A stretch of 64,000 nucleotides of DNA from a bacterium (GTDB taxonomy: Bacteria > Patescibacteriota > Minisyncoccia > Phycocordibacterales > Phycocordibacteraceae), in NCBI GenBank assembly GCA_021833245.1, contig JAKBGA010000001.1, positions 7,466-71,465 of the forward strand, given 5' to 3'. This document shows positions 1 through 64,000 of this stretch, piece by piece. Positions within the stretch are counted from its first letter, which is position 1; each line of letters begins with the position of its first letter. The notes beneath the pieces were generated by a model. That model was not told the DNA's origin, made no database searches, and saw only the letters and a list, made by a program, of their open reading frames with translations. Both the position numbers and the translations under genes were made by a program.

Positions 1-588
1 GGACATCTAATCCTTTATCTCTTTTACGTCTGGGCGCCACTGTATATTCCTATATATCTTCATAACGTACTTGGCATCCCATGGTCCAACCTCGGCTGGA
101 CATTCTCGGTCATGCTTATTCCCTACGTTCTCATTGAGTACCCTGCTGGATGGATTGCCGATCGAATCCTCGGTGATAAGGAGCTTATGATTACCGGCTT
201 CTTGATTGCAGGTATGGCGCTCGCGTCGGTCAGCCTACTTACTTCTACCTCACCAATATTCCTCATTCTTTGTATTCTTATCAGCTCTCGCATTGGTGCC
301 GCACTTATTGAAAGTATGAATGAGGGACACTTCTTTCGCCGCGTTACAGAACGAGACATAAATTCGGTAAATATATTTCGCGGTGTTTGGCCACTCGCCG
401 ATACTATCGGACCAATCATCGGCAGCCTCATTCTTCTGTTTGGTAATTATCAGATACTTTTCGCTGTCACGGGTGGATTTGTTGGCATCACGGGCGTAGT
501 CGTAACCTTATTAATAAAAGATTTTAATCCGCCAATGCGTAGCATCCGTCAACTTTCTTCACGAGTCCTTCTGTCAGAAGGGCCCTAA
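1..588 (+). CDS. MFS-type transporter, C-terminal portion (5' end truncated by the window edge)
   Basis: The frame stays open from nt 1 to the stop at 588 with no upstream stop, so the ORF-track M at 112 is internal. The translation is a string of hydrophobic helices (GHLILYLFYVWAPLYIPIYLHNVLGIPWSNLGWTFSVMLIPYVLIEYPAGWIADRILG...) typical of the second half of a major facilitator superfamily transporter. Confidence 0.55.
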   Translation, partial: GHLILYLFYVWAPLYIPIYLHNVLGIPWSNLGWTFSVMLIPYVLIEYPAGWIADRILGDKELMITGFLIAGMALASVSLLTSTSPIFLILCILISSRIGAALIESMNEGHFFRRVTERDINSVNIFRGVWPLADTIGPIIGSLILLFGNYQILFAVTGGFVGITGVVVTLLIKDFNPPMRSIRQLSSRVLLSEGP

Positions 589-1345
589 GTGCTGTGCGCA
601 GTTGCGCACGACGTGAAACTTTGAGCAATCCCATAAGACGTGCGTGCGAAGCGACTCCCTGGACCAGTTCACGCAAGAGAACACCTCTTGCTTCGCGGAG
701 AGATCCGAAAAATTTCGACTGCTTTACATATTTCTCACTCCGCGCGTTAAGCGATATACCGGAACGTTTCAAGTACGCGCCATAATCCATAAGCGCACTG
801 TGCCACTCGCGTGATCTTCCTTTGGGAAGCACTTTTTTCAGTACCTCGGACACCTCGATGTCTTTGACGTCTGAACGTTTTGAAAAAAAGTGATGGAAAA
901 TAACGGTGCGAATATTCGTTTCGATAACCACAACATCCTTGTTATAAGCAAACGCCGCAACGGCGCGAGCAGTGTACGGCCCGACACCGGGAAGTGATTC
1001 TAGTTCGATGGTACTCTTAGGGAGTCTCCCGTTGTACCGTGTGAGAATATCCCTCGCTGCTGCTTGCAGCATCTTCGCCCGGCGATTGTAGCCGAGTCCT
1101 TGCCACATCCTCAGGACTTCAGACAGTGGCGCGTCAGCAAGCTCGCGTGGCGTAGGAAATTTCTGTATAAATTTTATATAGAATGACATAACCCGTTCGA
1201 CTTGCGTCTGTTGTAGCATCACTTCCGAAATGAGTATGCGATACGGATCACGAGTGCGCCGCCACGGTAGACCATGTCGTCCATATTCTCGATAATAACG
1301 CCACACCAGTGGTCTAAATTTTGCGATTGTTATGTCATTAGCCAT
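524..1345 (-). CDS. HhH-GPD family DNA glycosylase (MutY/adenine glycosylase-like catalytic domain, no C-terminal NUDIX-like domain)
   Basis: MANDITIAKFRPLVWRYYREYGRHGLPWRRTRDPYRILISEVMLQQTQV... is the canonical MutY/EndoIII N-terminus, and LPGVGPYTA is the HhH-GPD motif. The start is refined to the internal Met (codon 41 of the 313-aa ORF). No 4-Cys Fe-S cluster motif is visible. The 3' end overlaps the convergent transporter ORF by about 65 nt. Confidence 0.7.
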   Translation of the reverse strand: MANDITIAKFRPLVWRYYREYGRHGLPWRRTRDPYRILISEVMLQQTQVERVMSFYIKFIQKFPTPRELADAPLSEVLRMWQGLGYNRRAKMLQAAARDILTRYNGRLPKSTIELESLPGVGPYTARAVAAFAYNKDVVVIETNIRTVIFHHFFSKRSDVKDIEVSEVLKKVLPKGRSREWHSALMDYGAYLKRSGISLNARSEKYVKQSKFFGSLREARGVLLRELVQGVASHARLMGLLKVSRRAQLRTALRALLTEGLVKKVDGCYALAD

Positions 1346-1355
1346 AAACAGAAAA

Positions 1356-2015
1356 CTATCTCGACTTCGGCCAACGAAGCGCGGCAGGCGGCCAAAGTTT
1401 AGTGAGTGGGTGCACCTTGCAGTTGTGTGGACGAGCTGGACAGATATAGCGACCGTACAGGACAAGACCGTTATTTACATATTTCCAATCCTTCTTCGGG
1501 ATAAGCGCTTCTAGATCTTTCGAAATTTTTGTTGGATCATTTGCACTAGTGAGATCAAAGCGTTTGGCGAAACGTTTGACGTGTGTATCAGTCGCGATGC
1601 CATCCCAAGTATCGTAGAGTTCGCCGAGAATGACGTGCGCTGTCTTATACCCCACGCCTGGTAATTGCATAAGATCAGTTTCTGTGCGTGGCACAACTCC
1701 ACCGTATTGTGTTTCTATTACCTTTGCCGCACCGATAATCGCCCTTGCCTTATTGCGAAAAAATGGAATTGAGGAAATCTCTTTTGTAAAAATCATTGGA
1801 TTTGCTTTCAAAAAATCATTAAGTAATGTGTACTTTTTAAAGAGCGTTGCCGTAAGTTTATTTACTGCTTTATCAGTACATTGTGCCGAAAGAATAACTG
1901 CAACGACGAACTGGAATGGCGTCATATATGTGAGTTCACTTTTAGGTGCCTGGTATGTTCTTTTTAAATAAGCAACGATTTTCTTTGCTCGAATTGCACG
2001 GCCAACGCGACTCAT
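1356..2015 (-). CDS. nth: endonuclease III (DNA-(apurinic or apyrimidinic site) lyase)
   Basis: MSRVGRAIRAKKIVAYLKRTYQAPKSELTYMTPFQFVVAVILSAQCTDKAVN...LPGVGYKTAHVILG is the classic Nth HhH-GPD sequence. The start is refined to the Met at codon 106. Its ATG overlaps the TGA of the upstream gene (ATGA coupling). Confidence 0.85.
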   Translation of the reverse strand: MSRVGRAIRAKKIVAYLKRTYQAPKSELTYMTPFQFVVAVILSAQCTDKAVNKLTATLFKKYTLLNDFLKANPMIFTKEISSIPFFRNKARAIIGAAKVIETQYGGVVPRTETDLMQLPGVGYKTAHVILGELYDTWDGIATDTHVKRFAKRFDLTSANDPTKISKDLEALIPKKDWKYVNNGLVLYGRYICPARPHNCKVHPLTKLWPPAALRWPKSR

Positions 2016-3175
2016 GATATTTGTGATACCTCTTTGTGGGGGAAGGCGAAGTAGAAAAATATTTGCAAAAGCGTACCTGCTGAAAAAGCAGTAAGAATGA
2101 ACGCCGCAAGAAGCCCAATCACTGGCACAAGCGCAATGAGTGAAAGTATGAACATACCGAGCATGCCATCCTGCCAAAGTATCGTTTCTCGTCGCATGTA
2201 ACGACGCGCGAAAGCGCCACCGAGTAGAATTCCAGCATACAAAAATGCGAGGAACACAAGAAATATATATGCAATGAACAGCAGCAAAGCTAGACCAATA
2301 CCCACAAATGTCAAAGTAAGCATTATGCATAGGATCGGTGTGACGGCAAATACCGCAAAACCAAGAAGTGTGGCTAGTAACATGTCACGTAATCGACCCG
2401 TATATACACGATCGACCACCATTTCCGCAAGCTTCGGGAAAAGACCTGCAAGGAGACCGGCGAGGAGAAGCGCTCCGAGAATGCGTGCGAAAACGAAAAA
2501 TCCTACACTCACTAACGCAAGAATTCGTGATGTACCAACATCAGGAAGATACGAAGCGTTCGTGTATTTGATACCACCAGCTATCATTACGGATTTTGGT
2601 ATATTAGCCAGCTCAGGTGCTTCGTATGAGAAGGTTCCCTGTATTGTGGTACCCGCTGCAAGTGCGACACGACCACTTGCAGATACATTTACGTTACCTG
2701 AGAAATTCCCTGAAAGAAAAACGTTGTTGCCATAAATAATGACTGGACCTGAGGCGCCATTTGTTAAATCAGTATTTGCAGCAACGATGAATACACTTCC
2801 GCTCGCACGGCCCGCATCATGTACCGCATAACCAAAGGCAACAATATCGCCCTGGACTGGCTTATCGATGGTGATACTTCCTCCGGCAGCTCTAAAACTA
2901 CCGCCTACGGGAGCACGTGAGTATATCGAGCCACCAATAAGAAGATCATCACCCGTGACTGATGCCGCGGTGGTAATAGAGCCACCCGCAGCTGAGAAAT
3001 CTCCGGTAACTGGTGCGACGAGTACTACAGAAGCACCAGCGACATATGCATTCCCTGGTGACGGAGTCGTCGTAAGGAGTGACTGTCCAATTGAAAAAGT
3101 TGCGGGCGGATGCGCCGCAAGTACACTCATCGGAAAAGTGAGAAATATGAGTGCAGCGAAGAGTGTGCGGCACAT
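2012..3175 (-). CDS. hypothetical envelope protein: signal peptide, Gly-rich beta-helix-like repeats, C-terminal multi-TM bundle
   Basis: N-terminal signal peptide (MCRTLFAALIFLTFPMSVLAAHP). A repeated G-x-S-I/V...AGGSIT motif resembles bactofilin/DUF4097-type beta-helix repeats. The C-terminus has 4-5 predicted TM helices. It is translationally coupled to nth. Confidence 0.5.
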   Translation of the reverse strand: MCRTLFAALIFLTFPMSVLAAHPPATFSIGQSLLTTTPSPGNAYVAGASVVLVAPVTGDFSAAGGSITTAASVTGDDLLIGGSIYSRAPVGGSFRAAGGSITIDKPVQGDIVAFGYAVHDAGRASGSVFIVAANTDLTNGASGPVIIYGNNVFLSGNFSGNVNVSASGRVALAAGTTIQGTFSYEAPELANIPKSVMIAGGIKYTNASYLPDVGTSRILALVSVGFFVFARILGALLLAGLLAGLFPKLAEMVVDRVYTGRLRDMLLATLLGFAVFAVTPILCIMLTLTFVGIGLALLLFIAYIFLVFLAFLYAGILLGGAFARRYMRRETILWQDGMLGMFILSLIALVPVIGLLAAFILTAFSAGTLLQIFFYFAFPHKEVSQIS

Positions 3176-3184
3176 GCCGATTTA

Positions 3185-3691
3185 CTATGCCGTAGGCGGC
3201 ATCGAAAAGTGTGGCGGAGACTGCTGAGACGGTGTACCTATAGTGGGTGATGCGAGGTCCCTTTGCTTCTTAAAAGGCTCAATTAAACTTGCGAGAATGA
3301 GAATAAGAATTGTGATGAAAGCTGACGCAAGACAGTATATGCAGAATGCGCGAATGAGAAATATCTGAATAAGGGTGAAATAAAGTGATGCAAAAACTCC
3401 AATAAAGGACATGACTTGAAGTATGCGTCGTAAGAGTTTGTCAAAGATGACGATCTCAAGAGCAGCGAGAACAAAAATGATGCTATAAAATAAAACTCCG
3501 AATTCAGAGAGTGGTATACCGAGGAAATGTGAATACGGGCTTGTTGCAACAACATTGCATCCATTCAAATTTTGGATATTACTACATAGAAGCGGCGTGC
3601 CATTTACTTCGTGTTGGGTAATATACATAGAGTCCACAAGCCCAAAAAAGGATAGGAGTAAGATACCTATGACACTTGCACGTTTCATCAT
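3185..3691 (-). CDS. vitamin K epoxide reductase (VKOR) family disulfide-bond-forming membrane protein
   Basis: Loop cysteines (CSNIQNLNGC) are followed by the membrane-embedded CxxC (CIYC), and the TM pattern is typical of bacterial VKOR/DsbB analogues. Confidence 0.7.
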   Translation of the reverse strand: MMKRASVIGILLLSFFGLVDSMYITQHEVNGTPLLCSNIQNLNGCNVVATSPYSHFLGIPLSEFGVLFYSIIFVLAALEIVIFDKLLRRILQVMSFIGVFASLYFTLIQIFLIRAFCIYCLASAFITILILILASLIEPFKKQRDLASPTIGTPSQQSPPHFSMPPTA

Positions 3692-3767
3692 ATTATCTAG
3701 AATACACGTCTTCCACCTGTGCGCAAACAGGTTCCCCTACGGAAATCTGTTAAAATAAAGGATCCGC

Positions 3768-4349
3768 ATGTTCCAATTTCTCTTCCACCTTATTGATGGT
3801 TCGATTAGTAGCACGGCGCTCCTTTCACTTGCTATCATCTTCTGCACCTTCATCCTGGAAGATCCGACAACAGTTGTCGTTGGGTTGCTCGCGGCTAGTC
3901 ATAGTATCGGGGTTCCCATCGCTCTTTTCTCACTCTACGCAGGCATTGTATTTGGTGACATTGGTTTTTACCTTCTCGGTTGGCTCGCAAGCACTTCATC
4001 TCGTCTTAAACGTTATATTGATCATGATTTGCTCGCCCCTTTCCGCGCTTGGCTCGAAACTCGTTATGTACTTACTATATTTATGGCTCGATTCATACCG
4101 GGCTTACGGCTTCCAACTTATACAGCAAGTGGGTTCTTTCGATCACCACTCTCAACCTTTGTGGTAACGGCAATTGCCGCAACGTCAATCTGGACGACAC
4201 TCCTCTTTTCCGCCTCTTATTGGTTCGGTGATTTTACGTCCCATTGGATCAGCCCCGTACGCTGGGGAATCGCATGTGTCTTTCTCCTCACACTCTTCCT
4301 TATTGCCCGGCATAATCTCGCAGCATATCGAGCGAAAAAAGCGTCTTGA
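3768..4349 (+). CDS. DedA/SNARE-associated (VTT domain) family membrane protein
   Basis: The LEDPTT motif and ARFIPGLRLPTYTASG are DedA hallmarks. It is divergent from the VKOR gene. Confidence 0.75.
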   Translation: MFQFLFHLIDGSISSTALLSLAIIFCTFILEDPTTVVVGLLAASHSIGVPIALFSLYAGIVFGDIGFYLLGWLASTSSRLKRYIDHDLLAPFRAWLETRYVLTIFMARFIPGLRLPTYTASGFFRSPLSTFVVTAIAATSIWTTLLFSASYWFGDFTSHWISPVRWGIACVFLLTLFLIARHNLAAYRAKKAS

Positions 4350-4443
4350 GTACCGATGCGGATATCCGCACACAATCTAACCACTAACGAAAGTGGATCA
4401 AAAAGGTCTGGAATTTATTATTCGCTTATATTCCGTCGCATTA

Positions 4444-4983
4444 TTATGACGCACGGTCAAAAAGAATCCCGAGTGCCTTCACGAGTAACTCCTTAGTAGA
4501 TTCGTTATTGATATTTCCATCTGCGTCAAAAATTTCCTGTGCCGGTCCGAGATAAAGTTCCGGCTGGCCGATAACATCAGCATTAAGATGAAGCATGATT
4601 TGTCGCAAGTGACTCTGTGCAACAGCAGTACCAATCTTTCCAAGTGAGACACCTGCGATCAAAATCGGCTTCCCTACGAAAGAATTTTCTCCATATGGAC
4701 GACTGATCCAGTCGATCGCATTCTTCAATACACCGGGAATAGAACGATTATATTCCGGTGTTGCCATAATAATGCCATCGGCAGCTTCAATTTTTTCTTT
4801 GAGTGCTCGCGCTTCTTTAGGGAATGCGGTTTCGGTATCCTGACTATAGAGAGGAAGATTACCGATTTCTACAATTTCGATTTGCATGTCTGATGGCGCG
4901 AGTAGCTGCAAAGCACTCAGTAACACAGTATTGAGCGACTCTTTTCTTAAACTTCCTGAAATTGCTATAACATTCATGATCAT
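4444..4983 (-). CDS. NAD(P)H-dependent FMN reductase family protein
   Basis: MNVIAISGSLRKESLNT...ATPEYNRSIPGVLKNAIDW is the NADPH-dependent FMN reductase fold (SsuE/ArsH-like). Confidence 0.75.
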   Translation of the reverse strand: MIMNVIAISGSLRKESLNTVLLSALQLLAPSDMQIEIVEIGNLPLYSQDTETAFPKEARALKEKIEAADGIIMATPEYNRSIPGVLKNAIDWISRPYGENSFVGKPILIAGVSLGKIGTAVAQSHLRQIMLHLNADVIGQPELYLGPAQEIFDADGNINNESTKELLVKALGILFDRAS

Positions 4984-5210
4984 AAAATTATGTGTACTGA
5001 TATAGAGTACGCCATCAACACTGGGAACACTGTGTGGATAACTATAACGTCACATTACTATATGCTCCTCGCTATTCGTTAATCCACCACATAGTGATTA
5101 TATGGCTGCCAAACAGATAATGCTATATAAAACAAACTCGCTGTAATTTATCGATTCTTAATCAAAACCATGTCTGGGGTACAAAATATCTCTCTTCAAG
5201 ATAAACATGC

Positions 5211-5816
5211 GTGCAATCTTTTTTTGTGCTATTATTGTATAAATTTCCAGTGGCTACCGACCGACTTCATATAAATAAAGAGATCCGCGCGCAAGAATTG
5301 CGTGTTATTGGTGCGAATGGTGAAAATCTTGGAGTACTTCCGCTTGCGGCGGCGCTTGCGGCGGCAAAAACGGCTGAACTTGACCTTATTGAAATTTCGC
5401 CCTTGGTCGTTCCGCCCATTGCGAAGATCATGGATTATGGTAAATTTGAATACGAGCGGAGCAAGAAGGAAAAGGCGACGAGGGCTAAGGTAAAAATATC
5501 AGAGACCAAGGAGATCCAGATTAAGGTGGGTACTGGTGATAATGATATGGCACTTAAGGCAAAAAAAGCCGCTGAATGGCTCGCCGAAGGTCATCGAGTA
5601 CGAGCCGAACTTTTCCTTAAGGGTCGCTATAAAGGTATGAATGAGGAATTTCTAAAAGCCCGCCTTGAGAAGTTTCTCTTGCGTGTTCCTTATGCCTATA
5701 AGATGGCTGAACCTATAACGAAGAGCATAAAGGGATTCGCTGGCGTTATAGAACGTGACCTTGCGACACAACAAAAACGAAATAAGGAATTGAAACAAAA
5801 AAATGAAAACCAATAA
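5211..5816 (+). CDS. infC: translation initiation factor IF-3
   Basis: INKEIRAQELRVIGANGENLGVL...KISETKEIQIKVGTGDNDMALKAKKAAEWLAEGHRVRAELFLKGR is conserved IF3. The IF3 homology begins near 5271 at an in-frame ATA/Ile codon, while the in-frame ATG at 5211 would add a 20-aa hydrophobic extension. A non-AUG start is likely, as in other bacteria. Confidence 0.85.
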   Translation: MQSFFVLLLYKFPVATDRLHINKEIRAQELRVIGANGENLGVLPLAAALAAAKTAELDLIEISPLVVPPIAKIMDYGKFEYERSKKEKATRAKVKISETKEIQIKVGTGDNDMALKAKKAAEWLAEGHRVRAELFLKGRYKGMNEEFLKARLEKFLLRVPYAYKMAEPITKSIKGFAGVIERDLATQQKRNKELKQKNENQ

Positions 5817-5988
5817 ATCATATTCAAAACGAATTCGTGTCACACGCCAAGGGAAACTTGTAGTGCGCCGGCCTGGACAAAATCATTTTAATGCGAAACA
5901 GAGCGGCTCTGAACGTTCACAGAAGCGCCGTCCCATCACGATAAACTTGACCGCAAGAGTTCGTCGCCGTTTTCTTCCAGGTTCCTAA
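5803..5988 (+). CDS. rpmI: 50S ribosomal protein L35
   Basis: The product is a 61-aa basic protein (KRIRVTRQGKLVVRRPGQNHFNAKQ). It overlaps the infC stop and sits in the canonical infC-rpmI-rplT order. Confidence 0.85.
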   Translation: MKTNKSYSKRIRVTRQGKLVVRRPGQNHFNAKQSGSERSQKRRPITINLTARVRRRFLPGS

Positions 5989-6011
5989 TTAACTAACTTT
6001 AAAATTATTTT

Positions 6012-6359
6012 ATGACAAGAGTCAAGGGTGGAATCATGGCGCAAAAGCGTCGTAAGAATGTCCTCGAGAGAGCCAAAGGATATCGTGGCATTCGTTCTAA
6101 AAAGGAGCGTTATGCGCATGAGGCGCTTATGCGTGCGGGTCGATATGCATTTGCACATCGCCGTGATAAGAAAACAGATTTTCGTCAGCTCTGGATTGTT
6201 CGCCTGAATGCCGCCGTCCGTGCAAATGGCCATGCTTCTTACAGTACATTCATTGCGAAGTTGAAAAAAAATGGGTTCCAACTCGATCGTAAAGTCCTTG
6301 CACAATTCGCTTCTGAGCACCCTGAGATTTTCTCCCGCATCGCAAAAAAAATCGTTTAA
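6012..6359 (+). CDS. rplT: 50S ribosomal protein L20
   Basis: MTRVKGGIMAQKRRKNVLERAKGYRGIRSKKERYAHEALMRAG is the L20 signature. Confidence 0.9.
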   Translation: MTRVKGGIMAQKRRKNVLERAKGYRGIRSKKERYAHEALMRAGRYAFAHRRDKKTDFRQLWIVRLNAAVRANGHASYSTFIAKLKKNGFQLDRKVLAQFASEHPEIFSRIAKKIV

Positions 6360-6509
6360 ATAATTGAAAAACAGCCAGATTATTTCAATCGTCTTGCGGA
6401 TAAGCATATGCAACACGATCTTATAGATCGTCTTTATTTCTAGCTTTAGCTGTTTGGCTAAACGTAGCGTTCGAAATGGATGGAGTGGTATTGCATAAAT
6501 AGTGTGTCA

Positions 6510-7901
6510 CTAGACTCTCTTCGCAGAGTCTTTCGTGATTTCCCATGTCTGATATACCTCAGGAACAATAGCGCGAGCACCGAGATAGTCATGAATGCGC
6601 TGTGCGAGGAAACGCTCGGCCGAGGGTTCACCTAGAGCTGTGAATATCGTTTTGACGCGCTTATCCGTAAGCGACGCTTCCGCGAACTTCAAAAGTTCAT
6701 CGCGATCGGCATGCGCCGACCAGCCTTCGAGTTTTTCAACCTTTGCTTTTATTTTTATCTCGCTGTTCACGAGTCGCACGCTCGATGCGCCTTCCATCAT
6801 GCGCCGCCCAGGCGTCCCGGGTGCTTGGTATCCAACAATGAAGAGTGTTGTGGTTGGATCGTGGAGGTAGCGTGCCTCCCAGTGGCCGATACGACCACCG
6901 TGGCTCATACCCGCACCAGCAATGATCATTTTTGGATTTGGAGTTTCTTCTATCGCTATGGATTCCTCGTGCGAGCGAGTTTGTTTCAAAAACGGAAATT
7001 CAAAAATGCTCCCCTCCCTTTTCATCTCATCCTCGGCTTCAGGTTTGAAGTATTTCAGCCCCCATTTTTCGTATACTTCAGTCACGCGTATTGCAAGTGG
7101 CGAATCGAGAAAGACTGGAATTTTCGGAAGATCTCCTGCCTCAAAAAAATTCGAAAGCTCATAAAGCATGAGCTGTGTGCGTTCGAGCGAGAAGGCGGGG
7201 ATGAGAATCGTACCACCCCTTGTTATCGCTTTCGCTAGCGTGTCCCTAAGAAGTTCAACACGGCGTTGCTGTGCAGGATGCAATCTGTCGCCATACACAC
7301 TCTCCATAACGATTGCGTCGGCGTCGCTCACTGGTTCCCAATCAGGCAAGAGTGGCGAGGGCGAATTGCCAATATCGCCTGTGAGCGCAATGGCGACACC
7401 TGCTTCATCTTTTATCCGCACACTCGCCGAGCCGAGAATGTGACCAGTGTTACGCAGGTAGACCGAGAGTCCTGGGGCAACCTCTTTTTCAACATGATAA
7501 TCGAGCGCCTCGACGAGCGAGAAGGCGCGATCAACGTCTTCTTTTTCATAAAGAGGAGCTCTGCCGTGAGTGTTGGCTTCTTCACTAAGAATACCGACAG
7601 AGTCATACAAAATGAGCTCGGCTAGGTCGCACGTCGGCGGCGTCATATAAATCTTTCCATGAAAGCCGTCCTTCACCAGTTTCGGGATGCGGCCGACGTG
7701 GTCAAGGTGCGCATGAGTAACAACGAGCGCATTGATCGTCTTCACATCATAAGGAAACGGCCCGTAAACGTGCGCTCTGCTGAAATCGGCACCTTGTTCG
7801 ATACCGCAATCAATAAGGACTTTCCCACGATCGCCCTCAATTAAGAAATTGGAACCGGTAACTTTACCCGCACCACCATCAAAACTAAGTCTTAATGCCA
7901 T
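6510..7901 (-). CDS. MBL-fold beta-CASP family RNA-metabolising metallo-hydrolase (CPSF73/RNase J-like)
   Basis: The metallo-beta-lactamase motif HAHLDHVG, a beta-CASP region and a C-terminal RNA-specificity region are present. Length is 463 aa. Confidence 0.7.
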   Translation of the reverse strand: MALRLSFDGGAGKVTGSNFLIEGDRGKVLIDCGIEQGADFSRAHVYGPFPYDVKTINALVVTHAHLDHVGRIPKLVKDGFHGKIYMTPPTCDLAELILYDSVGILSEEANTHGRAPLYEKEDVDRAFSLVEALDYHVEKEVAPGLSVYLRNTGHILGSASVRIKDEAGVAIALTGDIGNSPSPLLPDWEPVSDADAIVMESVYGDRLHPAQQRRVELLRDTLAKAITRGGTILIPAFSLERTQLMLYELSNFFEAGDLPKIPVFLDSPLAIRVTEVYEKWGLKYFKPEAEDEMKREGSIFEFPFLKQTRSHEESIAIEETPNPKMIIAGAGMSHGGRIGHWEARYLHDPTTTLFIVGYQAPGTPGRRMMEGASSVRLVNSEIKIKAKVEKLEGWSAHADRDELLKFAEASLTDKRVKTIFTALGEPSAERFLAQRIHDYLGARAIVPEVYQTWEITKDSAKRV

Positions 7902-7925
7902 GTATGAACTGTAGCACGGCGCATT

Positions 7926-7962
7926 CCGCGAAAATCCCCCTTTAAGAGAGGGATTTTCGCGG
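7926..7962 (-). promoter_or_regulatory. 13-bp perfect stem-loop in the 5' leader of the beta-CASP RNase gene, about 215 nt downstream of ndk
   Basis: CCGCGAAAATCCC...GGGATTTTCGCGG, 25 nt upstream of the start codon on the minus strand. No U-tract follows it. Confidence 0.4.
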
Positions 7963-8177
7963 AGCCATTCCTTATTGCAACTTTAATCTTGCCAGGTGGG
8001 TGCCCGAATAGCAGCTATCGGATCTCCTTACGGAATTCGCCAAGCACGCCTAAATGCAAAGCTCCCAAGAATTAGGCAAGTTGCGTTTTTAAGAACGGCT
8101 CCAACTCCTAGTATACCCTACTTCCACAAGAAGTTGAGGTAACATGACTCAAAAGTCTCGCGGTAAGAGCTTCTGAG

Positions 8178-8783
8178 TCATTCGAGAATTCCTTTCATAT
8201 CAACATCGTATAGCGTAGCTTCGTGCGGCACATGATACCTAATGATTTCTTCAGATTTGAACCAATGCGGAATCTCCTTCTCCGCTTCAGGAACCGTACC
8301 GGACGCATGGATTAAATTACGGATCGCACGAGTATCCGTATCTGCCATCTGATAAGAATCGAGGACGAAATCGCCACGGATAGTGCCGATACTGGCGCTG
8401 CGCGGCTCGGTACTGCCGGTAATCTTGCGTACAAGCTCAACCGCGTGACCGCCCTCCCAGACCATAGCGATGACTGGTCCGCTTGTCATGTACTTCTTCA
8501 AGCTCACAACGACGCTGTCCGCCACCTCGATCGGGTCAGTTGAAGGCGGTTTCTCGCCTTTCTTCACGTAACTTGAAATCGCCTTCTCACCAACACTCTT
8601 TTTCCAATTCGGATCAAGAAGATAGTGCTCTTCGATCATCGCTTCGGTTGGAATAAGCATCTTGAGCGCGACAAGCTTCAGGCCAGTTCGTTCGTAACGC
8701 CTAATAATCTCGCCAATAAGCGCGCGCTGAATGCCGTCCGGTTTCACGATAACGAGCGTTCGTTCAGTTTTAGGGTGTGCCAT
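8178..8783 (-). CDS. ndk: nucleoside diphosphate kinase (with lineage-type internal insertion)
   Basis: TLVIVKPDGIQRALIGEIIRRYERTGLKLVALK, IRGDF and NLIHASG motifs are present. At 201 aa it is about 60 aa longer than typical Ndk. Confidence 0.85.
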   Translation of the reverse strand: MAHPKTERTLVIVKPDGIQRALIGEIIRRYERTGLKLVALKMLIPTEAMIEEHYLLDPNWKKSVGEKAISSYVKKGEKPPSTDPIEVADSVVVSLKKYMTSGPVIAMVWEGGHAVELVRKITGSTEPRSASIGTIRGDFVLDSYQMADTDTRAIRNLIHASGTVPEAEKEIPHWFKSEEIIRYHVPHEATLYDVDMKGILE

Positions 8784-8812
8784 AGTTTCAAAAATAAAAT
8801 CGCCTGCGGCGG

Positions 8813-9577
8813 TTATTGGGTTATGATACGCGCTCCTCTTCTTTCAATCAAGATGGTGTGCTCGAAATGTGCGGAACGCGAACCATCTTTTGTACGAAAT
8901 GTGTAACCGTCAGCTGCTAGCGTGATCGCGGCCTTGCCTGCTGTCGAAATAGGTTCGAGAGCAAGTACCATGCCCTCGACAAGCAATTCCCCTTCACCTG
9001 GGCGACCAAAATTTGGAATGAAGGGCTCCTCATGAACAAGATTACCAACGCCATGCCCACCGAGCTCTCTTATGACCTTGAAACCCGCATGTTCAATCTC
9101 CTCCTGGATAGCATATGAGATGTCACCGATGTGTTTCCCAGGATTAGCAGCAGCTATGCCCTTCGCGAGGGCACGCTCGGTTGCGTCAAGAAGTAAAGAA
9201 ACTTCTTGACCTATTTCGCCTACCGGCACGGTGATAGCACTGTCGACGACGATACCATTGTGAGTAAGACCGAGATCAAGTCCAACGATATCACCCTTCT
9301 TCAATACCTTCACCGATTCATTCGGGATACCATGCACAACTTCATCATTTATAGAAACACAGAGCGTTGCGGGATATGGCCGTGAGGCACCTTCAGGTGT
9401 ATAGCCAAGGAAGCACGGCTCGTCACCTTTTGCGCGAATGAGCTCTTCCGCCAGATCGTCGAGTTCTTCAGCAGTGACATTGGGCACCACTTTCGCCTTA
9501 AGCGCACGGAGTACGACTGCGAGACGCTTCCCCGCTTCGATAAGATTTGCCCGCTCAGTATTGTTCGTAATTATCAT
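8813..9577 (-). CDS. map: type I methionine aminopeptidase
   Basis: The pita-bread fold motifs are present (GDIVGLDLG, HGVGNLVHEEP, ALEP). Confidence 0.9.
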   Translation of the reverse strand: MIITNNTERANLIEAGKRLAVVLRALKAKVVPNVTAEELDDLAEELIRAKGDEPCFLGYTPEGASRPYPATLCVSINDEVVHGIPNESVKVLKKGDIVGLDLGLTHNGIVVDSAITVPVGEIGQEVSLLLDATERALAKGIAAANPGKHIGDISYAIQEEIEHAGFKVIRELGGHGVGNLVHEEPFIPNFGRPGEGELLVEGMVLALEPISTAGKAAITLAADGYTFRTKDGSRSAHFEHTILIERRGARIITQ

Positions 9578-10140
9578 TGGATATCGAGTGCTGCATTAAT
9601 TTCGGCAGCGATTTTTTCAGGTGACGGCTCGCCGTCCAACTCGATAATATCGCCACCCATACGAAACATTCTGATAACCGACTCGGTATGAGCATAATAT
9701 TCTTTCAAACGTTCGCTAACTACATTGTCATCGGCACGATCTTCGATTTCTTTGCGGAGAGCAAGGCGACGATGAATTTCTTTATCGGACACGCGCAGAT
9801 AAATGACTGAGAACAGCCGCTCGAGCCATACGAGAGATTCCTTAATAAGTTCTGCTTCGTGCAACTTACGGTTGAATCCGTCAAAGATGATGCTTGCGCC
9901 CTCGGGAAGTGCAAAAATGTCTTTCAAAAAAAGATAGGTTGGGAGCCACGATGGCATGAGAAGCCCGGCATCCATCTGGTGTTTCATCTTCCGCCCTACA
10001 GATGTGTCGAGCGCCGCCATCGCCCGGAGCGTGTCACCAGCTGACATGACTTTCCAACCAGTTTTATCCGCAAGAAACTTTGCCTGAGTCCCTTTCCCAC
10101 ATCCAGGTTTTCCAATGAAGAATATCGTTTTTGTTTCCAC
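9574..10140 (-). CDS. adk: adenylate kinase
   Basis: The P-loop GKPGCGKGTQA is present, and the gene overlaps the map start by 4 nt. Confidence 0.85.
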   Translation of the reverse strand: METKTIFFIGKPGCGKGTQAKFLADKTGWKVMSAGDTLRAMAALDTSVGRKMKHQMDAGLLMPSWLPTYLFLKDIFALPEGASIIFDGFNRKLHEAELIKESLVWLERLFSVIYLRVSDKEIHRRLALRKEIEDRADDNVVSERLKEYYAHTESVIRMFRMGGDIIELDGEPSPEKIAAEINAALDIQ

Positions 10141-10279
10141 GAATTATACTTTAGCATTCTTCTGTAGAAGGTGGTAAGTACTGTGTCAAAGCGGTGTTGC
10201 ACCCGTTATTGATGCTGTACCGTTTATAAGTATTTGAAAAGTTGAGGTATGTGAATTAAGAACGGTTTTCGATTTGACT

Positions 10280-11554
10280 CTAATATTCACGAAGTGAGAC
10301 TTGGGCATCAATTTTTTGCGCGAGGTCGAGCGCAACCTGAACTGCAATAAGGAGCGCAGTGCCACCCAAGACAAGTGTCGTTATGCCGGTGAGGCCTTGT
10401 ATAATCGAAGGTGCTACAGCAAGAAGACCGAGGAAACAGGCTCCGGGAAGCGTAACACGATTCACCACCTTGCCTATATATTCTTCAGTTTCACGGCCTG
10501 GGCGCACACCGGGGACAAATGCACCAGTCTTCTGAAGATTTTCTGCAACGCGCTTCGGTTCAAACGTCACTGCAGTATAAAAATAAGTAAATAGCACCAC
10601 GAGCAGGAAATAGATTGTACCGTACTTCCATGGATTTGAAAGAAATGCGGTGTACCACAGTGCCGCGCTTGTCGCGAATGAGATATGTAACGCTCCAAGC
10701 ATTGAGAGCGCCATCTGCGGCAAAAGCAAAAGCGACAATGCGAAAATGATAGGTATCACACCTGCTTGCAGGAGCCGGATCGGCAAATAAGTCGCCGCAC
10801 CTTGTGAAAGCGCCGCGCCGCGTACTGCTCGCGCATATGCGATTGGTATTGAGCGCTCGGCGTCAGAGACAACCACGACCGCGTAAATCATTGCAAGCGC
10901 GAGCAGTATAAATGCGAGATATGCTGGAATGTTTGCCGCGGTTGAGGCAAAAAGCGTTTCTGAAATGCCGGAAGGTACTCGTGCAAGGATACCCGCGAGA
11001 ATTATAAGCGATACACCGTTACCGATACCGAACTCGGTCACAAGTTCACCGAGCCACATGAGAAGCAAGGATCCTGCGGTAACAAGTGCGATATTCGCGA
11101 TAAGTGCTACAGAGCCAAGGTGGCTTATCACATTTTGACCTTCAAGCAGAAATAGGAAACCAACGGCCTGCAGAACGGCAATTGGTATGGTAAGAAGACG
11201 ACTCCATTCGATAAATTTCGCGCGACCAGCCTCACCTTCCTCAAAATATGCTTGCTTTACTTGTGGAAACACCATGGTACCAAGCTGCATAATTATTGAA
11301 GCAGTGATGTAGGGCCCAACGCCGAGCATCACGATTGAGAGCTGGGAAAGACCGCCTCCTGAGAATATGTTCAAAAGACCAAAAAATTGGTTGTTTGCGA
11401 AAAAAGAAGCGAGTGCAATACGGTTGACACCTGGAATCGGAATCGCCGCAAGCAAACGAAAAAGTGCGAGTGCGCCAATAAGAAAAAATATACGAAAACG
11501 GATCTCGTGATCACCAAAAGAAAGCTTGAGTTTACGAATAAAAGAATTAAGCAT
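10280..11554 (-). CDS. secY: preprotein translocase subunit SecY
   Basis: Ten TM helices follow a conserved N-terminus (MLNSFIRKLKLSFGDHEIRFRIFFLIGALALFRLLAAIPIPGV). The start is refined to the Met at codon 71 of the 494-aa ORF, since the upstream extension is not SecY-like. Confidence 0.85.
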   Translation of the reverse strand: MLNSFIRKLKLSFGDHEIRFRIFFLIGALALFRLLAAIPIPGVNRIALASFFANNQFFGLLNIFSGGGLSQLSIVMLGVGPYITASIIMQLGTMVFPQVKQAYFEEGEAGRAKFIEWSRLLTIPIAVLQAVGFLFLLEGQNVISHLGSVALIANIALVTAGSLLLMWLGELVTEFGIGNGVSLIILAGILARVPSGISETLFASTAANIPAYLAFILLALAMIYAVVVVSDAERSIPIAYARAVRGAALSQGAATYLPIRLLQAGVIPIIFALSLLLLPQMALSMLGALHISFATSAALWYTAFLSNPWKYGTIYFLLVVLFTYFYTAVTFEPKRVAENLQKTGAFVPGVRPGRETEEYIGKVVNRVTLPGACFLGLLAVAPSIIQGLTGITTLVLGGTALLIAVQVALDLAQKIDAQVSLREY

Positions 11555-11999
11555 GGATGGTACCGAGAGCGGCAAGAAGTACGGTACGTGCAGCAGTAGA
11601 TACATCGCATCCCTCAATAATGAGAGCCTTCGTGAGAATACCAGTGCCGAGAATTTTAACGATTGGTGTACGCCCTTTTGCGCGGCGAACAAGCCCCTTC
11701 GCAAGAAGAGTCTTAGGTGAGACCATTTCACCAGTTTCGTAGGCAGCTTCAAGAACAGAAACATTCACAACAGAAGTCGGTATTCGATTCGTCCGAACTG
11801 TACGTGCACGATTTTTCCCGTAACCCCGACGCTTGGGGACTTTCTTTATGAAATCGCGAGCTTCTGGACGAATCTTGTGTCCAGCACGCGCAGTCTGTCC
11901 CTTGCCACCTCGTCCGCTCGTTTTGCCACGTTTACCACCTCGTCCAACGGGTGGATTTTTTTTATTTCTTTTGTGTGGAGAAAGTGTATGGAGTTGCAT
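11547..11999 (-). CDS. rplO: 50S ribosomal protein L15
   Basis: The Gly/Arg-rich N-terminus (GRGGKRGKTSGRGGKGQ) is typical of L15. It sits immediately downstream of S5, with no L30 gene between them. Confidence 0.85.
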   Translation of the reverse strand: MQLHTLSPHKRNKKNPPVGRGGKRGKTSGRGGKGQTARAGHKIRPEARDFIKKVPKRRGYGKNRARTVRTNRIPTSVVNVSVLEAAYETGEMVSPKTLLAKGLVRRAKGRTPIVKILGTGILTKALIIEGCDVSTAARTVLLAALGTIHA

Positions 12000-12017
12000 A
12001 TATATTATGTATAGAGA

Positions 12018-12656
12018 TTATTTTGCACGAAGCTTTTTCAAGGCAACAACAGTTGCGCGCGCAATAGTGAGTTTATTCTTAGAGCGTGTGTGAATTTTTG
12101 TTACAACGTCCGTTACGCCAGCGAGATCGAGCACCGTACGTACCGCCGACCCAGCAACGAGTCCACGACCTTCAGAGGGAATAATCTCAACCGTCGAAGA
12201 CGCGTATTTCGCTAAAACCTGATGTGGGATCGATCCTGAGGATGCGCGTGGAACCGTAAAAAGATGTTTCTTTGCGTCACGCATCGCTTTATCTATAGCA
12301 AGAGCGGTATCAACGCCCTTCCCTAAACCTACTCCAACGCGACCTTTCCGGTCACCGATAATTACCACAAGACTAAAGTTAAAACGACGGCCGCCGGCCA
12401 TTACGCGCGCTACACGTCGCGCATCAATCGTTACCTGTTCAAACTCGCCACGTTCACGTTGTGGACGACCGCGTCCACCGCTAGCACGTGGCGCGCGACC
12501 CCGTAGAGACACACGGCCGCCAGCACGCGCGGACGACACGCGTGCTGCGGACGCGCTGGTCTCAGCAGCGGTAGAAATTGTCTCAACGACTACCTCCTCC
12601 GCCACCGGTGGCATACCTTCTGCATCTTGTGTGGTCTTTTGTTCCGAAATAGTCAT
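12018..12656 (-). CDS. rpsE: 30S ribosomal protein S5 (with N-terminal extension)
   Basis: GRRFNFSLVVIIGDRKGRVGVGLGKG...AVRTVLDLAGV are conserved S5 segments. Confidence 0.9.
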   Translation of the reverse strand: MTISEQKTTQDAEGMPPVAEEVVVETISTAAETSASAARVSSARAGGRVSLRGRAPRASGGRGRPQRERGEFEQVTIDARRVARVMAGGRRFNFSLVVIIGDRKGRVGVGLGKGVDTALAIDKAMRDAKKHLFTVPRASSGSIPHQVLAKYASSTVEIIPSEGRGLVAGSAVRTVLDLAGVTDVVTKIHTRSKNKLTIARATVVALKKLRAK

Positions 12657-12667
12657 AGAGAGGTATA

Positions 12668-13018
12668 TTAGAAAACGAGACCGCCAGCGCGTGCAGCATT
12701 CGCAAGCACCTTAACCTGGCCATTATAATGATAACCACCGCGGTCGAAAACAATCGTTATAATACCAGCCGCCTTTGCCTTCTTTGCTATCATGGCGCCA
12801 ACGGATATGGCTTGTTCCGTTTGCGACCCATTAAACTCACGTCCGTGTGCTGCGGCAACCGTTTTCCCAACAACATCATCAATGAGTTGTGCGGAAACGT
12901 ACCGATTACTTCGGTATACTACGAGTCGCGGGCGTTCCGCTGTCCCTTTAATAAGGGCACGTATTCGCGCATGACGACGTTTACGAAATTCGCTGGTTGA
13001 TGTGGGTTTACGATTCAT
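12668..13018 (-). CDS. rplR: 50S ribosomal protein L18
   Basis: RKRRHARIRALIKGTAERPRLVVYRSNRYVSAQLIDD is the L18 N-terminal motif. Confidence 0.9.
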   Translation of the reverse strand: MNRKPTSTSEFRKRRHARIRALIKGTAERPRLVVYRSNRYVSAQLIDDVVGKTVAAAHGREFNGSQTEQAISVGAMIAKKAKAAGIITIVFDRGGYHYNGQVKVLANAARAGGLVF

Positions 13019-13027
13019 AAGTTATGT

Positions 13028-13558
13028 TTAGAGCGCCTTTTTGCCCTGCTTACGACGAATAACTTCATTATCATAACGAATACCCTTCCCGAGATACGGT
13101 TCTGGTGGTTTTACACGTCTGATATTTGCGGCAAATTGCCCAACCGAATCCTTGTTTGTGCTCTCGAGCTTAATAGCGTTCTTCTCAACTGTCGCTGTGA
13201 TACCTTCTGGTATCACAAGTGGCACTGTGTGCGAGAAACCGACCGAAAGTACTATCTCCTTCCCTTTTACTTCCATTTTATAACCAACGCCCTCGAGAAT
13301 GAGTTTTTTCACGTACGGTGTTTCGACTCCCGTAATCATGTTTTTAACGTGCGACGCGAAAGTTCCGGTAAGTTGTTTAGCGAGGCGAGATCGGTCTCTT
13401 GGCGTGACCAAAACTCCGGTCGGTTCAATAGCAATTTCAATCGAAGGGTGTATGCGTTTGGTCAGCGTTCCCTTGGAACCCTTGACTGTCAGCACACCTC
13501 CAGTCACTGAAACATCAGTCTTCCCTACTGCTATTGGTTTTTTCGCAAGTCGGCTCAT
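13028..13558 (-). CDS. rplF: 50S ribosomal protein L6
   Basis: MSRLAKKPIAVGKTDVSVTGGVLTVKGSKGTL is the L6 start. It was refined to the Met at codon 9. Confidence 0.9.
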   Translation of the reverse strand: MSRLAKKPIAVGKTDVSVTGGVLTVKGSKGTLTKRIHPSIEIAIEPTGVLVTPRDRSRLAKQLTGTFASHVKNMITGVETPYVKKLILEGVGYKMEVKGKEIVLSVGFSHTVPLVIPEGITATVEKNAIKLESTNKDSVGQFAANIRRVKPPEPYLGKGIRYDNEVIRRKQGKKAL

Positions 13559-13575
13559 GGTGAATATGTCTTGTA

Positions 13576-13974
13576 TTACCAAATCTCGAAAAGCTCTTCG
13601 CCGCCAATATGATTCTTGCGCGCGTCAGCGTCTGAGATAACGCCCACTGGGCTCGAAATAATGCGTGCTCCTGTACCACCCTTCACACGATGTACGGCAG
13701 TATAAGGTGCATAGAGTCGACGCCCGGGCTTACTTATACGTTTTACGCCGCGTAACTTTGCCCGATCATGTTCATCGTATGTAAGTGTTACGATAAGTGT
13801 TTTTTGGGGACCATCCTCTATGTCAACCTCAGTGGTCATTAAAAATCCGAGCTCTTTGAGTTTCTTCGCGATGGCAGCAATGTGTGCGGAATATGGCACC
13901 GATACTTCACGCTTACCGATGTGGGCAGCATTTTGGAGACGTATGATGAAGTCACCGACGCGGTCGTTTACCAT
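13576..13974 (-). CDS. rpsH: 30S ribosomal protein S8
   Basis: [29 protein letters not shown] is the S8 N-terminus. Confidence 0.9.
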
Positions 13975-14237
13975 GATGCTTTCTTAATGCCCGGAATCTT
14001 ACCTTCTCGCGCAAGTTCTCTGAATTGGATGCGCGAAAGACCGAATGTTCGCATGTAACCGCGCGAACGGCCAGTAATTGAGCAGCGATTTTTCAGACGC
14101 ACAGGGGAAGAATTTCTCGGAAGCTTCTGAAGACCCGCAGAATCGCCAACCAGCTTCAAAGCTGCACGCTTTGCAGCGTACTTCTTCACGAGTTTCGCCT
14201 TCTTTGCATATCTTGCCAGCTGAGATCTTTTTGCCAT
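13968..14237 (-). CDS. rpsN: 30S ribosomal protein S14
   Basis: [28 protein letters not shown]...[28 protein letters not shown] is an S14 sequence. Confidence 0.85.
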
Positions 14238-14742
14238 AAAAAATAAAGCTCCGAAGAGCGTATGAGTACTGTATCACTCCATATCTACGCCGTCAAACAT
14301 TTGTGCGAATCCGGTACTTTTGAGTATTTTCGCTCTGGTAATTTACCAAAAATAACGCAATAGAGACACGAGTTCAAGGCTCAATGCGGACCAATGGATG
14401 GTTTTATACCTATACCATGAAAGAGAATCCATCAACTTCTTGTTGAAGAGGTCAGTACTATGGGGAATACGGCGAACGGTGATATGTGATGAACATATCG
14501 AAGAAAGTGCAATAAACCACACGATCTCAGTATTCTGTTTGGTAGAGTGCTAATACGTGTTGAAGGTGCATATATCTCACCGATTAATAAGCGCCGTACA
14601 GAAATGAGTGATTGTCAGTGATGCACAAAATAGTGAGACGCGAGACATATGCAGGAGACGAAAAGCCCAATAACCTATTGTTCTCAATATTCTGCAATTA
14701 TATTCTTATAAACTACAAATTACCTTGAAGACCCTATATAGA

Positions 14743-15297
14743 CTATTTCTTAGCCGTACTCGGTTCAGCTATAAGCGGCATGCCGATGTGACGAAAAAAA
14801 GCTTCAGCTTCAGCCTTCGTATGCGCCGTGGTAACAATGGTGACAGCGAAACCGAAGACATCCTTTAGGTCTTCATCGGAAGTCTCTGGAAAAATCGTAT
14901 GTTCTTTGACGCCAATAGTGAGGTTACCCATATCATCGATCGCTTTCGCAGAAAGACCGCGAAAATCACGCGTGCGTGGAAGCGCAACGTGAATAAGCTT
15001 ATCAAGAAAATCGAACATACGTGCACCTCGGAGCGTTACTTGCAGGCCGACTGTATCGCCCGCACGCACTTTGAAGGAAGCAATGGAAATGCGCGCGGGG
15101 CGCGAAGACGGTTTTTGCCCCGTAATTCTCGCGAGACGGTTTTCGATAATCTCGACTTGTTTTTTATCACGCTTTTTCCCTACACCAGAAGAGACGATCA
15201 TCTTAAGAACACGAGGGCTCTGCATCGGACTCGTGTAGCCAAAGATTTCCTTGAGGGCGAGATATGCTGTTTGTTGTTTTTGTTTGGTAAGAGACAT
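14743..15297 (-). CDS. rplE: 50S ribosomal protein L5
   Basis: MIVSSGVGKKRDKKQVEIIENRLARITGQKP is the L5 signature. Confidence 0.9.
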   Translation of the reverse strand: MSLTKQKQQTAYLALKEIFGYTSPMQSPRVLKMIVSSGVGKKRDKKQVEIIENRLARITGQKPSSRPARISIASFKVRAGDTVGLQVTLRGARMFDFLDKLIHVALPRTRDFRGLSAKAIDDMGNLTIGVKEHTIFPETSDEDLKDVFGFAVTIVTTAHTKAEAEAFFRHIGMPLIAEPSTAKK

Positions 15298-15300
15298 GTT

Positions 15301-15519
15301 TTATTTTTCCATTCGCTTTACATTTGACACATGGATCGGCCTAGACTTCTCAACGATACGTCCAACTTTCCCCGTGCCACCTTTTAAGTGACGTTTATAT
15401 AACGCCACACCCTCGACTATAATCTTATCCTCGCGAGGGAAAGCACGCATAATAACACCGGACTTGCCCTTGTCTTTCCCTGTTATTATTTGCACCTTAT
15501 CTCCTTTTTTTACATGCAT
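15301..15519 (-). CDS. rplX: 50S ribosomal protein L24
   Basis: [23 protein letters not shown] is the L24 KOW start. It was refined to the Met at codon 22. Confidence 0.85.
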
Positions 15520-15542
15520 ATATAAAGAAATTAACGTAATGA

Positions 15543-15926
15543 CTATACGACTTCTGGCGCTAAGGAAACGATGGAATGCCAACCACGCTCGGACAACTCA
15601 CGTGGCACAGGACCAAAGATACGATTCCCCTTGGGCCCCATTTCCTTACCCTGTTTCTCGATGAGAACGACTGCGTTCTCATCGAAACGAACATATGAGC
15701 CATCCTTACGTGCAAAAGGTTTTGTCTGTCGAACAACAACGGCACGATAGATGTCCTTTTTCTTAACTGCCTTGCGTGGTTCAGCGGTCTGAATGGAAAT
15801 AACAACAACATCCCCAATGCCAGCGTAACGACGTTTGGATCCGCCAAGTACTTTGAAAACTCTAGCGAATTTACCGCCAGAATTATCCGCAACTGCCACG
15901 ATAGATCGGTCCTGTAACATACTCAA
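15543..15926 (-). CDS. rplN: 50S ribosomal protein L14
   Basis: [21 protein letters not shown] is the L14 signature. The start may be the second Met at 15920. Confidence 0.9.
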
Positions 15927-16186
15927 TTACCAATAATTACTTTCTCATTAATAATACGGAAGTGTTTTGATTTTGAGATCGGCCGCGTTGCCACTATAGT
16001 AACCGTATCACCAACTTGCACCGTGTTGCCGGGATTGTGCACAAGATATTTCTTAGATCGCACAAGATATTTCTTGTACTTAACATTTTTCACGTAACGA
16101 TCAACCTTGACGGTTGCCGTATCTTTCATCGCTGTCTTAACAACGACGCCGACAAATGACTGGGGGCGAGTAATTTTTTGTTCCAT
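15923..16186 (-). CDS. rpsQ: 30S ribosomal protein S17
   Basis: FVGVVVKTAMKDTATVKVDRYVKNVKYKKY is an S17 sequence. Confidence 0.9.
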   Translation of the reverse strand: MEQKITRPQSFVGVVVKTAMKDTATVKVDRYVKNVKYKKYLVRSKKYLVHNPGNTVQVGDTVTIVATRPISKSKHFRIINEKVIIGN

Positions 16187-16192
16187 ACGATT

Positions 16193-16393
16193 TTAGACGG
16201 ATTTCAGCACACGAATATGTTGTTCGGTCAGTACGCGAGCAATCGTTGCGCGCAGTCTTCGTGCAGCGTTCGGATTCTTGGCGCGTGCACCAGCTGCAGA
16301 AAAACGCTCGGCGCGAAGCAGGGCACGCGTCTCAATAAGAAGCTTATTGAGTTCCTGGTCAGTTTTCATTGTCATATTATCTCTTTTTGTCAT
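16193..16393 (-). CDS. rpmC: 50S ribosomal protein L29
   Basis: A 66-aa helical protein with ELNKLLIETRALLRAERF, in the expected operon position. Confidence 0.85.
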   Translation of the reverse strand: MTKRDNMTMKTDQELNKLLIETRALLRAERFSAAGARAKNPNAARRLRATIARVLTEQHIRVLKSV

Positions 16394-16414
16394 ACAAATA
16401 CTATAAAAGCAAAT

Positions 16415-16834
16415 TTAACGTGCAATGATTGCAGTTTTTATTGGCAGTTTCATACCTGCTTGCCGCAAATATGCACGAGCAATATTCTCAGGGACCCCAT
16501 CGATCTCGAAGAGGATACGTCCAGGGCGTACCTCAAACACGTAATGCTTCGGATCACCCTTACCGCTACCCATGCCAACTTCAGCTGGCTTTGCGGTCAC
16601 TGGACGATCAGGAAAAATGCGGATGGAAAGTTTTCCTGTTTTTGCAGTCGCACGTGTAAGTACCTTACGTACTGACTCGATCTGATTACTAGTCACACGC
16701 GCACTCGAGAGCGCCTTAAGTCCAAATGAGCCAAAAACAATAGTTGTGCCACGCGTATCTGGACGATTCAAACGTTTTGCGCTCTTGCGCTGAGTCTGCC
16801 ATTTACGATGTTTTACTTTTTTAGGAAATAACAT
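16415..16834 (-). CDS. rplP: 50S ribosomal protein L16
   Basis: MLFPKKVKHRKWQTQRKSAKRLNRPDTRG is the L16 N-terminus. Confidence 0.9.
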   Translation of the reverse strand: MLFPKKVKHRKWQTQRKSAKRLNRPDTRGTTIVFGSFGLKALSSARVTSNQIESVRKVLTRATAKTGKLSIRIFPDRPVTAKPAEVGMGSGKGDPKHYVFEVRPGRILFEIDGVPENIARAYLRQAGMKLPIKTAIIAR

Positions 16835-16843
16835 ACAAAAATA

Positions 16844-17548
16844 TTATCCACGAGAAGGCGCCCCCTCCTGTATACGAACCGAAGTTTTCTTCTCCTGGTA
16901 TACGTTACCTCGGTAAATCCACACCTTAATACCAATAACACCGTAAGGTAAATACGCCTGTTCATGTGCAAAATCTATATCTGCACGGAACGTTTGTAGT
17001 GGAATACGACCCTTCTTAAGCTCCTCTTTACGGCTCATTTCCGCTCCGCCAAGCCTTCCTGAAATTGCGATACGCACTCCCTCAACCTCACGCACGGCTA
17101 TAACCTTTTCTATCGTCTGTTTAAGTACCCGACGAAATGGCATGCGCTTCTCGAGCCCTTCAGCAACCATGTAGGCAACTACGGAGGCGTCCGTTTCAGG
17201 TTGTCGTACTTCAACGATATCGAATTTGAGAGTTCGACGGTCGGTCGGCGCAATACGGCGCACAAGATTCAAGAGTTCTGTGCGCAACTTGGCCGCGTTT
17301 TCACCAGAACGTCCAATAACGAGTCCGGGACGTCCGGTGGAAAGGACAACGCGTAATTCGTTTGCTGAACGCTCAATCTCGACGCCACTTGTATAAGTAC
17401 CACGCAAACGTTTCGTTAGGAAACGACGAATTAATTCATCTACCTTTATATTCTCGCGGTAACTTTTCTTATCCACAGCAAACCAACGACTTTTCCAGTC
17501 TCTGATGATACCGAGACGGTGCGCATAGGGATGTACGGTGTGCGTCAT
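16844..17548 (-). CDS. rpsC: 30S ribosomal protein S3
   Basis: A KH domain (GRSGENAAKLRTEL) and MTHTVHPYAHRLGIIRDWKSRWFA identify S3. Confidence 0.9.
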   Translation of the reverse strand: MTHTVHPYAHRLGIIRDWKSRWFAVDKKSYRENIKVDELIRRFLTKRLRGTYTSGVEIERSANELRVVLSTGRPGLVIGRSGENAAKLRTELLNLVRRIAPTDRRTLKFDIVEVRQPETDASVVAYMVAEGLEKRMPFRRVLKQTIEKVIAVREVEGVRIAISGRLGGAEMSRKEELKKGRIPLQTFRADIDFAHEQAYLPYGVIGIKVWIYRGNVYQEKKTSVRIQEGAPSRG

Positions 17549-17558
17549 AATTCTAAAT

Positions 17559-17879
17559 TTAAACGAGTGTGACTTTCACACGACTTTTCCGACGGCGGAT
17601 GAGTGAGGCGCGACCGAAAGCACGAGGCATATATTTTTTCAATATGCCAGCATTTTCAACCGTAATTGACTGTACTGTCATTTCATTAGGATCCTTACCT
17701 TTTTCCTTTGCATTCGCCGCCGCACTCCTGATAAGTTTCTCAATGGGTTCAGCTGCACGCTTCGGAAGAAACTGAAGAATCGTGAGCGCTGCCGGGATTT
17801 TCTTTCCTTTCACGAGATCCGTAACGAGACGGACTTTGCGCGGTGTTTGATTATAACTCTGGAGAATTGCTTGTGTCAT
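17559..17879 (-). CDS. rplV: 50S ribosomal protein L22
   Basis: PRKVRLVTDLVKGKKIPAALTILQFLPKRAAEPIEKLIRSAAANA is an L22 sequence. Confidence 0.9.
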   Translation of the reverse strand: MTQAILQSYNQTPRKVRLVTDLVKGKKIPAALTILQFLPKRAAEPIEKLIRSAAANAKEKGKDPNEMTVQSITVENAGILKKYMPRAFGRASLIRRRKSRVKVTLV

Positions 17880-17888
17880 ACAAAAATA

Positions 17889-18233
17889 TTACTTCGCGGT
17901 AGACGTAACAGATGTCTTTGCCGCCTTTGCTGAAGCAATCTCTGCCTTCTGCTTCTTCTGCTCCATTTCTTTCTGCATCTTGCCTCCATGACGAATAAAC
18001 TTTTTAGTTGATGAAAATTCACCGAGACGATGCCCGACCATTTCCTCGGAAACAAGTACCTCGAGATGCTGTTTACCATTATGAACGCCAAAAGTAAATC
18101 CAATCATGTCGGGGCTTATTTGACTTCGGCGTGCCCACGTCTTAATAACGCCTGCCGATGCAGGTTTCGCATTCAAGACCTTCTTCAGGAGCTTAGCATC
18201 CACGAAAGGTCCTTTTTTAAGTGAGCGAGCCAT
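17889..18233 (-). CDS. rpsS: 30S ribosomal protein S19 (Lys/Ala-rich C-terminal tail)
   Basis: [19 protein letters not shown]...[35 protein letters not shown] is an S19 sequence. The start was refined to the Met at codon 37 of a TTG-initiated ORF. Confidence 0.9.
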
Positions 18234-18387
18234 GTGAAGTAATGAAAAGCCCGCGCAAGCGCGAGACAAGTAAAAGATACAGGAATGTTGCAAACCCGTC
18301 AAATATTTGTATTCGTCTACACAATACCTGTCCATATACAATATTAATTGTGTACGCTACATCACCTTTTGGATATACTTATAATGT

Positions 18388-19101
18388 GTGAGAAAACTTG
18401 CAATAAGTACTGTCGCAATTACCCTCGTCATCCTTGTCGGGATCGGGCTTTATTTGTCAGTAAAGCCCATATCCACAAAAACACCAGAGGTTACCTTACC
18501 CGTGGGAGGAAGTTACAGTGAACATACAAAATATTACGATATCGCTACGAATTATCCGGTAACCACGTCACTCGCTGGAACCGCAAACGGTCCTGCACTC
18601 GTACTAATACGAAGTTTTATCGGCCAAACCATAAAACAGTTCAAAACTAGTTTCACTGCCTTTGCTCGGGGGCGTAAGAGCGCGCTCCAGATCACCTATC
18701 TCATCGGTTCCTCTATAAACACACTCTCGTACATATTTACCGTCTATGAAAATATCGGTGGAACACACAGCATGTTTTTCCACACATTTGTGTTCGATAC
18801 CACAACTGGACAGAATCTTTCACTCGCAGATCTCTTTCTACCTGGCACCCATTACCTAGACACACTCTCCCAGATAAGCCGTGCTGAATTGCCAACTGTC
18901 ATCGGTATCGGTGCAACAGACCTCGCTACCATCACCAGCGGCACGAAACCATACGAGAAAAATTTTTCGGACTTCTTTTTTGATAACAATGACTTCGTTC
19001 TTCTGTTCCCACCTTATCAAGTAGCCTCCTATGCGGCAGGTCCACAAACATTGCGTATACCACTTCAGAAACTTTCCAGTATTCTGAAATCAAAATATTA
19101 A
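18388..19101 (+). CDS. membrane-anchored DUF4163/DUF3298 (RsiV anti-sigma-factor extracellular domain-like) protein
   Basis: An N-terminal TM anchor is followed by the C-terminal FPPYQVASYAAGPQ motif characteristic of DUF3298. It has a GTG start. It lies opposite-strand between rplB and rpsS, with a hairpin plus T-run immediately downstream (about 19108-19131). Confidence 0.6.
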   Translation: MRKLAISTVAITLVILVGIGLYLSVKPISTKTPEVTLPVGGSYSEHTKYYDIATNYPVTTSLAGTANGPALVLIRSFIGQTIKQFKTSFTAFARGRKSALQITYLIGSSINTLSYIFTVYENIGGTHSMFFHTFVFDTTTGQNLSLADLFLPGTHYLDTLSQISRAELPTVIGIGATDLATITSGTKPYEKNFSDFFFDNNDFVLLFPPYQVASYAAGPQTLRIPLQKLSSILKSKY

Positions 19102-19150
19102 ACACAGAATCCCCGTCTGGACGAGGATTCTTAAATTCTAGAGAATTTTT

Positions 19151-19363
19151 TTACTTTTCTTCTTGAAAAGACGGCTCAGAACCTGTTTCAAGAGATCTCA
19201 AATAACAGCGGGCATCCGGTCTGCAGTGATAAATGAAAACCGTTATTTTTTTTTCATCTTCTACGCTAATCTCAGTATATCCGTCTTTTAGAGCAACTTC
19301 TTTCCGACATGCTGAAGATGCACATACTATTACTCTTTCAAGAGCAAGGGTGAGTACGTTCAT
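19151..19363 (-). CDS. small hypothetical Cys-containing protein (possible ORF between rplB and rpsS)
   Basis: A 70-aa ORF with two CxxxC/CxxxxxC pairs. It is on the same strand as the ribosomal genes and shows no homology I can recognise. Confidence 0.25.
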   Translation of the reverse strand: MNVLTLALERVIVCASSACRKEVALKDGYTEISVEDEKKITVFIYHCRPDARCYLRSLETGSEPSFQEEK

Positions 19364-19426
19364 GGCAATACCCCTCCATGTCTACCTTCTACGGATTAAG
19401 GATAGCACCAAATTTAAGGACTGAAT

Positions 19427-20275
19427 TTAACCATTGCGCTTCTTGCCAACTTTACGACGTGAAATTATAAATGTATTTGAATACTTTTTTGGAGTACGTG
19501 TTTTTTGACCCTTGCCCGAGGGTTTACCCCACATGGTCTTCGCGCGGCGCAATCCACGACCTTGTTTACCTTCGCCGCCACCGTGCGGGTGATCAACGGG
19601 ATTCATAGCGGTACCGCGAACTGTGGGACGAATACCCATCCAGCGACTACGACCAGCTTTGCCAATAACGACTAGATTATATTCTTCGTTACCAACAGTA
19701 CCGACACTTGCCCACGCGAGATCCGATATTTTGCGTATCTCAGTTGATGGAAGTTTTAGCTGTGCATAACCTGCATCATGCGCAACTACTTCGGCAAAAT
19801 TTCCTGCGGAACGGACAAGACGTGCTCCAGCACCAGGTGAAATCTCAATATTATAGACGAAAGTACCCACCGGTATCGAACCGAGCGGAAGGCGGTTACC
19901 CAAAGCAATCGGTGCGTCGGCAGAAACGATAAAAGAATCGCCGACTTTCATTGCTTTTGGCAAGACAACGTAACGCCGCGCGCCATCCCGATAAAGCACA
20001 AGTCCGATGAATGCAGAACGGAATGGATCATACTCAATGGTTTCAATTTTTGCCGGTATATTTTTTTTATCATAGTAAAAGTCCACATCACGCAACCGAC
20101 GCTTGTGACCACCGCCCTGGTGGCGCGTAGTGATGCGGCCAAAAGCGTTTCGACCACCTTGCCGTTTCTTTTTTTTCAATAAAGGTTTGTATGGTACATC
20201 ACCGGAAAGAAGCTCCTTGTATGGGAGTGTGGTCATAAAACGACGACTTTTTGTGGTTGGACGATAGGATTTCAT
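19427..20275 (-). CDS. rplB: 50S ribosomal protein L2
   Basis: GRNAFGRITTRHQGGGHKRRLRDVDF...GTAMNPVDHPHGGGEGK is an L2 sequence. Confidence 0.95.
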   Translation of the reverse strand: MKSYRPTTKSRRFMTTLPYKELLSGDVPYKPLLKKKKRQGGRNAFGRITTRHQGGGHKRRLRDVDFYYDKKNIPAKIETIEYDPFRSAFIGLVLYRDGARRYVVLPKAMKVGDSFIVSADAPIALGNRLPLGSIPVGTFVYNIEISPGAGARLVRSAGNFAEVVAHDAGYAQLKLPSTEIRKISDLAWASVGTVGNEEYNLVVIGKAGRSRWMGIRPTVRGTAMNPVDHPHGGGEGKQGRGLRRAKTMWGKPSGKGQKTRTPKKYSNTFIISRRKVGKKRNG

Positions 20276-20281
20276 AAAATT

Positions 20282-20656
20282 TTAAGCAAATTGTATGCTG
20301 TCACCATCAGCAAGATAGACGTAGGCCTTATGGCGTGATGTTCTGGAGCCCTCGCCACGCCGAGTGCGTAATGCTTTGTGCTTCGCTGGAAGATTAACAA
20401 TATGCACCTTACGCGGCTCTACATTATAAATCTCTTTGAGAGCACCTGCGATTTCGGCCTTCGTCGCACGTGCAGGGACCTCGAACGTATAGACTCCCTT
20501 TTCGGTCATGATAAGTGCCTTTTCGGAAAACCATGGCGCATGAATTACATTATGCGCAGTCCCGTTAGTGGGCGTCGTGCTACGTACACGATGTGTGCGC
20601 GTGGCTTTACCTTTCTTCTCTTTCTTATTTTTCACTGTAGTACCAAAAATTGCCAT
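20282..20656 (-). CDS. rplW: 50S ribosomal protein L23 (N-terminal extension)
   Basis: HNVIHAPWFSEKALIMTEKGVYTFEVPARATKAEIAGALKEIYNVEPRKVHIVN is an L23 sequence. Confidence 0.85.
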   Translation of the reverse strand: MAIFGTTVKNKKEKKGKATRTHRVRSTTPTNGTAHNVIHAPWFSEKALIMTEKGVYTFEVPARATKAEIAGALKEIYNVEPRKVHIVNLPAKHKALRTRRGEGSRTSRHKAYVYLADGDSIQFA

Positions 20657-20662
20657 AGTAAT

Positions 20663-21397
20663 TTATTTAGATTTGACCCGGGCGGAAAGTGCAGCAAATG
20701 CAACCTCCGGATTTTCAATAATGAGATACTTGTGCGTCAAAATATCGACAGGATTCAGATTGCGAACCTCTTCAGTCATTATGTTCCCGAAATTATTAAA
20801 ACTTTTAGTGGTGTGCGCATTGTATGTGGCAAGCGCAAAAAGCACTGCGTTCTTCCTTTTTGTGGCAATATCCGCTATAGCGGTGCCCTTCGCGAGCTTT
20901 TCTAGCATACTCTTTGCGATCATCGTCCTTGGCGCATTAAACGTAAGGGCATCAATAAGGATTATTTCACCATCTTTAGCTTTCCGAGAAAGCACTGAGA
21001 CGAGCGCGCCAATACGCATCTTGCGGTTAACTTTCTCACTATAATCACGCTCGCTTCGCGGACCGAACGTTATCCCCCCATGACGCCAGATTGGTGAACG
21101 ACTAGAGCCGTGACGCGCCTGTCCAGTTCCCTTTTGTTTCCACGGCTTCTTACCCCCACCCGAGACTTCTGCACGATTTTTAGTATGCGCACGGTTCTGA
21201 CGTGCATTGGCCTGCATTGCCGTTGTTACCTGGTGTACAAGATCAGCTCGCCATGGTGCACCGAATATGCTCTCTGGAAGGGTAGCTATGCCAACCTTTT
21301 CACCATCCATGGAAAAAACTGGCATCTCACGCGGTGCTATCATAGCTTTTGTCGAAAATCTCGACTTCTTTTGAGGAGTTTTCTTTGCGAAAGTCAT
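20663..21397 (-). CDS. rplD: 50S ribosomal protein L4
   Basis: SGGGKKPWKQKGTGQARHGSSRSPIWRHGGITFGP is the L4 signature. The start was refined to the Met at codon 30. Confidence 0.9.
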   Translation of the reverse strand: MTFAKKTPQKKSRFSTKAMIAPREMPVFSMDGEKVGIATLPESIFGAPWRADLVHQVTTAMQANARQNRAHTKNRAEVSGGGKKPWKQKGTGQARHGSSRSPIWRHGGITFGPRSERDYSEKVNRKMRIGALVSVLSRKAKDGEIILIDALTFNAPRTMIAKSMLEKLAKGTAIADIATKRKNAVLFALATYNAHTTKSFNNFGNIMTEEVRNLNPVDILTHKYLIIENPEVAFAALSARVKSK

Positions 21398-21404
21398 AGT
21401 ACGT

Positions 21405-22019
21405 TTAAATAGAAACAACCTCGAGGAGCGTGCCACGACGACCGGGGACAGCACCCGAAACAATGATCTCGCCAGCCGCCACATCGACCGCGAGCACTTT
21501 AAGATTCGCCACGGTTACGCGATCGCCACCCATGCGACCAGCCATACGCATACCCTTTGCGACACGACCACCTGCACGACCACCCGACCCGCCGATGGAG
21601 CCTGGTGCACGCTCAGTATGCTTTTGACCATGCGTGCGCGGGCCACCGTGGAAACCGTGCCGTTTCACCACTCCTGCAAAACCTTTGCCCTTAGTGATGC
21701 CAGAAACTCGTACTATATCGCCCACTGTAAAGACCGACGCGTCAATCGTGTCGCCAATCTTCGCCACATCTTCGGTATGAAACTCGCGAATAGCCTCATA
21801 GCCTCTTCCTTTAGTATGCCCAAGAACAGCCTTGCTAATGTTTTTCGTTTTACGATTACCTTGACCGACTTGAGTTGCCGCATAACCATCTCTACCGTCT
21901 ACAGTCTTCACCTGCGTTACCGTTACTGGATCGGCGATGAGAATGGTTCCTGCGCGAGCACGACCATCCTCCCCGAACACACGGGTCATGCTTTCCTTCT
22001 TGGCAAGAATAAATTTCAT
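21405..22019 (-). CDS. rplC: 50S ribosomal protein L3
   Basis: MKFILAKKESMTRVFGEDG...FAGVVKRHGFHGGPRTHGQ is an L3 sequence. Confidence 0.9.
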   Translation of the reverse strand: MKFILAKKESMTRVFGEDGRARAGTILIADPVTVTQVKTVDGRDGYAATQVGQGNRKTKNISKAVLGHTKGRGYEAIREFHTEDVAKIGDTIDASVFTVGDIVRVSGITKGKGFAGVVKRHGFHGGPRTHGQKHTERAPGSIGGSGGRAGGRVAKGMRMAGRMGGDRVTVANLKVLAVDVAAGEIIVSGAVPGRRGTLLEVVSI

Positions 22020-22132
22020 TTTTAAAGCAAAACGCGCAACAGCAAGTCGCTTTGCGCGAGGTTGCTATAGGACCAGTCGTGGGCACCGTTCGTAGCGTTA
22101 ACAGCACTCTACACAAAATCATAAAAATATGC

Positions 22133-22163
22133 AAGAAAAAACCACATGTCCAAAAAAGACATG
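22133..22163 (-). terminator. rho-independent terminator after the inserted sugar transferase gene, overlapped by a promoter-like element for rplC
   Basis: The minus strand has a CATGTC/GACATG stem with a 7-nt loop, followed by GGTTTTTTCTTGC. Further downstream on the minus strand are TTGCAT, a 17-nt spacer and TAGAGT (about 22106-22134), which look like -35/-10 boxes. Confidence 0.5.
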
Positions 22164-22166
22164 CGG

Positions 22167-22739
22167 TTAAAGGCCATTACGCCCTAAAACTGTTTTGACG
22201 GTTCGGGAAAGAATATATAGATCAAGTAGGAAACAATGGTGGTTAATATAGAAGGATTCTAGACGGAAAACACATCGAATACCGCGTTTGAGCGACCACA
22301 TTCTCCCATGGATCTGCTCAAGCCCGGTCAACCCGGGCCGAACGTTGTTAAGTCGAAGCGCGTATTCAGGAATCTCCTGGATACACTTTTCAACAAATTC
22401 AACCCGATGAGGACGTGGGCCAACTAGACTCATCTGCCCCAACAACACATTGATAAGCTGTGGTAGTTCGTCAATGTGCGTTTCACGCAAAAACTTTCCC
22501 GGCACCGTAATTCGGTTATCACCCAACAAAACCATGTCGAACGGATACCCACTTCCATCCTTCATGGTTCGAAACTTAAAGATGACAAATGACTTACCAC
22601 GATAACCAACACGAGTCTGCCGAAAGATAATCGGCCCAGGTGAAGTTACCCTAATCCAAATCGCAATAAAAAGAACCAGCGGGGCTGAAAAGATCAAGAT
22701 TATGAATGTGCATATGAGATCAAATATTCTTTTGCTCAT
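22167..22739 (-). CDS. small bacterial sugar transferase (polyprenyl-phosphate glycosyl-1-phosphate transferase; WbaP/PglC-like catalytic domain)
   Basis: One N-terminal TM helix and the Bac_transf motifs (RQTRVGYRGKSFVIFKFRTM, DELPQLINVLLGQMSLVGPRP). The start was refined to MSKRIFDL. It is inserted between rpsJ and rplC. Confidence 0.75.
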   Translation of the reverse strand: MSKRIFDLICTFIILIFSAPLVLFIAIWIRVTSPGPIIFRQTRVGYRGKSFVIFKFRTMKDGSGYPFDMVLLGDNRITVPGKFLRETHIDELPQLINVLLGQMSLVGPRPHRVEFVEKCIQEIPEYALRLNNVRPGLTGLEQIHGRMWSLKRGIRCVFRLESFYINHHCFLLDLYILSRTVKTVLGRNGL

Positions 22740-22862
22740 CACTTCCTCCTTAAAAGCGGTAAAAGTGATAGTCGCTGTATACCACAAAAATATGTATATC
22801 GTCAAGTACAAGAAACCGCCCCTACAAGGGGCGGTTTCTTGTACTTCTTTTACAGCATCATT

Positions 22863-23303
22863 CTAAACCATCTTGACGTCTATCGTAACCCCAGAAGGAA
22901 GATTAAGGTTCGTGAGGGCCTCGATCACCTTGGGCGATGGGTTCAGGATATCGACGAGTCGCTTATGAACGCGCATTTCAAACTGTTCGCGTGCATCCTT
23001 ATGCACGAACGTTGAACGATTCACTGTCCAACGTTTGGTCTCAGTTGGAAGCGGTACGGGGCCGACAACAGTTGCGTCAAAGCGGGCCGCGGTATCCATA
23101 ATCTGTTTCACCGAAAGATCAAGAATCTTATGTTCATAGGCACGAACACGAATTCGAAGTTTGTGTTCTACTGAGGGTGCTGTAGCAACTTTTTTTGAAC
23201 CGACTTTTGTCCGCGATATCTTTGATATTGTGACTTTCCCTACTTTTGATTTTGTTGCTACTGTTGTTGCCATACGAGTACTTCCTGATCCGAGTATCGG
23301 CAT
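22863..23303 (-). CDS. rpsJ: 30S ribosomal protein S10 (N-terminal extension)
   Basis: KLRIRVRAYEHKILDLSVKQIMDTAARFDATVVGPVPLPTE is the S10 core. The true start may be the Met at 23273. Confidence 0.9.
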   Translation of the reverse strand: MPILGSGSTRMATTVATKSKVGKVTISKISRTKVGSKKVATAPSVEHKLRIRVRAYEHKILDLSVKQIMDTAARFDATVVGPVPLPTETKRWTVNRSTFVHKDAREQFEMRVHKRLVDILNPSPKVIEALTNLNLPSGVTIDVKMV

Positions 23304-24502
23304 TACGCTGTAATCTTGGTCACGACACCAGCACCAACGGTCTTACCTCCTTCCCGGATAGCAAAACGTTGCTGCTCCTCAAGAGCAACTGGTGCCACGA
23401 GTTTCACCTTGAATGTGACTGTATCGCCAGGCATAACCATTTCCTTACCTTCTGCGAGAGTTACTTCACCGGTCACATCCGTCGTACGAATATAGAACTG
23501 TGGTTTGTATCCAGAGAAGAATGGCGTGTGTCGTCCACCTTCGTCCTTACCGAGAATGTAGACCTCTGCTTCAAAGTCAGTATGCGGCGTAACTGAGCCA
23601 CTCTTGGCGAGAACCTGACCGCGATGTACGTCCTCTTTCTTGGTTCCACGTAGAAGAAGACCGGCATTGTCACCCGCTTGACCTTCCTGAAGCTGCTTAT
23701 TGAACATTTCGATGCCTGTGACAGTCGTCTTCGACGTCGCCTTGATGCCGACAATTTCGACTTCCTCACCAACTTTTACAGCACCACGCTCAATACGCCC
23801 AGTGACTACCGTGCCTCGACCTTCAATCGAGAAGATGTCCTCGATGGGCATGAGGAATGGTTTGGTGAGCTCACGCTGCGGCATGTCGAAATAAGTGTCC
23901 ATTGTGTCGACAAGCTCTTTCACCTTCATGGCGTACTCGTCATTGGCGTCCTTCGCCTCAAGAGCGCGGAGACCGGAGCCACGGATAATTGGCGTGTTCG
24001 CACCGTCATAACCCTGCTTCGTAAGCAACGCATGAATCTCCTCTTCGACAAGATCAACGAGATCTTTGTCGGCCACCATATCCACCTTGTTAAGGAAAAC
24101 GATTAACTTCTTGAGGCCAACTTGCTTCGCGAGTAAGATATGCTCGCGCGTCTGCGGCATTACACCATCAGTTGCGGCAACTACGAGGATTGCGCCGTCC
24201 ATTTGGGCAGCACCCGTGATCATATTTTTTATGTAGTCGGCGTGTCCTGGGGCGTCAATGTGCGCGTAGTGACGATTCGGTGTTTCATATTCAGAGTGGT
24301 GGAGGGCAATAGTAATACCGCGTGCTTTTTCTTCTGGGGCGCTGTCAATTTTATCGACGCCTTCAACACGAGCGCTATAGCCCTGTCCTGAAAGCATCGA
24401 AAGAACGTGTAGAATACCCGCCGTGAGTGTCGTTTTTCCATGGTCCACATGACCGATGGTGCCAACGTTCATGTGCGGCTTGTTGCGATTAAATTCTGCC
24501 AT
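23303..24502 (-). CDS. tuf: elongation factor Tu
   Basis: [17 protein letters not shown] and NKVD are the GTPase motifs. Length is 399 aa. Confidence 0.97.
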
Positions 24503-24764
24503 ATTAAATCGGATGATCTTAAGTTAATAAATCACGAATTAATCCGACGTCTGTCTTGCCGACAAGACAAGTGAGTCGGAACAAACTCTCGAGCTTGCCG
24601 ACCCACAAAAGCAGACAAGCCAAAGAGCGACGCCAAGATGCGTTATAGGCACTATACGCAAACGCGTTTATAAATGCAACTCACCCACGTGGATACACTG
24701 TGAAAATTATTTCCTGCTCGCGCTGATATCTTGAACGATGTCTATAGTGAATCAACTCTTCCAC

Positions 24765-26126
24765 TTACTGACTGAGTGTCCCGATCCAAACACCACCTTG
24801 AGACGTAAGTGCCACGAGGCGCATACCATCGGAGGAAGAGATAATGCTACTCCAGGAGTGCAAGCCTGCGCTCGTTTGAGCGTTCCATGTACTGCCAGAG
24901 TCGGAAGACGTATAGATATAGCCTCCAGTACCAGCGCCGGCGTCATAGATTGCCGCGAGATGCGTACCGTCGGCGGAAGAGACAATACCACCCCAGTAAC
25001 GCTGACCGGCACCAGTTTGAGCGGTCCATGTAGAACCAGAGTCCGATGATGTATAAATGTCACCGCCGCTCCCAGTTCCGCCGTCAGACGCTGCGAGATG
25101 CGTACCGTCGGCAGAAGAAACGAGACCAGACAAGGCACCCGTTGCGTCCCCCATACTATGCATGATCCATGTGGTGCCAGAATCCGAGGATGTGAAAACA
25201 CAGCTACCCACTTCGGTACACGTAGTGTCAATGACTGCGAGATGCGTACCGTCGGCGGAAGAAACAATATGACCGAGCGCGATTTGATAAGACGTACCAT
25301 CTTGAGGTAGCGTGTGAGTAGCCCAAGTAACGCCGAAATCGGCAGAAGTATAAACAACATCAAGCCCTGCAACCGCGAGATGCATACCGTCGGCGGAGGA
25401 CGCGATTCCCGATGCGTTTGTAATTTGACCGGCAGTACCAGTAATGGCGCGCTTAACCCAGGTGACACCGGAATCAGCGGAAACATATACTTCTTTGCCG
25501 TCGGTACCAGCGGCTGCGAGATGTGTACCGTCAGCGGAAGAAGTTATATACCACAATGATGATCCCCCGGGGACGGGCCGATAAACCCATGTGGTGCCAG
25601 AATCATTGGAAGTATATACACCTCCATTTGGGAGGGTATCAACTGCTGCGAGATGCGTACCGTCGGCGGAAGAAGTGATGGTGGAAAAATATAAGGTTGA
25701 TGAACTTTTTGCTTTATATGAACCTTCTGCATTGTGTTCAGCCCAGGTCCAAGAACCCCCCGTGTTATTAATCGGCTCTGTCTGGGGCGCGGAAACATTA
25801 GAGTTATTAGAGTTAGAGTATGTAAAATACGCGAAAACCGCTCCTCCGCCAATAATGGCAATGGCGACCAAGACGATGAGTTTTGTAGAAATTGCTGCCC
25901 CTCTTTTATTTGATACATGATTTAGACTTGTTGCAGATTGCTGTTGGATCGGTGTTGAGAGGTGTGAAGAAATAGATGGTGTCGGAATACTCATTGCGGC
26001 AAATGCTGCACTGATGTCTGAAACCTGCCATCCGTTCGTCGTGAGTTCTTTTGTGATATCTTCCCTTGAAATGCCAGAGGCCATTTGTTGGCGGATGTAA
26101 TTCAGGAGTTGTTCGTTGGGCATCAT
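24765..26126 (-). CDS. membrane-anchored BNR/Asp-box repeat (beta-propeller) protein with a conserved about 40-aa cytoplasmic N-terminal module
   Basis: The N-terminus (LLNYIRQQMASGISREDITKELTTNGWQVSDISAAF) is followed by a TM helix and then about 7 repeats of SSADGTHLAA...YTSxDSGxTW, the S-x-D-x-G-x-T-W Asp-box/BNR motif. It is inserted between fusA and tuf. Several overlapping frame-shadow ORFs are repeat artefacts. Confidence 0.7.
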   Translation of the reverse strand: MMPNEQLLNYIRQQMASGISREDITKELTTNGWQVSDISAAFAAMSIPTPSISSHLSTPIQQQSATSLNHVSNKRGAAISTKLIVLVAIAIIGGGAVFAYFTYSNSNNSNVSAPQTEPINNTGGSWTWAEHNAEGSYKAKSSSTLYFSTITSSADGTHLAAVDTLPNGGVYTSNDSGTTWVYRPVPGGSSLWYITSSADGTHLAAAGTDGKEVYVSADSGVTWVKRAITGTAGQITNASGIASSADGMHLAVAGLDVVYTSADFGVTWATHTLPQDGTSYQIALGHIVSSADGTHLAVIDTTCTEVGSCVFTSSDSGTTWIMHSMGDATGALSGLVSSADGTHLAASDGGTGSGGDIYTSSDSGSTWTAQTGAGQRYWGGIVSSADGTHLAAIYDAGAGTGGYIYTSSDSGSTWNAQTSAGLHSWSSIISSSDGMRLVALTSQGGVWIGTLSQ

Positions 26127-26245
26127 AAGAACAGGTTATGTATATGCTGCAAGCGTAGCACAATCGCCGCCGTTTCGAACAGCAGTTGTTTACAAGCCCT
26201 CTCGTGGTGATTCATTTACAGTTCGCGATGACCAAACACGTGTCC

Positions 26246-28393
26246 TTATTTTCGCGAGGCGATTATGTCTTGGGCGACATTGTTCGGGACAGTATCGTAG
26301 TGATCAAACTCCATTGTCATACTTCCGCGTCCTTCGGTCATTGAGCGGAGCGTCGTGGTGTAGCCGAACATCTCGGAGAGCGGCACCTTCGCTTTAATTG
26401 TCTTGTTCATGCCGCGATCCTCCATACCCTCGATCTGACCGCGCTTACCCGAGAGGTTGCCCGTAATGTCGCCCATGAATTGCTCAGGCACAGTAACTTC
26501 CACGCGCATAATTGGCTCGAGAATGACCGCCTTTGCCTTCGATGCAGCTTCCTGGAAAGCCATTGATGCCGCGATCTTGAAGGCGATTTCGGATGAGTCG
26601 ACATCGTGATAGGAACCATCGTAGAGATCTACGGACACATCAACCATCGGGAATCCAGCAAGGAAGCCACGGGCCATCGCCTCACGAACACCCTTTTCCA
26701 CCGCCGGAATGTATTCCTGCGGAACAACACCGCCCTTTATATTGTTGATAAACTCGAAATGATCTTCGCGTGTAATATTCTTAGACACCTTTGCACCCTC
26801 TACGAGAGGTTCTAATTTCTTCATGCGGATCTTCACATGACCATACTGACCACGACCACCAGTTTGTTTAATATATTTACCCTCGGCCTCTGAAGAACCG
26901 AGAATGGTTTCACGATACGCTACTTGCGGTTTCCCTACATCCGCAACAACATTGAACTCGCGCTTCATGCGATCTACGAGAATCTCCAGATGAAGCTCGC
27001 CCATGCCAGAGATGATAGTCTCGGCAGTCTCATCATCAGTTTTGATTCGAAAGGTCGGATCTTCATCTGCAAGCTTACGAAGCGCAATGCCCATCTTCTC
27101 TTGATCTGCTTTTGTCTTAGGCTCAATACGCAAACTTACCACTGGTTCTGGAAATTTTATCTGTTCAAGCACAATGGGATTCGCCTCGTCGCAGAGCGTG
27201 TGTGAAGTTTTCGTGTCCTTCAGACCAACGGCGGCGGCAATCTCACCAGTGAATACTTTCGCGACCTCTTCACGTTTATCCGCTTGGAGACGCACAATAC
27301 GTCCGACACGCTCCTTGGAACCTGTTGTTGAATTATATACGTACGAACCAGCAGCGAGAGTTCCAGAATAAACACGAAAGAATGTTAATGCTCCAACGAA
27401 AGGATCAGTTTGAAGTTTGAAAACAAGCGCGCAAAACGGCTCATCATCTGATGCGTGACGTTCAATTGATTCGCCCGTCTTCGGATTTGTGCCAGTTGCA
27501 GGCGGAACATCGAGCGGACTTGGTAAATAATCGACAACGGCATCAAGTACGAGCTGAACACCCTTATTCTTGAGTGCGCTCCCGCAGTAAACTGGAAACA
27601 CCTCATTCGCGATAACCGCTTTACGTAGAATTGCCTTTAACTCAGAAAGTGAGGGTTCCTTGCCTTCGAGGTATGCGTTCATTACCGTATCATCTTGTTC
27701 AACAATGCGTTCTATGAGTTCAGCACGGTACTTCTTCGCATCTTCAAGAAGATTCTCTGGAATTTCTCCTTCAACTACCTCCTCGCCCATATTCCCCACG
27801 TAGGTGTACGCTTTCATTGTGAGAAGGTCGACCGCGCCCTCGTGTGCTGCCTCTTCACCAATGGGGATTTGCATGCGAATAGCCTTGGGTGAAAGTCGAT
27901 CAAGAATACTCTTGTATGAATTTTCAAATGATGCTCCAAGCCGGTCAAGCTTATTGACGAAACAGACGCGCGGCACTGACGCCTCGTCGGCGTAGCGCCA
28001 GTTGGTCTCGGACTGCGGCTCCACGCCCGCGACGCCATCGAACACGACAACAGCGCCGTCAAGCACACGCATCGAACGCTTTACCTCAGCAGTGAAGTCG
28101 ATGTGTCCCGGTGTGTCGATGATATTGAAACGGAATTTCTTGGATGCGTCCTTTTTGTCCTTCTCGCCAGTCTTGCTCCAGAAGCAAGTGATGGCGGCGG
28201 CAGTGATGGTGATACCGCGCTCACGCTCCTGCTCCATCCAATCGGTCGTAGTTTCGCCTTCGTGTACTTCACCGATCTTGTGCTGACTGCCCGTATAAAA
28301 AAGTACGCGCTCACTTGTGGTCGTCTTTCCTGCGTCGATGTGGGCAATGATGCCGAAGTTGCGCACTTTCTCAAGCGGATAATCACGGTTCAT
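26246..28393 (-). CDS. fusA: elongation factor G
   Basis: [15 protein letters not shown] and DTPGHIDF are present, with the domain IV/V sequences. Length is 715 aa. Confidence 0.97.
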
Positions 28394-28475
28394 AAATAAT
28401 AATGGATAAAAAAATAAAAAGCGCCGAGGCGTTCTCCAGAGAATAGCCTAGATAAAATAAATTGCAAAGTATGCA

Positions 28476-28506
28476 AAAATAAAAAGCCCACTCTTGCAGA
28501 GTGGGC
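28476..28506 (-). terminator. rho-independent terminator between the 136-aa hypothetical gene and fusA
   Basis: GCCCACTC-TTGCA-GAGTGGGC stem-loop. Read on the minus strand it is followed by TTTTTATTTTT. A 26-bp palindrome (TTATTGTGATTT/GAAAATCACAATAA) lies next to it and overlaps the ORF stop. A TTGCAA/TATTCT promoter-like pair sits downstream, before fusA. Confidence 0.55.
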
Positions 28507-28530
28507 TTAAAAATTATTGTGATTTGAAAA

Positions 28531-28941
28531 TCACAATAACTGATGCGCTTCCATGATAAAGATTTGCTGTGCCTGTGGAAGATCACAGAACAAATCTCTC
28601 AGTTCTGCCCTTGTCTTTGGCATAAGGATACTCGAGACAACGCGAATATTTACGCCATCGTAAGTCCCGTTCATTTGTAAGTGGATACGAAGAAGTACCT
28701 CTCCTGCTGGTGTACAGAATTCCACGCACTTCCGCTGATAGCGGTAGCGCACTCGGATACAAATCGCATCTCGAGTCATCTGGTCTGCAATTTCATCCAG
28801 CCGCGCCAGCAGACGGGAGATACGTAAATTTCTTCTCCATGGATTGAATTCCGCAATGCACGACAACCACGTTGGCATGTAGTATGAATTGCCGGTAACG
28901 TTCTCGCTCCTCTTTGGAACAAGCTTAACCGTTGATGACAT
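28531..28941 (-). CDS. hypothetical protein (136 aa) inserted between rpsG and fusA
   Basis: A clean ORF with a dedicated downstream terminator. No motif I can recognise, but it contains several cysteines. Confidence 0.45.
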   Translation of the reverse strand: MSSTVKLVPKRSENVTGNSYYMPTWLSCIAEFNPWRRNLRISRLLARLDEIADQMTRDAICIRVRYRYQRKCVEFCTPAGEVLLRIHLQMNGTYDGVNIRVVSSILMPKTRAELRDLFCDLPQAQQIFIMEAHQLL

Positions 28942-29062
28942 GATACGTCTCCCTATGTAATGAACAATGATAAACGGAAAATTTAACCCTGATCCGGATT
29001 TTTTGTAGCACTATTTAAATAAATAGTCAAGATTCGCACCTCCTCTACATCTTGCTTAACGG

Positions 29063-29527
29063 TTACCAGGCAAAATGTGCAAAAGCTTTATTAGCTTCAG
29101 CCATACGATGCATTTCGTCCTTTTTCTTTATCGCATCACCTTCATTCTTTGCGGCAAGGATAAGTTCATCGGCAAGCTTATCTGCCATTGGTTTACCTTT
29201 TTTTGCACGTGCAGCGTTGATAATCCAACGAAATGAGAGCGTAAGACGACGGTTCTGAGAAACTTCACGCGGCACCTGGTAATTGGCACCTCCAACACGA
29301 CGAGAACGAACCTCCATGAGCGGTGAAACGTTACGCAACGCTGTCTCGAATGTCTCGAGAGGATTGGTACCGTCTTTTTCAATGGTAGAAAACGCGCGAT
29401 AAACAACTGCACGCGCGGTGTCCTTCTTGCCATCCCACATGACAGCATTGATGAAACGATTGAGTGTTTCTGATCCATACTTAAGATCTGGGCGCCAAAC
29501 TCGCTTCTTTTTAAGAGGTCGACGCAT
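29063..29527 (-). CDS. rpsG: 30S ribosomal protein S7
   Basis: NAVMWDGKKDTARAVVYRAF...NYQVPREV is an S7 sequence. Confidence 0.95.
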   Translation of the reverse strand: MRRPLKKKRVWRPDLKYGSETLNRFINAVMWDGKKDTARAVVYRAFSTIEKDGTNPLETFETALRNVSPLMEVRSRRVGGANYQVPREVSQNRRLTLSFRWIINAARAKKGKPMADKLADELILAAKNEGDAIKKKDEMHRMAEANKAFAHFAW

Positions 29528-29529
29528 AT

Positions 29530-29943
29530 TTATTTTGCAGAAGGACGCTTCGCGCCGTAACGCGAGCGTGAGCGACGGCGTTTATCAAGACCAGCGGTGT
29601 CAAGCTTTCCACGCACAATAGTATATTGCACGCCGATATCCTTCACACGTCCGCCACGAAGTAGCACGACTGAGTGCTCCTGAAGATTATGCGTCTCGCC
29701 TGGGATATAAGCGGTAACCTCCATACCATTTGTAAGACGAACGCGTGCGATCTTTCTGATAGCTGAGTTTGGTTTCCTCGGAGTCTTTGTCGTCACTTTA
29801 GTACAAACACCGCGTTTAAAAGGTGATGGATAGAAAGTTGGACGATTCGAGAGTACGTTAAAGCCGCGCGCAAGGGCGGGTACCTTCGTCTTGGACGATT
29901 TGTTCTTGCGGCCTCTCTTCGAGAGCTGATTGATAGTTGCCAT
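29530..29943 (-). CDS. rpsL: 30S ribosomal protein S12
   Basis: PKKPNSALRKV-type motif ([30 protein letters not shown]). Confidence 0.95.
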
Positions 29944-30016
29944 GTAGAAAAGAAGACCCGAGGAGGGTCATCAAGTAATATAAAGGAATGCTGCGCGGAA
30001 TGCAACTACAGTACTC

Positions 30017-30790
30017 TTATGTTTCGTCAATCGGTTCGCGATAAGGATCGGATGAGTATGGTCTGACTGTTGGTGGAGCAGGCCGTGTGGACGAAGCGGG
30101 AGGTGTTATACCCGATGAACTTGGGGACATTGGCGAAGACGGCACAGATCGCGATAGAAGTGGCGCCGATGCTTTATTAAATTCAATGTGTGGCTCCTCG
30201 TGATCCTCAAGCAGTTTTTCGCCGGTTGAGAGCTTTGGAGCTGTGTTCGTGGCGGCGTGCACCGCGATCTTCGTGTCGACGAGGGAGGGGGGGGTGATGC
30301 GCCGTGGTACCGGTGGGTGCACAGGACTGGAAGAGGCGACATTGCCCTCTGGATACGAATAGCTTGGCGATTGCAATGGTGGCGCATACGTCGGTGCTGG
30401 CGTGGCCGTCTGTTGGCGGGGTGGAATGGGCTTCTGTGATTTTTCTTGCGCACTTATTGTGACTGCCTCACTCTTCATCTCTTCCTGGAGAGGAACAAAT
30501 ATTTGGTCGTTCACGTCTTGTGCAATACCATCAACGGTTTGTTGATCGAGCTGTGCGTCTTCAGTGAGCGTCTTGATGAATTCCGTAGGATTTTTAAGAC
30601 CGAGAAGAAGCAAAATTATTTCACGTTCCATAATGGTGCCTTGATCAATATGAAGCCGATATTTTTGCATGAGACCCCTTGCAATAACCTCCACCTTCCC
30701 ACTTATGAAAAAAGAACGGATTGGCATCGGCAATTGCGAAACTACTGTTGAAAGATCTTGATCAAATGTTGGTTCCTGTGATGTGTTCAT
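30017..30790 (-). CDS. hypothetical protein with a Pro/Ser-rich low-complexity C-terminal half
   Basis: A 257-aa ORF with a structured N-terminal part of about 110 aa, followed by a PxxP-rich tail. It sits 73 nt upstream of rpsL and 19 nt downstream of the polytopic membrane gene. Confidence 0.45.
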   Translation of the reverse strand: MNTSQEPTFDQDLSTVVSQLPMPIRSFFISGKVEVIARGLMQKYRLHIDQGTIMEREIILLLLGLKNPTEFIKTLTEDAQLDQQTVDGIAQDVNDQIFVPLQEEMKSEAVTISAQEKSQKPIPPRQQTATPAPTYAPPLQSPSYSYPEGNVASSSPVHPPVPRRITPPSLVDTKIAVHAATNTAPKLSTGEKLLEDHEEPHIEFNKASAPLLSRSVPSSPMSPSSSGITPPASSTRPAPPTVRPYSSDPYREPIDET

Positions 30791-30809
30791 AATAAGTAAT
30801 ATTGATTAT

Positions 30810-32852
30810 TTATTCCATATCCTTATCTTCTTTTGCTGCTGCTTTTTTTAAATTCGCGACAAACTCATCAAGCATCCGCTGTTCCTTTGTTTTGCTAATA
30901 TCGGCACTGATACGAGATCCGGCTATATTTGCGGCCGTTCCAAGAATTGGAATCTTACCCCATTTATTCTTAAGCCTGTCTGCATATTCTTGTTTAGAAC
31001 CTTTTTCGGAAGTTACGAAATCAACAGCAGCCTTTATCTTAGCTTCTTCTGCTTGAGCCGCCTCAAAATTCGTGGTTGCTTGCGCGAGTTTCGTACTTGT
31101 CGACGCAAGGTTTTGCTCGCCTGTCGCAAGATTTTTACGTGCGGTTCCTAATTGTCGTTCGGTTTCTTGCGCGGGAGCGTCATTGACGTGAAATGCGTCA
31201 TTTCTTGCTTTTTCTTTCTCGAGACGTTCAACTTCCTCTTTCAACCTTGCCTGTTCCTGTTTGGCTGTTTCGTGTTCGTCTTTTGCCGTACTATGCGCGG
31301 CCGCCACCTCTGCCGTTTTATCTGATGCTTTTTTGAGCGACTTTGTTTCCTCAGCGGTTCTACCACGACCTTTCACGTCAGCTGCTATTTTGTTGTACGA
31401 TTTTACGCTGGAATTAAGGTCTGCGGTATAGCCGCCCTTATGCCCTTTCCCGAGATCGAGACCGGCTCCTCTTGCCATTCCGGCTAATTTCGTGTTGCGA
31501 ACGTCAAAGCTCGCATTCGCCACTCGCTTTTCAAGTGTATCCGCGATACCCCTGCCGACAAAGGTGCGGCCGAATGCCGTGTTACTCAATTTTTTTGCGG
31601 CATAACTACCACCAAGCCCTATAGTGTGTCGTCCCGTCCAGCCAATGCCACCTGCAGCAAGAGTTGCTCCGGAGAGTTTACTGGCTAGCTTAGTCGCCCC
31701 CGCAGCACCGATAGCACCCAGGTCCTTCGCCTTGATGGTTACGTAGAGTAGGAGTCCCATTGCGACGAGGAAGGAAAGCAATATTCCAGCGAAACCGGTA
31801 AGATTTGTGTTATTCAAGAACCCGAGCCACCCTCCAGACGCCACATTAAACCCAGTAATGAAATGCGCATCGGTAATAACGGCAAGCGCAACGTAAAGTA
31901 GAAGGAGGAGAACTGGTGCCGTTATAGTTTGCTTAAAAAGCGCATCACGCCACTCTTTCGATTTTCCAGAGAGCGCGGGTACTGCAAAGCCCGCAAAACC
32001 AACCGGTGAAAGAATGATGAGAAAGATAAGTGCGACAAAACGCGCGATGAGTATAAACGCGAGCGAAAACATCACAAATGCCGTGGTCATAAATAGTATG
32101 ATGCTCAAAAATCCAATGAGCCATGAGTGATTGCCTGTGTAGATAGATGGATTACTCGTTGGATATAGGGTTGAAAATCCCAATTGAGACATGATTGCAG
32201 TCGAGATTCCTTCGTTCGAAGGACTCGTATTCGCCAATGAGGCAGGCGTCGGCAAAGAGCCTCCATTAATTTGCGTATAGAACTGGGTTGCAAGAAGATT
32301 GCCTACATCGATCACTGCCTCAGACAGGAAGAGGGAAAAATTAAGGAAGATTGCTGAAATGAGCAGAGCGGGAAGCATCTTTTTCCCCCATCCATAAAAA
32401 TCAAGATCGAGAATCGTTGCAATTCCAGCGGCAAGAAAGCCGAATATTAAAAATATATTTCCGAGATCGCGCATGATTCTCCATGCGGTGCCAACGGCGG
32501 AAAGGTGTGTAACATAGGCACCCATGTTTATAACGGTATAGTATACCGAGTAGTCAAGCGTGAGTGCCGCGACACCAACGAGCCAGGCAAATAGACTTAC
32601 AATCCACGTCATAATGCTATTAAATCCGCTAGCGGTAGTCTGTCCTGGATTTGAATTAATAGGCGAATCTGAGCCGAGGGGAACTGAGGCACTCGCTGAT
32701 ACCGATGTAGCTGGCGCGACTGTAACTGTGGAGGATGCAGCATGTACAGCGTGCGCAATACCCACCGTACTTGTAATGAGTGCTAGGGTTATGATCGAAA
32801 TGAAGAGGAAGCGACGCATAATTATCCGCCGAGAGATGCCGGCAAGGTGCAA
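30810..32852 (-). CDS. polytopic membrane protein with signal peptide and long charged coiled-coil C-terminal tail (TrbL/VirB6-like architecture; assignment tentative)
   Basis: Signal peptide, a Ser/Thr linker, about 6-8 TM helices, then about 230 aa of K/E/A-rich tail. The start may be the second Met (about 32819), 2 nt after the upstream gene's stop. Confidence 0.5.
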   Translation of the reverse strand: MHLAGISRRIIMRRFLFISIITLALITSTVGIAHAVHAASSTVTVAPATSVSASASVPLGSDSPINSNPGQTTASGFNSIMTWIVSLFAWLVGVAALTLDYSVYYTVINMGAYVTHLSAVGTAWRIMRDLGNIFLIFGFLAAGIATILDLDFYGWGKKMLPALLISAIFLNFSLFLSEAVIDVGNLLATQFYTQINGGSLPTPASLANTSPSNEGISTAIMSQLGFSTLYPTSNPSIYTGNHSWLIGFLSIILFMTTAFVMFSLAFILIARFVALIFLIILSPVGFAGFAVPALSGKSKEWRDALFKQTITAPVLLLLLYVALAVITDAHFITGFNVASGGWLGFLNNTNLTGFAGILLSFLVAMGLLLYVTIKAKDLGAIGAAGATKLASKLSGATLAAGGIGWTGRHTIGLGGSYAAKKLSNTAFGRTFVGRGIADTLEKRVANASFDVRNTKLAGMARGAGLDLGKGHKGGYTADLNSSVKSYNKIAADVKGRGRTAEETKSLKKASDKTAEVAAAHSTAKDEHETAKQEQARLKEEVERLEKEKARNDAFHVNDAPAQETERQLGTARKNLATGEQNLASTSTKLAQATTNFEAAQAEEAKIKAAVDFVTSEKGSKQEYADRLKNKWGKIPILGTAANIAGSRISADISKTKEQRMLDEFVANLKKAAAKEDKDME

Positions 32853-34576
32853 ACTGCGCGCAATGTGGCCGAATTCGCGTTTGTACTAATTAGATTCATT
32901 TGATCGACGAGTGTGCCGCCCGAGACCGTAAGCGAGACGGTATTTGCTGGAGTCGATGTCGCTCCTCCGAAGACCTGTGCGTTTTGCTGCGCACTTGCAA
33001 CATCATTTGCTGAAGGGGGCATTCCGGCGAGAGTTTGAGTATCAGTACCTAATGTGGAAGAATCTGTCGTATCTACCGTCTCGATTTTGTTCACGAGTGC
33101 TTGCGTAGGCGCAACATAGCCGAGCGCATTCTGTGCCTGTGTTATCACGGGATTTATTTCGGTCTGAATTGCGGCCTGTGCCGCGTTCGCTTCAGCCGTT
33201 GAGGAGGCGATAAACGTCATGAGTTCTGAATTTGAGATTTGCGATAAGGTTGGATTGCCGCTTGTGAAAGCGGTCGACGGTGATGAGGAAGAAACTTCCA
33301 GAGAAGTATTCGCTGCATTTGCGGCTGCTGTGCAAAAACTTGCGAGTGACGCCGCGCTTGTCGAGGCATTATTCGCGGCGGATGCGATCGTGTCCCACGC
33401 AGTTGTATAACTTGTAACGTTATTTGATACCGTCTGTGCCATTGCAGTCGCCGCTGCCGCCACGGATGTCGTATCTGGTGAGTAGTTATTTAGTTGTGTA
33501 GAAAGAGATGGGCTCACTGAACTTGAAGACTGTGAAGCTCCGAGGAGACCATTAACACCCCCCATTACTTGACTAAAGATGTCTCCTACAATCGCGCTAA
33601 GTGCACCATCGATTTGGTTTGCAGAGATAAGTTGCGCATATTCTTGACTGAAACCTGCGTCAACAACAGCCTTTTGCGCGTAACCGGAAATAACGGAACC
33701 CGGAGTCTCCACATAGCCAGGGGAGCCATCTTTATTGAAACAGGTAGCGCTCGTGGTAAATCCATTTGATGTTGGTGTAAATCCGCTATTTGTTGATGTG
33801 GTGGGATCGTAGGTAGGAGGTCCTCCGCCACACCATGAAAGAAATCCTCCTGATTGGAGCAGATCTTGTTGTCGATTCCCTTGCGCTTGACTCACGAGAG
33901 CGCCGAGTTGGCCCTGTGCCGCTTGATCGAGCATATAGGGGTTATTTTGAGACTCGGTTGTAAGCGCGAGCCATGAACCAACACCTCCTTGCGACCAGTT
34001 ACCCGCGAGATAAGAATTTATATCGGGAGATGATTGGTCAAGTGTGCACTGATTCGCCGCGTAGAAACCGGCGAGATCTGTCCCACGCACGTAAGAATTC
34101 TGAAGTGATTCAGCGATTGCACTCCCGAATGGCGAATTAAATACACCCTGGGAGATTTCGCCTATGAAAGGTTCTGCGACTGCATCTCCAACCGCTTGTA
34201 AATTCACTGCAATATTCGGTACAAATGATGGTTGACCAGTACTATTAGATCCATTGATGAAGTTAATTATGCGTGCCGTCATGCTTTGCAAGAGTGTTTT
34301 AATAGCCGCCTGAGCCAATGGGATAAGTATTATTGAATTTATGCACGAACCTAAAGTCGCACCTGCCGACATGTTTGTCGTCATATCCTCTACCCCAGAG
34401 TTATTGGGAACACTTGCGGCGCTACTGAATGCGCTGGCGGCGGCGCTAACAAGACCCCCCATACAACTTGGCCCGGAAGCTAATACCGGCTGCGGTGCAC
34501 TGAAAAATACTGCGGATACCACAAGCGTGAGAGTGAGTAGTATCGCGAGCACGTTGGTAAAAGGTTTTTTGCTCAT
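32822..34576 (-). CDS. secreted Ser/Ala/Thr/Asn-rich surface protein (unknown function)
   Basis: N-terminal signal peptide (LAILLTLTLVVSAVFFSAPQPVLASG) and a 584-aa low-complexity polar sequence with scattered Cys. Its ends overlap both neighbouring genes, implying translational coupling. Confidence 0.5.
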   Translation of the reverse strand: MSKKPFTNVLAILLTLTLVVSAVFFSAPQPVLASGPSCMGGLVSAAASAFSSAASVPNNSGVEDMTTNMSAGATLGSCINSIILIPLAQAAIKTLLQSMTARIINFINGSNSTGQPSFVPNIAVNLQAVGDAVAEPFIGEISQGVFNSPFGSAIAESLQNSYVRGTDLAGFYAANQCTLDQSSPDINSYLAGNWSQGGVGSWLALTTESQNNPYMLDQAAQGQLGALVSQAQGNRQQDLLQSGGFLSWCGGGPPTYDPTTSTNSGFTPTSNGFTTSATCFNKDGSPGYVETPGSVISGYAQKAVVDAGFSQEYAQLISANQIDGALSAIVGDIFSQVMGGVNGLLGASQSSSSVSPSLSTQLNNYSPDTTSVAAAATAMAQTVSNNVTSYTTAWDTIASAANNASTSAASLASFCTAAANAANTSLEVSSSSPSTAFTSGNPTLSQISNSELMTFIASSTAEANAAQAAIQTEINPVITQAQNALGYVAPTQALVNKIETVDTTDSSTLGTDTQTLAGMPPSANDVASAQQNAQVFGGATSTPANTVSLTVSGGTLVDQMNLISTNANSATLRAVCTLPASLGG

Positions 34577-35628
34577 TGTTTTCCAGTCGCAGCCTGTTGT
34601 CGCGCGGTCAGATTAGCCATGGCATTTACAAATAACGCCCCTGGCGTTCCGGCAGGAAGCGTGACACCCGCCACCGCGTAAATATTGGCAAGGGTGGTAA
34701 ACGCGTCCTCGACATTGAGTTCCGTCGAGGGGTACTGTTGAAGTGCGAATATCGTAGCCAAAGGGTCGGTGTTTACTCGTGCAAAGTCTGCGTAAATTTC
34801 ACTCAGACGCATAATCGAGTTTATGATTACCAGATCGACAGGCGCAAGTTCTTGCGGCACTTGAAGCACCGCAATTCCGCTAGCTAATTTTCTATACGCA
34901 TTTGAAAGTGTGACGAGGTTGGCAAGTGCGGAGGTGTTACCGTCTTCCACGACAGACTGCAAATATCCGACTCCACTCATCGTCGTGTTAACTGCATTTT
35001 CTTTTAATACCGCTCCCGCTGCGACTGCAAAATTCTTAAGCGCAGAAGTTCCCGTACCGTAAACCGCAAGGTCTTTCGCATTTTTGAAATCAGCCGTTAA
35101 TGACACTTGCTGCAAAAGTTGGGTTATAGCCTGCTCGGCGAGAGTATTTTCCTGACTAGCCGTGAGACCGACACCGCCGTTTGTCTGTTCCGCCGAAAGG
35201 TAGAGTGTGAAAAAATCTTTCGCAAAAGTATCGGTTAGGGTGCCTTCGGTCGGAGCGGTGAGTCCGTATGTGGCATAGTCAATGCTGGTACTTGCCACGG
35301 GTGTTGAGGTTGCAATTGGAATATCTGCGATTGCTTTGGGGACAATGAGACCTTTTGCAACAGCTTCTCCATCAGTCATACCGAGGTGGAAATAGTCGGT
35401 GGTGGTGCTATTTACGGGAATTCCATATAGCGGTTTCTCCCAGTCAGGAAGGCCGTCACCATTTGAATCTTTTGTGGCTATTGCTTGCAAGAGAGCCGTT
35501 TCGGTAAACGCCTGCGCCACGGGTGGATCCCCGACACCACGCGCAAGCACGTATACACCAACAATAAGCGCAATTGAGAAAAGCGTTGCGGCTGGAACTC
35601 TCCAATTTCTAAGAAATTTTCCCCTCAT
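34573..35628 (-). CDS. bitopic membrane/secreted protein with an Asp-rich Ca-binding-like loop (unknown function; VirB8/TcpC-like topology is speculative)
   Basis: An N-terminal TM helix followed by an extracytoplasmic domain containing DSNGDGLPDWEKP. It is the first gene of the minus-strand run 35628 to 30017. Confidence 0.45.
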   Translation of the reverse strand: MRGKFLRNWRVPAATLFSIALIVGVYVLARGVGDPPVAQAFTETALLQAIATKDSNGDGLPDWEKPLYGIPVNSTTTDYFHLGMTDGEAVAKGLIVPKAIADIPIATSTPVASTSIDYATYGLTAPTEGTLTDTFAKDFFTLYLSAEQTNGGVGLTASQENTLAEQAITQLLQQVSLTADFKNAKDLAVYGTGTSALKNFAVAAGAVLKENAVNTTMSGVGYLQSVVEDGNTSALANLVTLSNAYRKLASGIAVLQVPQELAPVDLVIINSIMRLSEIYADFARVNTDPLATIFALQQYPSTELNVEDAFTTLANIYAVAGVTLPAGTPGALFVNAMANLTARQQAATGKQ

Positions 35629-35704
35629 ACGTATGCTGCCCTTAAAGTATAGCAGTCATGACGAAAAGAACTGTCGTAATCTGTGCATATGATATTATTT
35701 CACC

Positions 35705-36679
35705 ATGAAAAAAATCGTGCGGATCTGTTTACTGGGAATCAGTGTTTCTCTTGGTTTTATTTTTCTTTGTGGAAGCATTCAGAAGGTATCGGCTACTTCT
35801 GTTTTATTTGACCGCCCACTTATGATTGGCTCTCAGGGAAAAGATGTCTACGCGTTACAAAAAATCCTCAACAAGAATCCGGCAACACGCATACAGGGTG
35901 TCGGACCTGGATCCCCAGGGAAAGAAACTTTCTATTTCGGCTATCTTACGCAAAATGCCGTCATTCGTTTTCAGGACAAATATGCAGACGAAATCCTAGC
36001 GCCTGCAGGGCTTACCCAAGGCAGTGGATATGTCGGATATTACACGATGGATAAACTCAATGCACTTTCAACAGTAAACCCGAATTCTCAAACTATACCG
36101 TTAGCGGCTTCATCAACCGTGTTGTCTCAAAATCCGAATTTGGCTCACCTGAATGAATTCATCGCAGCAATAGATGCGCTTGGGAAGAAGCAAGGGATGG
36201 ACGCCACAAAACTCATATCTATCGAAAAAGCCATACGAACGACCGCGGCCTCCTCCACGACTGACTTTCGAAAAGAATTTCTCAAGGAGGCGCCGCTCGC
36301 AATCGCAGGAACAGCATATTCCTCCATGCCAGGATTCCCGGGCATCATCCGGGATGTTTTAGTATCCCTAGGTCTCGTCCATGTTGCGGAAGCAGGAAGT
36401 GGTGTTCCATTTGGAGGCGCACTCACATACGCAATTCCCTGCACATGTGCAGAGGGTGTCTGGTATATTTTTATCCGACCGCTACCTCCCTCATACGCAA
36501 CACTCTTGAGTTATGAAACGGGAACCCAATTATTCGAAAGTTACAACACACCAATGACAACTGAACTGCTTGGATTCTATACACCCGGTCCGCCTGCGTG
36601 TTGGTTTTATGCTGGGGTAACTTGCGCTTTTCTTCCCCAGGAAGGCCTCATTTCTCCCGTGCTCGGTTCTGCTCCGTAG
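35705..36679 (+). CDS. secreted peptidoglycan-binding domain protein (PG_binding_1) with Cys-containing C-terminal domain
   Basis: Signal peptide, then GSQGKDVYALQKILNK...FGYLTQNAVIRFQDKYA, the classic PGBD1 helix pair. It is divergent from the envelope operon, and its 3' end overlaps rsmA convergently by about 30 nt. Confidence 0.65.
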   Translation: MKKIVRICLLGISVSLGFIFLCGSIQKVSATSVLFDRPLMIGSQGKDVYALQKILNKNPATRIQGVGPGSPGKETFYFGYLTQNAVIRFQDKYADEILAPAGLTQGSGYVGYYTMDKLNALSTVNPNSQTIPLAASSTVLSQNPNLAHLNEFIAAIDALGKKQGMDATKLISIEKAIRTTAASSTTDFRKEFLKEAPLAIAGTAYSSMPGFPGIIRDVLVSLGLVHVAEAGSGVPFGGALTYAIPCTCAEGVWYIFIRPLPPSYATLLSYETGTQLFESYNTPMTTELLGFYTPGPPACWFYAGVTCAFLPQEGLISPVLGSAP

Positions 36680-37418
36680 AAAGCGCGAGCCACGCAGACA
36701 GCGACAGGTCTTCCGCGCGCGCCTTTTCCGGAATGTTCCCAGGAGAAAATCCCGCTTCGAGGAAATTTTTCCGCACAAATTTACGTTTATGTGCGAATCC
36801 TGCATGCAAAAGTTTGAAGAATTGTTTTTCTTCATTATGTGTAGAAAAACTCTTCCGTGAAATATTGCGGATAGTGAGCACAGCCGAATCCACCTTCGGT
36901 GCTGGTTTGAAAGCGCCGTGTGGAACTGTAAATTCATACTTTGGCGTACCGTACGCCTTCACTGAAAGCGAAAGGATGCTCTCTTTTTTTGAGCACGCAA
37001 TACGACGAACAACTTCCTTCTGTACCAAAAGAGTTATCGAGCTCGGTTGATTGCTTGATTCAAGGAACATGCGGAATATCTCGCCTGTAAGATAGTACGG
37101 TATGTTTGCGACAAGAACGTAGCCCTCTGGGAGTATCGTGGGATTGAAGGTGCGAATATCGCCTTCGGAAAGCTCGAGACGGCCTTCGGTAATCTCAGGC
37201 GCGAAATCAATACGCAGTTTTTTGAAAAGCTCCGGATCAGCTTCAAGCGCGATAACCTTCCTTGCCCGTTTTAAGAGTTCCCGCGTGAGCATGCCCGTCC
37301 CAGGGCCGATTTCAAACACGACTGCGTTATTCGCAAGCTCAGCAACCAGTGCGATGCGCTCTGCAATTCGCGCATGTACCAGAAAGTTCTGCCCGAGCGA
37401 TTTTTTAGCATACACCAT
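36648..37418 (-). CDS. rsmA: 16S rRNA (adenine1518/1519-N6)-dimethyltransferase
   Basis: LGQNFLVHARIAERI...VFEIGPGTGMLTRELL is the KsgA SAM-binding motif. Confidence 0.9.
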   Translation of the reverse strand: MVYAKKSLGQNFLVHARIAERIALVAELANNAVVFEIGPGTGMLTRELLKRARKVIALEADPELFKKLRIDFAPEITEGRLELSEGDIRTFNPTILPEGYVLVANIPYYLTGEIFRMFLESSNQPSSITLLVQKEVVRRIACSKKESILSLSVKAYGTPKYEFTVPHGAFKPAPKVDSAVLTIRNISRKSFSTHNEEKQFFKLLHAGFAHKRKFVRKNFLEAGFSPGNIPEKARAEDLSLSAWLALSTEQNRAREK

Positions 37419-37651
37419 ACTCCTGATGATAGCCTGTTCCTTGGCATTTTTCCGTATGTTGACAACTGGCGATGCGATACATATTCATCTACACAACCTA
37501 GCTTGGTAAATGCACAGACGTCACTATAGATTGATTGAGTGATGTCAGACTGAATGCTCGTCTTTTCTACAATTATAGCTTATTTCGTCGTAAATCCTAA
37601 CGCGATGTCTACATTGTTTTGAATGAATGGGCCCGTGGAAGAAATGATGAC

Positions 37652-38665
37652 CTACTGTTGAGTCGTAGTGGAATTCACATTGGGTTCATTGCCTATTAGG
37701 CTAGGCATAAAAAACGTAAAAAAGTAGTAGAAAGAGGCAAGGAGGACCAACAATCCCACAATGCCACTAGCGATGGGAAACCTTCGACCGGACGTCGGCT
37801 GCCTCGCGGCAAGTGCGGGTTTAAGAGTCGTGAGATTTTGATAGATTTTATAAAGATAAACGGCAGAAAAAGTGTTGATGAGCAACGTGATTATTGTGTT
37901 AATTATTATAAGCAACGTTATTTCTCCAGGCATGGTTATAAAAACAACACTTAGTAGCACCCTTAGTAGGTATATAGGTATGGTACATATATAGAGTAGT
38001 AAAAGTCTTACACAAATATCCCACCAATAACCCCGCACATACTCACGACTCTGGAGTAGCGCATTTAGCCCGCGTTTCCCTTCGATAACCAGCACGAAAG
38101 GACTGAATGAAAACCATATAGACATTATGACGCCCGGAACGATAAGCATGACAAAGCCGCCAGTCATAACGAAAAATATGAGAATCGCCACCCAGAGCAC
38201 GGAGAAAAGTAAGGAGAAACCAGCGCGAAATGATTGCATAATCCCGTCTCCCTTAGATAGAGCGTAGATGACACCCGTACTCGCAGGGAAAAGAAGCAAC
38301 AGGCTTAGAATATAGGCGAGACTCTGTGCCATTCCACCCATGATTTGCCCAAATCCTAAAAGAAGATAGGGAATGCCGATGAGTACTATGAGGGTCAGGA
38401 AGTGTTCTTTGTAAAGTGCGAAAGAATCTGAGAAAAGCTGTCCGATCGAGGCGAGCTCTTGGTTATTGCCAATCTGATTGGAAGGTATTACCGTTCGATC
38501 TCCATTTGACAATGGGGTTGGCGGTTGAGTCACGGTTGGATTCAGAGCCTCATTCACATCGGAAGCCTGCCATCCAGCGGCAATAAGGGATTTTGAAATT
38601 TCTTCTTTTGAGACCCCGGCGGCAAGCTGCTGCCGAACGTAGTCAAGGAGCTGTTGGTTAATCAT
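37652..38665 (-). CDS. polytopic membrane protein sharing the about 40-aa N-terminal module with the BNR protein
   Basis: The N-terminus (LLDYVRQQLAAGVSKEEISKSLIAAGWQASDVNEAL) is about 50% identical to the N-terminus of the 24765-26126 protein. A Pro/Thr linker and about 7 TM helices follow. Confidence 0.55.
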   Translation of the reverse strand: MINQQLLDYVRQQLAAGVSKEEISKSLIAAGWQASDVNEALNPTVTQPPTPLSNGDRTVIPSNQIGNNQELASIGQLFSDSFALYKEHFLTLIVLIGIPYLLLGFGQIMGGMAQSLAYILSLLLLFPASTGVIYALSKGDGIMQSFRAGFSLLFSVLWVAILIFFVMTGGFVMLIVPGVIMSIWFSFSPFVLVIEGKRGLNALLQSREYVRGYWWDICVRLLLLYICTIPIYLLRVLLSVVFITMPGEITLLIIINTIITLLINTFSAVYLYKIYQNLTTLKPALAARQPTSGRRFPIASGIVGLLVLLASFYYFFTFFMPSLIGNEPNVNSTTTQQ

Positions 38666-38721
38666 TGAAACTAATTATGGCAGATAAATTATCAGAAAAT
38701 TGGTTATCCACAGGGAGGTAT

Positions 38722-40629
38722 TTAGTCTATATGAATATCAATGCCTTCTGTTTCGTCGTAAACCGCAAGCGAACGGTCGAGGTCATCTAGGAAGGACGAG
38801 GGTTCGGCCGCAAAGTCGCTGCCGTATATCTTGCGTACGCGTGCAAGTGTGAGAAAGAGACGCTCTTTCGCGCGTGTCATCGCGACATAAAAAAGCCGTC
38901 TCTCCTCTTCCTTATCACGATTGTTATCGCCACCCATCCCTTGGTGCGGGAAAAGACCCTCCTCCATACCACTCACGAAGACTGTGTTGAACTCAAGTCC
39001 TTTTGCCGCATGAACAGTCATGAGTGTAATACCTGTTCCCTTGCCTTGATCCATCTCATCTTGATCGCTCGCGAGAGCCGCCTCGGCAAGGAAAGCAGCA
39101 ATACCTTCCCTACCGGGCAGCGTATCATGTCGTGCGGCGACTGACGCAAGCTCTTCAACGTTTTCGAACCGTTCGCGATTCTCTGTGCTCCCTTCATCGA
39201 AAAGCATCTTGCCCATGCCGCTCTTCTCAACGACGAGCTTCACGAATTCTGAGGGAATAAGCGAGAGCGCATCCCGTGAGAGCTCATTCACGATACGCTC
39301 GAACGTTTCGACTCTTGCAAGTTCTCCGGCACGGAGCACGGAACGCTGTCCCGCCGCAAGCTTGCCGAGCGTCACGCGGCCAATCCCACGCGAAGGGTTC
39401 GCAGCGGCACGCAGTTTGTCCGCTTCGCGCGATGGATCGAGCGCAAGCCGCACCCATGCGAGCGTATCCTTTACTTCCTTGCGCGCGAAGAAGCGTGTGC
39501 CGATCAACTTGTACGGCACACCAGCCTTAAGCAGACCTTCTTCAAGCGCGCGGGATTGAAAGTTAGTACGAAAGAGCACTGCGACTTCCTCGGAGAGGGT
39601 ACCGGTCTTCATTAACTCCCGTATTTTCAAAGCAATCCAGCGTGCTTCGTCTTCGGCAGAGCGCGCTAGATGGATGACGATGGGTTCGCCTGCGGCGTTC
39701 TTGGTCGTCGAAGATTTCTCTTTGCGATTTTTATTCTTTTCGATGACTGTGTTCGCCGCGTTTACCAGATTCCTCGTCGAACGATAATTCTGCGCAAGAA
39801 TAATCGTCTGTGCTCCTGGATATGTCTTATCGAACCCGAGGAGATTCTCAATTGTCGCGCCACGCCAGGTATAAATGGTTTGATCAATGTCTCCAACGAC
39901 GAAGATATTTTTGTGTTTCGCTACGAGCAGATTTGCGAGACGACCTTGAAGCGCGCTCGTGTCCTGATATTCGTCGATGTGCAAATAGCGCCAACGATCC
40001 TGTGCGAGGGATCGGACATTAGCATGTTCCTCAAGCAGACGAAGCGGGAGCGCAATGAGGTCATCGAAATCGAGTGCTTTCTCCGTTGCGAGCACCTTTT
40101 CATACTGGAGCCATGTCTCTGCAACAACGCGCGAACCAAAACTACCGTGCGCATACTTCTCATAGAATTCGCTCATGCGCATCCCTTCCCCTTTTGCCCG
40201 TGAAATGCGGCCGAGCACTGAGCGCGGCGAGAGTTCCTTCGTCCCAATATCGAGCGCCTTGAGCACGGCAGTTATTGCTTTTTCTGAATCATCGCGATCG
40301 AACACCCTGAAGAAACGCGGAATACCGATGACCTTGCCATGACTCTCCAGTAATTCTCGGCCGAGACCATGGAAGGTTGCGATAAACGGCACAGCACGAT
40401 CATCACCGAGCATCGCGCGGATCCTGTTTCGCATCTCGCGGGCAGCCTTATTGGTGAATGTGACGGCGAGAATTTGGTCAGCTGGAACACCCTCACAGAT
40501 AAGATGGTATATACGCGTTATGAGTACGCGTGTTTTACCACTACCAGCACCTGCAAGAACCGAGATGGGGCCATCCAGAGCGAGTACTGCCCGCTTTTGT
40601 TCTTCATTCAATCCTTCAAGATAGTTCAT
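38722..40629 (-). CDS. UvrD/PcrA-family ATP-dependent DNA helicase
   Basis: LNEEQKRAVLALDGPISVLAGAGSGKTRVL (Walker A), DEYQDT and the helicase IV-VI motifs are present. The start was refined to the Met at codon 12. Confidence 0.9.
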   Translation of the reverse strand: MNYLEGLNEEQKRAVLALDGPISVLAGAGSGKTRVLITRIYHLICEGVPADQILAVTFTNKAAREMRNRIRAMLGDDRAVPFIATFHGLGRELLESHGKVIGIPRFFRVFDRDDSEKAITAVLKALDIGTKELSPRSVLGRISRAKGEGMRMSEFYEKYAHGSFGSRVVAETWLQYEKVLATEKALDFDDLIALPLRLLEEHANVRSLAQDRWRYLHIDEYQDTSALQGRLANLLVAKHKNIFVVGDIDQTIYTWRGATIENLLGFDKTYPGAQTIILAQNYRSTRNLVNAANTVIEKNKNRKEKSSTTKNAAGEPIVIHLARSAEDEARWIALKIRELMKTGTLSEEVAVLFRTNFQSRALEEGLLKAGVPYKLIGTRFFARKEVKDTLAWVRLALDPSREADKLRAAANPSRGIGRVTLGKLAAGQRSVLRAGELARVETFERIVNELSRDALSLIPSEFVKLVVEKSGMGKMLFDEGSTENRERFENVEELASVAARHDTLPGREGIAAFLAEAALASDQDEMDQGKGTGITLMTVHAAKGLEFNTVFVSGMEEGLFPHQGMGGDNNRDKEEERRLFYVAMTRAKERLFLTLARVRKIYGSDFAAEPSSFLDDLDRSLAVYDETEGIDIHID

Positions 40630-40805
40630 CGTTCGAAATATAACGCACAAATCGTTCTCCACAGCTATCGACCGAGGCGGTTGACTGTTGACCTTTTTCA
40701 GCTACACTATAACTTGTAGCTGATTAAGGATGTATTCAAGAAATGGCTTATGTACATTGTATGTAGGCCATTTTTGTATGCGAAAGACTCACCAGATTCC
40801 CTTGT

Positions 40806-41900
40806 TTGTCTATTAAACTCAACCAACAATTTCTTATAATAGGGCTTGCTATTATTGCAGGAAGTGCGGTCATAGTAAGCGCCACAACATTCCTACCAAA
40901 TCGCGCATTCGCCTTTTGGCCGTTTTCTACAAACAATACAAATACCACGGATAGTACGATTATTCCAAGCGCTTCAACGCCTGCACTCATTGCGCCTGTA
41001 AACGAGAATCCGAATATAGAGACACCGCTTACGCTTGCTACTTCGGATGGTTCAGCGCTTGTTTCCTATACTGGAATAAGCGGAACAATTGCTGACATTT
41101 CAAATGTCACTCCCCCAGATCGAATTTCACTTTATGTTGTGCGTCCAGGTGATACGCTCTCGACGATTGCCAAAATGTTTGATGTTTCGGTTAATACTAT
41201 CGTCTGGGCAAACAACCTTCCGAGTACACGTGACATACAGCCTGGCAATACACTGCTCATCCTGCCGATTTCCGGAATCCAACACACGGTCACAAAAGGA
41301 GAAACACTCAAGTCGATTGCAGAAAAATATAGCGCTAATGCAAATGAGATAGCGCAATTTAATGGACTTGATTCATCCGTAGCTCTCACTGTTGGTTCGA
41401 CGGTAATTATCCCGGGTGGTGAATTCTCTCCATCGGGGATAGGGACATCTATACGTAAAAATGGTAAGTACCGAGTTGGTCCTGAGCCATATCTCGGGGG
41501 TAGTGGCCCCGCACAATCTGGTTATTACAGCAATCCGATGCCTGGCGGTATCATAACTCAAGGCATCCATGGTTGGAATGCCGTTGACATCGGTGCGCCA
41601 CTCGGCACACCAATCCATGCTGCCGCAAATGGTATAGTCATCGTGTCACGCGATAATGGCAGTTGGAATGGCGGTTACGGTAATTATGTCGTTATCACGC
41701 ATGATAATGGAACACAAACGCTGTATGCACACATGAAACGTTCTGCTGTTTCCGTGGGTCAATCCGTCTCATCGGGTCAGATCATTGGTTACGTTGGTAT
41801 GACGGGTCTTACGACCGGGCCACACGTCCACTTTGAGGTTCGTGGTGCAGCGAACCCATTTCGTAATTGCACAGTTGGCACTATTTGCGAACCGCAGTAG
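40806..41900 (+). CDS. LysM (x2) + M23 family murein endopeptidase
   Basis: Two LysM repeats (YVVRPGDTLSTIAKMF, HTVTKGETLKSIAEKY) and the M23 catalytic motifs (HGWNAVDIGAPLGTPI, HAHM, GPHVHFEV). Confidence 0.85.
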   Translation: MSIKLNQQFLIIGLAIIAGSAVIVSATTFLPNRAFAFWPFSTNNTNTTDSTIIPSASTPALIAPVNENPNIETPLTLATSDGSALVSYTGISGTIADISNVTPPDRISLYVVRPGDTLSTIAKMFDVSVNTIVWANNLPSTRDIQPGNTLLILPISGIQHTVTKGETLKSIAEKYSANANEIAQFNGLDSSVALTVGSTVIIPGGEFSPSGIGTSIRKNGKYRVGPEPYLGGSGPAQSGYYSNPMPGGIITQGIHGWNAVDIGAPLGTPIHAAANGIVIVSRDNGSWNGGYGNYVVITHDNGTQTLYAHMKRSAVSVGQSVSSGQIIGYVGMTGLTTGPHVHFEVRGAANPFRNCTVGTICEPQ

Positions 41901-42045
41901 CAGTTCCTGCTGTATAACCTGAATTACTTGAGCTCCTTTAGTAGAAGTACGAAGCTTCGTATATTTCACATGCGCCTATCTATCTTCCTTGTTCAATAGT
42001 TCAGACTTTGAAGTTTCCTACTTCAAAGTAAATCCTGAGACAGAA

Positions 42046-42393
42046 TTACAGGTGTTTAACACAAGTCGTGGCGGCGGGGTCAGCTTCAAGTCGTTTCTCT
42101 TCTATTTTGTCGCCACAAATTTCGCATTTCCCATATATTTTCTTTTCTATTCTTGAGAGCGCCGAAAGCACGATATCATAACGCGTCTCTAGATCCATAA
42201 GAATCGCGGCATTCCCTTCATGACTCATAACTACTTCTGCTTGATCAACAAGATCCGCTTCAGTTCCAATTTCCGTCGGAACAGGCTCCCAATCGTCTGG
42301 AACATGAGGATTCCTACGGCCAATACCTCCCATCTCCAATTCGAGTCGAATCTTTTCCGTTTCAAGTTTTTTTCTAAAATATTCAGTCTTCAT
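42046..42393 (-). CDS. DksA/TraR-family C4 zinc-finger protein
   Basis: C-terminal CEICGDKIEEKRLEADPAATTCVKH zinc finger with an N-terminal coiled coil. Confidence 0.7.
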   Translation of the reverse strand: MKTEYFRKKLETEKIRLELEMGGIGRRNPHVPDDWEPVPTEIGTEADLVDQAEVVMSHEGNAAILMDLETRYDIVLSALSRIEKKIYGKCEICGDKIEEKRLEADPAATTCVKHL

Positions 42394-42454
42394 ATTCGAA
42401 TGATAGCAAATGCTATTACAATAGATTTGGGGAGATTTTAAATTCTCCTACTTT

Positions 42455-43813
42455 TTAAGTACGTGAGGTTGCAAGTCGTTGCAGTATCTCAGTAAATGCC
42501 GCTGGATCGCGAGCTATAATGAGTGTTTTCTGATCCCAATAACCGTAAAGAAGAATGCTTTTCCCTGTAGAATCACGGTAGACACGCACATCATGATTAG
42601 CGATGGTTTCATCCGAAAAGACAGTTGAAGAAAGCGTTGGCGAAATCGCTGTTGTCGTTGTTGTGGCAAGAAACATGTTAATTTCTGCGAGGGTTTTTGG
42701 CCCGACCGAGCCATATCCCGTGGTAAAAGGTGAGCCGAAAGAAATTATGCTATGGGCAGACTGAAATGCCTCTACTGCTTTTTCAGTAAGTGGGCCATAA
42801 AAGCCGGTGGGAGGAACGGAAAGTAGGCCGTTATCTGCAAATGCCTGCTGGAGCAGCCTTACCTCTTCACCATGCTCTCCGAGGAAAAGGGTGGTGGTTA
42901 AAATGGGGATTGAGGTCACGGTTGAAGTTGCCGTTGGGTACGGTGGGAAAAGTAATCCGAGGTCACTACGTATGCTAGACTCCCACGAAAGCATTCCAGA
43001 AAATGTGTCGCGATATGATAGGACAGAGAGTATGAAAAATGGACTCTGTTTACCACCCACATTTATGACACCCGCCATGCTGCCAGCGGCCTGTATGTTA
43101 CGCAGCAAAATATCAGGTGCTGGCACGTTGAGTGCGGAAAAAATGCTCTCGGTATTGTCGGTCGAGCTCGCTGTATAGAGAAGTCGCACGGCACCTTGCG
43201 CAAGAGGGCGGTTAACTGACTCTTCAATCGCTTGCATAAGAATCGGGCCTGTGCCCGATATTTGTTCGCGATCGTCAACGAATATCGGAGCCGATGCACT
43301 TGGTATGAGCACTACGGGGGCCGTGATTTTCATATAGTGCATGTATGCGACATATGCACCACCCATACCGGCAATTAAGAGCAGCGTTCCTGCAATAATA
43401 TATAGAAGATTATTGTGCGAAGATTTTTGTGGGGTTGTTTGAGAAGCTACCTGCAGTGAGTCTTGTTCAGCTGCGAGAACGGTCGCCATTGAGGCGTGAG
43501 TTTCTTTCATTCGGTTGGAAAAGTCACTCGCGTATGTCTCAATTGAGGTCGATCGCACTGGCTCTGGTGATTTGATTGGCGGCGGCTCTAGTTTCTGGAC
43601 TGGGGGTGGTGGAGGTGGGGGTGGGGGTGGAAGAGATTTAACCTTTTCTAAGTCTAAGGCTGGCGTTACTTTTGTGGTGTTAATGGTTATTGGACTTTTC
43701 GCGAATGGCGTAAGGTCAGGGACGCCACCCTTTTTAAGAGTGGCCATATCGCTCTCAAGTGTGCGAATATATTTTTTAGGCGCGCCTTTCCCAAAAGGAA
43801 TATTTGTATCCAT
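42455..43813 (-). CDS. membrane protein with poly-Pro linker and C-terminal peptidoglycan-binding domain
   Basis: Cytoplasmic N-terminus, a P11 tract, a TM helix, and an extracellular domain containing GEHGEEVRLLQQAFADNGLLSVPPTGFYGPLTEKAVEAFQ (PG_binding_1). Confidence 0.55.
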   Translation of the reverse strand: MDTNIPFGKGAPKKYIRTLESDMATLKKGGVPDLTPFAKSPITINTTKVTPALDLEKVKSLPPPPPPPPPPVQKLEPPPIKSPEPVRSTSIETYASDFSNRMKETHASMATVLAAEQDSLQVASQTTPQKSSHNNLLYIIAGTLLLIAGMGGAYVAYMHYMKITAPVVLIPSASAPIFVDDREQISGTGPILMQAIEESVNRPLAQGAVRLLYTASSTDNTESIFSALNVPAPDILLRNIQAAGSMAGVINVGGKQSPFFILSVLSYRDTFSGMLSWESSIRSDLGLLFPPYPTATSTVTSIPILTTTLFLGEHGEEVRLLQQAFADNGLLSVPPTGFYGPLTEKAVEAFQSAHSIISFGSPFTTGYGSVGPKTLAEINMFLATTTTTAISPTLSSTVFSDETIANHDVRVYRDSTGKSILLYGYWDQKTLIIARDPAAFTEILQRLATSRT

Positions 43814-43900
43814 TGCTTCTTAATAATAACGTACTCGGAACAGCGAATAGTGAGTTATCCCTAGTAAATAACATCGACAGAATCAAACACTCTAATGAAT

Positions 43901-44416
43901 TTAACTTCGTGAAGAGATTATAAATTTATGTGGGTCGTCACACATGTCGGTAAACGCGTGTGTCGCCTCCTTAAGCTTGCTCGAGGAAGACTTCCCGAAG
44001 GAAATTACCTCTACCTGACAACCCTCGTTCATATCAAGATATTGTATGAGCGGAACAAAATCCCCATCACCTGTGACTAGAACAACGGTATCGAGCTTTG
44101 GGGCGAGTTTGACTGCGTCAATCGCTAGGCCAACGTCCCAGTCTGCTTTTTTCGCGCCATCTGCAAATACTTGAAGATCTTTTACTTTCGTTTCTATGCC
44201 AATTTTAGTAAGTGCTTCAAAAAAATTTTTCTCATCTCCACTTTCTGTCTTAATTACATAAGCAATGGCACGCACAAGGATACGTCCACCTACAGCCTCT
44301 TCGAGAATTTTCCCGAAATTGACACGCGCCTTGTAAAGATGTTTTGCACTGTGGTAAAGATTTTGCGTATCAATAAATACTCCTACGCGCTGTGCTGGAT
44401 GTTTAATAACTGTCAT
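43901..44416 (-). CDS. NYN/LabA-like (PIN-related) domain protein
   Basis: VGVFIDTQNLYHSAKH...VVLVTGDGDFVPLI is the NYN signature. Confidence 0.7.
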   Translation of the reverse strand: MTVIKHPAQRVGVFIDTQNLYHSAKHLYKARVNFGKILEEAVGGRILVRAIAYVIKTESGDEKNFFEALTKIGIETKVKDLQVFADGAKKADWDVGLAIDAVKLAPKLDTVVLVTGDGDFVPLIQYLDMNEGCQVEVISFGKSSSSKLKEATHAFTDMCDDPHKFIISSRS

Positions 44417-44491
44417 AAAAGTGCTTATGTAAATAAATAAGATAATAAAAGTAACAAAACGCTACTTTCCCATTCTACCAGAATAAAGGTG

Positions 44492-44758
44492 TTATTTCTT
44501 TAACCCGAGTTTTTTGATAAGCGCATTGTAGCGACGCTTATTGTTCGTTTCAAGATAGTGCAAGTGATTACGACGATCGGCAACCATCTGAAGAAGACCT
44601 CGGCGAGAATGAAAGTCCTTTGGATTCTTCTTAAGATGCTTTGCAAGCTCGTCAATTTGCTTTGAAAGAAGTGCGACTTGCACGTCCGGTGAGCCAGTGT
44701 CAGCATCATGTCGCGCAGTACTTTTTATAACCGCTGCCTTTTTCTTAGCCGTAAGCAT
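44492..44758 (-). CDS. rpsO: 30S ribosomal protein S15
   Basis: DTGSPDVQVALLSKQIDELAKHLKKNPKDFHSRRGLLQMVADRR is an S15 sequence. Confidence 0.9.
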   Translation of the reverse strand: MLTAKKKAAVIKSTARHDADTGSPDVQVALLSKQIDELAKHLKKNPKDFHSRRGLLQMVADRRNHLHYLETNNKRRYNALIKKLGLKK

Positions 44759-44855
44759 GGATAAGAGCTATCTTACCACGCCTTCCCCGTCTACGCAAGT
44801 TTTCTTGTGAATTTATCACGATTTCGCACAATATTAGTGGTACTATATTCTCGGT

Positions 44856-45776
44856 ATGCCTATTGAGATAGTAAAGCGGCAATTCCTTGAGTACCTCGAG
44901 ATCGAACGTGGCCGAGCGGTGAAAACCATTGAAAATTATAATCACTATCTCACTCGCTATTTCATCCAAATGAACATCGTGAACGTGAGGGATATCAACG
45001 AAAAGAGTGTGCGCGAATTTCGCTTGTGGTTGAACCGCCAACCGGGCACTAACACTGCCCTAATGAAACGTCGTACTCAGAATTACTATATGATTGCGCT
45101 ACGTGCATTTTTAAAGTTCTTACACAAACGTGATATACCAGCCATTTCCCCGGAAAAGATTGAGCTTGCAAAACTTTCAGAACGTCAACTCGATCTTATC
45201 ACCCCTGTCGAATTGGAACGCCTCATGCAAGCACCACGTGAGGCATTTAAAAATGAGAAGAATCGGGATAAAGCGCGAACTTACTTGCGAGATGGCGCGA
45301 TTCTTGAACTTCTATTCTCAACTGGACTACGTGTGTCCGAGCTCTGTTCGCTTAACACTGATATAGATTTAACACGTGACGAATTATCTATACGTGGCAA
45401 GGGTGATAAAGTTCGCGTTGTTTTTCTCTCGTCTGCCGCAAAAAGTGCGGTACGTGAATACCTGGGAGCGCGGAATGATATGGAAGAGGCGCTCTTCGTC
45501 GAAGGTAGACCGAATAAACTGCACCGAATTATTCCACGCGATGTGCAACGCCACCTTAAATCCTATGTTGCTCGTGCAGGTATCACGAGTGTCGTAACTC
45601 CACACACACTCCGCCATGCTTTCGCCACAGATTTGCTCAGTAATGGTGCTGACATTCGATCAGTGCAACAGCTTCTCGGCCATGCCTCTATTAACACGAC
45701 TCAGATTTATACACATATAACCGATGCTCACTTGCGCGAGATTCACAAAAAATATCATTCCCATAATCGTGATTAA
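44856..45776 (+). CDS. tyrosine recombinase XerC/XerD family
   Basis: HTLRHAFATDLLSNGADIRSVQQLLGHASINTTQIYTHI (R-H-R-Y catalytic region) and an N-terminal SAM-like core-binding domain. Confidence 0.85.
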   Translation: MPIEIVKRQFLEYLEIERGRAVKTIENYNHYLTRYFIQMNIVNVRDINEKSVREFRLWLNRQPGTNTALMKRRTQNYYMIALRAFLKFLHKRDIPAISPEKIELAKLSERQLDLITPVELERLMQAPREAFKNEKNRDKARTYLRDGAILELLFSTGLRVSELCSLNTDIDLTRDELSIRGKGDKVRVVFLSSAAKSAVREYLGARNDMEEALFVEGRPNKLHRIIPRDVQRHLKSYVARAGITSVVTPHTLRHAFATDLLSNGADIRSVQQLLGHASINTTQIYTHITDAHLREIHKKYHSHNRD

Positions 45777-45927
45777 TCTGAAGCGTTTTGTTCACCCCAA
45801 TAATCTTCAGATTTACCAACGTTCTCGATATCATCCCCGCATGAATGGTTAGCTCGGGTATTCCCTCATACTCATATTACGTTAGCTTGTGATAGGGTTG
45901 TTAATTTTGTACGGTACAATGTATTAC

Positions 45928-46692
45928 ATGCATATAGTCTCGTGGAATGTGAATGGACTGCGTTCGCTCACGAAAAATGATTATTGGGGGTCTTTTTTAA
46001 AAGGTGTAAAACCTGATATTTTTTGCCTTCAAGAAACAAAGGCAAGTCCAGAACAAGTGCCTGAAGTAATGCTTTCCCCTGCCGGATTTTCATCATTTTT
46101 CTCATCATCACGAGTTAGGAAAGGTTATAGCGGCGTTGCGATTTATTCAAAAATCGAACCTTTATCCATTATCTACGGCATGGGAATAAAAGAATTCGAT
46201 GAGGAAGGCCGTCTTGTCGGGACCGAATATAAAGATTTCTGGCTCTTGAATGCGTATTTCCCTAATGGCGGCCGTGGTCCTGAACGAATTAATTATAAGT
46301 TACGTTTTTATGATGCGTTCCTTGCGTTCGCGGAAAAATTGCGTAAGCGGAAACCGATCATATTCTGTGGCGACGTAAATACCGCGCATGAAGAATTGGA
46401 TCTCGCACGGCCAATGGAAAACAAAAATAATACTGGCTTTTTATCAGAGGAACGCGCATGGATAGACGAAGTTATAAACGCCGGTTATATCGATTCATTC
46501 CGTCATTTTCATCCCCGTACAAAGGGGGCTTATACTTATTGGGATTTGTTCACTCGTGCACGTGATAGAAATATCGGGTGGCGTCTTGATTATTTTTTTG
46601 TTTCGAATGAGCTCATAAAACGAATTAAGCGAGCGGGAATCTATGCCGACGTTTATGGCTCCGATCACTGCCCTATCTCAATAACATTATAA
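45928..46692 (+). CDS. xth: exodeoxyribonuclease III (AP endonuclease)
   Basis: HIVSWNVNGLRS, CLQETK and the C-terminal GSDHCPI are Xth motifs. The start was refined to the Met at codon 14. Confidence 0.85.
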   Translation: MHIVSWNVNGLRSLTKNDYWGSFLKGVKPDIFCLQETKASPEQVPEVMLSPAGFSSFFSSSRVRKGYSGVAIYSKIEPLSIIYGMGIKEFDEEGRLVGTEYKDFWLLNAYFPNGGRGPERINYKLRFYDAFLAFAEKLRKRKPIIFCGDVNTAHEELDLARPMENKNNTGFLSEERAWIDEVINAGYIDSFRHFHPRTKGAYTYWDLFTRARDRNIGWRLDYFFVSNELIKRIKRAGIYADVYGSDHCPISITL

Positions 46693-46999
46693 AGGACACT
46701 TATCCACAAGCATGTCCTTTACATTTATATTTGCAAGGATATATTTATTAAAGAGCGGTAGTTCTTTCTTGGATCATTATCGGCATCAGAAATAGCGCAA
46801 AACCTTGAGGCTCCTGCTTTCGCAAGCGGCGATCCGCTACACAAGCCATAATGGCATGATTCCTTACATGGTTGAAGCGCTGGAAGAATACAAAACAAAA
46901 GCCACACCAAAACTCGGATTGAGACCCAATCATTTACGCCCCACAACTCCTATTTGTCTCAATCCATCATCGGGTGGCTTTGTTGTTTATGTAATAAAC

Positions 47000-47025
47000 G
47001 TTACACGTGTAACGTTTATAAATGC
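47000..47025. repeat. 24-bp perfect palindrome TAAACGTTACAC/GTGTAACGTTTA immediately downstream of cca
   Basis: Read directly from the sequence. It is a hairpin terminator candidate or a protein-binding site, and it lies between the convergent xth and cca genes. Confidence 0.5.
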
Positions 47026-47045
47026 CTTTTCATTAAAATAATACC

Positions 47046-48509
47046 TCAACACACGTGATGTTTCTCCATTATGTGCTTTATTTCCTCATCTTCTGCTGCT
47101 TCACGACGCCGTTTCCCAGCCTCTCCGAGCTTCTGCAAAGAATTATCAGACATGTTGAAAATCTCATCAGCTCGTTTATCAAGATATTCCAGTGTGTTGA
47201 GACTTGAATTATCAAGAACTTCTTCAAGAAGTGCATTGAGTATGTGGCCTATTTTTGGCCCTGATTTCACGTGAAACTTTTCCATTATATAGTTGCCATC
47301 GATTTTAAGCATTGTCACGGATATGGGATCACGGAGTGCCTGATCAACCATTGCCTTATATTTTCTGAAACGAAATGGCTGTTCTTTCGGCCTCCCTGTA
47401 CCGATTCGATCACAAATACGTAAGTTGAGCAGATCCCATATGTTATCCTTACCTACATTCTTTATCATACGACGAACGGCCGAAAGAGTAATCTGATCTG
47501 GATCCGAAAAAAACATATGCCAACGAACCAATTTTACAACTTTTTCTATTGTTTCCCGTGAAAAATGTAGATTCTCAAGCGCTTTTTTTGTTACACGTGA
47601 ACCAACAACATCATGGCCATGGAATGTCCAATCCTTTTTTTCATCTGACCAACGACGGGTCTCTGGCTTTGAAACATCGTGGAATAGACCTGCGAGGCGT
47701 ATATCAAAATTATAATTTTTATCTGCTGCATGTTGCACGGTGCGCATGAGATGGCCAAAAACATCGAAACTATGGGCCTGATTTTGTTTAACGCCAATGC
47801 CACGTGTTAGATCTGATGAGATAAATTCTAGGATACCAAGTTGTTGCGCTAGAATAAATGCATGCATTGGTTGATTTGATTTGAGTATTCTAACAAGCTC
47901 ATCACGAATTCTTTCACGTGAAACATTGTTTAAATGTTTACTATTTTTACTAATCGCTTCAGCAGTCTCACCATCTATACCGAAATCAAGTTCGGCAACT
48001 AGCCGTACTGCGCGTAACATACGCAATGCGTCTTCATTTAAACGTTCGTAGGCATTACCGACAGACCGTATTATTTTGTCTTTTATATCATTTTTACCGT
48101 TGAAAGGGTCAATGATATGTCCTTTAAAATCATCGAGTGCTATGGCATTAATCGTAAAATCGCGACGTGCAAGATCCTCCAGAAGCGAAACCCCGAACTC
48201 AACCTTATCTGGCCGACGTTTATCTGAATACCCAGATTCAATACGATAAGGGGTTATTTCAATAATATCGAGACATGTATTTTTTGAGTTAGTTTTTACA
48301 CCAACAGTACCAAAATTATTTTCATAAAATGACTCCGGAAATAGCGCCTGGATCTGCTCCGGTGTAGCGTTAGTAGTAATATCCCAATCTTTTGGTTCTC
48401 TTCCGATCATTAGATCGCGAACGCATCCACCAACGAGATACGCTTCGAATTTAGATTCACGTAACCTGCCTGAAACTATTGAGACCTCGACCGGGATGTT
48501 GTACGGCAT
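47046..48509 (-). CDS. cca: CCA-adding tRNA nucleotidyltransferase (PolyA polymerase head + HD domain)
   Basis: GGCVRDLMIGREPKDWDITT is the NT-transferase motif, and an HD domain (HFDVFGH...FHDVSKP) follows. The start likely lies at codon 54 of the 540-aa ORF. Confidence 0.8.
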   Translation of the reverse strand: MPYNIPVEVSIVSGRLRESKFEAYLVGGCVRDLMIGREPKDWDITTNATPEQIQALFPESFYENNFGTVGVKTNSKNTCLDIIEITPYRIESGYSDKRRPDKVEFGVSLLEDLARRDFTINAIALDDFKGHIIDPFNGKNDIKDKIIRSVGNAYERLNEDALRMLRAVRLVAELDFGIDGETAEAISKNSKHLNNVSRERIRDELVRILKSNQPMHAFILAQQLGILEFISSDLTRGIGVKQNQAHSFDVFGHLMRTVQHAADKNYNFDIRLAGLFHDVSKPETRRWSDEKKDWTFHGHDVVGSRVTKKALENLHFSRETIEKVVKLVRWHMFFSDPDQITLSAVRRMIKNVGKDNIWDLLNLRICDRIGTGRPKEQPFRFRKYKAMVDQALRDPISVTMLKIDGNYIMEKFHVKSGPKIGHILNALLEEVLDNSSLNTLEYLDKRADEIFNMSDNSLQKLGEAGKRRREAAEDEEIKHIMEKHHVC

Positions 48510-48687
48510 GGACGAATCAATCGTAGCACAATGTGGATGGTTTTTTAGCGATTGTGCCGTAATATGCATATACGCCCCGATAGTGAAACGGATATCACGC
48601 GACGCTTCGGACGTCGAATTCTGGGTTCGACTCCTGGTCGGGGCACTAGAAATCTTGATAAGTGCCATGCTATCATGCTGCGGAGAC

Positions 48688-48758
48688 GCGGGTATGGTTC
48701 AATGGTAGAACATCTGGTTGCCAATCAGATGATGGGAGTTCGATTCTCCCTACCCGCA
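48688..48758 (+). tRNA. tRNA-Gly (GCC)
   Basis: The cloverleaf was read directly. GCGGGTA forms the acceptor, T-arm GGGAGTTCGATTCTCCC, anticodon stem TCTGG/TCAGA, loop TTGCCAA. Length 71 nt, and CCA is not encoded. Confidence 0.85.
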
Positions 48759-48827
48759 CAGCAGTCAGCAGCCTATTTTCAGACCGCGAGGTCTCTATTT
48801 CAGTTCGCAACCGCGAGGGTCACTTGC

Positions 48828-48861
48828 ACACAAAAGCGCGATATTCGTCGCGCTTTTGTGT
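48828..48861. other. 14-bp perfect stem-loop downstream of tRNA-Gly(GCC)
   Basis: ACACAAAAGCGCGA-tattcg-TCGCGCTTTTGTGT. It is preceded by two copies of ACCGCGAGG within about 60 nt. No U-tract follows. Confidence 0.45.
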
Positions 48862-49656
48862 TAATCGGCGAGCGTGATGATGCGATCGCATGGATGTTCT
48901 AGCAGTTCACGCTTCTATTCATGACCTCCGTTCTTCAAGAGATACTTTGCGTATTTTCAGACGTCTATTTCTTTTGCCTTCAACTGAGGATGGTTCTCTA
49001 GTACTCAGTATTTTGGCCCTCTCTTAAGAGTCGTGATGCCAGAGCAACAGTGTCTATGGAGAAATAGTTTCATGAAATTGATATTTCAAATCCACGAGTT
49101 GGTCAGAAAAATGTGAGCAGGGTCATGCTGACACATTTTGAACTGACACATCCCGTGTGATTGGGTGTGGAATGAGATACATGTTTCGGAAATATGGAGG
49201 AAAATTTATACATATTTTATAAACTGGGTTACACCTTGTACTATTCTGAACAAGAACCCGTTGGACATGTGGCCATGTGTTTCGTGGTGTCCTTGTTTCG
49301 TATGCAGCTTCCAAAGTGATACAAAATGTAGACTATAAATTAAGTCTGTGATAAATTCACATCAGATGTAATCTGTGTGTGAATTTTCAAACAAATAAAG
49401 TGAGGAGCAAAGATAACGATGGAAATGGATGAGAACAATGGACGCGACGAAGCGTCTTACCACGTGAGTAAGATAATAGACGACCGCTCCTATGTGAGCG
49501 GTGCACCAATCGATCCTATGTTTAGGGTAGAGTGGGAAAGTAAAAAATCCACCCTTCTGGAAAGGATTGATCAGATCATTGCATCAAGGTCTGATAGATA
49601 AGTCCAGTAAGGAATATTACGACGAGCGTATCCGGTTAGTGGAGTACGCTCGTTTT

Positions 49657-50121
49657 TTATAGATGATTATCATTTCTCGAGTTATTGTACTTTTTATTTT
49701 TTAATATGATTCCGATTCCCACATTGTGTTCTATATAATCAATTGCGGTCTTGAGAAGACTCACACTGTTATTAAACTTTCCAAGACCAACTTTGCAGTT
49801 TAAACAAAGCAATCCCCGTACTACCATTGTTTCGGGGGAATAATCTAGCGCGGGTCTTTTCATCGGGGAACTACATATTCCACATAATCCATGCTGTTGT
49901 TCAAACAATTCCGCATACAGCTGTCTGTATAGGCTCGCTGTTCCAAACAATAAGGCTAATTTCTTATCGTCAAGACATTGCCGACAACATGTTTTTCCAT
50001 CAACTGGAGGATTCTTCTCGCAATTCGGACAGATACCCATCGCCTTAAGCGCAGCCCTGCGTTTCCTTTGATAATTTAAAAACCGTTGTCTATCATATTC
50101 TGACCTCCAAGATTTAGACAT
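49657..50121 (-). CDS. recombination endonuclease VII-like (phage T4 Endo VII family) Zn-binding nuclease
   Basis: GLCGICSSPMKRPALDYSPETMVVRGLLCLNCKVGLGKF matches the Endonuclease_7 HNH-like core. Additional CxxC pairs lie N-terminally. It sits in an AT-rich islet between two tRNAs. Confidence 0.65.
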   Translation of the reverse strand: MSKSWRSEYDRQRFLNYQRKRRAALKAMGICPNCEKNPPVDGKTCCRQCLDDKKLALLFGTASLYRQLYAELFEQQHGLCGICSSPMKRPALDYSPETMVVRGLLCLNCKVGLGKFNNSVSLLKTAIDYIEHNVGIGIILKNKKYNNSRNDNHL

Positions 50122-50449
50122 AAATTACTATCCACAATAATATACTGTGGATAATTGATAAAGTGGAAAAAGGTGTTAGTACTGGGGATAAAGGACAATT
50201 ACTCCTAGTAAGACTTTATTACCGTCCTAAAGTTTATCGAGTAAACAAGCCATATTTCTAAAAGTCGTAAAAACCTTCTATAAAGAGGGTTGATATATTT
50301 AATCTGACCGAAAAAAGTTGAGTTAAAGGAAAAAATTGTATCTAATTTTTAATTCTCAAATCCTATCTCTCTTGCTCTGAGTCGAATATTTGATACATTA
50401 CCTAGAACTATCTGCCGTGAATCGCTTAGAACTGTTAGGATGCTATTAA

Positions 50450-50520
50450 CGGGCCGGAGTATGCTGGCAGTACGCCTGCTTTGGGAGCAGGTAGACCGAG
50501 TTCGATTCTCGGCGGCCCGA
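50450..50520 (+). tRNA. tRNA-Pro (TGG)
   Basis: Acceptor CGGGCCG/CGGCCCG+A, anticodon stem CCTGC/GCAGG with loop TTTGGGA, T-arm CCGAGTTCGATTCTCGG. Confidence 0.8.
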
Positions 50521-50523
50521 TTG

Positions 50524-51633
50524 TTATGGCATATGTGCAACTAAAATCGCCTCAAGTATGGAGATATTTGTTGTAAAATTGGTTATCGAGATTGCAACTG
50601 GTTCAGCAAGAAGAGAATTGAGTGTTCTACCAGTCTCCATTGCATAATCAGCACGAATATATGATTCAGTAATGGCACTGAGCTCGCGCGAGCTTGTATC
50701 GCCAGAAATCGTACTTGTAGTGATAGTACCCGCAAGTTCTCCGCTGGCATTCGCGACTCCTCCACCAGAAGACCCTTCCTGCGCTGCAACTGAACCGCCA
50801 AGTGCAAGTACGTCGATTGTGCTCGTCGCAAACGTGAATACGTTTTTTACTGAACCGAAGACGACCGTAGGGAAGAGGGAAGACTGCACTTGACTTGGCT
50901 CAAGAAACTGAGCCCCATAGGAGGCAATAACGATAGGTGTACCCGCGAGAAGCGGTTTAGTTGCAAGCGGTATGAAGTGAAATGAGGAAGGAAGTGCAGC
51001 AAGAGTCGCGCTCTTAGTAATAGCGAGGAGTGCGAAATCATACTGGCCAGTTCCGCTTGGTGCGGTTTCAGTAAGCAAGCCAGCATTAGCATTAATCCAT
51101 GCAGGTGAAATAAATATGAGTGCCGCGTTATAGCTGTCCGTGGCTGGACTTCCCGAACGGATGATGCAAGAAACGCCGCGATTCGCAAGAAGAAAGTATT
51201 GTGCAACATGGGCGTTTGTGAGAATAATTCCTTTGGGATCGATAATAACCCCACTGCCACTTATGGAGTGTAGACCACTTCCTATAGGTACGTAGCAAAT
51301 TATGTTCACGAGTGCAGCACGTAAGATGGACGCTGATGTATCAAGTGATATATTTCCAGATGGGGATGGGGCGCTAGAATTTCCTTGATCAGTCACTGAC
51401 GCTGTAACAACTCCCTTGTGTTGCGTAGAGATTGTTGTTGTTTCTTTTGCGGTGTGGCTTGAATTGGTATGTACCGGTGGAAAAAATATTGTCGATACTA
51501 GAGGTGTCAACGATACAGACTTTGACGAAGGAATAATATTTGGTGCTGTGAGCATATACCGAAAAAAAACGATTGAAAAACTTCCAAGAAGCAGTGCGAA
51601 CATCATCTTAAGAAGATAGTGCGTGAAGCGCAT
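50524..51633 (-). CDS. membrane-anchored trypsin-like (S1/HtrA-type) serine protease, no PDZ domain
   Basis: N-terminal TM. The catalytic triad context is GSGVIIDPKGIILTNAHV (His), a D in ...SYNAALIF..., and GSSGGGV (Ser). Confidence 0.7.
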   Translation of the reverse strand: MRFTHYLLKMMFALLLGSFSIVFFRYMLTAPNIIPSSKSVSLTPLVSTIFFPPVHTNSSHTAKETTTISTQHKGVVTASVTDQGNSSAPSPSGNISLDTSASILRAALVNIICYVPIGSGLHSISGSGVIIDPKGIILTNAHVAQYFLLANRGVSCIIRSGSPATDSYNAALIFISPAWINANAGLLTETAPSGTGQYDFALLAITKSATLAALPSSFHFIPLATKPLLAGTPIVIASYGAQFLEPSQVQSSLFPTVVFGSVKNVFTFATSTIDVLALGGSVAAQEGSSGGGVANASGELAGTITTSTISGDTSSRELSAITESYIRADYAMETGRTLNSLLAEPVAISITNFTTNISILEAILVAHMP

Positions 51634-51672
51634 TGTTCATACGCTATCCTAAAAATGGTATTCTCGCACTAT

Positions 51673-51744
51673 GCGGGCGTGGTCTAACGGCTATGACGGC
51701 TGCCTTCCAAGCAGTCAGCGCGGGTTCGACTCCCGCCGCCCGCA
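51673..51744 (+). tRNA. tRNA-Gly (TCC)
   Basis: Acceptor GCGGGCG/CGCCCGC+A, anticodon stem GCTGC/GCAGT with loop CTTCCAA, T-arm GCGGGTTCGACTCCCGC. Confidence 0.8.
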
Positions 51745-51926
51745 CCGCGTAAAAAAGCCAATTGCGGAATTCATTTTCGCTCTGGTTTCCCACTTTTTAT
51801 AAAATTTAGATCAGAGTCATAATTTTATAAATTAGTTATTCTTTAAGTATTCATTCGTGAATTTTTTCATTTAATGCTACTCAGGAAAAACTGAAAATTG
51901 TTAAATGACTTATAATAAAACATTAT

Positions 51927-53105
51927 ATGTCCAGAGAATCGCTTGAAGGTCGGTCCTGCTCTAATGCGGGGTATACTCAAAAAGATCGAACGGGAGATTC
52001 GACGGGTAACCATGAATTGGTCCAGAGCCACGACGAGATACGTAATGCACGCGCAATTGAGATTGCGGGAGAAGGGAACTATGCAAAAATAATCGACTCA
52101 TTACGACAGGAGGGTCTTCTTGATAAAGAAAGTGAGCGTGTAAGACATGTGTATGCTCTCGATAAAATCCCGTTCTTAACTAAAAAAGATGAGGAAATGT
52201 TTACCGTCCTCGAACTCTATGATGTCGAGACAGCGAGACATTGTCTCGATACTTACAGGATTGCGCAAGACAAGATGAGTGTGGAGATCCTGCCTGGTGT
52301 AATACTCGAACACCTTCTACAAGAAGACGAGGGAATTTCACTTGAGCAATTCTACCGCGCATGCCTCTTCCATGACATTGGGAAAGTCGAGGTGATACGC
52401 CAGGTTATACAGCACGAGATGGGGGATGGCGCGATGCTTGGTTGCTTACATCGTGTTTATCACGACCTTTATGTTAAGAAGAGAATTCCGGGGTCGCTTG
52501 GACTCACGGAAAATCCTACAAATGCCGCACTCGCTGAAGCGCTTGAGGTTCATCATATACGTCCCATATACCTTGTTCCAGCGCGAGAGGTTCTTTCTGA
52601 AAAAGATCTTACCGAGCTCAAGCGTTTTGGGCTTTCTGGTGATGAGACGCTTATGGAGATAATCATGAAACATGAGCAGGTGTCAGGAGATATCCTCAAG
52701 GCCGCCGGGTTCCCTGTTGAGGCATACCTTGCGGCGCACCACCATAATTACAACAGAGAGCCACTTCAGTACCCGATCGCGGTTGGTACGTTGCATATAA
52801 GCATCGATTTCGCAGACATACTCCACATGGCCGATGTTACTGAGGCGGTCTCCTCTTTAGGCCGTAAATATCGTAAGACGTTCAGCATACCGCAAACAAT
52901 GCGAGTCATTGTTGAACATGTCGAGGACGGGAAAATTTCCCCATTCGCAGCTTATCTATGGTTAACAGACGAATTACGGAAATATGAGGATAATTTGATA
53001 GTGTCTGGTGACGCGCTGAATGACAGGGATGTTAAAAATCTCGCATTCGTCCGTTCTTTTCTCGAAAAAGAAAATGATATGCTCCCGTTAAAACAATCGC
53101 GGTGA
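51927..53105 (+). CDS. HD-domain metal-dependent phosphohydrolase family protein (unknown substrate)
   Basis: H...HD motif context (CLFHDIGK) and further His/Asp clusters (HHHNY, LHMAD). 392 aa with no GYP motif. Confidence 0.5.
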   Translation: MSRESLEGRSCSNAGYTQKDRTGDSTGNHELVQSHDEIRNARAIEIAGEGNYAKIIDSLRQEGLLDKESERVRHVYALDKIPFLTKKDEEMFTVLELYDVETARHCLDTYRIAQDKMSVEILPGVILEHLLQEDEGISLEQFYRACLFHDIGKVEVIRQVIQHEMGDGAMLGCLHRVYHDLYVKKRIPGSLGLTENPTNAALAEALEVHHIRPIYLVPAREVLSEKDLTELKRFGLSGDETLMEIIMKHEQVSGDILKAAGFPVEAYLAAHHHNYNREPLQYPIAVGTLHISIDFADILHMADVTEAVSSLGRKYRKTFSIPQTMRVIVEHVEDGKISPFAAYLWLTDELRKYEDNLIVSGDALNDRDVKNLAFVRSFLEKENDMLPLKQSR

Positions 53106-53187
53106 TTAATCGCAAGTAACGAGTTTAGATTGCGCTAATTATAAATAAACCAATACTGCTAGATGTTTTTGGTTTTTATAAGGGGAA

Positions 53188-53637
53188 TCATTCAATGATG
53201 CACGTACCGGCTGTACCATTACATAAGAAGCCGCCGCATTTTTCGCACTCCATCTTAAAGACGGAGAAACGCCCGCTACCGATGAGCGCAACAGCAAGAG
53301 AGACCATTGCGAGGTAAAACTCAATCCCGGGTCCATGACCAAAACCAACGATAAACGTGGCGACTAACATCTCTATACTGAAGAGTAGCGCGAAAAATCG
53401 CGTTGCGATGCCAAGAATAAGTGCCAAACCACCGATGAGTTCAAGCAAGGAGATGAAATAGGCGATTGGGGCTGAAAAACCCATATGAGCAAACATACCT
53501 ATGGTATTCCCCATGTTATTTACCTTCATCCAACCATGGAAAAAAAATATTAAACCTGTTGCTACTCGCAGAAGAAGAAGCCCGAATGCACGTTGATAGA
53601 AGTATCTGCTTATTGCATTTGCGGTATCAGTAAGCAT
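53188..53637 (-). CDS. DoxX-family membrane protein with C-terminal Cys-rich tail
   Basis: Four TM helices (RVATGLIFFFHGWMK...) and a C-terminal CEKCGGFLCNGTAGTC. Confidence 0.65.
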   Translation of the reverse strand: MLTDTANAISRYFYQRAFGLLLLRVATGLIFFFHGWMKVNNMGNTIGMFAHMGFSAPIAYFISLLELIGGLALILGIATRFFALLFSIEMLVATFIVGFGHGPGIEFYLAMVSLAVALIGSGRFSVFKMECEKCGGFLCNGTAGTCIIE

Positions 53638-53682
53638 ATGTCATTCATTAATTTGTTGGTGAGTAAGTACATTGAAACGAGA

Positions 53683-54012
53683 TTATTTTATCACCCTCAT
53701 TCCTAATTTTTCCCATTCCCCAAATCCTCCATTGAGATTATAACAATTGGTAAAACCAATCTCTTCCATCATTCGTACAGTCTTACTTGAACGACCACCA
53801 CTTGCACAGTAAACGATGTAGTTTTTTGAGCGGTCCAGCTTTTCAATTTCAGACCTGAAGTTCTTATCATAAAAATCTATATTATCACTCCCTTCTATGT
53901 ATCCAAACATACGCTCTTCGGGGGTCCGCACATCAAGAACACATACATTGCCTTCATTTATCCTCTTCTCCAAATCCACGACAGTTATATCACCATATTT
54001 CATAATGAACAT
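53683..54012 (-). CDS. rhodanese-like sulfurtransferase domain protein
   Basis: VLDVRTPEE...YCASGGRS is the rhodanese active-site loop. The start was placed at the internal Met. Confidence 0.75.
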   Translation of the reverse strand: MFIMKYGDITVVDLEKRINEGNVCVLDVRTPEERMFGYIEGSDNIDFYDKNFRSEIEKLDRSKNYIVYCASGGRSSKTVRMMEEIGFTNCYNLNGGFGEWEKLGMRVIK

Positions 54013-54091
54013 ATTAACACAAATAACAGTTCTCATGAAAAGACAACACGGCACTATGTGTGTGCCGTGTTGTCTTTTAAAACACGAAACC

Positions 54092-54364
54092 TTATTTCAC
54101 CGCATCCTTAAGCGCCTTTGCGGCACGGAATTTCGCCGTACGAGAAGCTGCAATGTGAATTGTCTCGCCTGTGCGGGGGTTGCGACCTTCACGCGCCGGA
54201 CGTGCCTTTGTTGCGAAAATGCCAAGACCAGCAATTGACACCTCTTCCCCGGACTTGAGGCCGGAAACGACCGCATCTATAACTGTCTCAACTGCACGCT
54301 CCGCGTCAGCTTTTGTCGTTCCGAGCACGCCATGCACCTTGTCTACAATGTCTGCTTTATTCAT
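54092..54364 (-). CDS. hup: DNA-binding protein HU
   Basis: MNKADIVDKV...GLGIFATKARPAREGRNPRTGETIHIAASRTAKFRAAKALKDA is an HU sequence. Confidence 0.9.
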   Translation of the reverse strand: MNKADIVDKVHGVLGTTKADAERAVETVIDAVVSGLKSGEEVSIAGLGIFATKARPAREGRNPRTGETIHIAASRTAKFRAAKALKDAVK

Positions 54365-54478
54365 GAGTATCTTCTAATTACTAATCCCACGGCCTGTCTT
54401 GGGTGGGCATGAAAGAAAGTATAGAAAACGAGCCATATTTCGCAATAGGCTTGCCAAGGAAACGTTGATAACGTGAAA

Positions 54479-55993
54479 TCACCGTGCAAATTCAACGACA
54501 CGATTTTCACGAATGACATTTACCTTGATTTCTCCAGGATATTTCAATTCTGCCTGTATACGTTTCGCTATGTCACGTGCAAGCGTGTGCATTGCGATAT
54601 CTGAAATCTTGCCTGGATTCACAAAGATACGTATCTCACGCCCTGCCGCGATAGCGTAAACTTTTTCAACGCCCTCAAAAGCTGATGTAAGCCGTTCAAG
54701 GTCACCGAGGCGCTCCAAGTAACGATCAACGGTGTCGCGACGTGCACCTGGGCGACTACTTGATATCGCGTCGGCAACCTGCACAATGACCGACTCTGGC
54801 GTTTCGTATGGATACTCTTCATGATGCGATTGCATGGCGCAAATGATGCGCTTATCGACACCAAATTTTTCTAAAATACGTCGTCCTATTTCTACATGGG
54901 TACCTTCAACCTCGTGATCAACTGCTTTCCCGATGTCATGTAGCAATGCCCCCGCGCGCGCGATAACTACATCAGCATGAAGCTCTGCTGCGAGCATCCC
55001 AGCAATATGTGCCATTTCAACTGAATGTTGAAGCACATTTTGTCCATAACTGGTACGAAAATGGAGGCGCCCGAGAAGTGCGATGAGTTTTGGATCAAGA
55101 CCTACAACACCGACCTCGTACGCTGCAGCCTCACCCTTTTGCTTTATGATGTCTGCAACCTCAGCACGAGTTTTCTTTATTGTTTCTTCTATCTTTGTAG
55201 GTTGGATACGGCCGTCAGTAATAAGCTTTTCGAGTGCAATCTTTGCAATAGCACGACGAAGTGGGTCAAATGAAGAGAGTGTTATCTTATCTGGCTCATC
55301 ATCGATGAGAACATCAACACCAGTGGCGCGTTCGAAAGCTTTTATATTACGGCCTTCCTTGCCAATTATCTTCCCCTTCACATCATCTGAAGGTAAGGTG
55401 ATTGAAAGGGACATGACTTCTGCATTTACCGCGTTTCCAAGACGATGGATAATGGTTGTTAGAATGTCACGTGCCTTATCCTCAAGCCGTTCTCGACCAT
55501 GCGCTTCAAGTTTCTGTAAGCGCATGAGGATCGCTTCTTCATAGGTATGTTCTATTTCTAAAAAAAGTTCCTCAAGGGCCTTTTTCTCAGAAAAATGCGC
55601 GATTTTTGCGAGTTCCTTGGCACGCTCGGCAGAAAGATTTTCTGCCTCATTTTTTGCACGTATTGTTTCCTGTTCGCGTACCCGTGCGCTATCTTCCTTC
55701 TCATCAAGATCACGTTGACGTGAATCCAGAAACTCTTCTCGTGATGCGAGACGCTCCTCCCGTGCGACAATCTTTTCTTCGCGTTCTTCAATAGGAGCAA
55801 GGCACTCTGTCTCAAGAACAGCGCTTCGGAATTCAGCATCAGCTATTATTCGAGCTGCTTGTTCTTTTGTATGAAGTAATTTCTGCCTTATATCGAGCTC
55901 GACTGAACCGCGTTGAGCAAGCCCAATGAGAACACGCAGAACGTATCCAAGTGCAATACCGCCCACGCCCGAGAGGGCAAGCATTATTAACAC
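54479..55993 (-). CDS. rny: ribonuclease Y
   Basis: N-terminal TM, coiled coil, KH domain (KGKIIGKEGRNIKAFE) and HD domain (ALLHDIGKA). Confidence 0.9.
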   Translation of the reverse strand: MLIMLALSGVGGIALGYVLRVLIGLAQRGSVELDIRQKLLHTKEQAARIIADAEFRSAVLETECLAPIEEREEKIVAREERLASREEFLDSRQRDLDEKEDSARVREQETIRAKNEAENLSAERAKELAKIAHFSEKKALEELFLEIEHTYEEAILMRLQKLEAHGRERLEDKARDILTTIIHRLGNAVNAEVMSLSITLPSDDVKGKIIGKEGRNIKAFERATGVDVLIDDEPDKITLSSFDPLRRAIAKIALEKLITDGRIQPTKIEETIKKTRAEVADIIKQKGEAAAYEVGVVGLDPKLIALLGRLHFRTSYGQNVLQHSVEMAHIAGMLAAELHADVVIARAGALLHDIGKAVDHEVEGTHVEIGRRILEKFGVDKRIICAMQSHHEEYPYETPESVIVQVADAISSSRPGARRDTVDRYLERLGDLERLTSAFEGVEKVYAIAAGREIRIFVNPGKISDIAMHTLARDIAKRIQAELKYPGEIKVNVIRENRVVEFAR

Positions 55994-56189
55994 AATTTTG
56001 AGTGAAATAAGCCTATTCGATTATGCCTGTCTCGCACCCGCGCAACAGGGGGGAGATTAAATGTGAAAAAGGGGACAGAAAACGCTCAAATTGGTCAGTC
56101 GGTGAGGCGGGATGAAGAAACCTTAACATAAAATCTTGTGTGGTTCATCTGCGTAAGCTTTTATTTCTCATGTGTTGTGTGCGCTTAGT

Positions 56190-56792
56190 TTATTTGTATA
56201 CCTGATCAATGAGGCCATATTTTTTTGCCTCATCTGCAGTCATGAAGAAATCACGTTCGACGTCTTTCTCTATTTTTTCGAACGGCTGTCCTGTATTCTT
56301 CGCAAGGATTTTATTGAGTCGTTCACGAAGCTTCAGAATCTGTTTTGCGGTAATCTCGATATCAGTCGCTTGGCCCTCGGCACCGCCATGTGGTTGGTGG
56401 ATCATTACTTCAGCATTCGGAAGTGCAAAACGCTTACCTTTCTCACCCGCAGAAAGCAGGATTGCGGCCCCTGAAGCCGCCATACCGACGCATACGGTCG
56501 AAACCGCTGGTTTTACATGATTCATCGTATCTACCATTGCCAATGTCGATGTAACCGAACCGCCGGGAGAATTTATATAGAACAGAATGTCCTTCTTTGG
56601 GTCCTCTGCCTCTAGGAAAAGAAGTTGTGCGATGACAAGATTTGCAACATCATCATCTATGGGACCTCCGAGAAAAACTATACGATCCTTGAGAAGACGC
56701 GAGTAAATGTCATAGGCACGCTCACCAAATTGACTTTTCTCGATAACCATCGGAACAAGCATAGAAGCACGTGGTTGTTTTTGTATGTTCAT
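56190..56792 (-). CDS. clpP: ATP-dependent Clp protease proteolytic subunit
   Basis: [20 protein letters not shown] and [14 protein letters not shown] are the ClpP catalytic Ser/His region. Confidence 0.95.
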
Positions 56793-56812
56793 AATTAAAA
56801 ATAATTTTGTAT

Positions 56813-57016
56813 TTATTTATTTTGCACGGTTGTTGGTACGTTAAACGTGTTTTCCTGAGTAATTCGATTGCTCCAGGAATAAAATGCACCCGTAATAATC
56901 ATGAGTACGATGATAATGATGGAAATAATGACCCCCCAGGACTGGGCTTTTCGTGACGGTATTTCTGGCAGGATTGTGCGATTCGGCGGGGTAGTGGGGG
57001 GTTCATTATATTCCAT
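56813..57016 (-). CDS. possible small single-TM membrane protein (67 aa)
   Basis: [48 protein letters not shown] lies downstream of ppa and overlaps its stop. Only the part outside ppa is credible. Confidence 0.3.
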
Positions 57017-57551
57017 GATGTTCCTTACTTGATGCGCGTGAATCACGGTACATTTTGAGTGCGCGATCGTATGCAGCGATCGCTGCCAAGTGCCCCTCAA
57101 AATCTCCCACGACGACTTCTTTGTTCTGGATCTGTTTATAAGTCGAAAAGAAATGCGCAATTTCTTTCAATACGTGTTGATTTGCGTCACTAATATCTTT
57201 TATAGAAGCGTAGCGAGGGTCGCCTGCCGCAACTGCGATTATTTTTTCATCTGCTTCACCGCCATCAGTCATATGCATGATGCCAACTGGGCGGGCAGAG
57301 ACAAGAATGCCGGGCACGAGTGGATACGTGGTTAGAAGAACGACATCTAAGGCATCACCATCATCCCAGAGTGACTGGGGCACAAAACCATAATCAAATG
57401 GATAATTCTGCGCACTGTGCATGACACGATCGAGTTTGATAATTCCAGTCTTCTTATCGATTTCGTATTTATTGTGCGAATCTTTTGGAATTTCCACAAT
57501 GACATTCATTTCTTCCTTGGTGCCAGGGTCAATGTCATGCAATAAATTCAT
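57006..57551 (-). CDS. ppa: inorganic pyrophosphatase (family I)
   Basis: DGDALDVVLL and HMTDGGEADEKIIAV match the PPase signature region. Confidence 0.9.
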   Translation of the reverse strand: MNLLHDIDPGTKEEMNVIVEIPKDSHNKYEIDKKTGIIKLDRVMHSAQNYPFDYGFVPQSLWDDGDALDVVLLTTYPLVPGILVSARPVGIMHMTDGGEADEKIIAVAAGDPRYASIKDISDANQHVLKEIAHFFSTYKQIQNKEVVVGDFEGHLAAIAAYDRALKMYRDSRASSKEHHGI

Positions 57552-57598
57552 ATTTGGTAATTATACCGCATCCTAAATTTTTTCAAAAGCTGACAACT

Positions 57599-58960
57599 CT
57601 ATCCATCTTTTGCCTTATCGCGATCTTCCTCCGCATCAGCAACAGTCTCGTCGCTATCAGGGAGATTGACTAACTCCTCCTCAGCGGGAAGCTCTGTTGT
57701 CTCTGTAATCTTGTCCGTAATAATTTCGGTGCTCTCGGTCGACATAATGCCAGCCTCTTCTGCGGTACTTCCTTCAGAAGGGCTAACGACGACCATCTCT
57801 CCGTCGGACTCTGCAACCTCGGTGCCGCCTGCTGAAACTATATCAATGTTCCACCCAGTGAGTTTTGCCGCAAGACGCACATTCTGACCACCACGACCAA
57901 TGGCAAGTGATTGTTCATCTTCAGCAACGGTGACTGTTGCACGATGGCCAACTTCGTCAAGCACTAACTCAAGTGGGGTAGCTGGAGAGAGGGCTTCTTT
58001 TACAAATTCTCTCGCATCGCTATTCCATTCAATGATATCAATACGCTCACCACCTAATTCACTCATTACCGTGGAAACACGCACACCGCGTTGACCAACA
58101 AGTGAACCGACTGGGTCGACGTGAGGATCAAGTGATGCGAGAGCGATTTTTGTACGACTACCCGGTTCACGCGCGAGTGCCTTCACCTCGATAGATCCCG
58201 CTGCAAGTTCTGGTGCTTCGAGCTCAAAAAGCTTCACTACAAATTGCGGATGTGCCCGGGAAAGCCGCAGGTATACGCCACGAAAACCTTCGTCCACCGC
58301 ATAAAGGTAAGCACGAATACGCTCACCAATACGATAGCGTTCACCTGGAATTTGTTCTTCATATGAAATGATACCGGTCGTGCGCCCAAGATCAACGAAA
58401 ATTGCCCCGCGCTCCATACGCTGGACAATCCCGCCCACAATTTGGCCTTTTTTCTCACCGAATTCTTCCATCATGGAGAGCTTTTCTGCCTCACGGACTT
58501 TCTGAATGACAACCTGCTTAGCGGTCTGTGCGGCAATACGACCGAAGTCATCTTGTGGCTCGAGTGGAAAAACAATCTCTTCACCGACAGAAACACCGCG
58601 TTTTATAAGTTTCGCATCATTTATGCGAATATGTTTTTCTGGATCAAAGCGGGGTAATTCACCTTCAGCAAGGTGCTCCTCTTCACCGTGAAATGAGCGT
58701 GCATGCGTCGATATTTCTGGTCCTTCATCAGGAGTATGAAAACGAACCGTTGTGTCATCTACAACGGTTTTTATTTGCTCAAAAGAGATTGTTCCTGTGT
58801 TGAGATTGAGTTTGGCATGAACGATTTGTCCACGTTTACCGTATTCACGCTTATACGCTGTCGCCATCGCACTCTCAATAGCATCAATCATCGTCGCGCG
58901 ACTGATACCACGATCTTCGAACTCCCCAAGTACTGTATTGATAGTTTTCAAATCAATCAT
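57599..58960 (-). CDS. nusA: transcription termination/antitermination factor NusA (acidic C-terminal tail)
   Basis: N-terminal domain, S1 and two KH domains (IGRGGQNVRLAAKLTGWNIDIV). The start was refined to MIDLKTIN (codon 18). Confidence 0.85.
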   Translation of the reverse strand: MIDLKTINTVLGEFEDRGISRATMIDAIESAMATAYKREYGKRGQIVHAKLNLNTGTISFEQIKTVVDDTTVRFHTPDEGPEISTHARSFHGEEEHLAEGELPRFDPEKHIRINDAKLIKRGVSVGEEIVFPLEPQDDFGRIAAQTAKQVVIQKVREAEKLSMMEEFGEKKGQIVGGIVQRMERGAIFVDLGRTTGIISYEEQIPGERYRIGERIRAYLYAVDEGFRGVYLRLSRAHPQFVVKLFELEAPELAAGSIEVKALAREPGSRTKIALASLDPHVDPVGSLVGQRGVRVSTVMSELGGERIDIIEWNSDAREFVKEALSPATPLELVLDEVGHRATVTVAEDEQSLAIGRGGQNVRLAAKLTGWNIDIVSAGGTEVAESDGEMVVVSPSEGSTAEEAGIMSTESTEIITDKITETTELPAEEELVNLPDSDETVADAEEDRDKAKDG

Positions 58961-59704
58961 ATGGAATATGTATGTAGCACCTTCTAAAAAGAAAGACCGC
59001 GCCGCGGACATTTCAGATATTATCAGGATACCAGGTGCTGGTTATATGTCAACTTAGCCGCTTGAATTCTAATTTGAAACGCAACATGCCTTTTTGAAAA
59101 TCGCGCAGAGAATACGCCAGCAAAGACTCGCGTGGCGTATGGCTCATGAAGTTCGCCACCTCATCGAGATCTTCTTGAGACTTGAGACACATGAGCCATA
59201 GCATCCCTCAATAGTCGCAGAAATCTCGTATCGCCTCGCGTAATCGGTGTGCATGAAGGTGGCGCCATATTGCCCCCGAAGACACCGATGCTCATATGAT
59301 CTCGGCGGTGCCTGAGAAAGATTACAAATCGAGCAAACGAACTTCGTTCAAATTTGCCTGCCCACGACTTCGAGCCCATACCATCTTCGTTTCTTCCTGT
59401 TCTGCAGCAGATGCTACTTACAGTTAATGCAACAAGAAATATCCACTGCAATGGTTAAGTCGTTCAACGTTCCTGTCGTACCTGCGGATATGCACTTTCA
59501 ACGCTTCAGCATTTGTTGCATTTCAAGAGGGAATTCAGTCCGTAATGTTTCATTAACTTATGAATACGCTAGGATAGTGAGGGGGTTGATTTTGGACATC
59601 TCCTAGATTAGGTTCCTGTCTCGGTAGATAACTCATAAAATAATATCGTGATACACGTCTGTATGTCGCAATAATACTACTGCGATAGTCTATAATTAAA
59701 AAGC

Positions 59705-60562
59705 ATGTCTGAAAAATACCCTATTTACCGAGACCCTGAACACATGCGAATGTTTGAGAGTTCATACTTGCGCCTAGATGAGGCTCATGAGCGTGCAAAA
59801 GTAGTTCTGACTGAGAACGAAATAAAACTCGAAAGGTTCGTTGGTTTATATGATGAAAATGTTCTTGCACGTGATGCTGAGAAAGTGAGGCGCCTTAAGG
59901 AAGGGTTTGAATCGTCACCAAGCAAAGCTTATGCCGATATTTTCGAAGCCATTGTCTGCGAACACGGGGAATTGAGCGATTGGTTCGGCTCAGGATGCGA
60001 GATTATTAAGACATCTCTTTTCGATGATTACGTGAACGGAATTGACATGGTTGCCGAGATCAAGGGAGAGCATCAAGGATTCTCGCATTTAGCTCTCGGC
60101 ATTGATGTGACATTCGGAAGCAAAGATCTGCGCAAAAAATTTGATCCGATACGCGCTGGAATAGATAAGGGCCATCTAGGGGAGATAAAATATTTTTATA
60201 CTGAACGCCAACATTATAGGGCACACTTGGAGAAGGTACCGCAAGTGGTGGTAGGAGTTGAAATAGAGAGGTTAAAAGATCTCGCTCTTTTATGGATGAA
60301 TAGAAAGAATAAAGAGTTAAGTAGACACCCAGCTCAAATTATAATCCTTGAAGAAATCGCCTTACAACTTGAAACCTTCGAGAGTTACGCCAAGAAAAGT
60401 GATAGGCGAGAGGTAAAAAGTTTAGCTCCTATCATGGAAAGAGAATTGTGGAAAATACGTGGGCTTCTTGAAGAGAAAAAGAAGAATGGAATTGTAGGAG
60501 TGAAAGGTGATAGGGTTTTTGAAGAGATACGCAGAAACCTGCATTCCTTCATGCCGATTTAA
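59705..60562 (+). CDS. hypothetical cytoplasmic protein (285 aa) immediately upstream of pilB
   Basis: A clean ORF 105 nt upstream of pilB on the same strand, with no TM and no motif I can assign. Confidence 0.45.
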   Translation: MSEKYPIYRDPEHMRMFESSYLRLDEAHERAKVVLTENEIKLERFVGLYDENVLARDAEKVRRLKEGFESSPSKAYADIFEAIVCEHGELSDWFGSGCEIIKTSLFDDYVNGIDMVAEIKGEHQGFSHLALGIDVTFGSKDLRKKFDPIRAGIDKGHLGEIKYFYTERQHYRAHLEKVPQVVVGVEIERLKDLALLWMNRKNKELSRHPAQIIILEEIALQLETFESYAKKSDRREVKSLAPIMERELWKIRGLLEEKKKNGIVGVKGDRVFEEIRRNLHSFMPI

Positions 60563-60667
60563 TTTTAATAACACATAATACTTTTACCATCACTCATATC
60601 TAGATGAAGAAGGTGTTGTGAAATGCGTCATCTTGACGGAGTAGAACACGCTATACTGTGACATAAT

Positions 60668-62416
60668 ATGCACGTCATGGGGGAAGAAATAAAAGAGTTC
60701 ATCATCGATTCTGGGCTTGTTGCTAAGAAGGACATTGACGCTGCTATCGATGAGTCAAAGAAACGTGGGCAATCTCTTGGTGACGTACTCGTTTCGCGCG
60801 GCTCTCTAAGTGAAGACGCGCTTCGACGTATTCAGGCATACATGCTTGGTATCCCATTTGTAAATTTAAAAGAACATCATATTCCAATTGATATTCTTGC
60901 CCTCATTCCAGAACCAATTGCGCGCACACATAATATTATTGCATTCAAAAAGGATAATGGGTCACTTGAGGTCGCAATGCTTGATGTCGAAGACATCGCC
61001 TCAATAGATTCGGTACGAAAAAAGACTGGTCTTAAAATACTCCCACGATTGACTGATACAGAGAGCATAAAATATGCGCTTCTACAATATCAAAAATCTC
61101 TAAAAGATGAGTTTGGAGATATCATATCGACTGAGGCTGGAAAGATTCACATTGTTTCTCAGGATGGGAAGGAGCTCTCGGGTGAGGAACTAAAAAAAAT
61201 GGCCGAGGATCTGCCGATCGTACGTATCGTCGATACACTTCTAAGACACGCCGTTGTGCAAGGTGCTTCAGATATTCATATTGAGCCGATGGAGGATGAG
61301 GTATTAGTTCGCTATCGTATAGATGGCATGCTTCATGACGCAATGACGCTTCCATCTGCTGCTGCCGCTGGTATCGTCGCGCGCATCAAGGTGCTTTCAA
61401 ACCTAAAGCTTGATGAAAAACGTCTTCCACAAGATGGACGTTTCAAGATGGAAACTGAGAACGATCGCGTCTCCTTCCGCGTCTCAATCCTTCCGACATT
61501 CTTTGGCGAGAAAACAGTCATGCGTCTTTTGCGTGAGACCGGTGAAGGATTCACGCTTGACGTGCTCGGTCTTCACGGCGAAAACATGGAGCGAATTCAT
61601 CGAGCGCTTACACAAACAACTGGCATTATTCTCGTCTCAGGACCAACTGGTTCTGGTAAAACAACGACACTTTATACCATGCTCGATATCCTGAATCGAC
61701 CAGACGTCAACATATCGACGATTGAAGACCCGATTGAGTACCAAATGAAACGCATTAATCAAACGCAAGTGAATCCGCAAATAGGATTCACGTTCGCAAA
61801 TGGACTTCGATCGCTTGTACGCCAGGATCCTGATATTATTATGGTCGGCGAAATTCGTGATAATGAGACAGCATCGCTCGCGATTAATGCAGCCCTCACA
61901 GGCCATCTCGTACTCTCAACGATACACACCAACAACGCCGCGGGCGCCATTCCACGCCTTATCGATATGGGTGTTGAACCTTTTCTCCTCGTTTCTACTA
62001 TTCGGGTCATCATCGGACAGCGCCTTGTGCGTAAATTCTGTGAAGAAAAAGAAGAATACGCGATGGACAAAATCACACGTGCGAAAATCGCAAATGATGC
62101 TGAATTTAATGCAGCGTTTAAAGTGCTTCAGGACGAAAAACTTGTGAGAAAGGGGTCATCGCTTGATGAACTTCGTTTTTATCGACCCATTCCTTCAGCC
62201 GAATGCGAGGATGGCTACAAGACTCGCATCGGTATTCATGAAGTGCTCACCGTCTCATCTGCAATCCGGGAAATCATCCTGCATTCAAGTACGAGCGAGG
62301 CGATCGAGGAGCAAGCGAAGAAAGAAGGTATGCTCACCATGTTTGAGGATGGCCTTTACAAAGCAGCGCGCGGCATCACAAGTCTTGAGGAAGTTTTGCG
62401 TGCGGTAACCGAATAA
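60668..62416 (+). CDS. pilB: type IV pilus assembly ATPase PilB / GspE family
   Basis: N-terminal T2SSE_N domain, Walker A (GPTGSGKTTTLY), Asp box, Walker B and His box. Confidence 0.9.
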   Translation: MHVMGEEIKEFIIDSGLVAKKDIDAAIDESKKRGQSLGDVLVSRGSLSEDALRRIQAYMLGIPFVNLKEHHIPIDILALIPEPIARTHNIIAFKKDNGSLEVAMLDVEDIASIDSVRKKTGLKILPRLTDTESIKYALLQYQKSLKDEFGDIISTEAGKIHIVSQDGKELSGEELKKMAEDLPIVRIVDTLLRHAVVQGASDIHIEPMEDEVLVRYRIDGMLHDAMTLPSAAAAGIVARIKVLSNLKLDEKRLPQDGRFKMETENDRVSFRVSILPTFFGEKTVMRLLRETGEGFTLDVLGLHGENMERIHRALTQTTGIILVSGPTGSGKTTTLYTMLDILNRPDVNISTIEDPIEYQMKRINQTQVNPQIGFTFANGLRSLVRQDPDIIMVGEIRDNETASLAINAALTGHLVLSTIHTNNAAGAIPRLIDMGVEPFLLVSTIRVIIGQRLVRKFCEEKEEYAMDKITRAKIANDAEFNAAFKVLQDEKLVRKGSSLDELRFYRPIPSAECEDGYKTRIGIHEVLTVSSAIREIILHSSTSEAIEEQAKKEGMLTMFEDGLYKAARGITSLEEVLRAVTE

Positions 62417-62418
62417 GC

Positions 62419-63633
62419 ATGAAGTTTCATGTGACTATAAGAAAGGGCGGTACATCAGATGAGGTGCGCGCTGTCGAGGCATCCTCGCGCTTCGCAGTGT
62501 ATGACCAAGTACAGAAAGAAGGAGGCACGGTTATAGAACTTGAGGAGGATGCTGAGAAACTTGCGCTTCCCGCATGGCTCAATATCTCTATTGGCACAGG
62601 TGTGAAACGCGCTGAAATAATCAGATTGGCTCGAAATCTTTCTGCAATGCTCAATGCCGGCCTACCACTTTCTCGAGCACTTTCAGTTATCGAACGACAA
62701 TCGGGTAATAAACATTTAAAGATAATCGTCGCGAAAATTTCCGACTCTATTAAAAAAGGTTCCTCGTTCCATGAGGCATTGGCCGTCTATCCGAAAATAT
62801 TTCCTGAACTTTTTATTGCTATGGTAAGGGCAGGCGAAGAATCAGGTTCTCTCACCGATGCACTTAATGTTGTCGCGATTCAGATGGAACGCTCAGAGAC
62901 ATTGGTGCGGAAAATAAAGGGTGCCATGATTTACCCATCAATCGTTATCACCGCAATAATTATTGTCGGTATTCTCATGCTGATTTTCGTCGTACCAACG
63001 CTGACGAGTACCTTTACCGAACTTCATGTGCCACTGCCGTTTGCTACTCGCGTTATTGTTGCCGTATCAAATTTTACAGTTGCCAATGTTGCATTTTTGT
63101 TCCCCGTGCTCATTGTACTTGTTGTTGGGGGTATTACGTTCGTTCGCTCTAGAGTAGGTAGCAATGTCATACTCTCAGGTGCACTTTATCTACCAGTCGT
63201 GAACGAACTCATACGTGAGACCTACACTGCACGTGCATCCCGTACACTCTCCTCTCTTCTTTCCTCTGGTGTTCCAGTACTTGAGGCACTCTCCATAACA
63301 AAAGACGTTGTGCACGCGACTGCCTTTGCAGCTGTAATAAGTGAAGCAGAAGAGCGTGTTAAGAAAGGTGAACTTTTATCAACTGCGTTCGCAGAGAACA
63401 CAAAACTTTATCCAGTTCTAATGGGTGACATGCTTTCGGTTGGAGAGGAGACCGGAAAAGTTGCTGAGATGCTGAAACAGATTGCCGAATTTTATGAAGA
63501 GGATGTCGCAGAAAAAACGAAAGACCTTTCGACTATCATCGAGCCGGTTCTCATGTTGTTTATCGGTACTATTGTTGGTATTTTCGCTGTCGCAATGATC
63601 GCGCCGATTTACTCTCTGTCATCTGCCTTCTAA
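62419..63633 (+). CDS. pilC: type IV pilus platform protein PilC / GspF family
   Basis: Two T2SF repeats, three TM helices and a conserved GEESG motif. Starts 3 nt after the pilB stop. Confidence 0.9.
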   Translation: MKFHVTIRKGGTSDEVRAVEASSRFAVYDQVQKEGGTVIELEEDAEKLALPAWLNISIGTGVKRAEIIRLARNLSAMLNAGLPLSRALSVIERQSGNKHLKIIVAKISDSIKKGSSFHEALAVYPKIFPELFIAMVRAGEESGSLTDALNVVAIQMERSETLVRKIKGAMIYPSIVITAIIIVGILMLIFVVPTLTSTFTELHVPLPFATRVIVAVSNFTVANVAFLFPVLIVLVVGGITFVRSRVGSNVILSGALYLPVVNELIRETYTARASRTLSSLLSSGVPVLEALSITKDVVHATAFAAVISEAEERVKKGELLSTAFAENTKLYPVLMGDMLSVGEETGKVAEMLKQIAEFYEEDVAEKTKDLSTIIEPVLMLFIGTIVGIFAVAMIAPIYSLSSAF

Positions 63634-63634
63634 T

Positions 63635-64000
63635 ATGCACTCGCCACGCGGATTCACACTCATAGAAGTCATTGTGTCAATATTTTTTGTTGGTATTGCC
63701 TTGATCATATTGCAATCGATCATTAGAAGTGACGTTCTTGTGCAAACTTCGAAAGATGAGGGTATAGCGCTCGCTATCGCTAGTGATGAACTTGAAAAGT
63801 TACGTATAAATGGATACACGTCACTTCCTCCAAGCGGCTCATTTTCAACGAGTTTAATGAGTACACTTCCTTCCGCAACTACCACACTCGTAGTTAATGT
63901 GTACAATGCAGGAACAGATCAGGTAACCGCGAGCGTCTTGTGGCAAGAACCTGGTTTAACTGCATCAAGTACGATTTCACTGTCAACACTTATTACACAG
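63635..64000 (+). CDS. prepilin-type N-terminal cleavage/methylation domain protein (pilin/pseudopilin), 3' end beyond window
   Basis: MHSPRGFTLIEVIVSIFFVGIALIIL is the class III signal peptide (G/FTLIE). The ORF starts 2 nt after the pilC stop and stays open to the window end. Confidence 0.75.
   Translation, partial: MHSPRGFTLIEVIVSIFFVGIALIILQSIIRSDVLVQTSKDEGIALAIASDELEKLRINGYTSLPPSGSFSTSLMSTLPSATTTLVVNVYNAGTDQVTASVLWQEPGLTASSTISLSTLITQ

What the first reader, a model, noticed from the sequence alone, without database searches (positions are those of the whole stretch)
24765..26126. Shared about 40-aa N-terminal cytoplasmic module on two unrelated membrane proteins
The BNR-propeller protein begins MMPNEQLLNYIRQQMASGISREDITKELTTNGWQVSDISAAFAAMS. 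The polytopic protein at 37652-38665 begins MINQQLLDYVRQQLAAGVSKEEISKSLIAAGWQASDVNEALNP. Both follow the pattern LLxYxRQQxAxGxSxExIxKxLxxxGWQxSDxxxA. In both cases the module precedes a Pro/Ser/Thr linker and the first TM helix. This suggests a lineage-specific cytoplasmic targeting, regulatory or partner-binding module.
Basis: seen in the sequence. Interest (0 to 1): 0.55.

Follow-up and report, generated by a model that had tools for sequence, protein, structure and literature searches.

The report
Unnamed cytoplasmic three-helix handle domain
The two membrane proteins really do share a ~44-residue N-terminal domain, and it turns out to be a large, unnamed family of small three-helix domains that ultra-small (CPR) bacteria attach, on the cytoplasmic side, to the front of hundreds of different membrane and surface proteins, most likely as a common docking handle.

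Summary
ORF A (24765-26126, minus strand; BNR/sortilin-like propeller) and ORF B (37652-38665, minus strand; YciC/UPF0259-like polytopic protein) align only over their first ~50 residues (49% identity, E 2e-13).

The module is not a local duplication. A 16-sequence profile finds 5,022 cluster representatives (E<=1e-3) among 1.84 billion proteins. In nearly all of the best 150, the module starts at residue 1. A Pro/Ser-rich linker (median 36 aa) follows, then a membrane helix, then unrelated C-terminal parts (RDD, BNR, DKNYY, DUF2157, UPF0259; most have no Pfam domain).

Named carriers are almost all CPR/Patescibacteria. Tandem C-terminal arrays occur in a Woesearchaeota (DPANN) protein and in two giant Ig-like proteins of unknown organism.

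Charge flanking the first membrane helix puts the module in the cytoplasm (K+R 2.6 on the N side against 0.9; p 3e-16).

No Pfam, NCBIfam or PDB sequence match reaches significance. It is therefore a new sequence family with a known small fold.

The function is inferred, not shown. The module is acidic with a conserved polar stripe, which fits a protein-docking handle better than DNA binding.

One recent swap of the module plus 44 upstream bases between two genes shows the module is shuffled as a unit.

The parts
25989..26126 (-). Module copy 1: residues 1-46 of ORF A (MMPNEQLLNYIRQQMASGISREDITKELTTNGWQVSDISAAFAAMS). Predicted three-helix bundle.
   Evidence: Translation. Profile hit E 3e-21. 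AF2 pLDDT 91.5 with helices at 5-16, 21-30 and 35-45.
25881..25988 (-). Pro/Ser/Thr/Gln-rich linker of ORF A (residues 47-82), ending in K/R residues on the cytoplasmic side of the TM helix.
   Evidence: Sequence. Linker composition across the family: P 16%, S 11%, median length 36 aa.
25824..25880 (-). Single transmembrane helix of ORF A (residues 83-101, LIVLVAIAIIGGGAVFAYF).
   Evidence: Kyte-Doolittle peak 2.55. Translation.
24768..25823 (-). Extracytoplasmic part of ORF A: BNR/Asp-box, sortilin-Vps10-like beta-propeller repeats.
   Evidence: Pfam Sortilin-Vps10 E 3.7e-11 (42.9 bits, cut-off 33), BNR_6, BNR_2. NCBIfam F510_1955 weak.
38537..38665 (-). Module copy 2: residues 1-43 of ORF B (MINQQLLDYVRQQLAAGVSKEEISKSLIAAGWQASDVNEALNP).
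   Evidence: Translation. Profile hit E 5.5e-24. 49% identical to copy 1.
38462..38536 (-). Pro/Thr/Ser-rich linker of ORF B (about residues 44-68).
   Evidence: Sequence. Residues from ~70 onward are conserved in module-less orthologues P0009 and P0011, so they belong to the membrane domain.
37655..38461 (-). YciC/UPF0259-like polytopic membrane domain of ORF B. First TM at residues 90-108; about 7 hydrophobic segments.
   Evidence: Pfam UPF0259 E 3.1e-7 (30.9 bits, cut-off 31.4). NCBIfam YciC E 6.9e-7. TM scan. Translation of the first TM.
38539..38709 (-). Recently exchanged cassette: 44 nt upstream of B plus its first ~42 codons (the BLAST match ends in codon 43). It is 97.1% identical over 171 nt to the 5' end of an unrelated 4-5-TM gene (P0022, L006:7957-8127), with sharp breakpoints at the module/linker boundary.
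   Evidence: Alignment. blastn L006 against the window gives this single hit. Context of P0022 beside a T4SS-like cluster.

Best explanation
The shared N-terminus is one member-pair of a large, so far unnamed domain family. It is a ~44-residue, fast-folding three-helix bundle with this consensus: M-[IV]-N-Q-Q-L-L-D-Y-[IV]-[RK]-Q-Q-L-x-x-G-V-S-K-E-x-I-x-x-x-L-x-x-x-G-W-x-x-x-D-[IV]-x-E-A-F. It sits at the extreme N-terminus of membrane proteins and stays in the cytoplasm. A flexible Pro/Ser-rich tether of ~10-100 residues joins it to the first membrane helix.

It is combined promiscuously with unrelated membrane-embedded or extracytoplasmic parts. These include single-pass proteins carrying propellers or Ig-like adhesin domains, and RDD, YciC-like, DUF2157 and other polytopic proteins. 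Among carriers that have a source name it occurs mainly in CPR/Patescibacteria. Tandem arrays occur on the cytoplasmic tails of a Woesearchaeota protein and of two giant Ig-like proteins of unknown organism.

Its fold is that of a RecX-type three-helix repeat. Inferred mechanism: the module is a protein-protein docking handle. Its conserved acidic/polar face (Q5, D8, Q12/Q13 on helix 1; D36, E39 on helix 3) would be recognised by a shared cytoplasmic partner or scaffold. Many different envelope proteins could then be localised, clustered or regulated through one interaction. The module spreads between genes by recombination of a cassette made of the module and its upstream region.

Shown: existence, breadth, position, topology statistics, fold, partner diversity, and one recent cassette exchange. 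Inferred: partner binding and its purpose.
For: Pairwise similarity is confined to the module.

There are 5,022 cluster representatives at E<=1e-3 and 696 at <=1e-10.

Of 153 carriers with an N-terminal module, 138 have a hydrophobic helix after it (88 have one TM, 50 have several). The linker median is 36 aa, with P 16% and S 11%. K+R is 2.64 on the N side of the first TM against 0.92 on the C side, with N>C in 107 of 133 proteins (Wilcoxon p 3e-16). Module net charge averages -2.0.

In 47 of 50 independent GTDB loci the ORF starts at, or within two codons of, the start of the module.

The Pfam census of 136 carriers finds RDD 7, BNR_6 3, DKNYY 2, TSP3_bac 2 and UPF0259 2, with most carriers having no domain and no model covering the module.

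Orthologues of B exist with and without the module.

Tandem cytoplasmic arrays lie after the TM of proteins with extracellular Ig-like or Cys-rich parts: P0034, P0074 and P0044 (P0044 is Woesearchaeota). There is also a soluble coiled-coil protein with six copies, P0033.

Conserved polar positions: Q5 83%, D8 70%, Q13 82%, E21 77%, D36 84%, E39 81%.

A 171-nt cassette is 97% identical between B and an unrelated gene, and the similarity ends at the module boundary.
Against: No partner has been identified, and no experiment exists.

Some conserved residues (L6, I10, I23, L27, W32, F41) are simply the hydrophobic core. I had no coordinates, so I could not verify that the polar stripe is solvent-exposed.

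The two-module AF2 model gave no confident inter-module packing (pTM 0.43), so self-association is unsupported.

Gene neighbourhoods are heterogeneous and give no functional hint: A lies between fusA and tuf, and B between uvrD and ksgA.

Taxonomy of most of the 5,022 hits is unknown. The CPR restriction rests on 52 pattern-selected loci and a handful of named proteins.
Confidence: 0.6

Rival explanations
1. The module is a topology plug. A fast-folding N-terminal domain would force the following signal-anchor helix into the N-in orientation, or prevent its cleavage. It would need no specific binding partner.
For: The module is always immediately N-terminal, is always followed by a TM helix, and is small and confidently folded. 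From general knowledge, folded N-terminal domains are known to fix N-in orientation of signal anchors.
Against: A plug would not need strongly conserved polar surface positions across thousands of proteins. The positive-inside flank already specifies topology. The module also occurs as C-terminal tandem arrays after the last TM and in a soluble protein, where no plug is needed. Module-less orthologues of B exist with the same membrane domain.
Confidence: 0.12
2. The module is a membrane-tethered nucleic-acid-binding HTH. The proteins would be ToxR/CadC-like one-component regulators or membrane DNA tethers.
Against: Mean net charge is -2.0 (range -5 to +3), and the conserved polar residues are mostly acidic or amide. 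No HTH family passes threshold. The module is fused to many polytopic housekeeping-type membrane proteins and to tandem arrays, which is unlike sensors.
Confidence: 0.08
3. The module is a bona fide diverged RecX, Smg/DUF494 or RPA32C family domain, already named, that merely falls under the score thresholds. The finding would then be an annotation gap rather than a new family.
Against: hhalign probabilities are only 19% for both. No single window module reaches any gathering score. Concatenating 24 modules gives DUF494 97 bits and RPA_C 90 bits, with RecX absent from the 25 families listed. The reversed-sequence control already reaches 44 bits on an arbitrary family, so the 48-bit RecX_HTH1 score of the P0044 array is not decisive. 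Different methods point to different families, as expected for a simple shared helical motif.
Confidence: 0.15
4. The similarity is only a recent local duplication or gene conversion within this genome and has no general significance.
For: One recent exchange does exist: 97% nucleotide identity over 171 nt between B and the P0022 gene.
Against: The A and B module-coding DNA is diverged (about two thirds of columns invariant by my count) with unrelated upstream DNA. There are thousands of carriers in many CPR lineages.
Confidence: 0.01

Closest known systems
RecX three-helix repeats (Pfam RecX_HTH1/2/3; PDB 3c1d, 3dfg, 3e3v, 3d5l)
   Different: There is no significant sequence match (hhalign 19%). 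It is usually a single copy at the N-terminus of membrane proteins rather than three copies in a soluble protein. There is no recA linkage. The distribution is CPR/DPANN. The tandem model shows no confident RecX-like stacking.
Smg / DUF494 N-terminal region and RPA32 C-terminal winged helix (Pfam RPA_C)
   Different: hhalign against Smg gives 19%. The module has no wing strands. The context is different (soluble DNA-metabolism proteins).
Promiscuous small cytoplasmic N-terminal modules on bacterial membrane proteins (e.g. zinc-ribbon/DZR, GYF_2, FHA, anti-sigma N-domains), and ToxR-like N-terminal HTH-TM-sensor proteins
   Same: The architectural logic is the same: a small cytoplasmic domain, a linker, a TM and variable outside or membrane parts. 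Many unrelated carriers occur, and more than one can occur in a single genome.
   Different: The fold and sequence are different. No Zn ligands, FHA or OmpR-type HTH features are present. This comparison rests on my own knowledge, and only Pfam non-matches were tested here.
Cation_ATPase_N (N-terminal helical segment of P-type ATPases)
   Same: It shares the motif G-[LV]-S-x-x-E-[AI]-x3-L-x3-G. Weak Pfam hits are seen (6 of 60 modules; P0033 at 29.5 bits).
   Different: Only a helix-loop-helix stretch matches. No ATPase domains follow.

Membership tests
RecX (Pfam RecX_HTH1/2/3) | Sequence match above the Pfam gathering score | tested here: not met
   No RecX hit for A, B or their modules at E<=10. 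Only 2 of 60 modules hit RecX_HTH2 (best 7e-4) and 2 of 60 hit RecX_HTH1. hhalign probability is 19%. The 48-bit score of the P0044 array is comparable to the reversed-sequence control of 44 bits.
RecX (Pfam RecX_HTH1/2/3) | Three-helix repeat fold | tested here: met
RecX (Pfam RecX_HTH1/2/3) | Three tandem repeats in a soluble ~150-200 aa protein, genetically linked to recA | tested here: not met
   The module is a single N-terminal copy followed by a TM helix. The neighbours are fusA/tuf and uvrD/ksgA.
RecX (Pfam RecX_HTH1/2/3) | Binds and inhibits RecA filaments | not testable with these tools
   This needs biochemistry.
DUF494 / Smg | Sequence match above threshold over the ~150-aa family model | tested here: not met
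   Single modules give E 0.002-0.07 and cover only positions 11-47 of 153. hhalign probability is 18.8%.
UBA/CUE-like three-helix ubiquitin-binding domains | Pfam UBA match, or best structural match to UBA | tested here: not met
Membrane-tethered HTH regulators (ToxR/CadC type) | OmpR-type winged-HTH DNA-binding domain with a basic recognition surface | tested here: not met
   No Trans_reg_C or other HTH family reaches significance. Module net charge averages -2.0.
Membrane-tethered HTH regulators (ToxR/CadC type) | N-terminal cytoplasmic domain, single TM, extracytoplasmic domain | tested here: met
   This holds for A and for 88 of the 153 carriers with an N-terminal module. The other 50 TM-containing carriers are polytopic.
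New family proposed here (N-terminal CPR three-helix handle) | Consensus M-[IV]-N-Q-Q-L-L-D-Y...G-V-S-K-E-x-I...L...G-W...D-[IV]-x-E-A-F at residues 1-44, then a linker, then a TM | tested here: met
   A scores 71 bits and B 80 bits on the 60-sequence profile. The architecture is met by both.

The most novel reading that the evidence does not exclude
The module is a cytoplasmic sorting or docking tag specific to ultra-small episymbionts. It would occur in CPR bacteria and, through transfer, in DPANN archaea. A single cytoplasmic scaffold or machine would recognise it. One candidate is the kind of multi-module coiled-coil protein seen in P0033. That scaffold would gather adhesins, propellers, pilus- or secretion-associated proteins and polytopic proteins into one envelope structure such as a host-attachment site. 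This would be an N-terminal, cytoplasmic counterpart of the C-terminal sorting signals LPXTG and PEP-CTERM. New surface proteins would be recruited to the system simply by recombining the promoter-plus-module cassette onto them.
Probability: 0.15. Interest if true: 0.75.

Novelty: new variant of a known kind. Interest (0 to 1): 0.45.

Why it matters
CPR bacteria make up a large share of bacterial diversity. Their envelope proteins are mostly unannotated: Méheust et al. 2019 (PMC6744442) report 106 CPR-enriched families, 76 of them with a TM helix, and most are poorly annotated.

A single 44-residue profile that flags thousands of otherwise unrelated membrane proteins gives three things:
- An annotation handle and a topology marker (N-in) for these proteins.
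- A concrete bait for pull-downs to find the cytoplasmic partner that presumably organises the CPR cell surface.
- A documented example of domain shuffling by recombination of a cassette made of the upstream region and the domain.

If the module is only a structural spacer, the finding is just one more DUF-type family.

Tried and rejected
**Database searches on the module**
- Pfam and NCBIfam scans of the proteins and of the isolated modules gave nothing above threshold.
- PDB sequence searches with 16- and 60-sequence profiles returned only de novo designed helical repeat proteins and noise.
- The afdb50 library was not available.

**Searches for more carriers**
- The search for homologous proteins with module alignments found one protein (A1) and none (A7), because of the word index. 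The exhaustive representative search was needed.
- The search for related loci with the 16-sequence alignment failed because there was no conserved stretch. A 5-sequence alignment worked.
- The viral-contig scan found no carriers.

**Tests of family membership**
- I concatenated 24 modules to boost weak Pfam signals. The reversed control shows that this inflates scores to ~44 bits, so I withdrew the RecX_HTH1 score of P0044 as evidence of homology.
- My UBA-like idea, from reading the motif, is not supported.

**Other attempts**
- The two-module AF2 model, run to test RecX-like stacking, was inconclusive (pTM 0.43).
- The promoter and terminator scan upstream of A and B found nothing on the coding strand.
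- Exact look-ups did not settle whether the P0022 gene lies in the same genome as the window.
- Literature searches found no description of this domain.

Full report
**1. The observation**

ORF A (window 24765-26126, minus strand, 453 aa) and ORF B (37652-38665, minus strand, 337 aa) exist as described. BLASTP of the full proteins aligns only the N-termini: A residues 2-50 with B residues 1-51, 49% identity, 71% positives, E 2e-13. Every other segment scores at noise level.

A profile of the module finds only these two ORFs in the six-frame translation of the 64-kb window.

The two module-coding stretches share many invariant columns, about two thirds by my count. The tool reports only 72% mean column identity for the whole alignment. 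The upstream DNA is unrelated. These are therefore old paralogous copies, not a recent duplication.

A carries a sortilin/BNR-type propeller (Pfam Sortilin-Vps10, 42.9 bits, cut-off 33). B is YciC/UPF0259-like (30.9 bits, cut-off 31.4; NCBIfam YciC E 6.9e-7).

**2. Breadth of the family**

Searching with B returned orthologues both with the module (P0003-8, P0010, P0017, P0019) and without it (P0009, P0011-16). It also returned unrelated proteins that share only the module:
- P0020, P0022, P0023 and P0029, with a 4-8-TM domain.
- P0024.
- P0025, single-pass with an outside domain.
- P0031, single-pass with a coiled coil.
- P0032, single-pass and Pro-rich.

A 16-sequence profile (A2) was run with HMMER over 1.84 billion cluster representatives. 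It found 5,022 proteins at E<=1e-3 and 696 at E<=1e-10.

In the best 150 the module is almost always at residues 1-44. Of the 153 proteins in hand that have an N-terminal module, 138 have a hydrophobic helix after it: 88 have one TM and 50 have several. The 15 without a TM are mostly short fragments.

A few proteins have 2-3 N-terminal copies (P0035, P0036, P0037, P0048, P0095, P0133, P0137). Four carry C-terminal tandem arrays:
- P0044: 1,358 aa, with a Cys-rich outside part, a TM and about 14 copies by eye.
- P0034 and P0074: 2,842 and 2,364 aa, with Ig-like domains, TMs and arrays.
- P0033: a soluble Lys/Glu-rich coiled-coil protein with six copies.

**3. Fusion partners**

Pfam scanning of 136 carriers gives RDD (7), BNR_6 (3), DKNYY (2), TSP3_bac (2), Sortilin-Vps10 (2), UPF0259 (2), and DUF2157, DUF805 and others once each. 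Most carriers have no Pfam domain. No Pfam model covers the module itself. The module is therefore promiscuous.

**4. Taxonomy**

A pattern scan of one genome per GTDB species returned 52 loci. By record title nearly all are CPR/Patescibacteria:
- Paceibacterota/Parcubacteria and Minisyncoccia.
- Adlerbacteria, Nomurabacteria, Falkowbacteria, Uhrbacteria, Kaiserbacteria, Yanofskybacteria, Komeilibacteria, Veblenbacteria and Tagabacteria.

One locus is labelled 'archaeon'. A few carry generic or probably wrong labels.

L007 (MAG BP5.bin54) is 98% identical to window 35531-41665, so the window belongs to that species.

In 47 of the 50 loci examined the ORF starts at, or within two codons of, the start of the module, and 45 of the 50 have a predicted TM helix; the five without one are truncated, very short or sub-threshold ORFs.

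Named cluster members are from Minisyncoccota, Minisyncoccia, Adlerbacteria or the Patescibacteria group. P0044 is from a Woesearchaeota (DPANN) archaeon. Two carriers, P0046 and P0060, have near-adjacent NCBI accession numbers, which suggests a single genome. Two other pairs of carrier genes lie on one contig. No carriers were found in IMG/VR viral contigs.

**5. Topology**

Over 133 carriers, the 15 residues before the first TM hold 2.64 K+R on average, against 0.92 after it. N>C holds in 107 cases, N<C in 6, with Wilcoxon p 3e-16. By the positive-inside rule the N-terminus, and hence the module, is cytoplasmic.

This agrees with three further points. No signal peptide precedes the module. 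A's TM is flanked by K/R on the N side (…NKRGAAISTK-LIVLV…). The C-terminal arrays follow the TM in proteins whose N-terminal parts are Ig-like or Cys-rich, which are presumably outside.

The linker has a median length of 36 aa and is rich in Pro (16%) and Ser (11%), consistent with a flexible tether.

**6. Fold**

AlphaFold2 on alignment A2 gives pLDDT 91.5 and pTM 0.68, with helices at 5-16, 21-30 and 35-45.

**7. Is it a named family?**

By sequence it is not.
- No Pfam or NCBIfam model reaches its cut-off.
- The PDB sequence search returns only designed helical repeats.
- Scanning 60 modules singly gives recurrent sub-threshold hits to DUF494/Smg (15), RepB_primase_C (13), Cation_ATPase_N (6), RPA_C (5), and RecX_HTH2 and RecX_HTH1 (2 each).
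- hhalign of the 60-sequence profile against E. coli RecX aligns residues 8-42 with RecX 77-111 at 19% probability. Against E. coli Smg it aligns with residues 11-44 at 18.8%.

The P0044 array scores 48 bits on RecX_HTH1. A control shows that this is weak. Concatenating 24 modules yields DUF494 97 bits and RPA_C 90 bits, while the same modules reversed reach 44 bits on an arbitrary family.

My conclusion is that this is a new sequence family. It shares the RecX-repeat fold and a simple motif, G-[hydrophobic]-S-x-E-E-I-x3-L-x3-G-[aromatic]-x3-D-I-x-E-A-F, with several small helical domains. Homology to any one of them is unproven.

**8. Conservation**

Over 178 modules the most conserved positions are M1, L6, Y9, G17, I23, L27, G31, W32 and F41, which are core or turn positions. 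A set of polar positions is also strongly conserved: Q5 83%, D8 70%, Q13 82%, E21 77%, D36 84% and E39 81%.

By helical periodicity, Q5/D8/Q12 form one stripe on helix 1, and D36/E39 one on helix 3. I infer a conserved acidic/amide surface, but I could not check exposure because no coordinates were available. Mean net charge is -2.0, which argues against DNA binding.

**9. Shuffling**

Window 38539-38709 comprises 44 nt upstream of B plus its first ~42 codons (the BLAST match ends in codon 43). It is 97.1% identical over 171 nt to the 5' end of the gene for P0022. This is the only similarity between that 16.7-kb locus and the window, and it ends at the module/linker boundary.

P0022 is an unrelated 4-5-TM protein encoded next to a T4SS-like cluster (PrgI, TraC-like, VirB4/TraG-type ATPase, T4SS pilin). 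Its contig comes from the same ENA sample series in which protein A is found identically. Whether it lies in the same genome is not settled.

This shows a recent exchange of a cassette made of the upstream region and the module.

**10. Mechanism**

The points above are shown. The following is inferred: the module is a docking handle for a shared cytoplasmic partner or scaffold.

The reasons are:
- Promiscuity across unrelated carriers.
- A flexible tether.
- A conserved polar face.
- Acidity.
- The protein-binding roles of its nearest structural relatives, RecX and RPA32C (general knowledge).
- Multi-copy arrays on the cytoplasmic tails of giant adhesin-like proteins.
- A soluble multi-copy coiled-coil protein that could act as a cross-linker.

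Self-association is not supported by the two-module model (pTM 0.43; linker pLDDT below 50).

The rivals are a topology plug, a DNA-binding HTH, a diverged member of a named family, and local duplication only. Each is weighed in the rival section of this report, and the last is refuted.

**11. Literature**

Full-text searches found no description of this domain. Méheust et al. 2019 (PMC6744442) note 106 CPR-enriched families, 76 with at least one TM helix and mostly poor annotation. They do not mention an N-terminal module.

**12. Verdict**

This is a new, very widespread, CPR-centred family of a known small fold in a characteristic membrane-tethered architecture. Its function is unknown, and a docking handle is my preferred reading.

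Interest is moderate. It is useful for annotation and offers a tractable bait for studying CPR envelope organisation, but it is one of many uncharacterised small domains.

Noticed in passing
window 21405-29943 (minus strand): The str/S10 ribosomal cluster is interrupted by non-ribosomal genes. The order is S12, S7, a 136-aa ORF with no Pfam hit (28531-28941), EF-G, the module-bearing BNR protein A, EF-Tu, S10, a Bac_transf sugar transferase (22167-22811), and L3. The same order is seen in an independent contig (L001).
   Followed up: partly
window 38539-38709; L006:7957-8127: A 171-nt segment (44 nt upstream plus the first ~42 codons of B) is 97% identical to the 5' end of an unrelated membrane-protein gene that lies next to a T4SS-like cluster (PrgI, TraC-like, VirB4/TraG, T4SS pilin). 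The breakpoint falls at the domain boundary. It is unresolved whether both genes are in one genome.
   Followed up: partly
P0003-P0008 (orthologues of ORF B, window 37652-38665): Orthologues of B carry extra C-terminal extracytoplasmic extensions of 130-230 aa (PsbP-like PF01789/PF18933 in P0004, P0006 and P0008) that the window protein lacks. Other orthologues lack the N-terminal module. The YciC-like core is decorated at both ends.
   Followed up: no
P0033 (833 aa, ENA metagenome): This is a soluble, extremely Lys/Glu/Arg-rich protein. It has a repeated 'FLHDNFGMYKTKAEKER…ALEKARQVRHE' unit followed by six tandem copies of the module. It is a possible cytoplasmic scaffold, and its organism is unknown.
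   Followed up: no
P0044 (Woesearchaeota, MBI3031838.1), residues ~770-1358: There are about 14 tandem copies of the module (my count by eye; the profile scores 3 of them significantly) on the C-terminal side of the TM helix of an archaeal protein. Its N-terminal part is Cys-rich and probably extracellular. This suggests transfer of the module between CPR bacteria and DPANN archaea.
   Followed up: partly
L005 (GCA_037975565.1 contig JBBCBH010013801.1): Many genes are split into adjacent fragments (a class-I tRNA synthetase in five pieces, MgtC in two). This indicates a frameshift-rich assembly. The 67-aa module-only protein P0001 is probably a fragment.
   Followed up: no
L012:516-1325 and L012:1712-2392: Two neighbouring genes in a Veblenbacteria MAG both begin with the module (E 8e-23 and 9e-5). 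Likewise P0041 and P0042 lie on one 11-kb contig. Module genes can therefore be clustered.
   Followed up: no

Follow-up and report, generated by a model that had tools for sequence, protein, structure and literature searches.

A probable integrative-element remnant, an endonuclease VII-type gene and a lost yraN in the tRNA-Gly to tRNA-Pro spacer of a Kaiserbacteria-like bacterium

Is the AT-rich DNA that separates two tRNA genes in this Kaiserbacteria-like bacterium a single islet, or several things of separate history lying side by side? We favour the second answer, and give a probability of roughly 0.7 to the reading that the spacer is a composite of an element remnant, a resident endonuclease VII-type gene and a lost yraN. 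In what follows, the window is the whole 64-kb stretch of DNA analysed, and all positions refer to it. The spacer lies between tRNA-Gly(GCC) (48688-48759) and tRNA-Pro(TGG) (50450-50520), both on the forward strand and both identified by ARAGORN and Rfam. As the preliminary description held, it is AT-rich: its 1,690 nt (48760-50449) have a GC content of 39.2%, against 46.3% for the window, and it ranks among the lowest 0.24% of segments of equal size. The contrast is not sharp at the edges, where the CCA-adding enzyme gene has 40.2% GC, the exoIII gene 41.2% and the whole region from 44 to 53 kb 40-43%. The low GC is that of intergenic and pseudogene DNA together with a Lys/Asn-rich small protein, and does not reflect a recent foreign origin.

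The tRNA-Gly(GCC) sequence is identical in 13 relatives, some of them without the element described below. tRNA-Arg(TCG) (48574-48646, forward strand; ARAGORN; Rfam, 56.3 bits), which had not been mentioned before, is the first of the pair of tRNA genes 5' of the spacer and adjoins the CCA-enzyme gene in relatives too. On the other side, a gene for a trypsin-like serine protease (50524-51633, reverse strand; Pfam Trypsin_2) is a syntenic neighbour outside the islet; of 80 related loci, 55 gave a tblastn match to it, and wherever the neighbourhood was mapped its position was unchanged. Past this gene lies a third tRNA gene, tRNA-Gly(TCC) (51673-51746, forward strand; ARAGORN and Rfam), as reported earlier; it neighbours a full-length recombinase gene in the related loci L004 and L053. 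The orphan gene orf60 is present on seven contigs, and at the places read the arrangement recurs in independent assemblies, so the spacer is not an assembly artefact.

The tRNA-Gly-proximal part of the spacer (48760-49656) is what erosion has left of one end of an integrative element. Its left limit is the 3' end of tRNA-Gly(GCC), which is abutted by an element-specific 105-nt trailer (48760-48866, forward strand) made up of a core and a hairpin terminator. The core is a 17-nt GTYCGCAACYSCGAGG-like sequence at 48804-48819. The hairpin (48828-48861) is perfect over 14 bp, folds at -23.6 kcal/mol (z = -5.0) and is one of three inverted repeats that we confirmed, the preliminary description having noted several. 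Among relatives the trailer is confined to loci with a serine recombinase or its remnants, and in most of these it directly follows a tRNA-Gly gene, either (GCC) or (TCC), at its 3' end. Trailer and recombinase are present only in L004, L024, L033, L053, L081-L084 and L092 (the last being a second fetch of the contig of L081); the other relatives have unrelated sequence 3' of tRNA-Gly.

Next to the trailer lie fragments of a large serine recombinase pseudogene (48864-49073, reverse strand) that represent the C-terminal zinc-ribbon and coiled-coil part of the protein and were detected by tblastn, with the 441-aa protein of L053 and a 141-aa ORF of L084 as queries. Positions 48983-48864 correspond to amino acids 396-441 of the recombinase, with two in-frame stops and a 6-aa deletion, and amino acids ~299-330 are split by a frameshift over two frames (49073-49017 and 49023-48985); the middle is missing through an internal deletion of ~65 codons. 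The full-length L053 homologue has Resolvase, Recombinase and Zn_ribbon_recom domains, a set that is not intact in the window, where only C-terminal fragments are left; the 141-aa L084 fragment alone has a Pfam match of 22.8 bits, under the gathering score of 25.3. The relatives form a decay series, from the full-length 441 aa (L053, L004 and L024) through amino acids 254-441 (L033), 299-441 (L084) and 384-441 (L081) to the window, which is the most eroded. In L053 and L004 the full-length genes are convergent with tRNA-Gly and stop ~100 nt short of its 3' end, a geometry matching that of the window. Viral contigs of IMG/VR, 20 in number, carry relatives of the recombinase (44-58% identity), in one case adjoining tRNA-Gln; at the DNA level, a comparison with phage and plasmid collections gave no match. 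The 17-nt core has second copies in L024 and L053. In the 64-kb window it is single-copy, and a direct-repeat search for att remnants returned no duplicate of the tRNA 3' end either. Since nothing of this kind marks the far end in the window, the right-hand limit of the element is placed from the relatives only.

Non-coding DNA follows (49074-49418). It is variable among close relatives in a three-way alignment and contains no Rfam family, and only its last ~95 nt (49323-49418), 5' of orf60, are conserved in L081 and L084. The run without a credible ORF, earlier put at about 900 nt, measures 659 nt (48760-49418) and ends at orf60 (49419-49601, forward strand), an orphan 60-aa gene already noticed for its GGAG-like box; the ribosome-binding site is GAGGAG (49402-49407), 11 nt 5' of the ATG. 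The orf60 product is 95% identical in L084 and 66-68% identical in L081, and a dN/dS of 0.13 against L081 indicates purifying selection. It has no match in Pfam or PHROG, and a search of 5.8 billion proteins found no homologue outside its own cluster. We consider orf60 to be the probable surviving cargo of the element on the strength of its position, the gene being absent from the intact elements fetched. A hairpin terminator (49621-49654) separates orf60 from the endonuclease VII-like gene, with which it is convergent; this second inverted repeat (within 49606-49662) folds at -21.2 kcal/mol on the forward strand and -17.8 kcal/mol on the reverse strand (z about -5.0), and has a U-run on the forward strand.

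The endonuclease VII-like gene (49657-50121, reverse strand; 154 aa) was correctly assigned to the T4 endonuclease VII family from the start: its product matches Pfam PF02945 (E = 4.5e-13; 49.4 bits against a cutoff of 23.6) and, in PHROG, several families of endonuclease VII (E down to 1.3e-17). In an alignment of 28 homologues the zinc cysteines C80, C83, C106 and C109 are invariant, as is R102, the equivalent of R54 in T4. The catalytic residues are replaced. The family motif D-H-x-H...N, found in 25 of the 28 aligned homologues, reads D93-Y94-S95-P96...K110 in the window protein, that is, with the equivalents of H41Y, H43P and N62K; Y94 was placed at T4 H41 by alignment to T4 endonuclease VII PDB chains. 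The general-base histidine has thus given way to Tyr, the second histidine to Pro and the metal-binding asparagine to Lys. The variants DYSP...K and DYCP...R are confined to the subclade of the window, and all other homologues with a readable motif have DH[CDNS]H...N. The T4 mutants D40N, H41T, H43T and N62D are inactive and keep DNA binding, and H41 is conserved in 313 of 313 Endo VII family members surveyed (PMC6083498). With the cysteines and arginine kept and the catalytic residues replaced, the window protein probably folds and binds DNA without cutting it. The three top Foldseek matches of its AF2 model (pLDDT 77.5) are T4 endonuclease VII structures (2qnf, 1e7l and 1en7; probability 0.99), yet the match is weak (E about 0.02, TM 0.31). 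Despite the replaced catalytic residues the gene is under purifying selection: against L081 it has a dN/dS of 0.14 at a dS of 0.93, and the corresponding values are 0.15 and 0.80 for the protease, 0.09 and 0.60 for the CCA enzyme, and 0.15 and 1.08 for an HD protein. Its GC3 (0.355) is native-like, the neighbours having 0.337-0.378.

Every full-length endonuclease VII homologue whose surroundings were read in relatives lies in the same slot (~17 separate places, with protein identity as low as 50%). So it is in L086, L088 and L090, and in 24 of 24 other loci from metagenomes that carry the full-length gene. We read it as a long-standing gene of this Patescibacteria clade, anchored to its locus, and not as cargo of the element. 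This is not proven, as carriers make up 12 of 90 lineages on the CCA tree, interspersed with non-carriers; endonuclease VII identity is weakly correlated with CCA identity (r = 0.22); and the neighbour-joining trees of the two conflict at two supported nodes (with long branches), the yraN tree agreeing with that of CCA. Lateral exchange thus stands as a rival to long residence with many losses, and lineages may have passed the gene among themselves by a slower route, homing-like or recombination-mediated.

A recent insertion of a homing or HNH-type selfish nuclease, one of the two origins first suggested for the islet, does not agree with these results: comparison with relatives places the gene in a conserved slot, its composition at third codon positions is native, its dN/dS is low and its cutting residues are replaced. 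An older event of the kind deserves separate consideration. The gene could be, or could once have been, a free-standing homing-type selfish nuclease (DHHRN) that invaded one locus in separate lineages, with the window copy degenerate and late in the homing cycle. The constant insertion site, the patchy and interspersed presence, the weak correlation with host-gene divergence and the tree conflicts would all suit such a history; the near-invariant flanks (the tRNA and the 14-mer region described below) could act as target or homology arms, F-CphI is a known homing endonuclease with the same catalytic motif (PMC6083498), and one subclade is without the catalytic residues. We nevertheless regard it as unlikely. 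Purifying selection on the gene equals that on its neighbours over a dS of 0.93, unlike that on a decaying selfish gene, and readable copies outside the subclade keep the active site, most of them paired with yraN under one control region, which suggests a host function. Furthermore, the conserved flank is the same in alleles with and without the gene, and disruption of a target was not seen. The identity plateau and long branches of a 140-aa protein can account for the tree conflicts, and the nearest presence/absence pair is only 86% identical in nucleotide sequence.

The other origin first suggested was a decayed integrated element. This holds for the tRNA-Gly-proximal ~0.9 kb, with its recombinase pseudogene and trailer, and not for the endonuclease VII-like gene, the slot of which is constant in relatives. 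That the whole 1.7 kb is one such element and the gene its cargo might be argued from the contiguity of recombinase remnant, orf60 and endonuclease gene between two tRNA genes, from the GC content of the endonuclease gene (the lowest of the 49 ORFs in the window) and from the frequency of the family in phages. Synteny contradicts it. Outside the subclade of the window the gene sits 4-143 nt from tRNA-Gly(GCC), with no recombinase, trailer or orf60, and the recombinase-bearing loci L004, L024, L033 and L053 are without it. In addition, its GC3 is native-like, and viral contigs hold no close full-length homologue, the nearest viral matches covering the catalytic core only, at 44-47%. We judge a single element very improbable.

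The composite reading has a third part, on the far side of the endonuclease VII-like gene. In the usual layout of the relatives this gene runs towards tRNA-Gly(GCC) and away from yraN, from which it is separated by a highly conserved control region of ~150 nt with a palindrome and direct DnaA-box-like repeats. The window retains the palindrome, TATCCACA-N9-TGTGGATA (50129-50153), just 5' of the endonuclease start codon; it has two DnaA-box-like half sites, folds at -14.4 kcal/mol (z = -6.6), is conserved in endonuclease VII-bearing loci and is the third of the inverted repeats. One-sided changes in it are uncompensated, which favours a protein-binding site over an RNA stem. Beside it, the conserved control region (50160-50266, forward strand) contains boxes resembling TGTGGATAA in direct orientation, together with a 14-mer that is nearly invariant, TGGGGATAAAGGAC (50183-50196). 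The region was found by nhmmer in 37 of 62 spacers of relatives, and 89 of 116 loci have the 14-mer in single copy. RNAalifold gave a consensus structure of 0 pairs on 35 sequences. The region is probably bound by a protein.

What the control region adjoins in relatives is yraN, present in this spacer in 48 of 80 of them and encoding a 131-aa protein that matches PF02021 (UPF0102; E = 1e-15). In the window, 50267-50295 (forward strand) aligns to the GTG/ATG start and first codons of these genes, the start now being GTA, and tblastn gave no yraN match anywhere in the window. The gene has been deleted in the subclade of the window, leaving the control region and the first codons. Its former site is an AT-rich spacer (50296-50449) that forms an indel hotspot before tRNA-Pro: GC content is 31.4% over 50122-50449, and L084, a 96-99% identical relative, carries 5.1 kb of inserted DNA at a point between 50342 and 50352 of the window. 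YraN is a PD-(D/E)xK nuclease implicated, with ComM, in D-loop resolution in natural transformation (bioRxiv 10.1101/2024.02.06.579203).

The cluster of boxes in this AT-rich DNA raises the question of whether it is a replication origin or a datA-like site that titrates DnaA. Three TTATCCACA matches with at most one mismatch fall within 64 bp (50128-50191), against 14.7 expected per 64 kb; five or six boxes are in phase in some relatives; over 1.5 Mb of loci, the 100 nt around the 14-mer show a 36-fold enrichment of boxes; and the cluster is single-copy and locus-specific, with adjacent DNA of 31% GC. However, no GC-skew switch was found at 50 kb, long ORFs are mostly on the minus strand on either side, yraN coding sequence replaces the AT-rich stretch in most relatives, and the position of the cluster, exactly in the gap from one start codon to another of opposite direction, is what one would expect of a promoter or operator. 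We give an origin or a titration site an outside chance. Least credible of all is that the ORF-free 660 nt encodes a structured non-coding RNA transcribed together with the tRNAs: the stretch is directly 3' of two tRNA genes and has positive GC skew and strong hairpins, but Rfam finds only tRNAs at gathering or permissive thresholds, a strong terminator stands 70 nt past the tRNA, large indels occur even against a 96% identical relative, and the recombinase fragments explain the stretch.

For the composite spacer we propose the following history. A prophage-like integrative element with a large serine recombinase would have entered directly 3' of tRNA-Gly(GCC) in a forebear shared by the lineages of the window, L084 and L081, moving the resident endonuclease VII-type gene ~0.9 kb from the tRNA. 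Later deletions would have wrecked the recombinase and so fixed the scar; what remains of the element would be its 105-nt end with the terminator hairpin, ~210 nt of pseudogene, non-coding DNA, and orf60, kept by selection. In the subclade of the window yraN was lost as well. A more ambitious proposal, which we hold to be doubtful, is that the endonuclease and YraN form an undescribed module of Kaiserbacteria-like Patescibacteria for processing recombination intermediates, their genes being transcribed in opposite directions from the nearly invariant, DnaA-box-like control region that occurs once, next to tRNA-Gly(GCC). The endonuclease cassette would be exchanged across the conserved flanks by a homing-like or transformation-mediated route, and the window lineage, after the loss of YraN, would have made of it a selected, non-catalytic DNA-binding protein. 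Taken as a whole, the locus is an ordinary genomic scar in a Kaiserbacteria-like bacterium, with two modestly interesting twists.

Several known systems invite comparison. YraN (UPF0102) fills the spacer in most relatives, and the window has only its control region and first codons; the YraN preprint (bioRxiv 10.1101/2024.02.06.579203) mentions neither endonuclease VII nor Patescibacteria. The several TTATCCACA-like boxes, inverted and direct over ~70 bp and present clade-wide, resemble DnaA-box clusters of the oriC, dnaA-promoter and datA types; unlike oriC clusters, they have no origin signature and lie between two divergent nuclease genes. The remnant resembles tRNA-adjacent serine-recombinase elements and prophages in having the recombinase at the element edge, convergent with the tRNA and ~100 nt from its 3' end, in the Resolvase, Recombinase and Zn-ribbon domains of full-length homologues, in its viral-contig relatives and in its variable presence. 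It differs in that the window keeps only a non-functional 3' fragment without flanking repeats, and in that one and the same element end occurs next to genes for two different tRNA-Gly isoacceptors.

The endonuclease itself shares with F-CphI of cyanophage S-PM2 (PMC6083498) the motif family, a free-standing intergenic gene and patchy presence at a fixed site. In contrast to F-CphI, the window copy is without catalytic residues, under purifying selection and not adjacent to an intron or target gene, and in relatives the gene shares its control region with yraN as a pair. Its likeness to T4 endonuclease VII (gp49; PF02945) lies in the profile matches, the CX2C...CX2C zinc ligands and the Arg equivalent to R54. 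It departs from the T4 enzyme in having Tyr, Pro and Lys at the equivalents of H41, H43 and N62, and in an N-terminal extension of ~65 aa with conserved cysteines (C31, C34, C45/C46 and C49). Unlike the phage-borne T4 gene, it is chromosomal and anchored to its locus in Patescibacteria.

Four tRNA genes form a cluster in the window, namely tRNA-Arg(TCG) (48574-48646), tRNA-Gly(GCC) (48688-48759), tRNA-Pro(TGG) (50450-50520) and tRNA-Gly(TCC) (51673-51746), each identified by both ARAGORN and Rfam; at gathering and at permissive thresholds alike, Rfam returned tRNAs and nothing else. The spacer between tRNA-Gly(GCC) and tRNA-Pro is 1,690 nt long and has 39.2% GC, compared with 46.3% for the window, which places it in the lowest 0.24% of equal-sized windows; this contrast is nonetheless soft, as the genes for the CCA-adding enzyme and exonuclease III have 40-41% GC and the entire interval from 44 to 53 kb has 40-43%. 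A stretch of 659 nt (48760-49418) has no credible ORF; it is followed by a 60-aa ORF, here called orf60, that has a GAGGAG box (49419-49601), and the minus strand carries a 154-aa ORF (endoVII, 49657-50121) which matches Pfam Endonuclease_7 (E=4.5e-13) and the phage endonuclease VII PHROGs; a terminator hairpin and 328 nt of low-GC DNA (31% GC) also lie inside the spacer. ARAGORN, Rfam, Pfam and PHROG thus bear out the preliminary description of an AT-rich, tRNA-bracketed spacer with a 60-aa ORF and an endonuclease VII gene. Seven independently assembled contigs carry orf60, and their arrangement is identical in the places read.

The tRNA cluster directly adjoins the gene for the CCA-adding enzyme, a pairing kept in more than 80 loci. 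A complete 3' CCA is missing from the sequence of all four tRNA genes (48574-51746), tRNA-Gly(TCC) being followed by CC only; the same tRNAs encode CCA in some relatives. The longest ORF of the CCA-adding enzyme (47046-48668, minus strand) crosses tRNA-Arg on the opposite strand; since homologues align from the methionine at 48509 (487 aa), the first 53 codons are an artefact of ORF extension.

This enzyme is 63-80% identical to the copies in 80 metagenome-assembled genomes labelled Kaiserbacteria, Paceibacteria or Patescibacteria, most of which share the order exonuclease III, CCA-adding enzyme, tRNA-Arg, tRNA-Gly(GCC), spacer, tRNA-Pro, trypsin-like protease, tRNA-Gly(TCC). The Gly-Pro spacer is usually 530-800 nt long in these relatives (range 165 to 5,079 nt) and the Arg-Gly spacer ranges from 19 to 4,179 nt; both are indel hotspots. 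The Arg/Gly(GCC) spacer, 41 nt in the window (48647-48687) and up to 4.2 kb among the 80 related loci (L001-L080), is a second insertion hotspot of the same tRNA cluster, and in the related locus L081 it has received genes for an LtaS-like sulfatase and YibE_F. In L084, a locus with flanks 96-99% identical to the window's, a 5.1-kb insertion (L084 643-5778) lies at window position 50342-50352 and carries six genes (CTP_transf_1, G3P_acyltransf, UbiA and three unknowns), none of which has a homologue in the window or the 80 related loci. Also absent from all 80 GTDB loci are endoVII, orf60 and a 392-aa HD-domain gene that follows tRNA-Gly(TCC) (51927-53105, plus strand); among the fetched loci, the HD-domain gene was found only in the window subclade, in the window itself and in L081 (fetched a second time as L092).

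The half of the spacer next to tRNA-Gly(GCC) carries the remains of a recombinase gene. Alignment of 48760-49421 with the two closest relatives revealed deletions in the window relative to L084, where an open 141-aa ORF on the minus strand has a weak Zn_ribbon_recom match. Homologues of this ORF carry Recombinase and Zn_ribbon_recom domains, and the ORF itself shares 81-87% identity with the C-terminal end of a protein of 441 aa, full-length in three loci (L053, L004 and L024), whose Resolvase, Recombinase and Zn_ribbon_recom domains identify it as a large serine recombinase. In the window, 48983-48864 matches recombinase residues 396-441, interrupted by two in-frame stops and shortened by six residues, and 49073-48985, split between two frames, matches residues ~299-330; the part between them has been lost. 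Decay is graded among the loci: the protein is full-length in the three just named, L033 retains residues 254-441, L084 299-441 and L081 384-441, and the window copy is the most eroded.

A 105-nt trailer separates the 3' end of tRNA-Gly from the stop of the recombinase; it holds a 14-bp perfect hairpin and is conserved only in loci with the recombinase or its remnants. It adjoins tRNA-Gly(GCC) in the window subclade and L024, and tRNA-Gly(TCC) in L053, L004 and L033; other relatives have unrelated 3' flanks behind an identical tRNA-Gly(GCC). Each trailer includes a 17-nt core, GTYCGCAACYSCGAGG, of which L024 and L053 have a second site and the window a single copy; this core and the shared tRNA-Gly T-arm sequence GGAGTTCGATTCTCC are alternative candidates for the crossover site. 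Twenty IMG/VR viral contigs carry relatives of the recombinase (44-58% identity), in one case next to a tRNA-Gln. Searching phages by tblastn with the recombinase fragment gave no match, nor did nucleotide searches of the 1.69-kb spacer against phage and plasmid collections, and the window yielded neither att repeats nor tRNA 3'-end duplicates, a search that the preliminary description had proposed. We conclude that a prophage-like integrative element left its scar at 48760 to ~49656; it would have inserted beside tRNA-Gly(GCC) before the lineages of the window and L081 diverged.

The gene orf60 lies inside this scar, is limited to the window subclade and has a dN/dS of 0.13; a homologue search returned its own cluster only, with no Pfam or PHROG match. 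Because of its position inside the scar, we infer that orf60 is surviving cargo. The conserved 95 nt 5' of it (49323-49418) include a palindrome, AATTCACA-N14-TGTGTGAATT, which shares a CACA...TGTG core with the palindrome upstream of endoVII.

Two other candidates at the locus were set aside. In L084, a 201-aa ORF that spans tRNA-Gly was rejected as a gene, being a shadow ORF of the fragmentary recombinase. A tyrosine recombinase (44856-45776, plus strand; 306 aa, Phage_integrase and SAM-like domains), 3 kb from the tRNAs, was rejected as the integrase of the islet: it sits beside exonuclease III in distant relatives (L088 and L090), a housekeeping synteny of the Xer kind, and looks like an Xer-type housekeeping gene rather than a mobile-element integrase. 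Elsewhere among the relatives, L053 (1960-3560, 4998-6496) has a full-length recombinase beside tRNA-Gly(TCC), a second C-terminal fragment and additional trailer or core copies upstream, which suggests stacked element remnants; in L024 (3502-8580) the recombinase occupies the Gly(GCC)-Pro spacer and is separated from the tRNA by a HicA/HicB-like pair. Nearly all protein-database homologues of the C-terminal recombinase fragment (P0047-P0099) are 81-241 aa long and have Recombinase and/or Zn-ribbon domains without a Resolvase domain; truncated copies appear to be widespread in Patescibacteria assemblies, though many come from short contigs.

The islet consists of two unrelated things side by side, and endoVII is the second. 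L081, with a CCA-adding enzyme 89% identical to the window's, has the same arrangement of tRNA-Gly, orf60, endoVII and tRNA-Pro. In three distant lineages (L086, L088 and L090; 50-58% identity for endoVII, 68-71% for the CCA-adding enzyme), endoVII occupies exactly the slot it has in the window, with its stop 17-50 nt from the tRNA-Gly(GCC) 3' end and its start facing yraN, a UPF0102 nuclease gene, across ~150 nt. A metagenome scan yielded 24 further loci with full-length endoVII homologues (51-66% identity), all with the same placement and 20 of them with yraN as well. Viral contigs provided no close full-length homologue, the best matches (44-47%) covering the catalytic core only. Relative to L081, endoVII has a dN/dS of 0.14 (dS 0.93), compared with 0.15 (0.80) for the neighbouring protease, 0.09 (0.60) for the CCA-adding enzyme and 0.15 (1.08) for the HD protein. 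Its GC content is the lowest among 49 ORFs, and its GC3 of 0.355 is within the 0.337-0.378 of its neighbours. Given the same slot in relatives, the neighbour-like dN/dS and GC3 and the lack of a close full-length viral match, endoVII is neither a recent foreign insertion nor cargo of the recombinase element. The decayed integrated element previously proposed thus holds for the tRNA-Gly half, with its recombinase pseudogene and a trailer that other relatives lack, and fails for the nuclease gene, whose slot is the same in every homologue-bearing locus read. AT-richness is not a foreign signature here; composition alone would mis-assign endoVII as foreign.

In 48 of the 80 relatives the spacer is filled by yraN, a 131-aa gene on the tRNA strand with a conserved non-coding element of ~120 nt at its 5' side. 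No yraN was found anywhere in the 64-kb window, from which the gene has been deleted; the window keeps the upstream element (50160-50266), including an exact copy of a nearly invariant 14-mer, TGGGGATAAAGGAC (50183-50196), and a first-codon remnant of the gene (50267-50295). The element starts 16-90 nt past tRNA-Gly in relatives and 1,400 nt past it in the window. Most endoVII-bearing loci have both genes, and non-orthologous displacement of YraN by endoVII was therefore rejected. A recent preprint describes YraN as a nuclease that acts on D-loops, together with ComM, in natural transformation (bioRxiv 10.1101/2024.02.06.579203); a pairing with an endonuclease VII-type gene is absent from that paper.

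Between the endoVII and yraN starts, 18 loci share the pattern TATCCACA-N8-9-TGTGGA directly upstream of the endoVII start, continuing as G.G.A.AAAG.TGTTA..A.TGGGGATAAAGGACA. Where endoVII is lacking, the right half is retained, often in the form TGTGGATAAA-N2-TGTG.ATAC-TGGGGATAAAGGAC and in some cases with five or six boxes. These boxes resemble DnaA boxes, and a 64-bp stretch of the window holds three sequences that match TTATCCACA with no more than one mismatch. Over 1.5 Mb of related loci, boxes of this kind show a 36-fold enrichment at distances of up to 100 nt from the 14-mer, which is present as a single copy in 89 of 116 loci. Over the window, 23 matches with at most one mismatch were counted (14.7 expected), and perfect boxes elsewhere are found at four positions (5033, 17469, 38704 and 46700), the last (46700-46708) just past the exonuclease III stop codon. 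In L001-L116 and the window (50129-50266), these parts make up a nearly invariant, single-copy control element, a palindrome plus direct DnaA-box-like repeats with the 14-mer as core; it is conserved across a clade with CCA-adding enzymes only 58-90% identical, and persists where one or both genes have been lost.

What this region does was approached through several readings. A small conserved ORF (peptide-like 'VDKGVHTGDKGQ') was rejected, as its frames break and acquire stops in relatives. A replication origin is unlikely, because there is no skew switch and the long ORFs run mostly in the same direction on both sides. An RNA structure was dropped, as RNAalifold predicted no pairs in the conserved element and a change in one arm of the palindrome is not matched by a compensating change in the other. 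For these last two reasons we read the control region as a putative protein-binding promoter/operator region.

The presence of endoVII is patchy: on the tree of the CCA-adding enzyme it occurs in 12 of 90 lineages, interspersed with lineages without the gene, and identities of the two proteins correlate poorly (r=0.22). Neighbour-joining trees of endoVII and the CCA-adding enzyme conflict at two supported nodes, with saturation and long branches, and yraN follows the CCA-adding enzyme. Lateral exchange of endoVII at this single site, whether in a homing-like manner or through homologous recombination over the invariant flanks, could explain this pattern; so could a large number of separate losses, together with saturation in a protein of 140 aa that evolves fast. 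In the nearest pair differing in presence of the gene (L111 and L074, 86% nucleotide identity), the indel starts in the 3' flank of tRNA-Gly and ends shortly to the left of the first direct box. Either way, the conclusion for the window is unchanged: its copy is old, selected and without catalytic residues.

The motif L-D-H-x-H ... V-R-G-L-L-C-x-x-C-N is present in 25 of 28 aligned endoVII homologues. In the window protein it is replaced by L-D-Y-S-P ... C-L-N-C-K, and in the two nearest relatives of that protein by DYCR...K and DYCP...R; among loci with a readable motif, the variant is limited to the window subclade. Residues D93, Y94, S95 and P96 align with D40, H41, D42 and H43 of T4 endonuclease VII, and K110 with N62. 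Fang et al. 2018 (PMC6083498) report that D40 and N62 of the T4 enzyme are metal ligands, that the mutants D40N, H41T, H43T and N62D are inactive and retain DNA binding, and that H41 is shared by all 313 members of the family in their survey. The window protein keeps its zinc cysteines and its conserved arginine, and the best PDB matches of its AlphaFold model (pLDDT 77.5) are three T4 endonuclease VII entries, with weak scores. By analogy with the T4 mutants, the window protein would fold and bind DNA without cutting it; as it is under purifying selection, it is still in use.

The locus thus offers a natural endonuclease VII-family protein in which a reportedly invariant histidine and two more catalytic residues are replaced under purifying selection, a candidate junction-binding 'pseudo-nuclease'. 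This derivative of endonuclease VII, under selection and probably non-catalytic, and the conserved control region, which had not been described, are the points that merit attention; the pairing in this clade of YraN with an endonuclease VII-type gene under one such region gives a testable lead on the processing of recombination intermediates and its regulation. Mobile elements of candidate-phyla-radiation bacteria are poorly known, and tRNA-Gly serine-recombinase elements with viral-contig relatives mark a recurrent insertion hotspot in their small genomes. Compared with such tRNA-adjacent elements the window holds a scar only; compared with the endonuclease VII (DHHRN) family, its nuclease gene has lost the catalytic residues but retains the profile and the zinc site, and may retain the fold.
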